IMG/VR virus record: IMGVR_UViG_3300045971_000101 | DNA: 42,460 bases | Reading direction: 5' to 3' (one strand) | Source of the DNA: a virus | Part shown: one piece after another, positions 1 to 42,460 of the stretch | How positions within the stretch are numbered: position 1 is the stretch's first letter | How the letters are laid out: every line of letters begins with the position of its first letter | Translations under genes and position numbers: made by a program | The notes under the pieces: generated by a model | The model's input: the letters and a program-made list of their open reading frames with translations, nothing else | Told to the model about the DNA's origin: nothing | The model's database searches: none

Positions 1-127
1 AACCGACTCTACCCCACAGGCGACCGGAAGTGTAACAGACCAGATATCAGCGTTGTTGATGGAAGAACATAATCCACAACCGATGAAGCAAGAGAAAGAC
101 CCTAACGCATATAAACCTAAAGCATCA
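1..127. repeat. End overlap: bases 1-127 are identical to 42334-42460 (circular closure of the contig)
   Basis: Direct base-by-base comparison of both window ends gives an exact 127/127 match. The unique unit is 42333 bp. Confidence 0.97.
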
Positions 128-1120
128 AAGCCCAAAGCTCCAGAATCTGAGCCGGATTTACCCCCAAGTGAAGATTCAATGGACAGTGACGAAGATGAAG
201 AAGGTGATGAAGTAGAACCTGGTAATGAAGCAGAGCCAGAAGAAGAAACTGATACTGAGAATGAGGAAAGCGAAGCTACCTGGTCGAAAGTATTAGGTGT
301 ACCCGATGACAAGGTTGTACTTGATGACGAGGGTGAGTTTGCAGGCTTTAAAATTAAAGTCGATGGTAAAGTTGAGGTTGTTCCTACCGCTGATTTAATA
401 GCAGGGTTTCAGAATAACAAATCAAATACCCAAAAGAGCAAAGCCATTGCGGAAGAAAAGAAACAACTTGAAACGCATAAGATGCAACTCTTGCAAGAGT
501 ATGGCACCAAGATTAAAGACGCTGAGGCATTAACCACATACCTTGAAAACTCGTTAGTTAAAGAATATCAAGGTGTGGATTGGAATAGCCTCCGTTATAG
601 CAATCCAGGTGAATATGCAGCATTAGTACAAGATTACAACATCCGAGTGGATGAGATACAAAAGATTAAAACGGCGACTGACACTGTAAAACAACAAGAG
701 ACCGAAAAGTACACACAAGAATTTGGACAAAAGACGCAAGCGTATATACAAGAGCAAGTTCAACAAGCGATAGAGAAACATCCCGAGTGGCAAGATACCA
801 AGAAGTTTAAATCTGCGTTAAGTGATATGCAGAACTTCGTATCTGAAACGTATGGCTTCTCCGCTCAAGAATTCGCAGATGTAAAAGACGCCCGTATATT
901 GGACCTCATTTTGGATGCTAAGAAGTATCGTGCTGGAAAGACGGTGGCAGAGCAAAAACTGGCTAAACCTGTGGGTAAGTTTCAAAAACCTACTGGACAG
1001 GTAAAAGCGACTAAAACCAAATTAGAGCAGCTGACTAGCAAAGCAAAAACTTCAAGCGGTTATGCAAAACACGCAGCGGAAACGGATGCGGTGGCAGAGC
1101 TGCTCAAAAACATATATTAA
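1..1120 (+). CDS. Scaffolding protein, 3' part. The true ATG is at 42314, reading across the circular junction; 379 aa in total.
   Basis: The frame of the 53..1120 ORF stays open back to base 2 and continues from 42314-42333 (MNEINVTTDSTPQATGSVTDQISALLMEEH...). The N-terminus is D/E-rich and the remainder is K/Q/E-rich and helical-looking. It lies directly upstream of the capsid gene. Confidence 0.6.
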   Translation, partial: TDSTPQATGSVTDQISALLMEEHNPQPMKQEKDPNAYKPKASKPKAPESEPDLPPSEDSMDSDEDEEGDEVEPGNEAEPEEETDTENEESEATWSKVLGVPDDKVVLDDEGEFAGFKIKVDGKVEVVPTADLIAGFQNNKSNTQKSKAIAEEKKQLETHKMQLLQEYGTKIKDAEALTTYLENSLVKEYQGVDWNSLRYSNPGEYAALVQDYNIRVDEIQKIKTATDTVKQQETEKYTQEFGQKTQAYIQEQVQQAIEKHPEWQDTKKFKSALSDMQNFVSETYGFSAQEFADVKDARILDLILDAKKYRAGKTVAEQKLAKPVGKFQKPTGQVKATKTKLEQLTSKAKTSSGYAKHAAETDAVAELLKNIY

Positions 1121-1138
1121 TATAGGGGTAAGAATACC

Positions 1139-2170
1139 ATGAGTACCGCAAACCTGGATTCCGCTGACCTTAAAGCGGCCACATATAAAGGACTTATTAG
1201 AGAAGATGTGATGAATCGCATTTTCGATATTAGTCGAATTCCACTGCCTTTCACAGATATGGTAGGCAGTGATACACATAAGAATGAATATACAGAATGG
1301 ACTCTTGATGTACTTGCTGCTCCAGACGTTACTAACGCCGTGGTTGACGGGTCTGATGCAAGTGGTAATAATACTGTTATTGGCAATCGTGTAGGTAATC
1401 ATTCTCAAATCAGTCAAAAAGTAGTAAGAGTTTCATTTCGTGCCGATGCAAGCGATGTAATTGGAAGAACCAAAGAAACATCTTACCAAGTCATGAGACG
1501 CCAACAGGAGTTGAGACGTGATGTTGATGCTATCTGTTTACAAAATCAAGCTTCAGTCTCTGACGATGGTGGCTCTACAGCAGGCAAGGTCGGTGGCCTT
1601 CCTACTTGGTTATCTAGCCATAATTATGGTGGTACCGCTGGTGGCTTTTCTGGCTCTACTGGCCTCACTGTGGCTAGGATTCCGACTGCTACTAGAGCAT
1701 TAACTGAAACATTGGTTCGTGATGCAGTACAAGCGGTTTATCAAGACGGTGGCGATCCTACTGTTTTAATGTCTATTCCTGGCGTTATTCGTAAGTTCTC
1801 TGAGTACTTATTTACTTCTTCTGCTAGAGTCGCAACACTCATGTCAGACCAAGGTAAATCAAGCGAAAAAGCGACTGCTTTGGGCTCTGTTAATGTCTTC
1901 GTGACTGATTTTGGTACTCTTAAAATGGTGCCTAATCGACTCCAAAGAACTCACGCTGACTCTGGTACGACCCAGGTTGCTGATGTGTTTATTCTTGACC
2001 CTTCCTACTTATCCATTTCGTATCTTAAAGGGTACAGAACTGAAGACTTGGCTAAAACAGGATTGGCAGAGAATAAACAAATGTCAGTTGATTGGACTTT
2101 GAAAGTATTAACTGAAAAATCAATGGCAATCATTGGCGATATCAGCACCACAGCGGCTGTAACACTTTAA
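1139..2170 (+). CDS. Major capsid protein
   Basis: 343-aa ORF immediately after the scaffold gene and followed by a strong terminator hairpin. Size and position are typical of a podovirus HK97-fold MCP. The call is positional rather than motif-proven. Confidence 0.75.
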   Translation: MSTANLDSADLKAATYKGLIREDVMNRIFDISRIPLPFTDMVGSDTHKNEYTEWTLDVLAAPDVTNAVVDGSDASGNNTVIGNRVGNHSQISQKVVRVSFRADASDVIGRTKETSYQVMRRQQELRRDVDAICLQNQASVSDDGGSTAGKVGGLPTWLSSHNYGGTAGGFSGSTGLTVARIPTATRALTETLVRDAVQAVYQDGGDPTVLMSIPGVIRKFSEYLFTSSARVATLMSDQGKSSEKATALGSVNVFVTDFGTLKMVPNRLQRTHADSGTTQVADVFILDPSYLSISYLKGYRTEDLAKTGLAENKQMSVDWTLKVLTEKSMAIIGDISTTAAVTL

Positions 2171-2199
2171 AAACGAACAGAATAGTACCTGCTAGTTTT

Positions 2200-2238
2200 C
2201 CTACTGTGGTTATTCACCTTTCCACAGTAGGTTTTAAT
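2200..2238 (+). terminator. Rho-independent terminator after the capsid gene
   Basis: Perfect 10-bp stem, cctactgtgg (2200-2209) with ccacagtagg (2222-2231), a 12-nt loop, then ttttaatt. Confidence 0.7.
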
Positions 2239-2253
2239 TCCAAGGAGAACGAA

Positions 2254-2667
2254 ATGACCACACCAAAAGTAACCCCAGCAACACCTAACGTGCCACCTGT
2301 CGTACAGCCAAATGTCACGCATCCAACTGTTACGCAACCTCAAGTTGCAACAATTCCTAATCCACCAAAACAGCCTGTGTCGCAAAATGTAATTCAGCCA
2401 TCGCCCACGATGGAAACGCTTGCAGCTGAGCCTAAGTTGCCTAATCATCCCCTGAATCAGCTCACTCAAAATGATGTTGATAGAAAGGATGCAAGAGCCC
2501 GTGGCTATTCTTTAGGCCCCGACGCACCTAAATCAACAAGAACCATTAGGAACATTCACACGAATGCCTTAAATCTTGAAAGTGGGATTATTGAGCCTGG
2601 ACAAACTGGTTTGGCAACAGATGCTGAAGTTAGTTGTTTGTTAGGTAAGTATGTGGAGGTATCGTAA
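2254..2667 (+). CDS. Hypothetical virion-module protein with a Pro/Thr/Val-rich N-terminus
   Basis: AAGGAG (2242-2247) lies 6 nt before ATG 2254. The track's GTG start at 2206 would lie inside the terminator hairpin. Confidence 0.6.
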   Translation: MTTPKVTPATPNVPPVVQPNVTHPTVTQPQVATIPNPPKQPVSQNVIQPSPTMETLAAEPKLPNHPLNQLTQNDVDRKDARARGYSLGPDAPKSTRTIRNIHTNALNLESGIIEPGQTGLATDAEVSCLLGKYVEVS

Positions 2668-2897
2668 TGACAACGGTAGCGACACCCACCTGCACAGGAT
2701 TAGCTGTAGCAGCTATTGAAACGGCCTTAAGAACGGCTGGTCTAGGGCATTCCGGTATGAAAGCATCAAGAGCTGAGGGTGGTGCTCTGGATGGCGGTAT
2801 TGCATCGACATTGCTTTGTTCTTCACAATCACCTACTGCCGGAACTGTCGTTGACCTGGGTACGAATGTCGCCTTGAAGTTTACGGATAGAATGTAA
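2667..2897 (+). CDS. Small protein consisting of one PASTA-like domain
   Basis: Residues ...TGLAVAAIETALRTAGLG...SSQSPTAGTVVDLGTNVALKF fit the PASTA pattern G-x-x-x-x-A-x-x-x-L-x-x-x-G-L ... Q-S-P-x-A-G-T-x-V-x-x-G-x-x-V. TAATG start overlap with the upstream gene. Confidence 0.5.
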   Translation: MTTVATPTCTGLAVAAIETALRTAGLGHSGMKASRAEGGALDGGIASTLLCSSQSPTAGTVVDLGTNVALKFTDRM

Positions 2898-3229
2898 TGT
2901 CACTGTTTGAACCTACTTTTGATGGGGTTATCAAGTCAGAGTTTTTAACCCATCTTGATGAGATAGCCCATAAGCAAACACAGCCATCAGAAGCTCTTAT
3001 CTTAGCTCGCAATGCCGAGCTAAGAAAGAATCCTGGTTCATTATATGATTTAGGTGAACGGGAAGGGCATACGTGGGGACAATTACAAGCTGTGATACCT
3101 TTTAATATGTTTGAGAAAGCTATTCGTGATGGTTATGCGTTAAACAGTCAAGACCCTGATGTGGCAGCCATAGCCATGAAGAATTATTTATTAACACCAG
3201 AAGGTAAAGCATGTCTGGTGCAGGATTAG
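2897..3229 (+). CDS. Hypothetical protein
   Basis: 110-aa ORF with a TAATG overlap to the upstream gene, inside the co-oriented virion block. No recognisable motif. Confidence 0.55.
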   Translation: MSLFEPTFDGVIKSEFLTHLDEIAHKQTQPSEALILARNAELRKNPGSLYDLGEREGHTWGQLQAVIPFNMFEKAIRDGYALNSQDPDVAAIAMKNYLLTPEGKACLVQD

Positions 3230-3239
3230 GAGTTATGAA

Positions 3240-3806
3240 ATGGCAGGAAGAATTAGATTTACCGCAGCGGAAGATGAAAGCACGTTAAAATCAGCAGATC
3301 CAAAGTTAGGACGTGCTTTTCAGGCAGGCCGTGCTGCATTGATTGTGGGTACAAATACTAACCCACATGTTGCAGGTTCTGAGACTTATTTAGCTTATGA
3401 AGCTGGGTATGCAACCGTTACCCCTGAAGGCACTTATGATGGTGGAGCTTATGCTATCCCCATCACGATGCCTAATTTGGCGGGATTGACCATTGCTCAA
3501 GCTGATGCAGCTATAACGGCTGCCGGATTAATTCCAGGAAAGATAACGGGAGCATTTGGCGTGGTTACTAGCCAATTACCAGCGGCTGCTGCGAAAGCAC
3601 AGCCTGGTGATGTAGTTACTTTTACAATTAAAGTAACTGTTCCAGACTTGACAGGTTTAACTTCAGCTGCAGCCGTAACGGCATTAACCACAGCTCATTT
3701 GATAGCAGGCGTTGTTACAGGAACTACTGGTGTGGTTACTGTTCAACTTCCGTTAGCCGCTGCATTAGCGGTTAGTGGTTCGTCTGTTGCTTATACGATA
3801 GCATAA
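3240..3806 (+). CDS. Virion-module protein with two tandem PASTA-like domains
   Basis: MPNLAGLTIAQADAAITAAGLIPGKITGAFGVVTSQLPAAAAKAQPGDVVTFTI followed by VPDLTGLTSAAAVTALTTAHLIAGVVTGTTGVVTVQLPLAAALAVSGSSVAYTIA. Both match the PASTA pattern vPdl.G.t...A...L...gL..g.v......V..Q.P.aG..v..Gs.V. Confidence 0.6.
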   Translation: MAGRIRFTAAEDESTLKSADPKLGRAFQAGRAALIVGTNTNPHVAGSETYLAYEAGYATVTPEGTYDGGAYAIPITMPNLAGLTIAQADAAITAAGLIPGKITGAFGVVTSQLPAAAAKAQPGDVVTFTIKVTVPDLTGLTSAAAVTALTTAHLIAGVVTGTTGVVTVQLPLAAALAVSGSSVAYTIA

Positions 3807-3810
3807 TATT

Positions 3811-4095
3811 ATGGCTAAGCTACAGTCCTTAAACTATAAACGTAATGTCAATATATTTACAGATGGCAACCCTACCGCACGTTTCCCTCATGTTTTACAA
3901 ACTAAAGGAATGGGTAAAAGGTTTGCTGTTCCTGATTTAGCGGGTATGACAACAGCACAAGCTAATGCAACATTAACATCAGCTAACTTGTTAAAAGGTG
4001 TTATGACAGGTACTACAGGGGTGGTTACCGTACAATCCCCCTTAGCGGGAGTCTTGGTATTTAATGGATCTTATGTGGATTACACAATAGCATGA
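3811..4095 (+). CDS. Virion-module protein with one C-terminal PASTA-like domain
   Basis: VPDLAGMTTAQANATLTSANLLKGVMTGTTGVVTVQSPLAGVLVFNGSYVDYTIA is a close paralog of the second domain of the 3240-3806 protein. Confidence 0.6.
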   Translation: MAKLQSLNYKRNVNIFTDGNPTARFPHVLQTKGMGKRFAVPDLAGMTTAQANATLTSANLLKGVMTGTTGVVTVQSPLAGVLVFNGSYVDYTIA

Positions 4096-4135
4096 AACTA
4101 TTTAATTCAACTTTACAAATTTGCTGGGTATTAAA

Positions 4136-5161
4136 ATGGTCATAATAGCTAATTCAGAAATTGGTTATCCGGGCGCTAGTGAAACTAATGCGTTTGTCGC
4201 AAAGGAACCCTATGTGGTTAATCATTGTGGTACTCTTAGGACAATTCCCTTGGCTGGAGCATCCCGTTCACATGACTTTAGTGGGAGTGTTCCATTTATT
4301 AATCCTGTAACCAATAGAAGTGATATTCAGCAAATTCAAACGTGGTCTGGAGGGGTAGTCGCTCCCTATGATACGGGTATCACAAATAAAGGCATACCGG
4401 GTAGAGTTGATAAAACGACTTTTGGTAATGATACCGTTACCCTGATTAAATATAATAAGGGTGATGGCATTACTTTTCAAAAATGCCGATCAAAGATCAT
4501 GGCGTGGCCCATTCCAAATCGAGTTCATGCAAGATTTTATTTAGAAATGGCATTTGGTAGCAATGCTGATCCTTGGGTATTGACACCAGCAGGTATCCCA
4601 CCTGCCTCAGGTGTTTCTCCTGTGGCTTTTTGGGGAATCTCTGATGAAAACCAAAGTAGTGGGCCATTTGGACTTGAAGTTGATACGGATAATAGAGATC
4701 CTGCAAACTTAATGGTAAGTGTATTTCGACGTGTATTAACAGATGGTGTGAGTAAAGTTCGACTTTATATCATTAGAAGTGTACCAAGACATACTATGGT
4801 TCGTATTATGCTGGATATGTTCCTTGATGAGAGAGCTACCTCAGCAGGTGGTAAAGGTGCTTTTAATCTTTATTATAATGATAACTTAGTATTTTCGCAA
4901 ACTGGTCCAACTATGGCTAATATAACAGGTACTAAGAATCCGTACTGGTCAATACATACGTATTTGTGGACTGAAGCTCTGCCTTATAAATATAATCGAG
5001 CTATATTTTTTAAGACCGCTAAGATGCTAGTGTATCCGGTTAAACCTATAGCACCTCCTATTCCTCCTGTGCCTCCCGTACCTCCAGTATTAACTACAGA
5101 ACAAAGAGTAGATGCTCTAGAACATCGTGTAGATGCTATTGAAAAGGGTTTGGTGTTATGA
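4136..5161 (+). CDS. Hypothetical virion protein with a globular domain, a C-terminal Pro-rich linker and a short coiled coil
   Basis: Long ORF in the structural block. C-terminus reads PIAPPIPPVPPVPPVLTTEQRVDALEHRVDAIEKG. ATG 4136 is preferred over the track's TTG 4121. Function not recognisable. Confidence 0.5.
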   Translation: MVIIANSEIGYPGASETNAFVAKEPYVVNHCGTLRTIPLAGASRSHDFSGSVPFINPVTNRSDIQQIQTWSGGVVAPYDTGITNKGIPGRVDKTTFGNDTVTLIKYNKGDGITFQKCRSKIMAWPIPNRVHARFYLEMAFGSNADPWVLTPAGIPPASGVSPVAFWGISDENQSSGPFGLEVDTDNRDPANLMVSVFRRVLTDGVSKVRLYIIRSVPRHTMVRIMLDMFLDERATSAGGKGAFNLYYNDNLVFSQTGPTMANITGTKNPYWSIHTYLWTEALPYKYNRAIFFKTAKMLVYPVKPIAPPIPPVPPVPPVLTTEQRVDALEHRVDAIEKGLVL

Positions 5162-5793
5162 CCTATGAGGAAATAGTCAGCACCTCACTGGCTTATGCAG
5201 ATAGGCAAGATGTTGCTGTGATTAGTCGTGTCGATATATTTATGCGTATGGCTGAGTCACGTATTAACCGGCTTTTAGTTATTGAGGATATGAGTATTCG
5301 TTACATATTCTCAGAGCCTAATCCTGTTAATGGACGGTATGACTTACCAGCAGATTTTTCTGCTATTCGAGATATTGCTATAGTTGACTCACTTGATTCA
5401 AAGAATAGGCTAACGCTTTCACTGATTAACCCAGAACAAATGAATACGGCCACCAGCACAGTTAATATTGATAATAGCCTAAAACATTTTTATCAGATAT
5501 TGAATAAACAACTTGTTATACAACCTCCTGTAATTGATGGCTCTAAGTATCTCGAAATAGTTTATTACGGGAATATAGCTCCATTGACGCTTGATAATAG
5601 TACTAATTGGATATCTAACAATCATCCTGACTTATATATTGATGGCATTCTTGTTGAGATTAATGCATTTATAAAGGATGCTGAAGCGGCTGCTTTATGG
5701 GATGGGCGATTTAAACAAGTTATTGATGAATTGGCGAATGCTGACAACCTTCTTGTGTATAGCGGTTCAAGTCTTCAAACACGGGTTGGATAA
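5158..5793 (+). CDS. Putative head-tail adaptor or neck protein
   Basis: 211-aa ORF with an ATGA overlap to the upstream gene. It sits between the head genes and the fibre genes. The assignment is positional only. Confidence 0.35.
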   Translation: MTYEEIVSTSLAYADRQDVAVISRVDIFMRMAESRINRLLVIEDMSIRYIFSEPNPVNGRYDLPADFSAIRDIAIVDSLDSKNRLTLSLINPEQMNTATSTVNIDNSLKHFYQILNKQLVIQPPVIDGSKYLEIVYYGNIAPLTLDNSTNWISNNHPDLYIDGILVEINAFIKDAEAAALWDGRFKQVIDELANADNLLVYSGSSLQTRVG

Positions 5794-5794
5794 T

Positions 5795-6328
5795 ATGAAA
5801 TTTATTAAGTTGCCATCCGTAGAGTTTTTAAATAAATCATTGTCTTATAATCCTGATACTGGAAATATATTTCGTTTGACAGGAAGGTATAAGGGGGCTA
5901 TTGCTGGGGCTGTAAGTGTAAAAGGAAGACACGTTATAGATTTAGTCATTGATGGAAAAACCGTTAAATTTTATTCAGCAAGAATAGCTTGGAAAATATT
6001 TTACAAAGAAGAGCCTACTTCTCAAATTGATCATATTAATGGCGATAAGTTAGATAATAGAATTTGTAATTTAAGAGCGGCTACAAATTCAGAAAATCAA
6101 TGTAATACGTCAAAAAGAGATAACTCTAGACCGTATAAAGGTGTTTTTAAACGGCGAAACGCCAAAGGAAAGCACTATAAAGATTGGACATATCAAATTA
6201 GGTTTGATTATAAACTTTATCAGGTTTCTGGGTTCGCTACTGCTGAAGAAGCATTTGAAGCCAGATGTGCTTTTGGTAAACAATTACATGGCGATTTCTA
6301 TAACGCTGGAGGTGTATCATCGCTTTAG
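5795..6328 (+). CDS. Free-standing HNH homing endonuclease with a C-terminal AP2-like DNA-binding domain
   Basis: HNH motif HINGDKLDNRICNLRAATNSENQCN. AP2-like YKGVFKR...WTYQIRFDYKLYQVSGFATAEEAFEARCAFGKQLHGDF. ATG 5795 lies 1 nt after the stop of the adaptor gene. The segment is AT-richer than its flanks. Confidence 0.85.
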   Translation: MKFIKLPSVEFLNKSLSYNPDTGNIFRLTGRYKGAIAGAVSVKGRHVIDLVIDGKTVKFYSARIAWKIFYKEEPTSQIDHINGDKLDNRICNLRAATNSENQCNTSKRDNSRPYKGVFKRRNAKGKHYKDWTYQIRFDYKLYQVSGFATAEEAFEARCAFGKQLHGDFYNAGGVSSL

Positions 6329-8334
6329 AAACTGGCTCAACAATAGCGGCATTAAATGTTGCTAACCCTACAATTACTGACCCCGTAGGGCAAGCGGATG
6401 ACCACTTACGCCTTATAAAAACAGTATTAAAGACGACTTTTCCTGGTGCAGCAGGGACTGGTTATGCAATACCTATTACTGCAACAGAAGCTGAATTAAA
6501 CCATGTGCATGGCGTAACCAGCGATATACAGACGCAGCTTAATACTGTGGGCACCAGTAAAGCAAATCTAGCCTCGCCTACTTTTACAGGAACTGTTTCT
6601 GGTATTGATAAAACGATGGTGGGATTGCCTAATGTAGACAATACCTCAGACGCTAATAAGCCAGTTTCAACAGCTCAGCAAACTGCTCTTGATTTAAAGC
6701 AGCGTCTTAGCGGTAAAGATGCAACGGGTGGCTATGCTGGATTAACGCTATTCAATATAAACTTCAAAAATGTATTGAATACCTTTACTAGCTTCTTCAC
6801 TAATTCTAATACAGCAGCACGTACCTATGCGTTTCCTGATAAGGATATAACGGTAGCGGGACTTGATGATATTACAGGGACTAATTCAGGGATTAATACG
6901 GGCGACAGTGCTGTTAATTCTTTATATAGCGGGTTAATTACCAACGCTACACATACAGGCGACGTAACAGGGAGTAATGAATTAACGATAGCTAGCAAGG
7001 CAGTAACGCTAGCTAAAATGAATGATATGGCGACAGCCTCATTGATCTATCGTAAGACAGCTGGTGTGGGTGCTCCTGAAGTCAATTCCCTGGAAACTTT
7101 GAAAACCGACCTTACTTTAGTTAAAAGTGATGTGGGTTTAGGCAATGTTAATAATACATCGGATGCCAATAAGCCTATATCCACAGCTCAACAAGCGGCA
7201 TTAGACTTTAAGGTAGATATTACTTCTATTACTCCCGTTGCGTTTGGTGGTACTGGGCTGACAGCATTAGGGCCAGCAGGTTATGTGTTAGCGACTAATG
7301 CGGGTGTCACAGCTATGGAGTGGATAGCACCTGCATCAGGTGGTGGAGGTGGTGGCACTGGTAGTGTTACCTCTGTTAGCTGTTCAGGTGGCACGACAGG
7401 ACTCACGTTAGCGGGTGGGCCGATAACTACGACGGGCACATTCACGCTAGGCGGGTTATTAGTTTCAGCTAACGGCGGTACGGGCAATGGTTTTGCAAAG
7501 TTTACTGGGCCTACTACCGCTGAAAAGACGTTTACTTTGCCTGATGCGAATGCCACGTTGTTATATTCAGGTGGTGCATTAGGTACGCCTGTAAGTGGAA
7601 ACGCTTCTAATCTGACTAATTTTCCAACTCTTAATCAGAATACGAGTGGCACAGCGGCAGGGTTATCCACACCACTCGTTGTTGCATCAGGTGGTACAGG
7701 ATTAACGGCTCTTGGCACGAGCGCACAAGTTCTAAGGACGAATGTTGCGGGTACGGCTATGGAGTGGGCAACCGCATCAAGCGGGAGTTCAATAGGTTAT
7801 TCGACGTATGATGCTAGAAACGATTTACGAGCATTAACACCTACTGCCCATGCTTTAATTGTTGTTGAATCGTTAGGTTTATTTCAGTGGTTTTCAGGTA
7901 GCACAGAACCTGATGATGATGAAACCAGCTTTGCCACAGCATCAGGTGTTTGGCAGTTAATCGCAGCACATACAGACATGGTGTTTGCTAATTGGCTTGC
8001 AGAAGTTGATAGTTTATATAGTGCGGTAGATACGTTAACCGCATTTACGGGTAAGTTTTTACGTGGTTCTTTCAATATGACGTTGACTAGTTTGGGGGCT
8101 ATTTCTACAACAGTATTCACGGCACCAGTAGCGGGAGCTTCTATTGGGGATAGTGTTATTGTTAATCCAGGAAATGGTTTTGGTAATGATGATGGTAGTA
8201 AGGCAATTCTTAATTATAAAGCTTATGTCAGTTCAGCAAATATAGTTACTATTAATGTATGTAATTCAGCAACGGCAGCCTATGTAGCGAATATAACCCC
8301 CTCAACCTGGTCTGTTTTAGTTATCAAACAATAG
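6319..8334 (+). CDS. Tail fibre protein 1, with an apparent non-canonical ATC start. The first canonical start is GTG 6505.
   Basis: The frame is open from 6304. Residues from 6319 (IALETGSTIAALNVANPTITDPVGQADDHLRLIKTVLKTTFPGAAGTGYAIPITATEAELNHVHGV) align with the N-terminus of the 9509 fibre. GGAGG at 6308-6312 lies 6 nt upstream of ATC 6319. Fibre repeats include NTSDANKP(V/I)STAQQ.ALD.K (x2) and GGTGLTALG...AMEW (x2). Confidence 0.6.
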   Translation: MALETGSTIAALNVANPTITDPVGQADDHLRLIKTVLKTTFPGAAGTGYAIPITATEAELNHVHGVTSDIQTQLNTVGTSKANLASPTFTGTVSGIDKTMVGLPNVDNTSDANKPVSTAQQTALDLKQRLSGKDATGGYAGLTLFNINFKNVLNTFTSFFTNSNTAARTYAFPDKDITVAGLDDITGTNSGINTGDSAVNSLYSGLITNATHTGDVTGSNELTIASKAVTLAKMNDMATASLIYRKTAGVGAPEVNSLETLKTDLTLVKSDVGLGNVNNTSDANKPISTAQQAALDFKVDITSITPVAFGGTGLTALGPAGYVLATNAGVTAMEWIAPASGGGGGGTGSVTSVSCSGGTTGLTLAGGPITTTGTFTLGGLLVSANGGTGNGFAKFTGPTTAEKTFTLPDANATLLYSGGALGTPVSGNASNLTNFPTLNQNTSGTAAGLSTPLVVASGGTGLTALGTSAQVLRTNVAGTAMEWATASSGSSIGYSTYDARNDLRALTPTAHALIVVESLGLFQWFSGSTEPDDDETSFATASGVWQLIAAHTDMVFANWLAEVDSLYSAVDTLTAFTGKFLRGSFNMTLTSLGAISTTVFTAPVAGASIGDSVIVNPGNGFGNDDGSKAILNYKAYVSSANIVTINVCNSATAAYVANITPSTWSVLVIKQ

Positions 8335-8345
8335 GAATTTTTATT

Positions 8346-9203
8346 ATGGGAATGATTAATGGTTTACGTGCGATGAACGCACTAACAGCAGGCACGATGA
8401 GCGGTGCGCAATTAACGACTTATCTGGCTTCTGGAATTAATTACGGTAGCTTTACACAGTTGTTGAACTTGAAAGGGCAGGCGAACATACTGGTTAACTC
8501 TAGTTCGGCTATGACGGCTATTGTAGCTTCCAGTACAGCGAGTGTCGCCATTAGTAATACTCCTCTATGTAACAATGCTGTATTGGGTGGCAGTTATTCC
8601 GTCGGGGCTTATCTTGACAGATTAGCCATTGTTGATGGGGCTTCAACAAATGCTACTTTAGCTGCACAAACTACTATGGCGAATGTTTCTGGATCTAGTA
8701 CAGCGATAGCTGCTGCATGGGCATCTAATACAGCTACTAAGGCAATTATGTCTAGTGCTAACGCAAAATTAGAAGTCTATAAATCGGATGTTGCACTAGC
8801 AGCGCTACAAGCTGCACCAACTCAAGTGCAAACATTAATTACTAATAAGATAGCAACCTTGATTGTTAATACTTGGCCTGGTGCGGCGATTAATTTAATT
8901 CCAAATGGAACCAAAATTATTATTCTGCGTAGATATTATTCTGCCGCAGATTATGACTACTTTAATTGGGCGAGAGATAGCTATACTTCAGGTACTGGTA
9001 ATGGGCCAGCAGCTGGAAGTGGAGTACGGACATTATATGCATCTGGAAGCGCAGCAGTGGGCTGCACTAGTGGAACTTACACCAGTAATTCGTTAGCGCC
9101 TGCAAATGATGCTACTGGAAACTTTGTCTGTGCGGCTAATGGGTTGCGTAAAGATAGTTCTGCTACTGGAGGCCTATCATATATTTACTACATCACGGTA
9201 TAA
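8346..9203 (+). CDS. Ala/Ser/Thr-rich structural protein, possibly fibre-associated
   Basis: 285-aa ORF between the two fibre genes. It has low-complexity A/S/T-rich repeats (SSSAMTAIVASSTASVAI, SSTAIAAAWASNTATKAIMSS). Confidence 0.45.
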   Translation: MGMINGLRAMNALTAGTMSGAQLTTYLASGINYGSFTQLLNLKGQANILVNSSSAMTAIVASSTASVAISNTPLCNNAVLGGSYSVGAYLDRLAIVDGASTNATLAAQTTMANVSGSSTAIAAAWASNTATKAIMSSANAKLEVYKSDVALAALQAAPTQVQTLITNKIATLIVNTWPGAAINLIPNGTKIIILRRYYSAADYDYFNWARDSYTSGTGNGPAAGSGVRTLYASGSAAVGCTSGTYTSNSLAPANDATGNFVCAANGLRKDSSATGGLSYIYYITV

Positions 9204-9206
9204 GCC

Positions 9207-9512
9207 ATGAAATTACTTATACGAGATAATCAGGTTATAGGCACAGCCACTGATGAATACAATGGCCCTGAGGAAACGAGGCCAGCAGATGACGCTTATT
9301 ATGCAACGGAAGCGGCTAGAGTAGCACAAGAGAAAAAAGATGCAGATGACCACGCATCGGCTAAAACCTATGCCAAATTAACCGCACTAAAGAATATGTC
9401 TCCCGCTGAGATTCAGACGTGGGTGACGGCTAATGTTAACACCTTAGCTCAAGCTAAAGACGCCATTATGACATTGGCTATTGGGCTATCCGTTTTAGCG
9501 AGACGATTATGA
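9207..9512 (+). CDS. Hypothetical protein
   Basis: 101-aa ORF with an ATGA overlap to the downstream fibre gene. No motif recognised. Confidence 0.5.
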   Translation: MKLLIRDNQVIGTATDEYNGPEETRPADDAYYATEAARVAQEKKDADDHASAKTYAKLTALKNMSPAEIQTWVTANVNTLAQAKDAIMTLAIGLSVLARRL

Positions 9513-10297
9513 GTTTAGAACAAGCAAAAACGATTGCGCAATTACAAACCAATAACCCCACACCACAAGACCCTATTAACCAAGGTGATGACCAGCTACG
9601 CCTCATAAAAAAGGTGCTGCAATTACAATTTCCGGGTGTTACAGGAACAGGATTCTCTACAGCCATTACAGCAACAGAAGATGAAATAAATTACCTTTCT
9701 GGTGTAACTGGCCCTATACAGGCACAGTTAGGCGGTAGTGTTCCGATAGGGGGGATTGTGATGTGGACAGGGGCTACAGCTCCTCAAAAATGGCGAATAT
9801 GTGATGGAACTAACGGAACTCCTGACCTAAGGAATAGGTTTATTGTAGGTGCCAGTACTGCCCATCCAATGGGTATAGTAGGGGGCCAGGCTGATGCTGT
9901 TGTAGTTGCACATGCCCATACTGCAAATTCTACTGGCTCTATTAATTTAGCAACAGGTGGAGCGCTATCTAATCACACTCACAACTTTACGACGAGTCCT
10001 GCCGATGTAAACCACACGCATGGTTATACCGTTACTAATACTTCTTCACAAGGCGCATCTAGTCTTGGTGGGGGGATTGCTGTGGGTAAAGCAAGCATCA
10101 TGACTGATGGGATGAGTGCAGGTAGTAATAATCCGCACGTACATTCTGGTACAACCTTAGCTGAAAATTCAATACACACGCATGGTGTAGCGGGAGCCGT
10201 AACTGTGACCACAGGTATTCTTGTGGAAGGTGTTTTAGGTACAAATGCTAATTTGCCGCCTTATTACGCGTTAGCCTATATTATGCGTTATCTGTAA
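9509..10297 (+). CDS. Tail fibre protein 2, with a phage tail-collar-type C-terminal domain and HxH repeats
   Basis: The N-terminus is paralogous to fibre 1. Collar-like GGIVMWTGATAPQKWRICDGTNGTPDLRNRFIVG and C-terminal NLPPYYALAYIMR. Repeated HxH motifs: AHAHT, NHTHN, NHTHG, PHVHS, IHTHG. Confidence 0.75.
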   Translation: MSLEQAKTIAQLQTNNPTPQDPINQGDDQLRLIKKVLQLQFPGVTGTGFSTAITATEDEINYLSGVTGPIQAQLGGSVPIGGIVMWTGATAPQKWRICDGTNGTPDLRNRFIVGASTAHPMGIVGGQADAVVVAHAHTANSTGSINLATGGALSNHTHNFTTSPADVNHTHGYTVTNTSSQGASSLGGGIAVGKASIMTDGMSAGSNNPHVHSGTTLAENSIHTHGVAGAVTVTTGILVEGVLGTNANLPPYYALAYIMRYL

Positions 10298-10299
10298 TC

Positions 10300-11931
10300 A
10301 TGGAAATTAAAAGTCTATCAGTCGCTGAAACTAAGGGGATTAATTCAGACATTACGCCTGTTAATTTGCCGCCTGATACCTTTTCAAGTGGTATAAACTT
10401 TCGTTGCATTAATAAGTCACTAACCTCATTCAGTGGCACATCAAATTTAGTGACTTTCGTCAACTCCGTTAATCCTGCCAAAGTGATTAGTATAATTGGA
10501 AGTGACATTGTTTATTACGTCGTTTTTGGTAATACCTCAGTATTAATTTCAAATGGAATAAGTTTCTTTGATATCTCCTCTACCGTTTATGACGTATTAG
10601 CTGATGGCTGGGACTACTGCGATGAAAGCCAGGTTCCTATCTTTAACAATCCTATATGGTACCCTGAATACTGGATGCCTGTGGGTAGTAATCAAGTATT
10701 GAAACCCTTACCATTTTCTACCACTAAGACTTGGCAGGCTGCTAATAAACAAGCGAATTTAATTCGTTCTCATAAGAATTTCTTATTTGCATTAGGAACG
10801 ATTGAGGACGGTACTGAATATAACAATAGGTTCAGGTGGTCAGCTCCAGCAGACTCAGGTGGCATACCCTATACGTGGGATGAAACAGACTTATCTTCTA
10901 TAGCTGGGACAGCGGTATTACAGGGTAACTATGGACGCATTATTGAGGGGATGACTCAGCGCGATACCTTTGTTATTTATTCAGAAACTGGGACAAACAT
11001 CCTGACTTATATAGGCGATCCGCTTATCTGGAAGATAACTGAGTTCTCTAACACTAGTGGCATCCTTGCTAAGAATTGTGTGGTTTGTGCTGATAACAAA
11101 CATTATGTCATCACACAAGACGATATTATCATCCATGATGGAACCAACCTATCATCCTTGTTGCACAACAGATTAAGGATGCGGGTTAAGTCTGCACTCG
11201 CCTCTGAGTATTCAAAAAATTCTTATGTATTAGCTGAGTTTTCTAAAAAGGAAGTGTGGTTCTGTATTGTTGAATCAGGGTTCCAGCGACCCAATATCGC
11301 CATTATTTATAACTGGGTAGACGACACACTTGCCTTATTAGACATAGGCGCGCGCTTTGCCAGTATGGTTTATGCACCTATTATTTTTCAAAAAGTATCG
11401 TATGTTAATGTTAATAGAAATTACGACACTATTGACACGACTTATATCGAATTAATGGGTAATGAAGTCAGTGCTAATGCTGATTGGGATAGCCAGACAC
11501 AAGCTTGGGCAAATAATGATTTTCGTTGGAATTATACTAATAGTTTACCTGTTTTAGATGGAATTATTGGTATAGATCCAGTTGCTAAAACAGTGAGTGC
11601 CTTGACTGTCAATGACTTTTCAAAGGACTTTGATACGGTATTGGTGCATGAGGACTTTGTATTTGACAATCTATTGTCGGTATCTAGTGTGGTTAGTATG
11701 TATCCCATCATTCATTGCTACGGTGAAATGTCCATACAGATGGGCTCTAAGTATAACCAAGGTGAACCCACTATGTGGCAACCGGCGGTTATCTTTAATC
11801 CGTCACAAACTAAGAAAGTCGATATAAGAACAACGGGAGTCTATCATTCCTGGAAGTTTTCAAGTATAGGGAACGTGCCTTTTACCTTATCAGGGTTCAC
11901 TATTTACTATGCAAATAATGGTAAGCGTTAA
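10300..11931 (+). CDS. Large virion structural protein, putative tail component
   Basis: 543-aa ORF in the structural block directly after the fibre genes. No motif recognised; the call is positional. Confidence 0.4.
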   Translation: MEIKSLSVAETKGINSDITPVNLPPDTFSSGINFRCINKSLTSFSGTSNLVTFVNSVNPAKVISIIGSDIVYYVVFGNTSVLISNGISFFDISSTVYDVLADGWDYCDESQVPIFNNPIWYPEYWMPVGSNQVLKPLPFSTTKTWQAANKQANLIRSHKNFLFALGTIEDGTEYNNRFRWSAPADSGGIPYTWDETDLSSIAGTAVLQGNYGRIIEGMTQRDTFVIYSETGTNILTYIGDPLIWKITEFSNTSGILAKNCVVCADNKHYVITQDDIIIHDGTNLSSLLHNRLRMRVKSALASEYSKNSYVLAEFSKKEVWFCIVESGFQRPNIAIIYNWVDDTLALLDIGARFASMVYAPIIFQKVSYVNVNRNYDTIDTTYIELMGNEVSANADWDSQTQAWANNDFRWNYTNSLPVLDGIIGIDPVAKTVSALTVNDFSKDFDTVLVHEDFVFDNLLSVSSVVSMYPIIHCYGEMSIQMGSKYNQGEPTMWQPAVIFNPSQTKKVDIRTTGVYHSWKFSSIGNVPFTLSGFTIYYANNGKR

Positions 11932-12158
11932 TGGAAACTGTACCTAAAGGATTGTCCCCTGACTTAGAAAGCTATTTTACAAGGACATTAAGTCGGCTTG
12001 AGGACTTACAATCTAACCAAGTTCCTGAGCTTAGAACCTCATTGCCTGCAAAGCCTATCTTGGGACGATTGTATTATTTTAAGAATGAGATACTACCCAC
12101 TATCACACCTATTGGCCTGTGGATTTACAAAGCAACAGGTTGGACATTTATAATATGA
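11931..12158 (+). CDS. Hypothetical protein
   Basis: 75-aa ORF with TAATG and ATGA overlaps to both neighbours. Confidence 0.45.
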   Translation: METVPKGLSPDLESYFTRTLSRLEDLQSNQVPELRTSLPAKPILGRLYYFKNEILPTITPIGLWIYKATGWTFII

Positions 12159-12589
12159 GTCAATACCGATTTGAAATATTGCATCCTTATACCATGATTA
12201 AGATATGGGATGACTTATTGCCCCATATAGAGCGCGTGGTTGCTATTGGGCATGGTGAGTTTTCCGCTGAGTCTATCAAGCAAAAGGTATTAAATAACCG
12301 TGGCTTTATAATTGCAGTCTATGAAGGTGACGTTATTAAGGCTGTCAATACAGCGGAAGTAGCTGTATATGATAGCGGTTTGCGCTCGTTACTTATCCCA
12401 ATATTTGCAGGTGATGGTCTTAGGGATTGGGGGCCAGAATGGCTAGAAATACAAAGGGGTATTGCTATTTATTTTGATTGCAAAGAGATAAGGGGATTTG
12501 CCGTTAGGGATGGCTGGGAACGCATTTTAAAGGATTATAATTTTAAAACAACGTATTCCGTCATCACCATGCCGGTAGGAGAAGAGTAA
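12155..12589 (+). CDS. Hypothetical globular protein
   Basis: ATG 12155 overlaps the upstream stop (ATGA). 144 aa. No confident motif. Confidence 0.5.
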   Translation: MSQYRFEILHPYTMIKIWDDLLPHIERVVAIGHGEFSAESIKQKVLNNRGFIIAVYEGDVIKAVNTAEVAVYDSGLRSLLIPIFAGDGLRDWGPEWLEIQRGIAIYFDCKEIRGFAVRDGWERILKDYNFKTTYSVITMPVGEE

Positions 12590-13479
12590 TGGGAAGTTCA
12601 ACTAACAGTACCAGTGGAATACAGGGTGGACAAAGTACCTCTCAGAACTCCCGATCTGGTGGCAGTACCTTTGGGCAGGGTGTATTTAATGAAGGTGCGT
12701 TAAATAGCCTCTATGGAAGCGCACAGAATTTATACAATCAGGTATCAGGGACACAGCAAGGAATGGTTCCTGGCGCTGTAAACTTTCAGAATCAGCAAGC
12801 TCAAGGCGCGGCTAATGCTAATTCTGGGATGCAACAGGGTGGCGTTTACGGTGGCTTAGGCATTGGTAATCAGTTAATGGACTCGTTGCGACAATCTCAG
12901 AATACTCCTTCTAATATGCAAGAAGTTAACCGCATGATTATGGGAGGGAATGGCAATACGTCACTTGATGCGATGAAAGGGAGTCTTGAGGCGGATGCGG
13001 CACGTGCTCAGAACTTGAATCAAGCGGGTAATGCTGCACAGGCTGCTGGTGTGGGGATGTCTGGGAGTAGCCGACAGGGCGTTATGGATGCACTGGGCAA
13101 GAATGATATCAATAGGGGATTAATGGCTAATGAGGCAAAATTGGGTTATGACAGTTTCAACAGTGATTTACAACGTAAGATGGATATAGCTTCCGCTGCC
13201 GATACTAATACCTTTAACCGTCAACAATTAATGTCAGGTATGCTCGGGCAACAACAAGGTGCAGTGAATCAAGGAATTGGTAATACCACAGGTGTTCAGC
13301 AAGCGGGAATGGGGCAGTTTAATGCCGCTAATCAGCCGTGGCAGGGACTGCAAAATTACCAGAACACCTTAGGCGCACCAACGGTGCTTAATTCTGGTTC
13401 TAGTTATAATACGGGGCAAGGTTCACAGAGCGGATCAGGATGGGGAACTACGCAAAATTCTGGTGGTACGAAAGGCTGA
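12589..13479 (+). CDS. Gln/Asn/Gly/Ser-rich low-complexity protein, putative internal virion or ejection protein
   Basis: 296 aa with extreme Q/N/G/S bias (GGQSTSQNSRSGGSTFGQG..., NQQAQGAANANSGMQQGG...). Positioned ahead of the other internal-protein-like genes. Confidence 0.45.
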   Translation: MGSSTNSTSGIQGGQSTSQNSRSGGSTFGQGVFNEGALNSLYGSAQNLYNQVSGTQQGMVPGAVNFQNQQAQGAANANSGMQQGGVYGGLGIGNQLMDSLRQSQNTPSNMQEVNRMIMGGNGNTSLDAMKGSLEADAARAQNLNQAGNAAQAAGVGMSGSSRQGVMDALGKNDINRGLMANEAKLGYDSFNSDLQRKMDIASAADTNTFNRQQLMSGMLGQQQGAVNQGIGNTTGVQQAGMGQFNAANQPWQGLQNYQNTLGAPTVLNSGSSYNTGQGSQSGSGWGTTQNSGGTKG

Positions 13480-13895
13480 TGAAAGCGGATATAGCTCGAT
13501 ATAATAATGTGGTTCAACTTGAGAACTACATTAAAGAGAATATGGATAATGTAGAACTTGAGGTGTCGCATCATCAAATACCCGGAGTCTATGTTAGAGC
13601 GATTTATATACCAAAGGATTTTATTCTTACTAGCAAAATACATAAACACGCTTGTATTAATATTATGACAAAAGGAATATTGGCTATATCAGAAGGCAAT
13701 GGGGATTATAAGAAGTTAGTGGCTGGCGATATATTTATAAGTCCAAAAGGCACAAAAAGAGCTGGGTATGCAGTCGAAGATGTTGTTTATGTGACAGCAC
13801 ATCATACATTTGAAACAAATATTGATGTTATTGAAGATTATTTAGCTTGTGATAGCGTTGATGATTATATTAAGTATTTGGAGAATTTATCATGA
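13479..13895 (+). CDS. Cupin-fold protein
   Basis: The two cupin motifs are approximated by SKIHKHACINIMTKG and AGDIFISPKGTKRAGYA. ATG 13479 overlaps the upstream TGA. The segment is visibly AT-richer than its neighbours. Confidence 0.5.
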   Translation: MKADIARYNNVVQLENYIKENMDNVELEVSHHQIPGVYVRAIYIPKDFILTSKIHKHACINIMTKGILAISEGNGDYKKLVAGDIFISPKGTKRAGYAVEDVVYVTAHHTFETNIDVIEDYLACDSVDDYIKYLENLS

Positions 13896-14362
13896 CTATA
13901 GCAGCCGCAGCAGCATCAGCTGCAACAGCCATTGGTGCATCAGCAGCAACCGCAGCGTCCGTTGGAACTATGGCGGCAGGTGCAGCAGGAGCAGCAGGAG
14001 CAGCTGGTATTGGCAGATTAGTAAGTGGTTCTGGTGGCAGTGGTGGTGGCCCTGGTAAAAGTACTGGTGATAGTATGCTTCAAGGCATACAAGAATATGT
14101 TAAAAATATAGATATGTCACAGCCAGAAGCGGCACCGCCTGATGCACAGCCAAACTTCGCTCGTAACCCCATTCCTGCGCCTAATAATGGCGCATCTGCG
14201 ACACAGCAACCCACACAGAACTTTACGCCAATATCAGGTAATCAGTTTAGTCCTGTAGCACAAACGCCTTCACGTGGCTTTGGGCAACCACAGGGTCAAG
14301 GTCAGCTTCCTGAGAATATTCAGGGATTCATTGCGCATCTGATGGGAGGATATAATGGCTAA
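13892..14362 (+). CDS. Ala/Gly-rich hydrophobic N-terminus protein, putative internal virion or membrane-inserting protein
   Basis: MTIAAAAASAATAIGASAATAASVGTMAAGAAGAAGAAGIGRLVSGSGGSGGG, then a P/Q-rich tail. ATGA overlap with the cupin gene. Confidence 0.45.
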   Translation: MTIAAAAASAATAIGASAATAASVGTMAAGAAGAAGAAGIGRLVSGSGGSGGGPGKSTGDSMLQGIQEYVKNIDMSQPEAAPPDAQPNFARNPIPAPNNGASATQQPTQNFTPISGNQFSPVAQTPSRGFGQPQGQGQLPENIQGFIAHLMGGYNG

Positions 14363-16175
14363 TGATCCTAATGCAGGGCTAAGTACCATGCTTTCATTCC
14401 TTCAACAGGGTTCTAATGCAGGAAATGATCCACTACCACAAATGCCAGATTATACTAGCATAAATATGCCTGCTCCACAACAGCAGCAACATCAGGGTGG
14501 TAATGGCTTTGGTGGTGTACTAAAAGGACTTCTTGGTAATCTTACAAGTCAGTATTTAGGATATAAACTAAAATCATATACTGATAAGCAAGATAATGAA
14601 GAATTTGGTGCTGCCCTTAATAAAGGTATTGAATCACAAATGAGCACTGTTGGTAAAGATAGTGCTTTTTATCCTATTTTAAAAAATGCTCTTAGTTATC
14701 CTAGTAATGAAATTGGCAATAAAAATAAACATGATTCATTAAATTATATTAATAATGCTTTAACATCTGCTGCGACTCCAACAGCAAATTATAAAGATGC
14801 CACAAATTCAGTAACAGCACCTACTTACCAACGTCATTTTAAGAATATTGGTGCATCAGATGGCACTGAACGTAATGCTGATGGCAGTTTATCTGATATA
14901 CCATACAATCATACACCTGGTAGTTTAATAGACTATAAAGCACAAATTGCCCAAAATCAAAAAGCTTCACCTCCTGGTGCCAATCCAGAACAGTTGGCTT
15001 TATCTAAAGATCGTAATAGGATTGCGCAAGAAAGTTTAGATGCTAGATTACATCCACCATTAAAACTTGGCCCCGGTGAAGAAGTTGATCCATATAATCA
15101 AGGTAGTACAAGACTTAGAACTAATTCACCACAATGGATTGTTGCTAGTCAAAAACATGAAAAAGATTGGCAACAAAAAGAATTTATTAATACTAAAGCA
15201 GATATAGCACAACAAAAAATTAAAAATATATTAGACCCCAAAAATAAGTCTGGGTTTGAACGTAATTTTGGTAGTAATTATAGTGGTTATTTAACTAGTC
15301 AATTTCCAGATGCTGTTGTTGTTAGAAAAGAACTTGACGATTTAAAAGATTCTTTGAAAAATGCTGGTTTAGATATGATGAAAACTGGCGGCTCTATTGG
15401 TGCCATGTCAGTACAAGAATGGCCAATAGTACAAGGTGTACTTGGTTCTATTACACCTGGAATGCCCGAAGATGAAGCTAGAACTAAATTACAAGAAGTA
15501 AACGATAGACTAGAAGTTATACGTAATCTTGGCACTAATAGTTATGATACTGGATGGTCTAATAGTCAGTTTTATAATCCAAAAACATCTAAACAGATAC
15601 AGAGAGAAAAAGAGGATGCTCTAAAGAACAAAGATCAGCCAGAACAGTCAGGTGGTACAGGCCAACAAGGTGCTAAAAATGTCTATAATTATGGTAATCT
15701 ACGACCATCAAAATCTTCTGGTGGGTTTCAGTCTTATAAAACTCCAGAGGAAGGCATAGCAGCTATTGGTAACCAATTAAAAATATATGGTAACAGAGAT
15801 GGTATAAACACAATTGCTGGTATTGTCAATAAATGGGCACCAGAAAGTGATGGTAATGATGTTCAAGCATACATTAAAAGTATTTCACAGACAACAGGCT
15901 TAGGCCTTAATGATAAAATAGACTTAAATGATCCAGCAATGGTGCATATGATTACTGCTGGAATTATGAGGAAAGAAAGTAATAAGTGGAAAAAATCCAG
16001 TCAACCTACCAAACAACCAGCTCAAGTTGCTCAATCAGATCAACAAATGCCAGATCAACAAACAGGTCCATTACAGACTAAATCAAAATTTACGCCAACA
16101 CAATTTGGCACTAATAAAAAGAATGGTAGAAAATACTTTATAAATGCTGATGGTAAGCCGGAGTATGTACCATGA
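14355..16175 (+). CDS. Internal virion protein with a conserved-looking C-terminal globular domain
   Basis: 606 aa. The C-terminal region reads NVYNYGNLRPSKSSGGFQSYKTPEEGIAAIGNQLKIYGNRDGINTIAGIVNKWAPESDGNDVQAYIKSI. Position is analogous to podovirus core proteins. Confidence 0.45.
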   Translation: MANDPNAGLSTMLSFLQQGSNAGNDPLPQMPDYTSINMPAPQQQQHQGGNGFGGVLKGLLGNLTSQYLGYKLKSYTDKQDNEEFGAALNKGIESQMSTVGKDSAFYPILKNALSYPSNEIGNKNKHDSLNYINNALTSAATPTANYKDATNSVTAPTYQRHFKNIGASDGTERNADGSLSDIPYNHTPGSLIDYKAQIAQNQKASPPGANPEQLALSKDRNRIAQESLDARLHPPLKLGPGEEVDPYNQGSTRLRTNSPQWIVASQKHEKDWQQKEFINTKADIAQQKIKNILDPKNKSGFERNFGSNYSGYLTSQFPDAVVVRKELDDLKDSLKNAGLDMMKTGGSIGAMSVQEWPIVQGVLGSITPGMPEDEARTKLQEVNDRLEVIRNLGTNSYDTGWSNSQFYNPKTSKQIQREKEDALKNKDQPEQSGGTGQQGAKNVYNYGNLRPSKSSGGFQSYKTPEEGIAAIGNQLKIYGNRDGINTIAGIVNKWAPESDGNDVQAYIKSISQTTGLGLNDKIDLNDPAMVHMITAGIMRKESNKWKKSSQPTKQPAQVAQSDQQMPDQQTGPLQTKSKFTPTQFGTNKKNGRKYFINADGKPEYVP

Positions 16176-17848
16176 GTGGTAGTAACTTAGTTCCAGAAGA
16201 AGATATGCAAGATTTGGTACCCAATAAGAATCTTGTACCAGAAGAAGATTTGCAAGATTTAATGCCGCAGGCTGGTGGTATGCCAGCAGTTACTAAAGGT
16301 CAAAGAACTGCTATGCAAGACTTGTTAGATAGGTCTCATAATGCACTGTATGGTATGGCTGGACGTGGAGAGGAGATGTTTGCTGGATTAACTGAGAAAC
16401 TTCAGTCACCAGAATACATGCAGAAGATAGCAGCTCAAAGAGAGTGGCGTAAAAACACTCCCGGTGCAGAATTTGGCGGTATGGGTACAGATGCTATAGC
16501 ATCATTATTACCTACATTAAAGTATCCTAAAATGGCTGGGTTAATTGGTTCTGGTATGTCTGGTTACATGCAAGGTTTTGCAACTAAACCTGGTACTTTA
16601 CAAGAACGTGCGGATCAAGGTATGGAATCTGGTATTGGTGGTGTAGTAGGTTCTGCTATACCAGGTGCCCTATCCAAAGTTTTTGGCGGTGTGCCATTAT
16701 CAGCAGAAGCTAAGACACTTATAAAGGAAGGCGTACAACCAACTGTTGGCCAGGCTATAGAACAGAAGACTGGGCTAGGTGGTATTGTTGGTTCTGGCGT
16801 ATCAAGATTAGAAAGTGCTTCTCAGTCATTGCCATTCTCTGGTGCTGCTACGCGGCATGCTCGCAATAGAGCTATGGATAATTGGGAACAATCTACTATT
16901 AAAATGGCAGAGGACCCAGATTTAGGTATAACTGCAGGTGGTATGACTGGTTCAGATGGTATTAGCCATCTTTATCATAAAGGATTTAAACCTGCTTATA
17001 AAGATTCTTTATCTGGTCAATCAGTTCCTGTTACACCACGATTGTTTTCTGATATACATATTGAATTGCAGAATCCCAACTTATTCATGACAAATGAAGC
17101 TAGAAATGAAACACGTAATTTTTTAGAGTCACAATTTAGGTCTATTAAACAAATACCTGGCCCTGGTAGCCAAACTGCTACGCATTATTCTGCGCAAGAT
17201 TTACATGATATAGAATCCAATATTGCTGGCCATGCTCGTAAATTAATTGGTTCACAAGATAAAAACCAGAGAGGCCAAGGACAATTACTTGATAATATAG
17301 AAGAAGCTTTAGCTAAGTACCGTAGAGATTTTTTACCACCATATGTGGCACAGAAGGTAGGTCGTATAGATGATAAGTATGCTATATACAAGCATTTAGA
17401 AAAAGCATCCGGTACATTATCTGCTGATGCCGGGCACTTTACACCAACACATCTATTATCGGTCGAGAAACGAATGGATCCAAGCAAAGATAAAGGCGCA
17501 TTTGGTAGAGGTGAAGCATTAATGCAACAATGGGCTCAAGCTGGTAAGACTGTGTTGCATGATACTGTTGGCGTATCTAGTGCTCCATCCAGATCAATGT
17601 TTAAAAATGCTTTAACTTTACCTGGTGTTATTGGCACTGGTATTGAAGGTGGTGTATTATCTCATCCTGCTATATGGGTACCTTATGGTGGCATAGCTAC
17701 TGCATTAGCTGCCGGCTCTACTAAACCTGTACAGAAAATATTGACTGGTGGTGGGCCAACACAGAAAAGACTTGCAGAATTATTAGATAAAATTGGTAAA
17801 CCTGTCGGTAAGTCTTTAGGTGTTGGATTATCTTTGAATGATGATTGA
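16172..17848 (+). CDS. Internal virion protein, the last gene of the plus-strand block
   Basis: 558 aa with an ATGA overlap to the upstream gene. N-terminal duplicated motif NLVPEEDMQDLVP / NLVPEEDLQDLMP and Gly-rich hydrophobic stretches. Confidence 0.45.
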   Translation: MSGSNLVPEEDMQDLVPNKNLVPEEDLQDLMPQAGGMPAVTKGQRTAMQDLLDRSHNALYGMAGRGEEMFAGLTEKLQSPEYMQKIAAQREWRKNTPGAEFGGMGTDAIASLLPTLKYPKMAGLIGSGMSGYMQGFATKPGTLQERADQGMESGIGGVVGSAIPGALSKVFGGVPLSAEAKTLIKEGVQPTVGQAIEQKTGLGGIVGSGVSRLESASQSLPFSGAATRHARNRAMDNWEQSTIKMAEDPDLGITAGGMTGSDGISHLYHKGFKPAYKDSLSGQSVPVTPRLFSDIHIELQNPNLFMTNEARNETRNFLESQFRSIKQIPGPGSQTATHYSAQDLHDIESNIAGHARKLIGSQDKNQRGQGQLLDNIEEALAKYRRDFLPPYVAQKVGRIDDKYAIYKHLEKASGTLSADAGHFTPTHLLSVEKRMDPSKDKGAFGRGEALMQQWAQAGKTVLHDTVGVSSAPSRSMFKNALTLPGVIGTGIEGGVLSHPAIWVPYGGIATALAAGSTKPVQKILTGGGPTQKRLAELLDKIGKPVGKSLGVGLSLNDD

Positions 17849-17900
17849 TTTAGATCTTATCATCTCTTTTAGAATGATTCAAATTCGATCGAGAATGATG

Positions 17901-17964
17901 ATTTAAGAAGAGAAAAATAAAAAGAGATATAATTCTATCAATTTAAAATTTTCTCTTCTTAAAT
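17901..17964. repeat. 16-bp perfect inverted repeat between the convergent blocks, a possible bidirectional terminator or binding site
   Basis: atttaagaagagaaaa (17901-17916) pairs with ttttctcttcttaaat (17949-17964) across a 32-nt spacer. A 15/16 copy of the right arm (ttttatcttcttaaat) occurs near 26174. Confidence 0.5.
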
Positions 17965-18084
17965 AAATCCAAACATATGAGTAGACGTGAATATCTAAAA
18001 CATATAGCTAAAGGAGCGGCACCATTTGCTATAAGCGGCCTAGGAATACAACAAATGGTAGATCAGAAAGATAAAAAATAATTA

Positions 18085-19125
18085 TTATGTTCTAAAATAC
18101 TTAGCGACAGGATGAAATGGCACTCCATCATTGGTATATTCAAAGAACTCTACATTAACAATTCTACCAATATAATCGCACGAGTTAATAAGTATTTCAA
18201 TCTTTTCATCTATATTCCCTGGTGCTGATACTCTGAAATATCCTCCTGTTGGTAATTGACATTCAAGAACAGCCCAACCATCTTTTGATGCTATAATATT
18301 AGTTATTAAAAACTCAGCATCTAGCCATTTTTTAATTTTAATAAGACTTTTACTACGTTTACCAGCTTCATAACCAGTGTCATTGGTACGTAGTATGAGG
18401 CCTTCATAACCAGCAGCAATAGAAGCTCGTAAATTTTCCTCTATATCTTTGACACCAGGAAATAATGTTGGTGCTACCTTAACACTTTCACTAACAAATT
18501 CATATTCCATTATTCGTTCTAATCTTTGTTCATAAGGATTATTAATAATAGTATCATAAATAATATAGTCTAACTTATCATTTCCAGGTTGAATTTTTTT
18601 AATGAGACTACCTGCATCTTGTAGTGCCATACCATGCACATAAAGCTCTCCATCTAAAATAACGCCTGGTTGTATACCAATACTATCAGTTATATGTTTA
18701 ATAGTATTGATCTGTTTACCATTGCGGGAATAAGCTATTGGCCCTTCTTCAGTTCCCATAATTAGGCACCGATGACCATTATACTTATACTGCACAAAGC
18801 ACTTCTTAAAATCAACTTTTGAGTCTTTTAATTGTTGCGCTAGCATAGGCTTTAAGAGCTTGCTTGCGTTCAAGCCTACCGATTGCCTTGCTTCTTCGAT
18901 TGTGTAGCAGTAGCCCTTGTCTAATTGCTTATTTACCCTAGAATTTACCTGCAAAGCAAGCTGTTCGTCTAAATTACGCCCCGATTGATTAATTGATATA
19001 TTTTCACGCTTAGACTGCATTGATCCATTAAGCTGGCCCCACTCTATCAATATACTTTTTGCTTCTTCAAATATTGTCCATATTTGAATAGCGTTTGTAG
19101 CTGTAACTTTGTATAATGTTACCAT
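18085..19125 (-). CDS. ATP-dependent DNA ligase
   Basis: Motif I KYNGHR (KxDG-type), motif III ILDGELYV, motif V EGLILR...LIKIKK. ATG 19125 is preceded by AAGGA. The track start at 19161 is probably too far upstream. Confidence 0.85.
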   Translation of the reverse strand: MVTLYKVTATNAIQIWTIFEEAKSILIEWGQLNGSMQSKRENISINQSGRNLDEQLALQVNSRVNKQLDKGYCYTIEEARQSVGLNASKLLKPMLAQQLKDSKVDFKKCFVQYKYNGHRCLIMGTEEGPIAYSRNGKQINTIKHITDSIGIQPGVILDGELYVHGMALQDAGSLIKKIQPGNDKLDYIIYDTIINNPYEQRLERIMEYEFVSESVKVAPTLFPGVKDIEENLRASIAAGYEGLILRTNDTGYEAGKRSKSLIKIKKWLDAEFLITNIIASKDGWAVLECQLPTGGYFRVSAPGNIDEKIEILINSCDYIGRIVNVEFFEYTNDGVPFHPVAKYFRT

Positions 19126-19126
19126 T

Positions 19127-19222
19127 TCAATCCTTATTAATATAAAGCACTGCGACAACATACGTTAGTAGTATCATGCCAACAAAAATTAAGAATACCG
19201 ATTCTCCATTGCAAGCATTCAT
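19127..19222 (-). CDS. Possible 31-aa single-pass membrane peptide
   Basis: MNACNGESVFLIFVGMILLTYVVAVLYINKD exactly fills the gap between two genes. It is below the ORF-track cutoff and has no further support. Confidence 0.3.
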   Translation of the reverse strand: MNACNGESVFLIFVGMILLTYVVAVLYINKD

Positions 19223-19414
19223 TTAATCAATACTCCCATTGGATTTTAAATGTCTCCAAACAGTTCTTATTCCCCAGGTGAGCAGTCCGATTATTGCCCA
19301 TACAGGAGCAAAGTCCATTATTAAAAACCATATAAAGGCTATTAGTGCTTTTTCACTCATACTATCTAATGCATTAATAAGCTGTATCATGTCGTTCATT
19401 TGCAGTCCTCGCAA
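19223..19414 (-). CDS. Small membrane protein
   Basis: Hydrophobic core ALIAFIWFLIMDFAPVWAIIGLLTWGI. An alternative start is at 19399 (MNDMIQ...). Confidence 0.45.
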   Translation of the reverse strand: MRGLQMNDMIQLINALDSMSEKALIAFIWFLIMDFAPVWAIIGLLTWGIRTVWRHLKSNGSID

Positions 19415-19770
19415 TCTTGGTAACTATAACGCCCATTTCTCAAGGCAGGTTGGCAGAATAGTATATGCATCAGGGTTTTGCCTGAATACACGAATACTCG
19501 TTTTGGTTGTCTAACACCCCATACATCTTTTTCATTGGGCTGTTTATGTGATTTTGATCGTTTCTCCGTGGTGTTTAATTCCTCAATAAAATATTCACCT
19601 GCATTCCTATCATAGTAGATGTGATTGCCTATACGGATAGGTGATAACTGTGTATTCTTAATACAGAGCTTCCTAACCGTTTCTATGGGCAGTCTTGTTC
19701 TTTCACGTATTTCTTGTCTAGTTATATATTTTTCAGTATCCATAATAAACTCTAAAAATAAGGCGGTCAT
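19396..19770 (-). CDS. Putative HTH DNA-binding protein
   Basis: N-terminal ITRQEIRERTRLPIETVRKLCIKN resembles an excisionase/MerR-type HTH. An alternative start is at 19743. The SD and start region at 19770 is embedded in a hairpin. Confidence 0.45.
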   Translation of the reverse strand: MTALFLEFIMDTEKYITRQEIRERTRLPIETVRKLCIKNTQLSPIRIGNHIYYDRNAGEYFIEELNTTEKRSKSHKQPNEKDVWGVRQPKRVFVYSGKTLMHILFCQPALRNGRYSYQDCEDCK

Positions 19771-19844
19771 GACTCCGCCTTAATAAGTGTGCCGACAACT
19801 GAGAGACACCTAGCCGGCTTAGGTAATTTATTATTTAAAATATA

Positions 19845-19853
19845 TTATATCAT
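19845..19853 (-). promoter_or_regulatory. Extended -10 promoter element TGATATAAT on the minus strand
   Basis: Plus-strand attatatca equals minus-strand TGATATAAT (TGnTATAAT), located in the intergenic gap upstream of the HTH gene. Confidence 0.45.
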
Positions 19854-19878
19854 ATAATGATTAATAAAGATACTTATT

Positions 19879-20274
19879 TTAATACCCATTATTTTGTCTA
19901 CTTATATTCTTCCCAAATTTTATAGTATATTCACTATCTATATTATCTGGTGTTATGCCTGCTGCTAGGCATATATTAAGGCAAAAGCATAACATATCTA
20001 TAGCTTCTTCTCTTATATTGCAGTTTGATACATACCTTTTATCCGCTAAATCAGTATATTTTGTAGACCATGGCTTTAATATGGATCTATTATCATTACT
20101 AATTGCAAGTATTATTTCTGTTATTTCTTCATTAAGGTAAGATTGTTGGTTTCTTATATATTCAACTACTTCGCCACATGATAAATCTACTGAACTTGAT
20201 GGATTGTGGTGGCTACCATAGTTATCTGCAATTTTTCTTAGTAAAAGTTTTTGATTACTTAATATTTTATTCAT
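19879..20274 (-). CDS. All-alpha NTP pyrophosphohydrolase of the dimeric dUTPase / T4 gp56 dCTPase type
   Basis: KPW, REEAIDMLCFCLNI and C-terminal YTIKFGKNISRQNNGY match the pattern of the dimeric dUTPase family (E-E-x-x-D-x-x-x-F, Y-x-x-K-x-x-x-N-x-x-R-x-x-x-G-Y). ATGA overlap with the upstream hydroxymethylase gene. Confidence 0.6.
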   Translation of the reverse strand: MNKILSNQKLLLRKIADNYGSHHNPSSSVDLSCGEVVEYIRNQQSYLNEEITEIILAISNDNRSILKPWSTKYTDLADKRYVSNCNIREEAIDMLCFCLNICLAAGITPDNIDSEYTIKFGKNISRQNNGY

Positions 20275-21014
20275 AATGGTGCTTCTAATAGCCATTTACC
20301 AAAATCTGATTCAAATTTACAAGTTAATAGATCATTTACACTTGTTATAGGTGGATAATATACATATTCTTTTATATCAGCAAATATAATATGTTCTGCC
20401 ATACCGAATTGGTAATCATATATATGTAATGAATCGGCAGAAAATACAAATATGCCTGTTTTAAGCCCAAGTATTCTAGCTATCATTTCCCATAACCACC
20501 AGTATGTTGGCAAGTCTGCGCCTAGACCGAATATTGCATCGGAACTACGAAACTTAACATGTATATTTAATTTACCATCAACTATTCTAAATTGTGGACC
20601 AACAGAACATACAACATCTTTATTGCCTGTAAATAAATGTTCTTTACATAACATTGGTATTATCGCCTGTCTACTATATGGGTCATTAATTAATGTATTA
20701 ACAACCCAATCTATGCCATTTGGGAACCAATATTGTCCATAGTTAGAAAATATTTTACCATCATCTTGTACTATTTTATTCCATGTTTTTGCATACTTAC
20801 ATATTCTTGTATCATATGGGTTAGCATTTAAGTACCACTGAAATTCTCTTTTAACATAGTCAAGATTAAAGTTTCTACCTTCATAATTAGACCATGGATC
20901 AGTAATAATACCTTGGAAGTACTCTATCTCTCTTATCAGTTTACCACGAGGGCTGGTTTCTTTGCCGGTGGTAAACACTTCTGTTATTATATCTAGCACA
21001 TCATATTGTTTCAT
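20271..21014 (-). CDS. Thymidylate-synthase-fold pyrimidine hydroxymethylase, dCMP hydroxymethylase-like
   Basis: Motifs EFQWY, SNYGQYW, NDPYSRQAII, catalytic-Cys context DVVCSVGPQF, and FRSSDAIFGLGADLPTY. There is an Asp at the position where ThyA has the uracil-reading Asn, as in T4 gp42 (alignment by eye). 247 aa, compared with 246 aa for T4 gp42. Confidence 0.65.
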   Translation of the reverse strand: MKQYDVLDIITEVFTTGKETSPRGKLIREIEYFQGIITDPWSNYEGRNFNLDYVKREFQWYLNANPYDTRICKYAKTWNKIVQDDGKIFSNYGQYWFPNGIDWVVNTLINDPYSRQAIIPMLCKEHLFTGNKDVVCSVGPQFRIVDGKLNIHVKFRSSDAIFGLGADLPTYWWLWEMIARILGLKTGIFVFSADSLHIYDYQFGMAEHIIFADIKEYVYYPPITSVNDLLTCKFESDFGKWLLEAPL

Positions 21015-21487
21015 AGTCTTTCCTTTATTAAATCTATAATGTAATATAAATAATCTGTTTCATAATCATAATATATAACATCATGAAATGCCATTACTTC
21101 ATCGTATCTATCCCTTAATAGTATATTATCTTTTATTAATTGTACTTTATGAATTTCAGAATACTTATCTTTTAAAACTATATTACCAACATGGTTGCAA
21201 TATATTAAAATATACCTATCTGATAATTCTTTAGCAAGGTTATCTAAGAATCTATTTTCAATAATACGTCCATTACCATATACTTGTTCTGAAAACAGTG
21301 TGGTACGATCTAATATTACACCACTATCTATCATAGCAATTTGTGTATTTAAGCATGATAATAATTCTAATGCATTATTTGGGCCTAGTCCTGAGTGGTA
21401 ATAGGTTTTATCAAAATGTTTAGTTAATTCTTTAGCTAATGTAGTTTTACCACTACCATTCATTCCGCATACTATTATTGCTTTCAT
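21011..21487 (-). CDS. P-loop deoxynucleoside monophosphate kinase, thymidylate-kinase-like
   Basis: Walker A GMNGSGKTT and LDRTTLFSEQVYG (the DRxxxSxxxY motif of TMK-like kinases). Overlaps the downstream gene by 4 nt. Confidence 0.6.
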   Translation of the reverse strand: MKAIIVCGMNGSGKTTLAKELTKHFDKTYYHSGLGPNNALELLSCLNTQIAMIDSGVILDRTTLFSEQVYGNGRIIENRFLDNLAKELSDRYILIYCNHVGNIVLKDKYSEIHKVQLIKDNILLRDRYDEVMAFHDVIYYDYETDYLYYIIDLIKERL

Positions 21488-23056
21488 TTATACCTCTACT
21501 AATGTTATTGTACGTTTTTCATAATCCCGTATTTGTTGAAATGAATGATTCATTATTACATCTTGTATATCATATACAATTGGTTGGCCATGCACATTAA
21601 AAGAAGTATTTATAAGTATTGGAAACTTTTTAAGTATACCATGCATATAATGACCTTCGTCAATAACTTGTGGCCTACCAGAAAAAACACCACGAAGATT
21701 ATAGGCAGCACCTATCATTCTATCATTAACATAATTATATTCTAAAGCTATTATCATATGTTCGACAGACCTAATTATATTGCATGGTTGATCGAATACT
21801 TTATTATAAGTAAAACGGTTCATAACTGGGCATAGTGGCATTACTTCATGCCGCTCATTTAGATGCCCAATATATTTTGCATTACGTTCTGTTGGTAAGG
21901 CAATTGTGCTTGTATTACAATAAGCTCTCTCACCAAATTCCATTCTATCTATTACTACATTCACGATTCTATCAAAGCATAGGTGTTCATACAAATCTTT
22001 AGCAAGATGTTCTGTAAATATTAAATTACCAGCAGAAGCATATTTAGTTTTATCAATTTTTGGTCGTATGCCAAAACAAAGATCATCTTGTATTACAAAG
22101 TCATTATTATATATTTTGTATAGTCCAAGGCCAGCACCACAATCACCAGATAATGGCATTATGCATATGGAATCCACATAATGCGCCAGGTAACCGTTTA
22201 ATTGTACATTCATAAAGCAACCGCCAGCTAATAATAGATTCTTTATATTGTATTTTTGTATTATATGCCTAAATATCTGTTGTACAACTTCTTGTAATAC
22301 AGTTGCTATTATTGGTGCATCATTTTTTGTAAAATACATGGATAAAAATTCATGCACATATTTATGCATTTTAACCAATTCTGTTAAACTATAGTCATCT
22401 GCATTACGTTTATACATATTATACATAATAATACCGTATAAAACATCTATAATATAATTAGCATTATTTAAGTCTTGATGTGTAGTAGATGCTGCTAAAG
22501 CATTTAGTTTCCATTCGTCTTGGTTCATTTTAAAACCACAGAAGTCTGTAGCATATTGGTACCATAGACCTAATGAAGCAAGATAATTTTTATATGTATG
22601 TATAGGAATAGCACAATCTTCATCAACTTCATATATACTTGTGACTTCGCCAAGATTGCCAAAACCATCTGCAACTATTATATGTGTGTTTGGTTGTATT
22701 TTATCTTTTGCATAAGCCATAGCTGAATACGCATGGGCATCATGATGTGTGTATATATAATTTGATGATATGAGTTTCTTACCTTTAACAAAATCTGGAT
22801 GAAAATGTTTTTTGTTCATTTTAAACACATCACCAGTTGGTTCCCAATGTGATATGTATATAGTAACATCATCTGGTATTACATGGAACTTCTCAATTTC
22901 TTGTATTGCTTGTATAGGAAATTGAGAATCTGACTTGATTTTTGTTATTCTCTCATTTTGGTAGCCATTTACTACCTTATTATCTTGTATTGCTATTGCA
23001 CTAGAACCATGCCCTAGCGTTAATACTAATGAATCTATTGTAAGTTTATCTATCAC
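21488..23056 (-). CDS. NodU/CmcH/TobZ-family O-carbamoyltransferase
   Basis: Family-typical motifs in order: LGHGSSAIAI, ERITKIKSDSQFP..AI, HHDAHAYSA, ADGFGNLGE, SLGLWYQYATDFCGFKMNQDEWKLNALA. 522 aa. The stop abuts the kinase start codon. Confidence 0.8.
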   Translation of the reverse strand: MIDKLTIDSLVLTLGHGSSAIAIQDNKVVNGYQNERITKIKSDSQFPIQAIQEIEKFHVIPDDVTIYISHWEPTGDVFKMNKKHFHPDFVKGKKLISSNYIYTHHDAHAYSAMAYAKDKIQPNTHIIVADGFGNLGEVTSIYEVDEDCAIPIHTYKNYLASLGLWYQYATDFCGFKMNQDEWKLNALAASTTHQDLNNANYIIDVLYGIIMYNMYKRNADDYSLTELVKMHKYVHEFLSMYFTKNDAPIIATVLQEVVQQIFRHIIQKYNIKNLLLAGGCFMNVQLNGYLAHYVDSICIMPLSGDCGAGLGLYKIYNNDFVIQDDLCFGIRPKIDKTKYASAGNLIFTEHLAKDLYEHLCFDRIVNVVIDRMEFGERAYCNTSTIALPTERNAKYIGHLNERHEVMPLCPVMNRFTYNKVFDQPCNIIRSVEHMIIALEYNYVNDRMIGAAYNLRGVFSGRPQVIDEGHYMHGILKKFPILINTSFNVHGQPIVYDIQDVIMNHSFQQIRDYEKRTITLVEV

Positions 23057-23079
23057 CTTATTACCTTTTAATTAAATGA

Positions 23080-23120
23080 TTATTATATCAAAATTTTACT
23101 ATCAAAGATACTATTATTTT
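23080..23120 (-). promoter_or_regulatory. Conserved 41-bp box (copy 1): extended -10 TGATATAAT plus an upstream 22-bp element
   Basis: ttattatatca-N7-actatcaaagatactattattt. The 22-mer at 23098-23119 is identical to 28962-28983 with the same spacing. It lies upstream of the carbamoyltransferase operon. Confidence 0.5.
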
Positions 23121-24463
23121 TTAAAATAATCTAGTAAAAAAGTCTGGAATGACTCTTTACCTTCTAGTATTTTTAGTACATGCTCATCTACAGTATCTTT
23201 AGCTATGATATGATGTATAGTTACAGATTTTTTAATACCTTGTCTATAGACTCTATCATTGGTTTGTATATAGAGTTCTAAATCAAACGTTAAACTGAAC
23301 CATACCACATCTTCACAACCACCATATTGTAGGTTTAATCCATGGCTAGCAGATTTTGGTTGTATAAACATCACTGGTATTTCACCGCGATTCCATTTAT
23401 CAGAGACTTGTTGTAAATTTGTATTTTTATCTATCAGTTTTGGTGCTTGTGGAAAGGCTTTTTGTAACTCTGCTAGATCATGTAAAAACTCATAAACTAC
23501 CAATAATGGCCTGCCATTAAGGTCTTCAACCAGAGTTTTAATGGCCTCGACCTTTTCGTCATGCAGATGCAATACTTGCCTATCTTCTAAGTACACATTA
23601 CCATTAGCTATCTGTTTCAATTTAGATGCTTTAGCCGCTGCATTAACAGAAAATATAGGTGACTTTTCATCTAGTTCAGATTCTAAGTCATCTTTTACTG
23701 CTTTGTATCTAGCTTTAACACTTAATGGTAATTCTATATAGATGTTATTATATAGTATTGGTGGTAAATTGAGTTCATCTTTACTTTTATGCATTACAAT
23801 ATCATTTATTGCTGCATAAATCTCTGTTTCAGCATCAGGGAATAATTTAAAGTCATATGGATTATAAGAGTTTGGTTGGTAAAAATATTTTGTTCTAAAA
23901 TGTGTAATATATTTTGATAACCTTTTACCCATATCTAATAGGTAAATCTGTGGCCAAAGTTGTATCATACCATTTGGTGCTGGTGTACCAGTTAATATTA
24001 ATCTACGTTTGAATTTTGGTAACACTGCTTTAATAGCTTTAAATCGCAATGATGTGTGATTCTTGAATAAGGTAGATTCATCAAATACACACATAACTGT
24101 CTTTTTGTCAAAAAAATGTATATGTTTAGTTAATAGCCAGTTTAATCCTTCAGGATTTATAACATAAATATCATAATGTTTTTTGATAGTAATATCTTTA
24201 TCTTTACCATGCAAAACACCAATGGTTAGGTGTTTAGTATGATCCCACTTTTTAACTTCATCTGGCCATACTAATGTAGCTACTTGTTTTGGTGCTATAA
24301 CGAATAATGTATCTACATCATTGTATTCTTTAAGTATTGCAAATGTAGATAATGTAATTACTGTTTTACCAAGACCTGGTGGCAAGAAAAGACCGGCATA
24401 ATGCCGGCCTAATATCCATTTAATACCATCATCTTGGTAGTGATGTGGATAGAATTTAGCCAT
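23114..24463 (-). CDS. SNF2-family (SF2) helicase/ATPase
   Basis: Motif I PPGLGKT, motif II VFDESTLFKN, motif III LTGTP, C-terminal SHGLNLQ and QTNDRVYRQG. Confidence 0.85.
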   Translation of the reverse strand: MAKFYPHHYQDDGIKWILGRHYAGLFLPPGLGKTVITLSTFAILKEYNDVDTLFVIAPKQVATLVWPDEVKKWDHTKHLTIGVLHGKDKDITIKKHYDIYVINPEGLNWLLTKHIHFFDKKTVMCVFDESTLFKNHTSLRFKAIKAVLPKFKRRLILTGTPAPNGMIQLWPQIYLLDMGKRLSKYITHFRTKYFYQPNSYNPYDFKLFPDAETEIYAAINDIVMHKSKDELNLPPILYNNIYIELPLSVKARYKAVKDDLESELDEKSPIFSVNAAAKASKLKQIANGNVYLEDRQVLHLHDEKVEAIKTLVEDLNGRPLLVVYEFLHDLAELQKAFPQAPKLIDKNTNLQQVSDKWNRGEIPVMFIQPKSASHGLNLQYGGCEDVVWFSLTFDLELYIQTNDRVYRQGIKKSVTIHHIIAKDTVDEHVLKILEGKESFQTFLLDYFKK

Positions 24464-24740
24464 GATATTTTTCCGACATTCTATCGACTTCTCTAAAAAA
24501 TTCTTTTAAGTATTTAAACTTATTTTTTGATTCAAATATGGATTCAAGTTCAGAATATGAAGTTAATCTATATTTTTGTGATACATAATTCGCATAGCAA
24601 TTAACTATTAATAAATTATTTCTTTCTTCAACTGTATCAGTATTCATTATTATGCGCTCTCTTATTTCATCTGGCATTTCAAACAATATAGATATAAGAT
24701 TTGCTGCTTCTGTTGGTGTTTCAACATCTGATAATTTCAT
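24456..24740 (-). CDS. Hypothetical protein
   Basis: 94-aa ORF with tightly coupled overlaps to both neighbours. Confidence 0.5.
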   Translation of the reverse strand: MKLSDVETPTEAANLISILFEMPDEIRERIIMNTDTVEERNNLLIVNCYANYVSQKYRLTSYSELESIFESKNKFKYLKEFFREVDRMSEKYHG

Positions 24741-24946
24741 AAAAGTCTCTTTTGATTAGTATTAAGTTTCCAGTCAACCCAATAACCACAATCTGTGCAA
24801 TATTTGAGTTGAAGTGAGCGCATCTCACCAAGAGCTTTGCATCCACATTTAGGGCATTGCTTAGTTGTCATGCGCCATTTTCTACCGAATATCAGTAGTT
24901 TAACTTGTTGGTAAAAGGTTAATTTGTGATATTCGTTTAGGTTCAT
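24737..24946 (-). CDS. Small zinc-ribbon protein
   Basis: CPKCGC...CTDCGYW (two CxxC pairs). ATG 24946 is preceded by AGAAAGG and avoids the 29-nt overlap implied by the track start. Confidence 0.5.
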   Translation of the reverse strand: MNLNEYHKLTFYQQVKLLIFGRKWRMTTKQCPKCGCKALGEMRSLQLKYCTDCGYWVDWKLNTNQKRLL

Positions 24947-24947
24947 G

Positions 24948-25223
24948 CTAAAACCTTTCTCTGTGGTAAGAATCATTTTCGTGGTTTTCTAGTATGTAGG
25001 TTTCGATTTTTCTGAACGTGTCGTCTGACAGTAAACAGCCTATTTCAATATCTGTTCCACTGACGGTTACTATGTCTATGTCAACTTCTGGATACTCCTC
25101 AGGGTAAGAATCTTCCCAGGGGCCTGACAGTTTAGCAGGACGACCTGAGTAATAGTAGAACTGTATATCTAGTTTAACGTCTTCAATCACTACTGATGTG
25201 TTGCTTAATTTCATTTTATTCAC
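24948..25223 (-). CDS. Hypothetical protein
   Basis: 91-aa ORF in the co-oriented operon. No motif recognised. Confidence 0.5.
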   Translation of the reverse strand: MNKMKLSNTSVVIEDVKLDIQFYYYSGRPAKLSGPWEDSYPEEYPEVDIDIVTVSGTDIEIGCLLSDDTFRKIETYILENHENDSYHRERF

Positions 25224-25229
25224 CTTTTG

Positions 25230-25712
25230 TTATTTAAAAATTTTATTTTTAAAATTTTCAAGTTCTGTAAGTCTTTTTATGATTTCCTTAATTTCTATTT
25301 CATGTTTTTTGTCGTTCTCTACAATTAGTCTTTGGCATTCTACCATTTGCATTTGAACTTCACTTAATATTACAGGTTCTGATGCGCATCTATCAATATT
25401 ATTTGTTTCACCACTTCTTATCATGAATCTAATTAGATTATATGGGTCTATTCCTTTAGGTGCATGTCTAGGTTCAGTTACATCGTCATACATACATTTG
25501 TATACTTTGCGCGCTGTTGTTAAAATGTGTGTAGCTGCTGTACCACAATTAAAGTCGTACATTATAACAACAGCTTCTTGTGGATTTTGTATACCCTCTA
25601 TATCTTTTAATGCATCCATGCATTTAATTATAGAGCCTTTAGGAACTTTACTTTTTTTAGGTTCATTAACATTAATATTGCTATTCATATTTAGTGTGAC
25701 ATTTGGACTCAT
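25230..25712 (-). CDS. Hypothetical protein
   Basis: 160-aa ORF with AAAGGTGA as SD 7 nt upstream of the ATG and a C-terminal coiled-coil-like segment. Confidence 0.55.
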   Translation of the reverse strand: MSPNVTLNMNSNINVNEPKKSKVPKGSIIKCMDALKDIEGIQNPQEAVVIMYDFNCGTAATHILTTARKVYKCMYDDVTEPRHAPKGIDPYNLIRFMIRSGETNNIDRCASEPVILSEVQMQMVECQRLIVENDKKHEIEIKEIIKRLTELENFKNKIFK

Positions 25713-25746
25713 ATCTCATTCACCTTTTTGATTGATTTAAAAATAT

Positions 25747-25755
25747 ATTATATCA
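25747..25755 (-). promoter_or_regulatory. Extended -10 promoter element TGATATAAT on the minus strand
   Basis: attatatca on the plus strand, overlapping the stop codon of the VRR-NUC gene, about 35 nt upstream of the next ATG. Confidence 0.45.
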
Positions 25756-26034
25756 TCTATTCACCATAATAGATACAATAAATAAATCTATATTTTCTTT
25801 TGTGGATATTACTAAATAGTTAGGCGTGAATCTTTTTATTATTTTGCCAACTACTATTTGCTGTATATCACGCTTCTCTCTTGGTCGTTTTAATTCTATA
25901 AACCATACCTGCCTATTTATAAAGACAATACGATCTGGTACACCACGATTACCAGGTGATGACCACTTAAAAATATGACCACCACATTGGTTAATTTGTT
26001 TTATTAAATATTGTTCTATGTCTCTTTCTATCAT
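25753..26034 (-). CDS. VRR-NUC domain nuclease
   Basis: GVPDRIVF...VWFIELKRPREKRDIQQ matches the VRR-NUC core (G-x-P-D, E-x-K). Confidence 0.7.
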   Translation of the reverse strand: MIERDIEQYLIKQINQCGGHIFKWSSPGNRGVPDRIVFINRQVWFIELKRPREKRDIQQIVVGKIIKRFTPNYLVISTKENIDLFIVSIMVNR

Positions 26035-26207
26035 ATATTAGAACCTTCTAATATAGTTTTAAGAATTATCAATTATTGATTCTATAATTAATTAGAATAT
26101 ATCGAAAATTCGAATCTCAGATGGCCTAGATTCAATTTTCTTTTCAATCTGATATAATCATATCAGATTGAGATTTTATCTTCTTAAATCAATTATTTTA
26201 TCTTTGT

Positions 26208-26855
26208 TTATAGTTCTTTGCCTATAGGACATAGGTGCTTTACATAACAATATCGGCAATAGTCATTTTGTTTAGGTTTGAATGTAGTATCATTAATCAT
26301 AGCATCTACACGTTCTTGCCAGTGCTTCTTATCTTCTTCTAATGTACTATTGTCAAATTCATAGGTATATACCTCACCAGACTTTAAATACCAAAATTCA
26401 ACTATAACCTCTGTATCATTGGTACGCATCATGTGGGTATTAGCATAAAGTCTAGCTTGATGTTTGTGGTCATCATAATGCCTACCAGTCTTGAAGTCTA
26501 CTATGTAGTTATCAATTCTAGCATCTAACTTCATACGTAACCAGGCTTCAGGATGCATCCAACCATTTGGTATTAACTCCCATTTATTATTAAATGTAAG
26601 TTCTTCTTCTGGTAATGCATTAAGTTCTCTAAGTTTTTTAAATTCATTTGTAAATTTATCTAATACAGCTGGCAATTCTTGTATCTTGCCTAGTAGGTAG
26701 TTTTCTGCTGCTTCATGCGCTGCTGTGCCTTTTAACATGGCATAAGATGTTTCTTCTGGTATCTTAGCTATCTTTTGATACATGTACTTATGAGGGCATT
26801 GCTCATAAGAATTTAGTGTTGAGTTAGACCATGATACTTTTCTTTTATAACTCAC
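26208..26855 (-). CDS. PD-(D/E)XK exonuclease, Cas4/RecB-like, with four Cys for an Fe-S cluster
   Basis: N-terminal Cys (YEQCPHKY), DARIDNYIVDFKTG (D...D/E-x-K), QARLYA, and C-terminal CRYCYVKHLC. Confidence 0.75.
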   Translation of the reverse strand: MSYKRKVSWSNSTLNSYEQCPHKYMYQKIAKIPEETSYAMLKGTAAHEAAENYLLGKIQELPAVLDKFTNEFKKLRELNALPEEELTFNNKWELIPNGWMHPEAWLRMKLDARIDNYIVDFKTGRHYDDHKHQARLYANTHMMRTNDTEVIVEFWYLKSGEVYTYEFDNSTLEEDKKHWQERVDAMINDTTFKPKQNDYCRYCYVKHLCPIGKEL

Positions 26856-27121
26856 ACTACTAACCTAAATTTATTTATACGAGGCTTGTTTAACCTATTA
26901 TTTTCATCAATTATTTTTTGTAAAGTATAGCCGTACTCTATTAGTTTTTTGTCTTTCCATGGTTTTTGTGAGTATTGATAGTAATATGCTTTATTGCCAT
27001 AAACATAATGTGCTCCATAATGCGCAAAACTACATTTAGGGCAGCCATCAATATGCTTGTTACTAAATATCCATTTACAACTAGCGCATACCCTTAATTT
27101 TGCCAATTTTCTAGTCATCAA
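26852..27121 (-). CDS. Small Cys-rich (zinc-binding?) protein
   Basis: CASCKW...GCPKC. 89 aa. Overlaps both neighbours. Confidence 0.5.
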   Translation of the reverse strand: MMTRKLAKLRVCASCKWIFSNKHIDGCPKCSFAHYGAHYVYGNKAYYYQYSQKPWKDKKLIEYGYTLQKIIDENNRLNKPRINKFRLVV

Positions 27122-28889
27122 TATATTCCTTCAAATCTGAAAAGTTATAACCAGTAGAGCCATCAGATACCAGAGGGCAATCAAGGCCAGGTATTTCATC
27201 CATAGCCCATTTTAGTATCTTCATCTCTGTATCAACATCATCTGGATTACACTCTAATACCAATTCATCATGCACAGTCATTAATAGCTCGCCTTTGCGG
27301 TCTGGGTGGTACCAATACCGTATCATCGATTCTTTGGTGATGTCTGCACTGGAACCTTGTATTAATACATTACCTAATTTATAATAGAATTGCCGTCCAT
27401 CTTTAGCCTCTTCTACATCATATGATCTGCCACCCCATGTTCTGATCTTCTTACCAGATTTAGATAACTTCTCTATGTCCTTCATTAATTGTTTAAACTC
27501 TGGTAAAGCCTCATCATAAGCTCTAAAGAATGCTCTGGCTGTTTCTATAGACACATTATATTTTCTAGACATGGCATCAGGCCCACCACCGTACAATTTT
27601 AAGAAGTTAATGATCTTAACAAAGAACCGACTGACCTCTAGGCCTGTCTTTTCTTTTATTATTGCACTAACGAATGCATGTATATCTGTTTTAGGGTCAT
27701 CTTGATACTTCTTTAATATGGCACCTTCAGCATAATGCGCGGCGACACGTAATTCTTGACCAGAGAAGTCACGACGAACGAATATCTTGCCTTCGGATGG
27801 CACAATAACTGATCTAGCATGGAAGTCATCTTCTTCTAAGTTATGTTTTGGTAATTGCTGTATATTTGAAGAAAAACGGCCAGTTCTCGTGCCAAAATCA
27901 CCTTCAGATCGTGTTTGATTATAATATGGATAGAATTTATTTTTATATAGTTTTGCTGATTCGTAGAATGGCTTTATATATGTACCTACTAATTTCTGTT
28001 TTTTGCTTCTATTCTTTAAAAGAGATGATAGATTAGGGTCACTTATAATGTCTTCTATGAAGTCTTTACCAATACGAGGCTTACCAGTTTTTTCTGTGTA
28101 TTGAACCTTAGACATATATATAAGGCCTCGTTTCTGTAATGCATAAAACATACCCATAGATCCAGGTTTAGCACCATTTGAATATGCCATTATCTGCATA
28201 TCCATTAGATTAAATGCTTTATTTTCTCTGTTGTATATTTCTCCAATGTTTGGTGCTATATTAATACCTCTTTGCTCCATGTCTATAACGATTGGTAATA
28301 TACGCATCTCTCTTTGAAATGCATCATATATATTTTGTTGACCTTCTATGATTGGTGCACTAAATATTCTAGGTGCTAAAGTCTGATATAGAATATAAGT
28401 TCTGTCTGTATCTGATTCAGCATATATACCAACAAGATCACCTGGTGCTTTACATATATCTTGGCCAGGCTTAAATCTTCTGGTCATTAGCCACTTATTT
28501 AAATTATCTTGCTGTTCTGGCGGCATACCACAATATTTTTCTGTAAGTGGCTTGAGAGATAAGGAGGATTCACGAGGATCTATTAAATACATCATTATCA
28601 TAGTGTCAATGATGCGGGATGGGTCTGGAACTGATAGACCAAAATGTTCTAAAGCAACTCTCAGGTCGAATTTAGAGTTATGGCATATTATTTTATCTTC
28701 TAAGTCCCATATATGACCTAATAATTGTGCCGCCTTATCTTTTGAGCAGTTATTATTAGTTGGATGGCCCCAGGCATAATAATAAGATGGGTTATTATTT
28801 AGTTTTATTGAGACACCAACTGGTATTGGTGAATAAGGTGAGCCATTTATTATTGCATGTGTCTCAAAATCAATTGTATATAGATTCAT
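27111..28889 (-). CDS. Family A DNA polymerase with an N-terminal 3'-5' exonuclease domain
   Basis: ExoI IDFETHAI, motif A DFSGQELRVAAH, motif B RFFVKIINFLKLYGGG, motif C VHDELVLE. Confidence 0.9.
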   Translation of the reverse strand: MNLYTIDFETHAIINGSPYSPIPVGVSIKLNNNPSYYYAWGHPTNNNCSKDKAAQLLGHIWDLEDKIICHNSKFDLRVALEHFGLSVPDPSRIIDTMIMMYLIDPRESSLSLKPLTEKYCGMPPEQQDNLNKWLMTRRFKPGQDICKAPGDLVGIYAESDTDRTYILYQTLAPRIFSAPIIEGQQNIYDAFQREMRILPIVIDMEQRGINIAPNIGEIYNRENKAFNLMDMQIMAYSNGAKPGSMGMFYALQKRGLIYMSKVQYTEKTGKPRIGKDFIEDIISDPNLSSLLKNRSKKQKLVGTYIKPFYESAKLYKNKFYPYYNQTRSEGDFGTRTGRFSSNIQQLPKHNLEEDDFHARSVIVPSEGKIFVRRDFSGQELRVAAHYAEGAILKKYQDDPKTDIHAFVSAIIKEKTGLEVSRFFVKIINFLKLYGGGPDAMSRKYNVSIETARAFFRAYDEALPEFKQLMKDIEKLSKSGKKIRTWGGRSYDVEEAKDGRQFYYKLGNVLIQGSSADITKESMIRYWYHPDRKGELLMTVHDELVLECNPDDVDTEMKILKWAMDEIPGLDCPLVSDGSTGYNFSDLKEYIDD

Positions 28890-28943
28890 TTATGTCCTTA
28901 GTTAAATTAAAAAAGCCATCATCTAATTTATTCAGATAATGGC

Positions 28944-28984
28944 TTATTATATCATGAATTGACTATCAAAGATACTATTATTTA
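28944..28984 (-). promoter_or_regulatory. Conserved 41-bp box (copy 2): extended -10 TGATATAAT plus an upstream 22-bp element
   Basis: ttattatatca-N7-actatcaaagatactattattt. It lies upstream of the DNA polymerase gene and overlaps the stop of the preceding gene exactly as copy 1 does. Confidence 0.5.
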
Positions 28985-29755
28985 ACTCATTTTACTTCGT
29001 TTAACAGTAGATGCATCCGCCTGGTCTAATGGCACATAGTTAGATGTGTCATACGGGCCAGATACCGCAGCAGTATATTCAGTTAGAGATTTAGAAATTT
29101 TGCTGATAGTGTCTGGATCGGCTGTTGTTATGTACAGTGGTACAATACTCGGCCAGGCTGAGTCATCATCGAATGTTAGTTTGGTAACCACAGCCCATGT
29201 CGGCAGCTTGTGCACCACAGTGATATTCTTAGTGTATCTCGCATAGGCTTTTAATGAGGTCGGTGGTATATTGATGATGGCTAGATCACCAAGGTTTGGT
29301 TGGTATTGGTCATGATCCAGTTTAGTTACAGCAGCCACCAACAGACGACGACCATTACGGCATGCTTTACCTTTGCCATTCTTGGCAGAACCGAACTCAT
29401 TCTTTGGGCAGGTGTTGCATGATGCTGATTGCTTATCTGGCGAGGTCTCATGTGGTGTCATTTCACTTAAGACTGAGTTGATGGCAAAACATGCTGGTGG
29501 TGTGATAGTGTCTGGATCATAGTCACGGTCATAATATGAATGATCGTACATATCTGCTAAGATCACCACATCTAAAGTTGTGCCTAATTTTTCATCACCT
29601 ATCGAGAACTTCTTGCCTTTAATAGACATGTACGGTATTGAGGATATCTCTGCCGCACCTTGATCTTCGGCAGCCTTTGCTAATAATTGTTTAACCTCGT
29701 CTGTTAGGACGATTTGTTGGCCACCTAATTGTTGTGTTGCTACTTCAGTTGTCAT
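28982..29755 (-). CDS. Putative ssDNA-binding or recombination protein with a Cys-rich motif
   Basis: CNTCPKNEFGSAKNGKGKACRNGRRL motif and placement between the primase-helicase and polymerase genes. The family was not positively identified. Confidence 0.35.
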   Translation of the reverse strand: MTTEVATQQLGGQQIVLTDEVKQLLAKAAEDQGAAEISSIPYMSIKGKKFSIGDEKLGTTLDVVILADMYDHSYYDRDYDPDTITPPACFAINSVLSEMTPHETSPDKQSASCNTCPKNEFGSAKNGKGKACRNGRRLLVAAVTKLDHDQYQPNLGDLAIINIPPTSLKAYARYTKNITVVHKLPTWAVVTKLTFDDDSAWPSIVPLYITTADPDTISKISKSLTEYTAAVSGPYDTSNYVPLDQADASTVKRSKMS

Positions 29756-29814
29756 AGTGATTTCCTAGATTTAATTGAGGTTGATTTGCCTAGGTTACCG
29801 CCTAGGCTCGGTTT

Positions 29815-30645
29815 TTATTCTGCTGATTCAGTTTCTTCGACTTCTTGGTCAGTTTCTTCGATGAAGTGACGTACGAATACCAGTTCCTCATCAGGAGTTT
29901 CGGTTGCTTCAGGATTAGTGATAGTTGCCTTGCCATCTTTTCTGATTTGACCCATTGCCTTGGTCCATGCACGATTCCACATGATTGGTCTTTGGTTATC
30001 ATCTAATGTATCTTTGGTGATACCAGCAGCTCTCAGGGCCGCAGACAGAGAATCATAGAAGTTGCCTTGGAATTCGATCTCGTAGGCTGGTTGAAATTCC
30101 ATCGGTTTACGATCACCACCAGTGGCAGGTCGTCTACCACCGAATGCTGCCAACGAGTTGAAGGCATAATCTTTGACAGGTTGTGGCAGATTCTGATTTT
30201 CTGTAATAGTTTGGAATGTTACGATTGCAGACTTCAGTTCTTCAGAGATTCTTGCATCTTCGCCTAAAGTGTAGATGGCTGAGTGCATATCAGAGATGAC
30301 CTCGCCATGTTCGTTGGTGACGACTTCAGCAGATAAGGCCTTGCGAAGTTCACGTATCTCGTTAAACACCTTCTCTTTAGGTGGTTGTTTTGCTTTAGTG
30401 GTTTTTTGTTTAGGAGACTTGTAAGTTTCCAGATTCTCCAATGCTGCTACAGTAGCAGGGCTGTCATCACCCAATGCATCTTGCAGAGACAGGTAGACAG
30501 TGATCAGAATTTTTAATGTTTCTGATGCATCATCTGAGTCGTTAAGTTCTTGTAGTTGTGCGGTGCTATGAATAGCCTCTTGTAAGAGGCGTTCTTCGTT
30601 AGTTTGCTCAGGTTGTGTTGCTTGGTCTTGATTTTGGTCTGGCAT
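29815..30645 (-). CDS. Hypothetical acidic protein
   Basis: 276-aa ORF with acidic N- and C-termini. No motif recognised. Confidence 0.55.
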   Translation of the reverse strand: MPDQNQDQATQPEQTNEERLLQEAIHSTAQLQELNDSDDASETLKILITVYLSLQDALGDDSPATVAALENLETYKSPKQKTTKAKQPPKEKVFNEIRELRKALSAEVVTNEHGEVISDMHSAIYTLGEDARISEELKSAIVTFQTITENQNLPQPVKDYAFNSLAAFGGRRPATGGDRKPMEFQPAYEIEFQGNFYDSLSAALRAAGITKDTLDDNQRPIMWNRAWTKAMGQIRKDGKATITNPEATETPDEELVFVRHFIEETDQEVEETESAE

Positions 30646-30675
30646 AATATCACCTTTGTGATTGAGGGTTTAGGA

Positions 30676-30695
30676 ATATCATCATTTGATGATAT
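30676..30695. promoter_or_regulatory. 9-bp perfect inverted repeat, operator-like
   Basis: atatcatca-tt-tgatgatat in the intergenic region upstream of gene 29815-30645. Confidence 0.45.
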
Positions 30696-30738
30696 GATAT
30701 ATATTATCATAAATATACTGAATAATACACTTTTATTT

Positions 30739-30948
30739 TTAATTATTTAAAGATTCTTTATAAATATTATAAAAATTATGTATAAAATTTGTCTCATTAT
30801 TTTTTTCAATATCACTTAATATATTAAGTGTATTTAATATAACATCGTTAGGCGATATCGCATGGGCATATATTAGCATATTTAAATTATTTGTTAATGT
30901 AGTCTTATGTTCTTCATTCATTTTATGTAATTTATTATACTTATCCAT
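30739..30948 (-). CDS. Hypothetical protein
   Basis: 69-aa AT-rich ORF directly downstream of the primase-helicase gene. Confidence 0.45.
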   Translation of the reverse strand: MDKYNKLHKMNEEHKTTLTNNLNMLIYAHAISPNDVILNTLNILSDIEKNNETNFIHNFYNIYKESLNN

Positions 30949-30958
30949 TTAATTCACC

Positions 30959-33010
30959 TTAATATTTTCTGTTATCGCCTAAATTAGTTAATAATGTTCT
31001 TACTCGTGTTGTTTCTTTATACATATCAGATGGTGACTGATACAAATTAACTTTAGATTTCTTAACATACCAACCTCTATCTTCAGTTTGTCTAACACCA
31101 CCACCTTCTGGTACAGCTTTAATTCGCCTGCCAGGATTGCCACTGTCCCAGCGTACCCAGCCATTAGTTTCTAGCCAGTTTGCTATATTATTAATAGAGT
31201 ATCTGCTATCAGTTGGCAATACCATTGATAATAGTTTAGGTAGTGCTATATCATAATCTTCTAGCAGCTCTTCCAGCATAATTTCTTCGTTTGACCGTGT
31301 TATAGCCAACATTTCATCGAAGTAGGTTGTCTTGAATGGTCTGGTATTAGGTGAGAACTTAGATAGGTCGTATTTCAATAGATAGTCGAATAGAAATTGC
31401 GGCCCACCACATTTTCTCCAACCCTCGTGGTAGGTTGACTTCTGTTCTGTGGTCATAGGTTCCGGCGCTCTTACCACAAATGCTCTACGATCATTAGGGG
31501 ATAGTGACATAGCATTAAGATTATTAGTTATCACCACAACATTGCATACATTTCGTTGAAAGACCTTCTTACCACCCTTAATGTTCAGCATCATCATGTC
31601 GCTGGACTCTGTAGCTGTTATGCGTTTGTAGAACTCAATCGCATCTCCATGAAGGCCAGCAGCTTCAGAGATGTGCACCAGTTTTGTCTGGTATAGCCCA
31701 TCGTCCCACTGCCCCTTAATATCATTATTACCCATAGACTTGAATGCTGTACCCAATATCTCAGCCAGTGGCTGGAATAGGGAGTCTTTACCAGCGTCCT
31801 CAATGCCTAAGATGACTGGCTGCCAATTACACTTGAGTTGTGGTTGCTGTACAGTAAAAGCGATCCACCATAACAGTGCCTCAGCGTAGTCTTCTTCTGG
31901 CACCACATGATGCAGCAGATCTAGCCACGGTTGTACAGGGCCAGGCTCTGGCTCGATGTTAAACCGCCGCCATGTGTTTAATAATAGGCGGTTACCATCT
32001 GTTAAGGTGCGTTGCTCTTGATTATGTGGTACAGGTGACCAGCCATAATCAGCACATTCGTTAAAGCCATCTTGATGTGGCAACCAGTTAGTTATCTTAG
32101 GTGGTGAGTCTTTAGTACCAGGGAATTGCTTAAGGTAAGAAGTGTTCAGAGAATCTTTTGAACATGCTGTATCTATGATAAAGTCGTACCATTCGTTTGT
32201 CTTTACTACATGGTATATATTGTTAATGTATTTTGAGTATTTCGATTCTTCTCTGCCAGATATAGAATCAATTATCCTCTGCACATCGTCTGTATCTAAT
32301 GGTGGATGTGTATGCTTTTGATTAAATACCATTAGATTCACAATAGCTTCTGCCTTAGAGTTAGCTGTTGCAAGGTAGTGCCCAAATAATGCTGCTAAAC
32401 CAGTGTTACGGTTACCATCGTATAAGTCGTTGGGTGGAGTGTATGAGTCTTGTTTGGTTTTGTTAGATTTTGGCTTTAGTAGAGTTGTGAGTTGTTCGTA
32501 TGAATACTTTTTATTGGGATGCCACTCTATAAGATGAGGATGCGGTGTTGGATCATAGTCTGGCTTCTCATTAATGCCGAATGGCAGACGTACCAGTCTC
32601 ACCACACCCGTCAATCCGGGATCTGAGTATGGGCTCTTGGATAATAGGCGGGTTAGAGTTTTGGCTTCGTTTATGTTGGTTATTGGGTGTTGGAGTATAT
32701 AACCCCATTGGTAGTTTTGTGGGCTTGTTTCTATTATGTATGATGGATCAAGAGGAGGTTTTTGAGCTTTCGTATTTATGTCATCTAATACCAATATGTT
32801 CAGAGATAGGAAGTTCTCATTCTTACGGCCACCACCGATCACAGAAGCGATAGTATAATATGCTGGTTTATGTGGTGATAGGTCTGAGATTGCGTCGCTG
32901 AGAGATTTATACTTTGAATTTGCTAGAAAGGGTTGTTGCTGTGGGTCTGGAAATATTGCTTGGAGAAATTCTTGTACTGATATTGGTACTGGTATAGATT
33001 GGTTTGGCAT
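30959..33010 (-). CDS. Bifunctional primase-polymerase (AEP) / SF3 helicase
   Basis: N-terminal prim-pol motifs LVLDDIN and ETSPQNYQWGY. C-terminal Walker A GIEDAGKDS and Walker B-like KLVHISEA, typical of the D5/P4-alpha type. Confidence 0.8.
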   Translation of the reverse strand: MPNQSIPVPISVQEFLQAIFPDPQQQPFLANSKYKSLSDAISDLSPHKPAYYTIASVIGGGRKNENFLSLNILVLDDINTKAQKPPLDPSYIIETSPQNYQWGYILQHPITNINEAKTLTRLLSKSPYSDPGLTGVVRLVRLPFGINEKPDYDPTPHPHLIEWHPNKKYSYEQLTTLLKPKSNKTKQDSYTPPNDLYDGNRNTGLAALFGHYLATANSKAEAIVNLMVFNQKHTHPPLDTDDVQRIIDSISGREESKYSKYINNIYHVVKTNEWYDFIIDTACSKDSLNTSYLKQFPGTKDSPPKITNWLPHQDGFNECADYGWSPVPHNQEQRTLTDGNRLLLNTWRRFNIEPEPGPVQPWLDLLHHVVPEEDYAEALLWWIAFTVQQPQLKCNWQPVILGIEDAGKDSLFQPLAEILGTAFKSMGNNDIKGQWDDGLYQTKLVHISEAAGLHGDAIEFYKRITATESSDMMMLNIKGGKKVFQRNVCNVVVITNNLNAMSLSPNDRRAFVVRAPEPMTTEQKSTYHEGWRKCGGPQFLFDYLLKYDLSKFSPNTRPFKTTYFDEMLAITRSNEEIMLEELLEDYDIALPKLLSMVLPTDSRYSINNIANWLETNGWVRWDSGNPGRRIKAVPEGGGVRQTEDRGWYVKKSKVNLYQSPSDMYKETTRVRTLLTNLGDNRKY

Positions 33011-33034
33011 ATGGTTACCACTGTGCTAATTAAT

Positions 33035-33134
33035 ATCACCGCTGATATACAGAACGGGATTGTCCTGATACTAGTGCGCCCCTAGAGCCAAACCAAATAA
33101 CGGGATAGGGGCGACGAATATCAGAGGCGGTGAT
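33035..33134 (-). promoter_or_regulatory. Structured about-100-nt element in the predicted 5' leader of the primase-helicase gene
   Basis: Outer stem atcaccgc+tgatat (33035-33048) pairs with atatca+gcggtgat (33118-33134, with a gag bulge). Inner stem cgcccct (33077-33083) pairs with aggggcg (33107-33113). The stems are GC-rich in an AT-rich context. Confidence 0.4.
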
Positions 33135-33150
33135 CTCAAATAACGAGATA

Positions 33151-33159
33151 ATTATATCA
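33151..33159 (-). promoter_or_regulatory. Extended -10 element TGATATAAT on the minus strand, toward the primase-helicase gene
   Basis: attatatca on the plus strand, about 140 nt upstream of ATG 33010. Confidence 0.45.
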
Positions 33160-33174
33160 TATAAATTGAAAAGA

Positions 33175-33183
33175 TGATATAAT
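33175..33183 (+). promoter_or_regulatory. Extended -10 element TGATATAAT on the plus strand, back-to-back with the minus-strand one
   Basis: tgataTAAT read directly on the plus strand, pointing into the iteron field and gene 33497. Confidence 0.4.
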
Positions 33184-33227
33184 TATTTTGATTATTTTAC
33201 TACTCTTGTAGTAGAGTAGTAGATATA

Positions 33228-33475
33228 GGGTGGGATCGAGTGGGACCACCAGTGGAACCAGGAATGGAGCCAGTTGGAAGGTTCGTAAGTTATTGATTTT
33301 ATTGATAATTATCTATAATGGAACCAGTGGAACCAATATTATTCAAATAGAATATAATTAAAAAATATGATATTTATTTAATTAGACTTGGAGAGTTGGT
33401 TCCATTGGGTCCACGATTATAAATCATTGATTTTAAACGAGTTTTTCTACATATCGTGGAACCAATTTGGTTCCT
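33228..33475. repeat. Iteron field with at least 11 copies of TGGAACC(A) or close variants in both orientations
   Basis: Direct copies at 33231, 33241, 33253, 33265 and 33275 (10-12 bp phasing), plus 33319 and 33328. Inverted copies at 33397 and 33406. Palindrome ggaacca-att-tggttcc at 33458-33474. Confidence 0.8.
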
Positions 33476-33496
33476 CTCTACATATTATGAAGGTAA

Positions 33497-33898
33497 ATGA
33501 TGAAAATATCGCAAGCATTAAGACAATATGAGATGCAAATCCTCTCTGAAAAGAAGGTAAAAGCAGGCCTACGTGCCGAAGAATTAAGAGAAAAATTGGA
33601 CCCTGAGGCGGCTGTGGTAGGCCTGATGTCATTGGGAGAACAGGCCAAGACATGCGATCTGGTAGACCTGCCGAGATTACAATTTCAGGCTACTATCCTT
33701 ACTACTATTCTGAAGAAGTGTATGCCAGATCTGAAGGCATTAGAGATATCTAGTGATAAGCTGAAGACTACGACTCTTGTGATCGACCTTGGTGATGTTG
33801 ACTTCACGTCGGAACGACGTGATGTTGACTTCACGTCGGAACGACGTGATGTTGACTTTGGAAATGTGGTAAGCGATACTGCAGATTATAGACAATAA
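33497..33898 (+). CDS. Hypothetical protein carrying an in-frame 27-bp tandem repeat. It could be a small terminase or DNA-binding protein, but this is very uncertain.
   Basis: 133-aa ORF, isolated on the plus strand within the minus-strand block. The helical N-terminal part includes ...RLQFQATILTTILKKCMPDLKALE.... The C-terminus reads DVDFTSERR DVDFTSERR DVDF. Confidence 0.5.
   Translation: MMKISQALRQYEMQILSEKKVKAGLRAEELREKLDPEAAVVGLMSLGEQAKTCDLVDLPRLQFQATILTTILKKCMPDLKALEISSDKLKTTTLVIDLGDVDFTSERRDVDFTSERRDVDFGNVVSDTADYRQ
33792..33858 (+). repeat. 27-bp tandem repeat, 2.5 copies, each junction forming an 8-bp palindrome
   Basis: Unit gtgatgttgacttcacgtcggaacgac at 33792-33818 and 33819-33845, with a partial copy at 33846-33858. 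Palindrome tcacgtcg-gaa-cgacgtga at 33804-33822 and 33831-33849. Confidence 0.9.
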
Positions 33899-33900
33899 AA

Positions 33901-33926
33901 AGCCTCAGGCATTACTGCTTGAGGCT
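33901..33926. terminator. Hairpin terminator between convergent genes, with a U-tract on the minus-strand side
   Basis: agcctcaggc pairs with gcttgaggct (10 bp including one G-U) around a 6-nt loop. aaaa at 33897-33900 gives UUUU after the stem on the minus strand. Confidence 0.6.
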
Positions 33927-33937
33927 GTGGTGTGGTA

Positions 33938-34135
33938 TTACTTATAAAATACTGGTAGCAATAATATTGGAATTAACCACCACCATTGTCGCTGTGATAC
34001 TATGGTATCATTCAATACAATAATATTATCCCACCATACAACAATAATGCCTGGATGGTGCATAACTCTCATAACTACACTAACACTAATGATAGTAATA
34101 GAGAGAGCTATCATTTTCAATAATAGCTCTTTCAT
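33938..34135 (-). CDS. Small membrane protein with two hydrophobic segments
   Basis: MIALSITIISVSVVMRV and WWWLIPILLLPVF. Confidence 0.45.
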   Translation of the reverse strand: MKELLLKMIALSITIISVSVVMRVMHHPGIIVVWWDNIIVLNDTIVSQRQWWWLIPILLLPVFYK

Positions 34136-34137
34136 AA

Positions 34138-34506
34138 TTATACCACCTGTATGATGATAGTCTTATCTTTAGAAACAGTCCAAGTCATAGGACCTTTTTT
34201 GATACCGTTCCTGATCTTGGTCCAATTAGGACAATGACCTCGGTTGATTATTGGGATACCTTCACCGATTTGGAGGGCTGGAATGGTGACATAACCTCTA
34301 ACACCATCGACTAGAAGTTTGATGGTATTCTGGCGAGGTGATTTACGAATCTTTGGAACTGAACTCACAACTTCTGGCGAATAAACACCTTTAACAGTAG
34401 GTGGTATAAGTGGCAAGATGACTCCAACATCTGATGGTTTTAATACCATCATATTTGGGATAAATGGAGTCTCGGTGGCGATTGATTTTTTAGCTTTCAT
34501 AGTCAT
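34138..34506 (-). CDS. Hypothetical early protein
   Basis: 122-aa ORF. No motif recognised. Confidence 0.5.
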   Translation of the reverse strand: MTMKAKKSIATETPFIPNMMVLKPSDVGVILPLIPPTVKGVYSPEVVSSVPKIRKSPRQNTIKLLVDGVRGYVTIPALQIGEGIPIINRGHCPNWTKIRNGIKKGPMTWTVSKDKTIIIQVV

Positions 34507-34674
34507 TTTAATATACCTTTGATTCGGTTGCCTATCATAGAATTATGATGGGGTATTCATTCTATATTTTAAAGAGCTTAAGATAATTTCTTATCTTGGT
34601 TATATTATAGATCAAATATATAATATATCAATATTTATTTTTCATTCTCATGAAATAAATATGGATATATTATC

Positions 34675-34714
34675 TATCATCATCATGATTATATTATAGG
34701 TCATGATGATGATA
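34675..34714. promoter_or_regulatory. 14-bp perfect inverted repeat with a TATAAT-containing loop
   Basis: tatcatcatcatga (34675-34688) pairs with tcatgatgatgata (34701-34714). The loop ttatattatagg reads cctataatataa on the minus strand. Confidence 0.5.
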
Positions 34715-34723
34715 ATATCAATA

Positions 34724-35020
34724 TTATTTATTGAATAAAGAATCTATAGATGATCTTTCTTCATTATCATCTATTAATGAAAAGTTTAGATTATAATTAT
34801 CGAATAATATCTGGATATCAAATTCATCTAATATTAGATCATCTAAACCTTTTAATCTTTCTTTATATTCATCCATAGATAATTCTTCGGATTGAATATC
34901 ATCTTCAAAATCGTGATAATCAATATATCTATTAATCAATCGTTCAAAATTATTAGAATCAATATATCTCATTATTGATTCATTCATCTTTATTTTAATT
35001 CTCATTTTATTATCTCTCAT
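34724..35020 (-). CDS. Highly acidic small early protein, the first gene of the minus-strand block
   Basis: 98 aa with about 25 D/E and about 13 K/R by hand count. Start choice is uncertain, with internal Met codons at 35005 and 34987. Confidence 0.5.
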   Translation of the reverse strand: MRDNKMRIKIKMNESIMRYIDSNNFERLINRYIDYHDFEDDIQSEELSMDEYKERLKGLDDLILDEFDIQILFDNYNLNFSLIDDNEERSSIDSLFNK

Positions 35021-35024
35021 TTAT

Positions 35025-35048
35025 ATTATATCATCCCATTGATGATAT
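35025..35048 (-). promoter_or_regulatory. Extended -10 TGATATAAT overlapping an 8-bp inverted repeat atatcatc-N5-gatgatat
   Basis: attatatca at 35025-35033 lies only 5 nt from ATG 35020. The inverted repeat spans 35028-35035 and 35041-35048. Confidence 0.4.
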
Positions 35049-35114
35049 TTATATTATAGATCATATTAAAATAAATATCTACTTTTATTTTATTTATTTT
35101 CATGCCATATTTAT

Positions 35115-35310
35115 ATGTTATATATCTTATAACATTAATATATTATATATCTTATAACATATCTATATCTTATAACATTAATATATTATATATATCTTAT
35201 AACATATCTATATCTTATAACATTAATATATTATATATATCTTATAACATATCTATATCTTATAACATTAATATATTATATATATCTTATAACATATCTA
35301 AATGTTATAT
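35115..35310. repeat. Tandem array with a 45-bp period: 8 direct copies of TATCTTATAACAT flanked by inverted ATGTTATA copies
   Basis: Core starts at 35123, 35148, 35166, 35193, 35211, 35238, 35256 and 35283, with spacings of 25 then alternating 18 and 27. Inverted half-sites at 35115-35122 and 35302-35309. Confidence 0.9.
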
Positions 35311-35394
35311 GGTGCAGTTATACTATATGCTGCCATAATCCTCTTTTTTGACCGGCTGGGGGAGAATGACTATGGATGTAGATGGCCACCAGTA

Positions 35395-35601
35395 TTCGTA
35401 CTGTTTTTAAGCTTTAAAAAAAAAAAAATTACTATATTACATCTTCGTACTGTTTTTAAGCTTTAAAAAAAAAAAAATTACTATAATACTTATGTATTAT
35501 AGTAATTTTTTAAGCTTTAAAAAATTACTATAATACATAAGTATTACATCTTCGTACTGTTTTTAAGCTTTAAAAAATTACTATAATACATAAGTATTAC
35601 A
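35395..35601. repeat. Nested direct and inverted repeats with two A13 tracts
   Basis: ttcgtactgtttttaagcttt+A(n)+ttactata at 35395, 35444 and 35551, plus a partial copy at 35506. A13 runs at 35416-35428 and 35465-35477. A 13-bp perfect inverted repeat attactataatac-ttat-gtattatagtaat lies at about 35477-35506. Confidence 0.85.
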
Positions 35602-35639
35602 TATTATACTTATCTAGATAAAAAAATAAAAAATATTTC

Positions 35640-35668
35640 TTGACAAACACAAATATTAAGAATATAAT
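35640..35668 (+). promoter_or_regulatory. Perfect sigma70-type consensus promoter TTGACA-N17-TATAAT upstream of terL
   Basis: TTGACA at 35640-35645, a 17-nt spacer, then TATAAT at 35663-35668. SD AGGTGA lies at about 35685-35690 and the ATG at 35694. Confidence 0.7.
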
Positions 35669-35693
35669 TAATAGATTATTAATTAGGTGAACT

Positions 35694-37100
35694 ATGTTAT
35701 ATAAGCCAACTCCTACAGGTCGTAAATTTCATTTAGCTAGAGATACTAATCTAGGTTTTGTACGTACAATCGTTGGTCCATTCGGGAGTGGTAAGAGTGT
35801 TACTTGTGTTATGGAACTACTATTGATAGCAACACATCAAGAACCAGACAATTATAACATAAGAAGAACAAAATTCGCCATAATCAGGAATACTTATCGT
35901 GAACTATTAGACACAACTATGGCTACATTTTTCACATGGATACCGAAGGAATCTGGTACGTATTCTGCCTTAAATATGACGTTTATGCTAGATCAGCAAC
36001 TACCAGACAATACTCAGATGCAGGCAGAATTCCTATTTCGAGCCTTAGATAAGCCTGATGATATTAAGAAACTACTTTCTTTAGACATCACAGCTGCCTG
36101 GATAAATGAGGTAAGAGAAATCTCCAAAACTGTATTCGACGCTGTACAAGGTCGTGTAGGACGCTACCCTCCCAAAATTCTTGGTACCTCACCAACATTT
36201 TTTGGTCTCATTACAGATACTAATGCTCCAGACTCAGACCATTGGTACTACACTTTATTCGAGGAAACATGCCCCTCAAACCATATTATATTTCATCAGC
36301 CATCAGGTCTCTCTCCTAATGCTGAAAACATAGAGAATCTACCTAAAAACTACTATCAGAACATGTCTCATGGTAAGACTAAAAACTGGATTGATGTCTA
36401 TGTCCACGGCCGGTATGGCTTTATTGCCGATGGTAGGCCGGTATGGCCAGAATATAAAGACGACACTCATTATTCTCCAATACCATATACTCCTGATCCT
36501 CGTCTACCACTGTACATTGGTATTGACTTTGGTTTAACACCTGCTGCTGTAATAGGACAGAAACTCACTTCTGGTAAATTTGTCATCTTCGACGAACTGT
36601 GTACGTGGGATATGGGTGCTGTCTCTTTTGGTCGTATACTTAAAGAAAAACTGAATCATGACTATCGCCTATTCCAAACAATAGAGATTTATGGTGATCC
36701 TGCGGGAACAGGCCGAAGCCAATCAGATGAATCTACACCATTCCAGATTTTATCCAACCAAGGTATTGACGCCTATCCTACATACACCAATGATTTCGAG
36801 ATTAGAAGGGAAGTCCCTGCCGACTATATGCTACGACTAGCATTCGATGGGTCTCCCGCATTCCAAGTCTGTTCTGGTGCCCCTACCACTCGCAAAGCAT
36901 GTGGTGGTGGATATAAGTATAAGCGTTTACAGGTCACTGGTGAGGACCGCTTCCATGACATACCGGACAAGAACAAGTACTCTCACGCTGGTGATGCACT
37001 ACAGTACATGATGCTGGGTGCAGTTGGTGGTGACCGTATCGTAGGCAGTTATGGCCATCAGCTTATAGACTACACTCAGACTAATAGGACAATCATATGA
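35694..37100 (+). CDS. terL: Terminase large subunit
   Basis: Walker A GPFGSGKS, Walker B-like ITAAWINEVRE, and nuclease-domain motifs IGIDFGLTPAA, YGDPAG and HAGDALQY. Confidence 0.9.
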   Translation: MLYKPTPTGRKFHLARDTNLGFVRTIVGPFGSGKSVTCVMELLLIATHQEPDNYNIRRTKFAIIRNTYRELLDTTMATFFTWIPKESGTYSALNMTFMLDQQLPDNTQMQAEFLFRALDKPDDIKKLLSLDITAAWINEVREISKTVFDAVQGRVGRYPPKILGTSPTFFGLITDTNAPDSDHWYYTLFEETCPSNHIIFHQPSGLSPNAENIENLPKNYYQNMSHGKTKNWIDVYVHGRYGFIADGRPVWPEYKDDTHYSPIPYTPDPRLPLYIGIDFGLTPAAVIGQKLTSGKFVIFDELCTWDMGAVSFGRILKEKLNHDYRLFQTIEIYGDPAGTGRSQSDESTPFQILSNQGIDAYPTYTNDFEIRREVPADYMLRLAFDGSPAFQVCSGAPTTRKACGGGYKYKRLQVTGEDRFHDIPDKNKYSHAGDALQYMMLGAVGGDRIVGSYGHQLIDYTQTNRTII

Positions 37101-37351
37101 CCGACCCATCAACGACACATACAGGTTTCGTGGAAGCATTACAAGTTGGTAAGGAATTACCTAATTCTTTGGGCTGGAAGGTTGCACAGAACTATATTAA
37201 TGCCATTGTTTCAATAATTCCTATTATTGGCGCATTTGTACCCGCCGTTTCCTTAATCTTGACGCCTGATGTAATTGCTACGTTAGCGGGAGTGGTCGGC
37301 TCTGTTAATGCATACATCACCACAGCCTCAACGACTAAGATAGGGTTGTAA
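37097..37351 (+). CDS. Small membrane protein, a holin-like candidate
   Basis: Hydrophobic IVSIIPIIGAFVPAVSLIL and IATLAGVVGSV. ATGA overlap with terL. Confidence 0.4.
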   Translation: MTDPSTTHTGFVEALQVGKELPNSLGWKVAQNYINAIVSIIPIIGAFVPAVSLILTPDVIATLAGVVGSVNAYITTASTTKIGL

Positions 37352-37463
37352 ACACATTGACATCGTACATGAGTTAAAAACGGATCCAACTGCTTTAACA
37401 ACTGAAGCCTTACTCAGAGAAATAGGGCACCTTAAAGCACAGGTAGACATTAGACTGAATGGT

Positions 37464-38069
37464 ATGGATAAGGCATTGGTTCTCTTTCGAGAAGAGGCAA
37501 TTCGAATCCATATCGAAATGGATAGACGAATACTACCAGTAAGAGAACTCGTCGCTGAACGATTTTCTTCTGTCGAGTTACAGTTTGAAGGAATAGAAAA
37601 ACGATTTTATGAAAGGGATATTAGAGTTAACCAGAATACTGAATATAATAAAACAGCTATAGCAACGGCACTCGCTTCACAAAAGGAAATAGCAGCGGAT
37701 CATATCACTGCGTTAAGTGCAGCGATAAATAAATCAGAACAGCATACGACAAACCAGTTAGAACAACAGAGGACAGTCCTAATCTCAGTAGAGAAAACAC
37801 TGTCAGAAAAGATAAATGATGTGTCTGACCGGATGAATCGCTGGGAAGGTGTAGGCAGTGGTAAAGGACAAATATCTGCACCTTTGTGGGCAATGGCAGC
37901 TTCTGTACTGACAGCCTTAATGATAGCAGGCTTAATGATGTTATTTGACAAACCTATGAATACCAAAGATAGTCAACCTTCTATAAATGCAACTAACATC
38001 GCAGATATTACTAGACGACTGGATAGTATAGAACAAACATTATTAAGACAACAACTTGGGAAACCGTAA
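37464..38069 (+). CDS. Coiled-coil protein with a C-terminal-proximal transmembrane segment
   Basis: Heptad-like sequence, then APLWAMAASVLTALMIAGLMMLF. The frame remains open 120 nt upstream without a canonical start. Confidence 0.5.
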   Translation: MDKALVLFREEAIRIHIEMDRRILPVRELVAERFSSVELQFEGIEKRFYERDIRVNQNTEYNKTAIATALASQKEIAADHITALSAAINKSEQHTTNQLEQQRTVLISVEKTLSEKINDVSDRMNRWEGVGSGKGQISAPLWAMAASVLTALMIAGLMMLFDKPMNTKDSQPSINATNIADITRRLDSIEQTLLRQQLGKP

Positions 38070-38073
38070 TGCT

Positions 38074-38157
38074 ATGATATCACTTATTAACATAGGGTTA
38101 TTTATCATAGGTATAATGGTGCTACGGGCTGCTTATGATTACTATGATGATTACTGA
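38074..38157 (+). CDS. Possible 27-aa membrane peptide
   Basis: MISLINIGLFIIGIMVLRAAYDYYDDY. It is below the ORF-track cutoff and has no SD support. Confidence 0.2.
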   Translation: MISLINIGLFIIGIMVLRAAYDYYDDY

Positions 38158-38250
38158 TTACACTTTAAATTAGGATAACTACAATGAGCAAGACAAAGAA
38201 AAAAGAACCCCCAATGCCAGGAAAACCGGGTAAAAAAGGCTGTTAATTCC

Positions 38251-38625
38251 ATGACAGGTTTATCATGGGAGGATACTAAATATATGCATAATAGGCATCA
38301 AGAGCATCATGAACACTCTGAACCCTCAGAGCATAACGTACACATAACCATTCACCAACACACCATAGAGGAAATACTAATGAAAATTAATGAATTACTG
38401 ACAGTCAACCAATCAATCAAAGGCCAACTGAACAAAGCAGAAGCAGAAATTGTTGCCAAGATTACCGAATTGCAAGATGCTGTTGCTGCCTTAACTGAGG
38501 CGTCTGCCAATGTCGACCTTCCGCAAGATGTTGTTGATTCAATTGCAGAAGTTCAAACGGCTGCGCAAGCATTAGATGACATCAACGCAGACCCAACTCC
38601 TGCTCCAGTAGACCCTGCTGTATAA
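38251..38625 (+). CDS. Hypothetical protein with a His-rich N-terminus and helical C-terminus
   Basis: HNRHQEHHEHSEPSEHNVHITIHQH, then a coiled-coil-like region. An alternative start at ATG 38383 has a better SD (AGAGGA). Confidence 0.45.
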   Translation: MTGLSWEDTKYMHNRHQEHHEHSEPSEHNVHITIHQHTIEEILMKINELLTVNQSIKGQLNKAEAEIVAKITELQDAVAALTEASANVDLPQDVVDSIAEVQTAAQALDDINADPTPAPVDPAV

Positions 38626-38645
38626 ATAACTAAAGCACATTAACG

Positions 38646-40877
38646 ATGGCCAAACAAAAGAAGCTTACTGACGACGATATATTAGCGATCATAGCCAATG
38701 AGCTATCTATGGCCAATGTGACGGTGCAGACGCCACAAGACCTAATTGATCCACTTAATTACTACTTAGGCAACCCACAAGGTAATGAACAAGAGGGTCG
38801 CTCCGCCTTGATCTCTACCGATGTTGCCGATGCGATTGAGTGGATCATTCCTCAAGTAATGAAGTCATTTACTCAGAACAATGAGGTGGTCATCTTTGAC
38901 CCGATTGGCCCGGATGATGAGAAGCAGGCAGAACTTGAAAGCGAGTTCGTTTACGACATATTAATGAAGCAAAATGATGGATTTATCTTAATTCATCAAT
39001 TTGTTAAAGACGCCTTAATGCAGCGAAATGGTATTTTAAAAGTTTACTATGAAAATAATGAAGAAGTTACAACAGAGTCCTATAGTGGCTTATCTGAAGA
39101 GCAATTACAGATGTTGGTGGCCGATCCGACTGTTGAGATTTTAAAGCTATCAGAAAACATTAGTTATACATCAGTACCAGAAAATCCAAATGTACAATAC
39201 TCTACTTATATTGCACAAGAAATTAAGTCCTATGATGTCAAAATTAAAATCACTAACAACAACCCAAAAATATGTATTGATGCTGTTCCTCTTGAACAGT
39301 TTCGCGTTAATAATCAGCACAATTCTATAAACCTCGATAAAGCAAGATTCACGTCACACATAGTAACCAAGTCCGTCTCAGATTTGATTGAGGAAGGCTA
39401 TGATCAAGAGATCGTGCAAAACTTGGGCGAAGCCAACTTACTTAGATCATCGTATCGGTTTGGCGCACAACATGAAAATACACTCCTACCCGCTGCCTTT
39501 GTTGATGATTTATCTTCAAAGCTGGTTGACGTGTGTGAGTGCTTTCTTAAACTCGACATGGATGGCGATGGGATTGCCACGCCTATGAAGATAACAGTTG
39601 GGGATTCCTTACCACCAACTGTGGTCCTATCTAAAGAAGAAGTAGATTGCAGTCCTTGGGTAGCTTGCACGTCTATTATCATGAGCCACAAGTTTAAAGG
39701 CTTATCCATCTATGATCGACTCAAACAGATTCAGGATAACAAGACTGCCTTACTTCGTAACATCATGGATAACCTGTACCTTCAAAACAATCAGAGAAAC
39801 GTCATCGTGGAAGGACAGGTTAATATTGACGATATGTTGGTGTCTCGTCCTGGTGGTATTATTAGGACTAAGCGTATTGACGCTATTACTCCTCTCCAAA
39901 CTCCTCAGATAGGAGATACTGGTTTCACGATGATGAAGTATCTTGATGAAGTTAAAGCGGGGCGTGTTGGCGTATCATCTGAAGGAACCGCTACACCACA
40001 GAATATTGGAGATAGAGTAGGTTCAGAAGGCGTTGAACGCATGATGACTGCTAAGGAAGAACTTGTTGGTCTTATCATAAGGGTAATTTGTGAAACTGGA
40101 ATCAAACCGCTCTGTACGAAAATACGTGATTTGTCAGTCAAGCACTTGGACACTGTTCAGGATTTTAAGTTCAGAGGGGAATGGGTACAGGTCAATCCTT
40201 CATCTTGGAAACCTAGACTCAAATCTACAGTACGGGTTGGAACAGGGACAGGAGACCACCAGAAGCAAATGGCCGCCATGGCCCAAGTAATGGCTGTACA
40301 AAAAGAGTTAGCGCAAACGCCATTGGCTTATATATGTAGTCCTGAGAAGGTATACAGTGCTTTGGATGATCTTTGCAAGTTTAGCGGTCTTAATGGTGCT
40401 GCCCGATATTTTGTTGATCCTTCAAGCCCTGAAGGGCAACAAGCGGCACAACAAGCCCAACAAACTGCACAACAAGCTAGTCAAAAACAAGAGCAAGCCA
40501 CAGTAGAAACATTGCGTCAGCAAGCAGAATTGGCTAAGTCTGCAACGACTACCGCTGAATCATTAATGGCTAATGTGCAGCTTAAAGGACAAGTTGAGCT
40601 AGGGAAACATCAACGTGAAATGGATAAAGCGACTTCACAAGCTCAGATTGCCGCTCTACAAATGCAGCTTGAGAAACAAACCTTACTCCTGGATGCGATT
40701 AAGACCAAGCACAAGGATGAACTGGATAAAGAGAAAATGCTACTTGATAACGCGATTAAACTCACGCAAATAGAAGCGACAGCCAAAGCAGATCAGGACG
40801 CTAACTTTATAGCGAATCAACAATTGATACAAGCAGCGGAAGAAGCCAGCGATAAGGAAGAAGGTGAATCAGATTAA
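38646..40877 (+). CDS. Portal protein with a long C-terminal Q/A/E-rich coiled coil
   Basis: 743 aa, located upstream of the scaffold and capsid genes. N-terminal ...SALISTDVADAIEWIIPQVMKSF... is typical of portal wing regions. Confidence 0.8.
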   Translation: MAKQKKLTDDDILAIIANELSMANVTVQTPQDLIDPLNYYLGNPQGNEQEGRSALISTDVADAIEWIIPQVMKSFTQNNEVVIFDPIGPDDEKQAELESEFVYDILMKQNDGFILIHQFVKDALMQRNGILKVYYENNEEVTTESYSGLSEEQLQMLVADPTVEILKLSENISYTSVPENPNVQYSTYIAQEIKSYDVKIKITNNNPKICIDAVPLEQFRVNNQHNSINLDKARFTSHIVTKSVSDLIEEGYDQEIVQNLGEANLLRSSYRFGAQHENTLLPAAFVDDLSSKLVDVCECFLKLDMDGDGIATPMKITVGDSLPPTVVLSKEEVDCSPWVACTSIIMSHKFKGLSIYDRLKQIQDNKTALLRNIMDNLYLQNNQRNVIVEGQVNIDDMLVSRPGGIIRTKRIDAITPLQTPQIGDTGFTMMKYLDEVKAGRVGVSSEGTATPQNIGDRVGSEGVERMMTAKEELVGLIIRVICETGIKPLCTKIRDLSVKHLDTVQDFKFRGEWVQVNPSSWKPRLKSTVRVGTGTGDHQKQMAAMAQVMAVQKELAQTPLAYICSPEKVYSALDDLCKFSGLNGAARYFVDPSSPEGQQAAQQAQQTAQQASQKQEQATVETLRQQAELAKSATTTAESLMANVQLKGQVELGKHQREMDKATSQAQIAALQMQLEKQTLLLDAIKTKHKDELDKEKMLLDNAIKLTQIEATAKADQDANFIANQQLIQAAEEASDKEEGESD

Positions 40878-40896
40878 CAACAAAAAGGTGAAGAAA

Positions 40897-41100
40897 ATGA
40901 TTGAAGGAAAAATGACAACAGAAGAGTATCTAAGAGAATTGAAAAAAGAGGCTATTAAAGAGGATTTGTTACAAGCATTTATGCATGGCGTAGGAACTGA
41001 AAGAGCTGTGGGGAATACGGGAGGTATTCTTTATGACGGAAATTATACACTTGATCCTCGTGAAATGGCGCTGGATTGGTACGATAACGTCATAAAATAA
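40897..41100 (+). CDS. Hypothetical protein
   Basis: ATG 40897 is preceded by AAGGTGA. 67 aa. Confidence 0.5.
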   Translation: MIEGKMTTEEYLRELKKEAIKEDLLQAFMHGVGTERAVGNTGGILYDGNYTLDPREMALDWYDNVIK

Positions 41101-41109
41101 GTTAATCTA

Positions 41110-41226
41110 ATGAAAATAGCCATACTCTATGTAGTATTTATTTTCTTAGTTGCATGGGTAGGATTCCATTTAGGTGAGTCTATTGTAAATAATGTACAAA
41201 TGCTTATACAAAAGGTGAAACAATGA
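41110..41226 (+). CDS. Possible 38-aa membrane peptide
   Basis: MKIAILYVVFIFLVAWVGFHLG.... ATGA-type coupling to the next ORF. Below the track cutoff. Confidence 0.35.
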   Translation: MKIAILYVVFIFLVAWVGFHLGESIVNNVQMLIQKVKQ

Positions 41227-41393
41227 ATGACTATATAATTATAGAAAGTACGAGTTTGCCAAGCCTTGCAAAGAGTGTGGTTGAGAAGATGGATGAAATG
41301 TATTTCCCATTAGGGAACATTACCGTATATCCCTTTGAAGATGGTAAAGGTAATGACAGACTGTTCTATCAAGCGATGGCTAGTTATAAATGA
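41223..41393 (+). CDS. Hypothetical 56-aa protein
   Basis: MNDYIIIESTSLPSLAKSVVEKMDEMYFPLG... fills the gap exactly, with overlapping stop and start codons on both sides. Confidence 0.45.
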   Translation: MNDYIIIESTSLPSLAKSVVEKMDEMYFPLGNITVYPFEDGKGNDRLFYQAMASYK

Positions 41394-41638
41394 TGAATAC
41401 TGAACAGCTTGAAAGAGAAATATTTATTGGGGGTAATGCAAATAAAGCTTATCTTTTATGGGTAAACCAATACATAAGTACTCAGCAAGAAATTTTATTT
41501 GAAGAATTTAAACAAGCTAATTTCCAGGCTTATGCGAGCTTACAAGCTAGAATGAATGCCATCAACGAACTTGAACGTTCTATAAAGCAGGATATTGAAA
41601 CAGGTAAATTAGCCAGTAAACAACTAAAAGGGGAGTAA
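41390..41638 (+). CDS. Hypothetical protein
   Basis: 82-aa ORF, translationally coupled to its neighbours. Confidence 0.55.
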   Translation: MMNTEQLEREIFIGGNANKAYLLWVNQYISTQQEILFEEFKQANFQAYASLQARMNAINELERSIKQDIETGKLASKQLKGE

Positions 41639-41639
41639 T

Positions 41640-41825
41640 ATGGAATTGCCAAGATATTTAGTAGACGCTTTATATAAATACTCTGAAGATAGCATCAGAG
41701 AGCAAGAGCAATTTGTGGAGTTACAAAAGCAAGCAGAAGAAGCTGATTTGGCTGAGGCTATTAAAGCGAAGCATAAAGACTCTTGGTTAGAACACTTGTT
41801 TAGACCTACAAATAAAGGGGGATAG
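41640..41825 (+). CDS. Hypothetical protein
   Basis: 61-aa ORF with an SD (GGGGAG) upstream. Confidence 0.5.
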   Translation: MELPRYLVDALYKYSEDSIREQEQFVELQKQAEEADLAEAIKAKHKDSWLEHLFRPTNKGG

Positions 41826-41826
41826 T

Positions 41827-42003
41827 GTGGTTACGCCAGTGTTAGAAATGGATGATAAATCTCGTATGTTATTAAAAGACTACCAAGAAATTGTATCAGG
41901 TCAGGTTGCGCTAGATAAAAATGCACATTTAAAAATGATTCAGCATAAATTAAACCATGATGAGCAGTTGCAAAGAATACAAGATAATTTAAAAGGTGAA
42001 TAA
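41827..42003 (+). CDS. Hypothetical 58-aa protein with a GTG start
   Basis: GGGGGA lies 5 nt upstream of GTG 41827. The ORF ends in a TAAATG overlap with the next gene. An alternative ATG is at 41845. Confidence 0.4.
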   Translation: MVTPVLEMDDKSRMLLKDYQEIVSGQVALDKNAHLKMIQHKLNHDEQLQRIQDNLKGE

Positions 42004-42303
42004 ATGAACGAAATTAATGAAAAAACTTTACACAATTTGGATATATCGGGTGCAAGAATAAATGTCCCCGATATTAAAGTTGTTGGCAATGGCGATATGT
42101 TTAAGTTGCTGTGCAAAGCGTCTAGTCAAAAAGAAGGATGGATGAAAAGTACAAAAGCCTGTGAAGTTAATGGTGGCTGTATTGTTCAAGTAACCACACA
42201 GCAGAAGAATCCAGACGGTTCTTATGTTGTCGCAGAAGCAGTCACATTTGTTCCAAATTGTCATATAGAAGATGATGACAATAATGGTAGAAAATTAGTA
42301 TAA
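42004..42303 (+). CDS. Hypothetical protein
   Basis: 99-aa ORF whose first 16 nt are identical to the start of the scaffold gene. Confidence 0.55.
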   Translation: MNEINEKTLHNLDISGARINVPDIKVVGNGDMFKLLCKASSQKEGWMKSTKACEVNGGCIVQVTTQQKNPDGSYVVAEAVTFVPNCHIEDDDNNGRKLV

Positions 42304-42313
42304 AGGCAAATGA

Positions 42314-42460
42314 ATGAACGAAATTAATGTCACAACCGACTCTACCCCACAGGCGACCGGAAGTGTAACAGACCAGATATCAGCGTTGTTGATGGAAGAA
42401 CATAATCCACAACCGATGAAGCAAGAGAAAGACCCTAACGCATATAAACCTAAAGCATCA
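42314..42460 (+). CDS. 5' end of the scaffolding protein gene, continuing at base 1 and 128 through the circular junction
   Basis: ATG 42314 is in frame with the 53..1120 ORF through the 127-bp overlap. Confidence 0.6.
   Translation, partial: MNEINVTTDSTPQATGSVTDQISALLMEEHNPQPMKQEKDPNAYKPKAS
42334..42460. repeat. End overlap, second copy of bases 1-127
   Basis: Exact 127/127 identity with the window start. Confidence 0.97.

Follow-up and report, generated by a model that had tools for sequence, protein, structure and literature searches.

The window analysed here is the whole 42,460-nt stretch of viral DNA in IMG/VR record IMGVR_UViG_3300045971_000101. The source genome is that of a podovirus-like phage and is complete at 42.3 kb. 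Four contiguous minus-strand open reading frames, whose coordinates we confirmed, form an operon spanning positions 19879-23056. The features of the locus, in the direction of transcription, are as follows.

23082-23111, minus strand: promoter-like box on the upstream side of the operon; sequence GTATCTTT-N13-TGATATAAT, including an extended -10 (TGnTATAAT)
21488-23056, minus strand: predicted 5-hydroxymethylcytosine O-carbamoyltransferase (CT) homologue, 522 aa, GTG start
21011-21487, minus strand: P-loop nucleotide kinase of the TMK/dNK fold, 158 aa, putative 5hm-dCMP kinase
20271-21014, minus strand: thymidylate-synthase-fold dCMP hydroxymethylase homologue (TS-like), 247 aa
19879-20295, minus strand: gp56-type all-alpha dCTP pyrophosphatase, 138 aa from 20295 or 131 aa from 20274
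19844-19873, minus strand: promoter-like box at the downstream boundary of the operon, 6 nt past the pyrophosphatase stop codon

The TAA stop codon of the CT gene is followed directly by the ATG of the kinase gene, and the kinase and TS-like genes overlap in an ATGA. The TS-like and pyrophosphatase genes also meet in an ATGA when the 131-aa form of the pyrophosphatase, beginning at 20274, is assumed; gene calling on an independent contig picked that start, and a start at 20295 produces a 25-nt overlap with the TS-like gene. The translational coupling of the four genes, noted in a preliminary description of this DNA, is therefore real.

That description had also placed a conserved promoter box of the operon's own at 23080-23120. 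The pattern GTATCTNT-N13-TGATATAAT has four exact matches, all on the minus strand (19844-19873, 23082-23111, 25747-25776 and 28946-28975), where chance alone would give 0.10, and one of them lies within the claimed interval. The 30-nt box sits within a wider 47-nt repeat (family D5), of which four copies were aligned, and a copy also precedes the DNA polymerase gene; the promoter function is putative. Copies of the box bound the operon on both sides. The surrounding region is a broad AT-rich block with a GC content of 0.29-0.31, but it is not the most AT-rich part of the genome, as had been stated, because that kilobase is found at 35001-36000 (GC 0.24).

The CT protein has the two-domain Carbam_trans_N and Carbam_trans_C architecture in Pfam (PF02543 at 4e-22 and PF16861 at 3e-18) and also matches phrog_1601 in PHROGs, which bears out its initial assignment to the NodU/CmcH/TobZ-type O-carbamoyltransferases. 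The closest solved structures are NovN, GdmN and TobZ; like them, it has a fold that combines a Kae1-like domain with a YrdC-like one, and it retains the His/Asp metal site as well as the residues of the carbamoyl-phosphate/ATP site. Within its own clade, H16, H104, H108, D130 and D305 of the metal site and R402, R461 and S485 of the YrdC site do not vary. However, the conserved "ALGxRS" motif of the NodU/CmcH/TobZ enzymes reads "AYCNTS" in this phage, and the predicted acceptor is the hydroxymethyl group of a nucleobase, whereas that of the NodU/CmcH/TobZ enzymes is an antibiotic or Nod-factor hydroxyl.

A phage 5hmC carbamoyltransferase that makes 5-carbamoyloxymethylcytosine (5cmdC) was described by Yang et al. 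2021 (eLife 10:e70021; PMC8670742). That enzyme depends on carbamoyl phosphate, ATP and 5hmC; it works in vitro on 5hmC in DNA, accepts single-stranded DNA and 5hmdCTP, and is inactive on 5mdCTP and 5hmdUTP (PMC8670742). The CT of this phage is 34% identical to it over the full length (254 bits, E = 4e-82), compared with 61-77 bits against cyanophage carbamoyltransferases and 84 bits against NovN. Three positions separate modification-associated carbamoyltransferases from others (Yang et al., PMC8670742); the published enzyme has I/C/T where this phage has V/C/T. Within the clade as a whole, the second is Cys in 67 of 76 sequences and the third Thr in 75 of 76, whereas G/R occupy these two positions in the three phage enzymes of the outgroup and likewise in NovN and GdmN. 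The positions correspond to TobZ W408/G421/R423, a mapping inferred indirectly, through the numbering of GdmN and not from a TobZ alignment. By these comparisons, the CT falls in the same clade as the sole biochemically characterised 5hmC carbamoyltransferase, and it is predicted to act as a carbamoyl phosphate- and ATP-dependent 5hmC carbamoyltransferase.

We then compared 80 carbamoyltransferase loci, comprising 76 from viral metagenomes, three from cultured phages and one short contig of the same phage. A TS homologue of the Asp type (carrying Asp at the position that reads the base) lies within 7 kb of the CT gene in 70 of the 80 loci, and those that lack one are mostly short or truncated contigs; in this phage, the two genes share an operon and stand one gene apart. 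A P-loop kinase occupies the same slot beside the TS gene in 69/80 loci, a count that was reached after three HMM rounds and merges two sequence types common to that slot. The gene linkage seen in this phage is thus shared by related loci. Cultured phages carrying the cassette include Xanthomonas phage Xp15, Acinetobacter phages HHU4, Effie and MD-2021a, and Bacteroides phage BF503P2 and its relatives.

Because the carbamoyltransferase family is diverse in substrate, one may ask whether the CT mainly acts on some other hydroxyl, of a sugar or a secondary metabolite, with the DNA left as 5hmC or partly carbamoylated. Other NodU/CmcH/TobZ enzymes and the auxiliary carbamoyltransferases of cyanophages presumably act on such hydroxyls; NovN, GdmN and TobZ are its nearest solved relatives, and just 34% identity links it to the tested enzyme. 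In addition, some phage carbamoyltransferases have no TS gene nearby, for example those of S-SSM7, C48C1 and XacN1, which lie beside glycosyltransferases. We nevertheless regard this reading as improbable, since the score of the CT against the 5hmC enzyme is three to four times its score against those other phage carbamoyltransferases, its Cys/Thr signature is specific to the clade and missing from the outgroups, and it is coupled in one operon with predicted hmC-making genes, a linkage retained at most of the loci compared.

The TS-like protein matches PF00303 at 6e-18 in Pfam, and every motif previously quoted for it (EFQWY, SNYGQYW, NDPYSRQAI, DVVCSVGPQF and FRSSDAIFGLGAD) is present in the translation. 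Its best solved relatives are the CMP hydroxymethylase MilA (8e-14) and T4 dCMP hydroxymethylase (dCH; 3e-11). The catalytic Cys136 aligns with T4 dCH Cys148, and Asp167 aligns with T4 dCH Asp179, at the position of E. coli Asn177, so that the Asp reported at the uracil-specifying site of ThyA was found there and Asn was not. Ser137 occupies the position of E. coli His147. Among the TS copies at related loci, 80 of 82 have Cys and Asp; the three residues read C-T-D in 75 copies and C-S-D in three, and C-H-N in only two extra copies. The claim that the protein aligns better with gp42 than with ThyA held for these discriminating residues, whereas the difference in score was marginal (46 bits to T4 dCH against 40-44.5 to ThyA); in this alignment, it is the residues and not the scores that carry the gp42-like argument. 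Canonical ThyA identity was rejected, as all ThyA equivalog models of NCBIfam fell far under their cut-offs (best 53 bits against 327) and Asp and Ser replace Asn177 and His147.

A hydroxymethylase and a dCMP methyltransferase are inseparable by sequence here because both carry the Asp, which specifies cytosine and not the hydroxymethyl outcome. Asn177 to Asp in ThyA yields a dCMP methylase (cited in PMC8670742), and the near-equal bit scores would also suit such an enzyme. Genomic 5-methylcytosine, as in Xanthomonas phage XP12, with a CT unrelated to DNA modification, nevertheless seems to us highly unlikely. Both of the best solved relatives are hydroxymethylases, and the PF00303 match ends at position 220 of the 266 in the profile, which leaves the C-terminal segment of TS unmatched. 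The operon partner also argues against methylation, as the tested member of the CT clade requires a hydroxyl as acceptor and is inactive on 5mdCTP. From the pairing with an O-carbamoyltransferase and from MilA and T4 dCH being the best solved relatives, we infer that the product is probably 5-hydroxymethyl.

Single-sequence searches of the kinase recovered only the P-loop. A profile of its family searched against the PDB matched SPbeta YorR over the full length (E = 4e-15), followed by thymidylate kinases (TMKs; 2e-6 to 4e-5) and deoxynucleoside kinases (dNKs). The AlphaFold model (pLDDT 91.8) gave the same picture in Foldseek, with YorR as the top match (TM 0.78) and TMKs and dNKs after it, in agreement with the earlier TMK-like assignment. 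Invariant residues are G8, G13, K14, D60, R61, S66, E67 and Y70, and the TMK-like DR..S..Y motif is conserved. Orthology to T4 gp1 was rejected, as gp1 (1DEK) was absent among the best 60 of 287 PDB profile matches at E up to 1; on this profile comparison, the kinase appears analogous and not orthologous to gp1. The kinase is a conserved member of the cassette and lacks a Pfam family. The evidence suggests that, with this TMK-fold enzyme, the cassette has a fourth conserved component, which was overlooked by association based on domains.

P-loop kinases reportedly serve as 5-hydroxymethyluracil DNA kinases in thymidine hypermodification. A similar role here, with phosphorylation of the 5-hydroxymethyl group in DNA and a final base other than 5cmdC, would fit a kinase family without a curated model. 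We give this very little weight, because the folds nearest to it are those of nucleotide and nucleoside kinases, the DR..S..Y motif is conserved, the published carbamoyltransferase works without a phosphorylated intermediate, and the pathway logically requires a dedicated 5hm-dCMP kinase, as in T4. The putative substrate of the kinase is 5hm-dCMP.

The pyrophosphatase matched 893 phage records in tblastn, with 31-35% identity across 93% of the protein, and the best matches listed were mostly T-even-type myoviruses in which the gene is annotated as dCTP pyrophosphatase. In BLASTP against gp56 of phage NC-G, identity was 31% (E = 6e-21), and the acidic metal-binding motifs align (NEEITE with DDEFRE, EEAIDML with FEMIDIL). 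The NC-G gene has a primase/helicase gene on one side and genes resembling soc, srh and modA on the other, which we take to be the T4 gene-56 neighbourhood. Matches to PHROGs were phrog_173 and phrog_18650, the score against PF08761 (dUTPase_2) was 22.7 bits with a gathering cut-off of 22.9, and a sequence search of the PDB gave no match. Judged by these alignments, the protein is a true homologue of the T-even gp56 dCTPase, as its placement in the dimeric dUTPase/gp56 superfamily had anticipated.

Taken together, the four genes very probably constitute a single transcription unit through which cytosine in the phage DNA is replaced by 5cmdC, a judgement that applies to this reading as a whole. 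In the proposed pathway, the pyrophosphatase would convert dCTP (and dCDP) to dCMP, removing the canonical substrate and feeding the next step. The TS-fold enzyme, through Cys136 and the cytosine-reading Asp167, would place a one-carbon unit on C5 of dCMP, with methylene-tetrahydrofolate as the donor, and the exocyclic methylene would be hydrated to give 5hm-dCMP. This would be phosphorylated to the diphosphate by the kinase and to 5hm-dCTP by host nucleoside-diphosphate kinase. The YrdC-like C-terminal domain of the CT would form carbamoyl-adenylate from carbamoyl phosphate and ATP, and the metal-containing Kae1-like N-terminal domain would move the carbamoyl to the 5-CH2OH, either of 5hm-dCTP before polymerisation or, at the replication fork, of 5hmC in single-stranded DNA. 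The outcome would be DNA with a bulky carbamate on every C, presumably guarding against restriction and other DNA-targeting defences. The 5-carbamoyloxymethylcytosine predicted from the sequence is well supported; the 34%-identical orthologue makes exactly this base in vitro. Six-mer palindromes containing C or G are moderately under-represented (median observed/expected 0.64), which speaks neither for nor against full modification. Carbamoylation at the nucleotide level, in which the kinase and CT would supply 5-carbamoyloxymethyl-dCTP for direct incorporation by the phage family-A polymerase, is possible but rather doubtful.

The operon follows the logic of the T4 pathway (gp56, gp42, gp1 and alpha/beta-glucosyltransferases), namely to destroy dCTP, hydroxymethylate dCMP, phosphorylate it and decorate the 5-CH2OH. 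The T4 parallel drawn earlier for the first three steps is upheld by the gp56 homologue, the Cys and Asp of gp42 and the TMK-fold kinase. In contrast to T4, a T-even myovirus, this 42-kb podovirus-like phage has a YorR/TMK-like kinase with no gp1 orthologue, and its decorating enzyme is predicted to be an ATP- and carbamoyl-phosphate-dependent O-carbamoyltransferase instead of a UDP-glucose glucosyltransferase. As first noted by eye, no glycosyltransferase was found among the 39 ORFs scanned with Pfam and/or PHROGs, a scan that covered all but about half a dozen plus-strand structural-module ORFs of 90-160 aa.

With the system of Yang et al. 2021, the locus shares the two-domain CT architecture, the full-length identity and signature residues described above, linkage to an Asp-type TS homologue and an all-alpha NTP pyrophosphohydrolase, and the predicted product. 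It differs in that its CT is a divergent orthologue of predicted activity, that no dCMP deaminase is present in the sequence of this phage, and that it has a TMK-fold kinase, which is absent from the co-occurring Pfam domains quoted from the paper. In addition, the pyrophosphatase is of the gp56/dUTPase_2 type in this lineage and of the PRA-PH/MazG type in the paper and in most related loci; by family membership, the dCTPase has undergone non-orthologous replacement within the cassette.

Because the key enzyme was characterised in 2021, the operon adds a new and divergent example to a known system: the prediction is supported but not new, and the novelty assumed in the preliminary description is absent. 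With both the modification and the key enzyme already published, the value of the find is incremental. It provides a complete genome in which the pathway takes a compact four-gene form with clean boundaries. We found no report of 5cmdC from virions of cultured phages in the literature searched, and in the cultured carriers of the cassette 5cmdC in virion DNA could be demonstrated directly. The enzymes are also of biotechnological interest because carbamoylation shields cytosine derivatives from APOBEC deamination. If carbamoylation does take place at the nucleotide level, 5cmdC would be a pre-replicative modification bulkier than hmC, the first such for cytosine, and the kinase family would be dedicated to modified dCMP and would have changed partners between two unrelated types of dCTPase.

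The four minus-strand ORFs reported by the preliminary description between 19879 and 23056 were all found exactly as stated. From the first gene transcribed to the last, they are:

21488-23056, minus strand, carbamoyltransferase
21011-21487, minus strand, P-loop kinase
20271-21014, minus strand, thymidylate-synthase-fold (TS-fold) enzyme
19879-20274 or 19879-20295, minus strand, pyrophosphatase

These genes are packed with zero intergenic space. The carbamoyltransferase stop codon TAA directly abuts the kinase ATG, and ATGA overlaps occur at both the kinase/TS and TS/pyrophosphatase junctions, given a pyrophosphatase start at 20274. A separate 3.4-kb contig, found in a public run, carries an identical set of four genes, with the pyrophosphatase called as 131 aa.

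The carbamoyltransferase contains both Pfam carbamoyltransferase domains. Yang et al. (2021, eLife, PMC8670742) reported that such genes are enriched on cytosine-modified viral contigs, where they adjoin thymidylate-synthase homologues and PRA-PH-type pyrophosphohydrolases. One purified enzyme converts 5-hydroxymethylcytosine (5hmC) into 5-carbamoyloxymethylcytosine (5cmdC) when given carbamoyl phosphate and ATP; it reaches near 100% on single-stranded oligonucleotides, acts less well on double-stranded DNA, and shows about 60% activity on 5hmdCTP and zero activity on 5mdCTP and 5hmdUTP (PMC8670742). Using the sequence of that enzyme as printed in PMC8670742, BLASTP aligned it with the window carbamoyltransferase end to end at 34% identity (254 bits, E 4e-82). 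Only 61-77 bits were reached with cyanophage carbamoyltransferases, and only 84 bits with NovN, the best solved relative of the window enzyme. The same study identified TobZ W408, G421, and R423 as positions whose conservation differs between carbamoyltransferases associated with modification and the others (PMC8670742). We placed these positions through a HMMER alignment to GdmN (W in "GW", then G and R in "ALGHRS"), and at the TobZ positions so inferred the window enzyme has V, C, and T, and the published enzyme I, C, and T. Among 76 clade members, the last two positions are Cys in 67 and Thr in 75, whereas three phage carbamoyltransferases without a linked TS gene (S-SSM7, C48C1, and XacN1) have G and R. 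Residues of the His/Asp metal site and of the YrdC site do not vary within the clade.

The best solved relatives of the TS-fold enzyme are the CMP hydroxymethylase MilA (8e-14) and T4 dCMP hydroxymethylase (3e-11), with ordinary thymidylate synthases ranking close behind, and its scores fell far under the cut-offs of all NCBIfam ThyA equivalog models. Residue-level alignment equated Cys136 with T4 Cys148, and Asp167 with T4 Asp179 and E. coli Asn177; a Ser occupies the position equivalent to His147. Positions 177 and 147 separate modified from unmodified contigs (Yang et al., PMC8670742). The base-reading residue is thus the Asp originally proposed, and because of this Asp we rejected a 5-hydroxymethyluracil pathway. 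Sequence alone cannot tell hydroxymethyl from methyl products, and it is the obligatory partnership with an O-carbamoyltransferase that points to hydroxymethyl.

Single-sequence searches with the kinase gave only P-loop noise. A 25-member family profile matched YorR of prophage SPbeta over its full length (E 4e-15), followed by thymidylate kinases and deoxynucleoside kinases, and, taken singly, six of these 25 sequences touch Pfam Thymidylate_kin. An AlphaFold model built from 67 sequences (pLDDT 91.8) likewise had YorR as its best Foldseek match (TM 0.78), ahead of dozens of thymidylate and deoxynucleoside kinases. Both the P-loop and a DR..SE..Y motif are fully conserved in the family. Because the 60 profile matches listed included no chain of T4 gp1, we regard the kinase as analogous, not orthologous, to gp1.

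The pyrophosphatase had a borderline Pfam score, and a PDB sequence search returned zero matches. With tblastn it matched 893 phage genome records, and the best matches listed were mostly T-even-type myoviruses in which the gene is annotated as dCTP pyrophosphatase (31-35% identity over 93% of the length). In phage NC-G, the matching gene has a primase/helicase gene on one side and soc-, srh-, and modA-like genes on the other, a setting that we take to be the T4 gene-56 neighbourhood. The two proteins align at E 6e-21 with their acidic motifs in register, and the window pyrophosphatase is a genuine gp56 homologue.

An IMG/VR scan with the carbamoyltransferase as a single protein found zero matches, and a scan with its alignment found 76 loci. 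Together with three loci from cultured phages and a short contig of this phage itself, these gave 80 loci, in which we searched for co-occurrence of the cassette genes. A TS homologue lies within 7 kb of the carbamoyltransferase gene in 70 of them, and 80 of the 82 TS copies have the Cys and Asp residues; the remaining two, with Asn, are second, ordinary ThyA genes. After three HMM rounds, a P-loop kinase occupied the same slot in 69 of 80 loci, a count that pools the window's type (EGxDxxGKST, ~160 aa) with a second type (AFSGGCxSGKTT, ~210 aa). The modal order is carbamoyltransferase, a ~130-aa MazG/PRA-PH-like pyrophosphohydrolase, kinase, and TS. The gp56-type pyrophosphatase was found in only four other related loci. 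An hhalign comparison of the window family with the modal type was weak (E 1e-3, probability 21%), and we treat the two as different families of one superfamily, which on this comparison would be at best very distant kin.

Cultured bearers of the cassette include Xanthomonas phage Xp15, Acinetobacter phages HHU4, MD-2021a, and Effie, and six Bacteroides fragilis phages. These have carbamoyltransferases of ~33% identity and share a neighbourhood of helicase, carbamoyltransferase, kinase, TS, and ligase genes. Xp15 gp37 (L001:7112-7594), annotated as "putative DNA polymerase subunit", is homologous to the TMK-fold kinase (HMM E 3e-53), and its public annotation is likely a misannotation. Eight Bacteroides-phage-like loci (L003, L017, L041, L043, L047, L049, L054, and L056) each carry two Asp-type TS paralogues; in these, the slot flanked by the carbamoyltransferase and first TS genes holds a different, ~210-aa AAA_28-like P-loop protein (AFSGGCxSGKTT...IDELR) and not the window-type kinase.

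In 24 related loci, among them Xp15 (gp40, L001:4162-4992), the gene directly upstream of the carbamoyltransferase gene encodes a protein of ~275 aa in which four cysteines (C89, C113, C116, and C132) are invariant (phrog_27714). Its gene in the window (28982-29755, minus strand) lies 6 kb from the carbamoyltransferase gene, upstream of the polymerase gene. The protein has no match in Pfam or PDB, and its model (pLDDT 69) has structural relatives in the BFVD list that are uncharacterised proteins of many phage groups, such as KPP25, phiCbK, GMA6, and BCD7. Considered for the role of a fifth cassette component, it was set aside; it is probably a replication protein.

The promoter box proposed for the operon does exist, as GTATCTNT-N13-TGATATAAT, with four copies against 0.10 expected:

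28946-28975, minus strand, upstream of the polymerase gene
25747-25776, minus strand, upstream of ORF 25230-25712
23082-23111, minus strand, upstream of the carbamoyltransferase gene
19844-19873, minus strand, six bases past the pyrophosphatase stop

The box includes an extended -10 element (TGnTATAAT). Since a sigma-70 consensus scan was not enriched over shuffles (57 found versus 50.6 +/- 7.7), we infer a promoter role from the repeated box and not from that scan. Copies stand before the carbamoyltransferase and after the pyrophosphatase, and therefore the four genes are a discrete unit, with a promoter-like element common to the replication genes. Downstream of the last copy, a terminator-like GC-rich hairpin followed by a T-run (19759-19782, minus strand) overlaps the first ATG of ORF 19396-19770. 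Translation of this ORF may begin at the later ATG instead, with the hairpin perhaps serving as a leader or attenuator.

The window holds one complete phage genome, whose ends are joined by a 127-nt exact direct repeat (1-127 and 42334-42460), leaving 42,333 unique bases. This is either a short terminal repeat or an overlap left by circular assembly, its length matching a k-mer that assemblers commonly use. The plus-strand module encodes terminase, portal, scaffold, major head, SU10-type adaptor, tail, and internal-virion proteins, and the minus-strand module encodes primase, family-A DNA polymerase (27111-28889), exonuclease, SNF2-type helicase, and ATP-dependent ligase. No tRNA was found in the window. 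Megablast with the operon and with an 18-kb part of the structural module gave zero matches in 50,697 phage records; there is no close cultured relative among them. In line with the preliminary description, no glycosyltransferase was found in the 39 ORFs scanned, which comprised all but about half a dozen small structural-module ORFs. Palindrome and restriction-site avoidance, computed for the genome, gave no clear signal either way.

Just upstream of the terminase gene, between the divergent modules, the lowest-GC kilobase of the genome (0.24) contains a 45-nt tandem array (4.2 copies, 97% match) followed by three to four copies of a ~47-53-nt unit with TTACTATAATAC at its end (35093-35605). 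This region may be an origin carrying iterons and repeated promoters. Within the virion structural module, a PASTA-domain protein is encoded at 3240-3806 (plus strand; Pfam 5.6e-15), an unusual location for this peptidoglycan/beta-lactam-binding domain. The SU10-type adaptor gene (5158-5793) overlaps at its 3' end with an HNH endonuclease gene (5678-6328, plus strand), homologues of which, in Acinetobacter phage HHU4 (L002), adjoin the exonuclease gene.

In the literature searched, we found no record of 5cmdC in virions of a cultured phage, and no report on carbamoylation before versus after polymerisation or on the substrates of the kinase or pyrophosphatase. Both the operon as first observed and its interpretation as a 5cmdC pathway are upheld. 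The pathway was already known, and the window operon is a new, divergent member of it, in which the dCTPase step is a non-orthologous replacement in this lineage.
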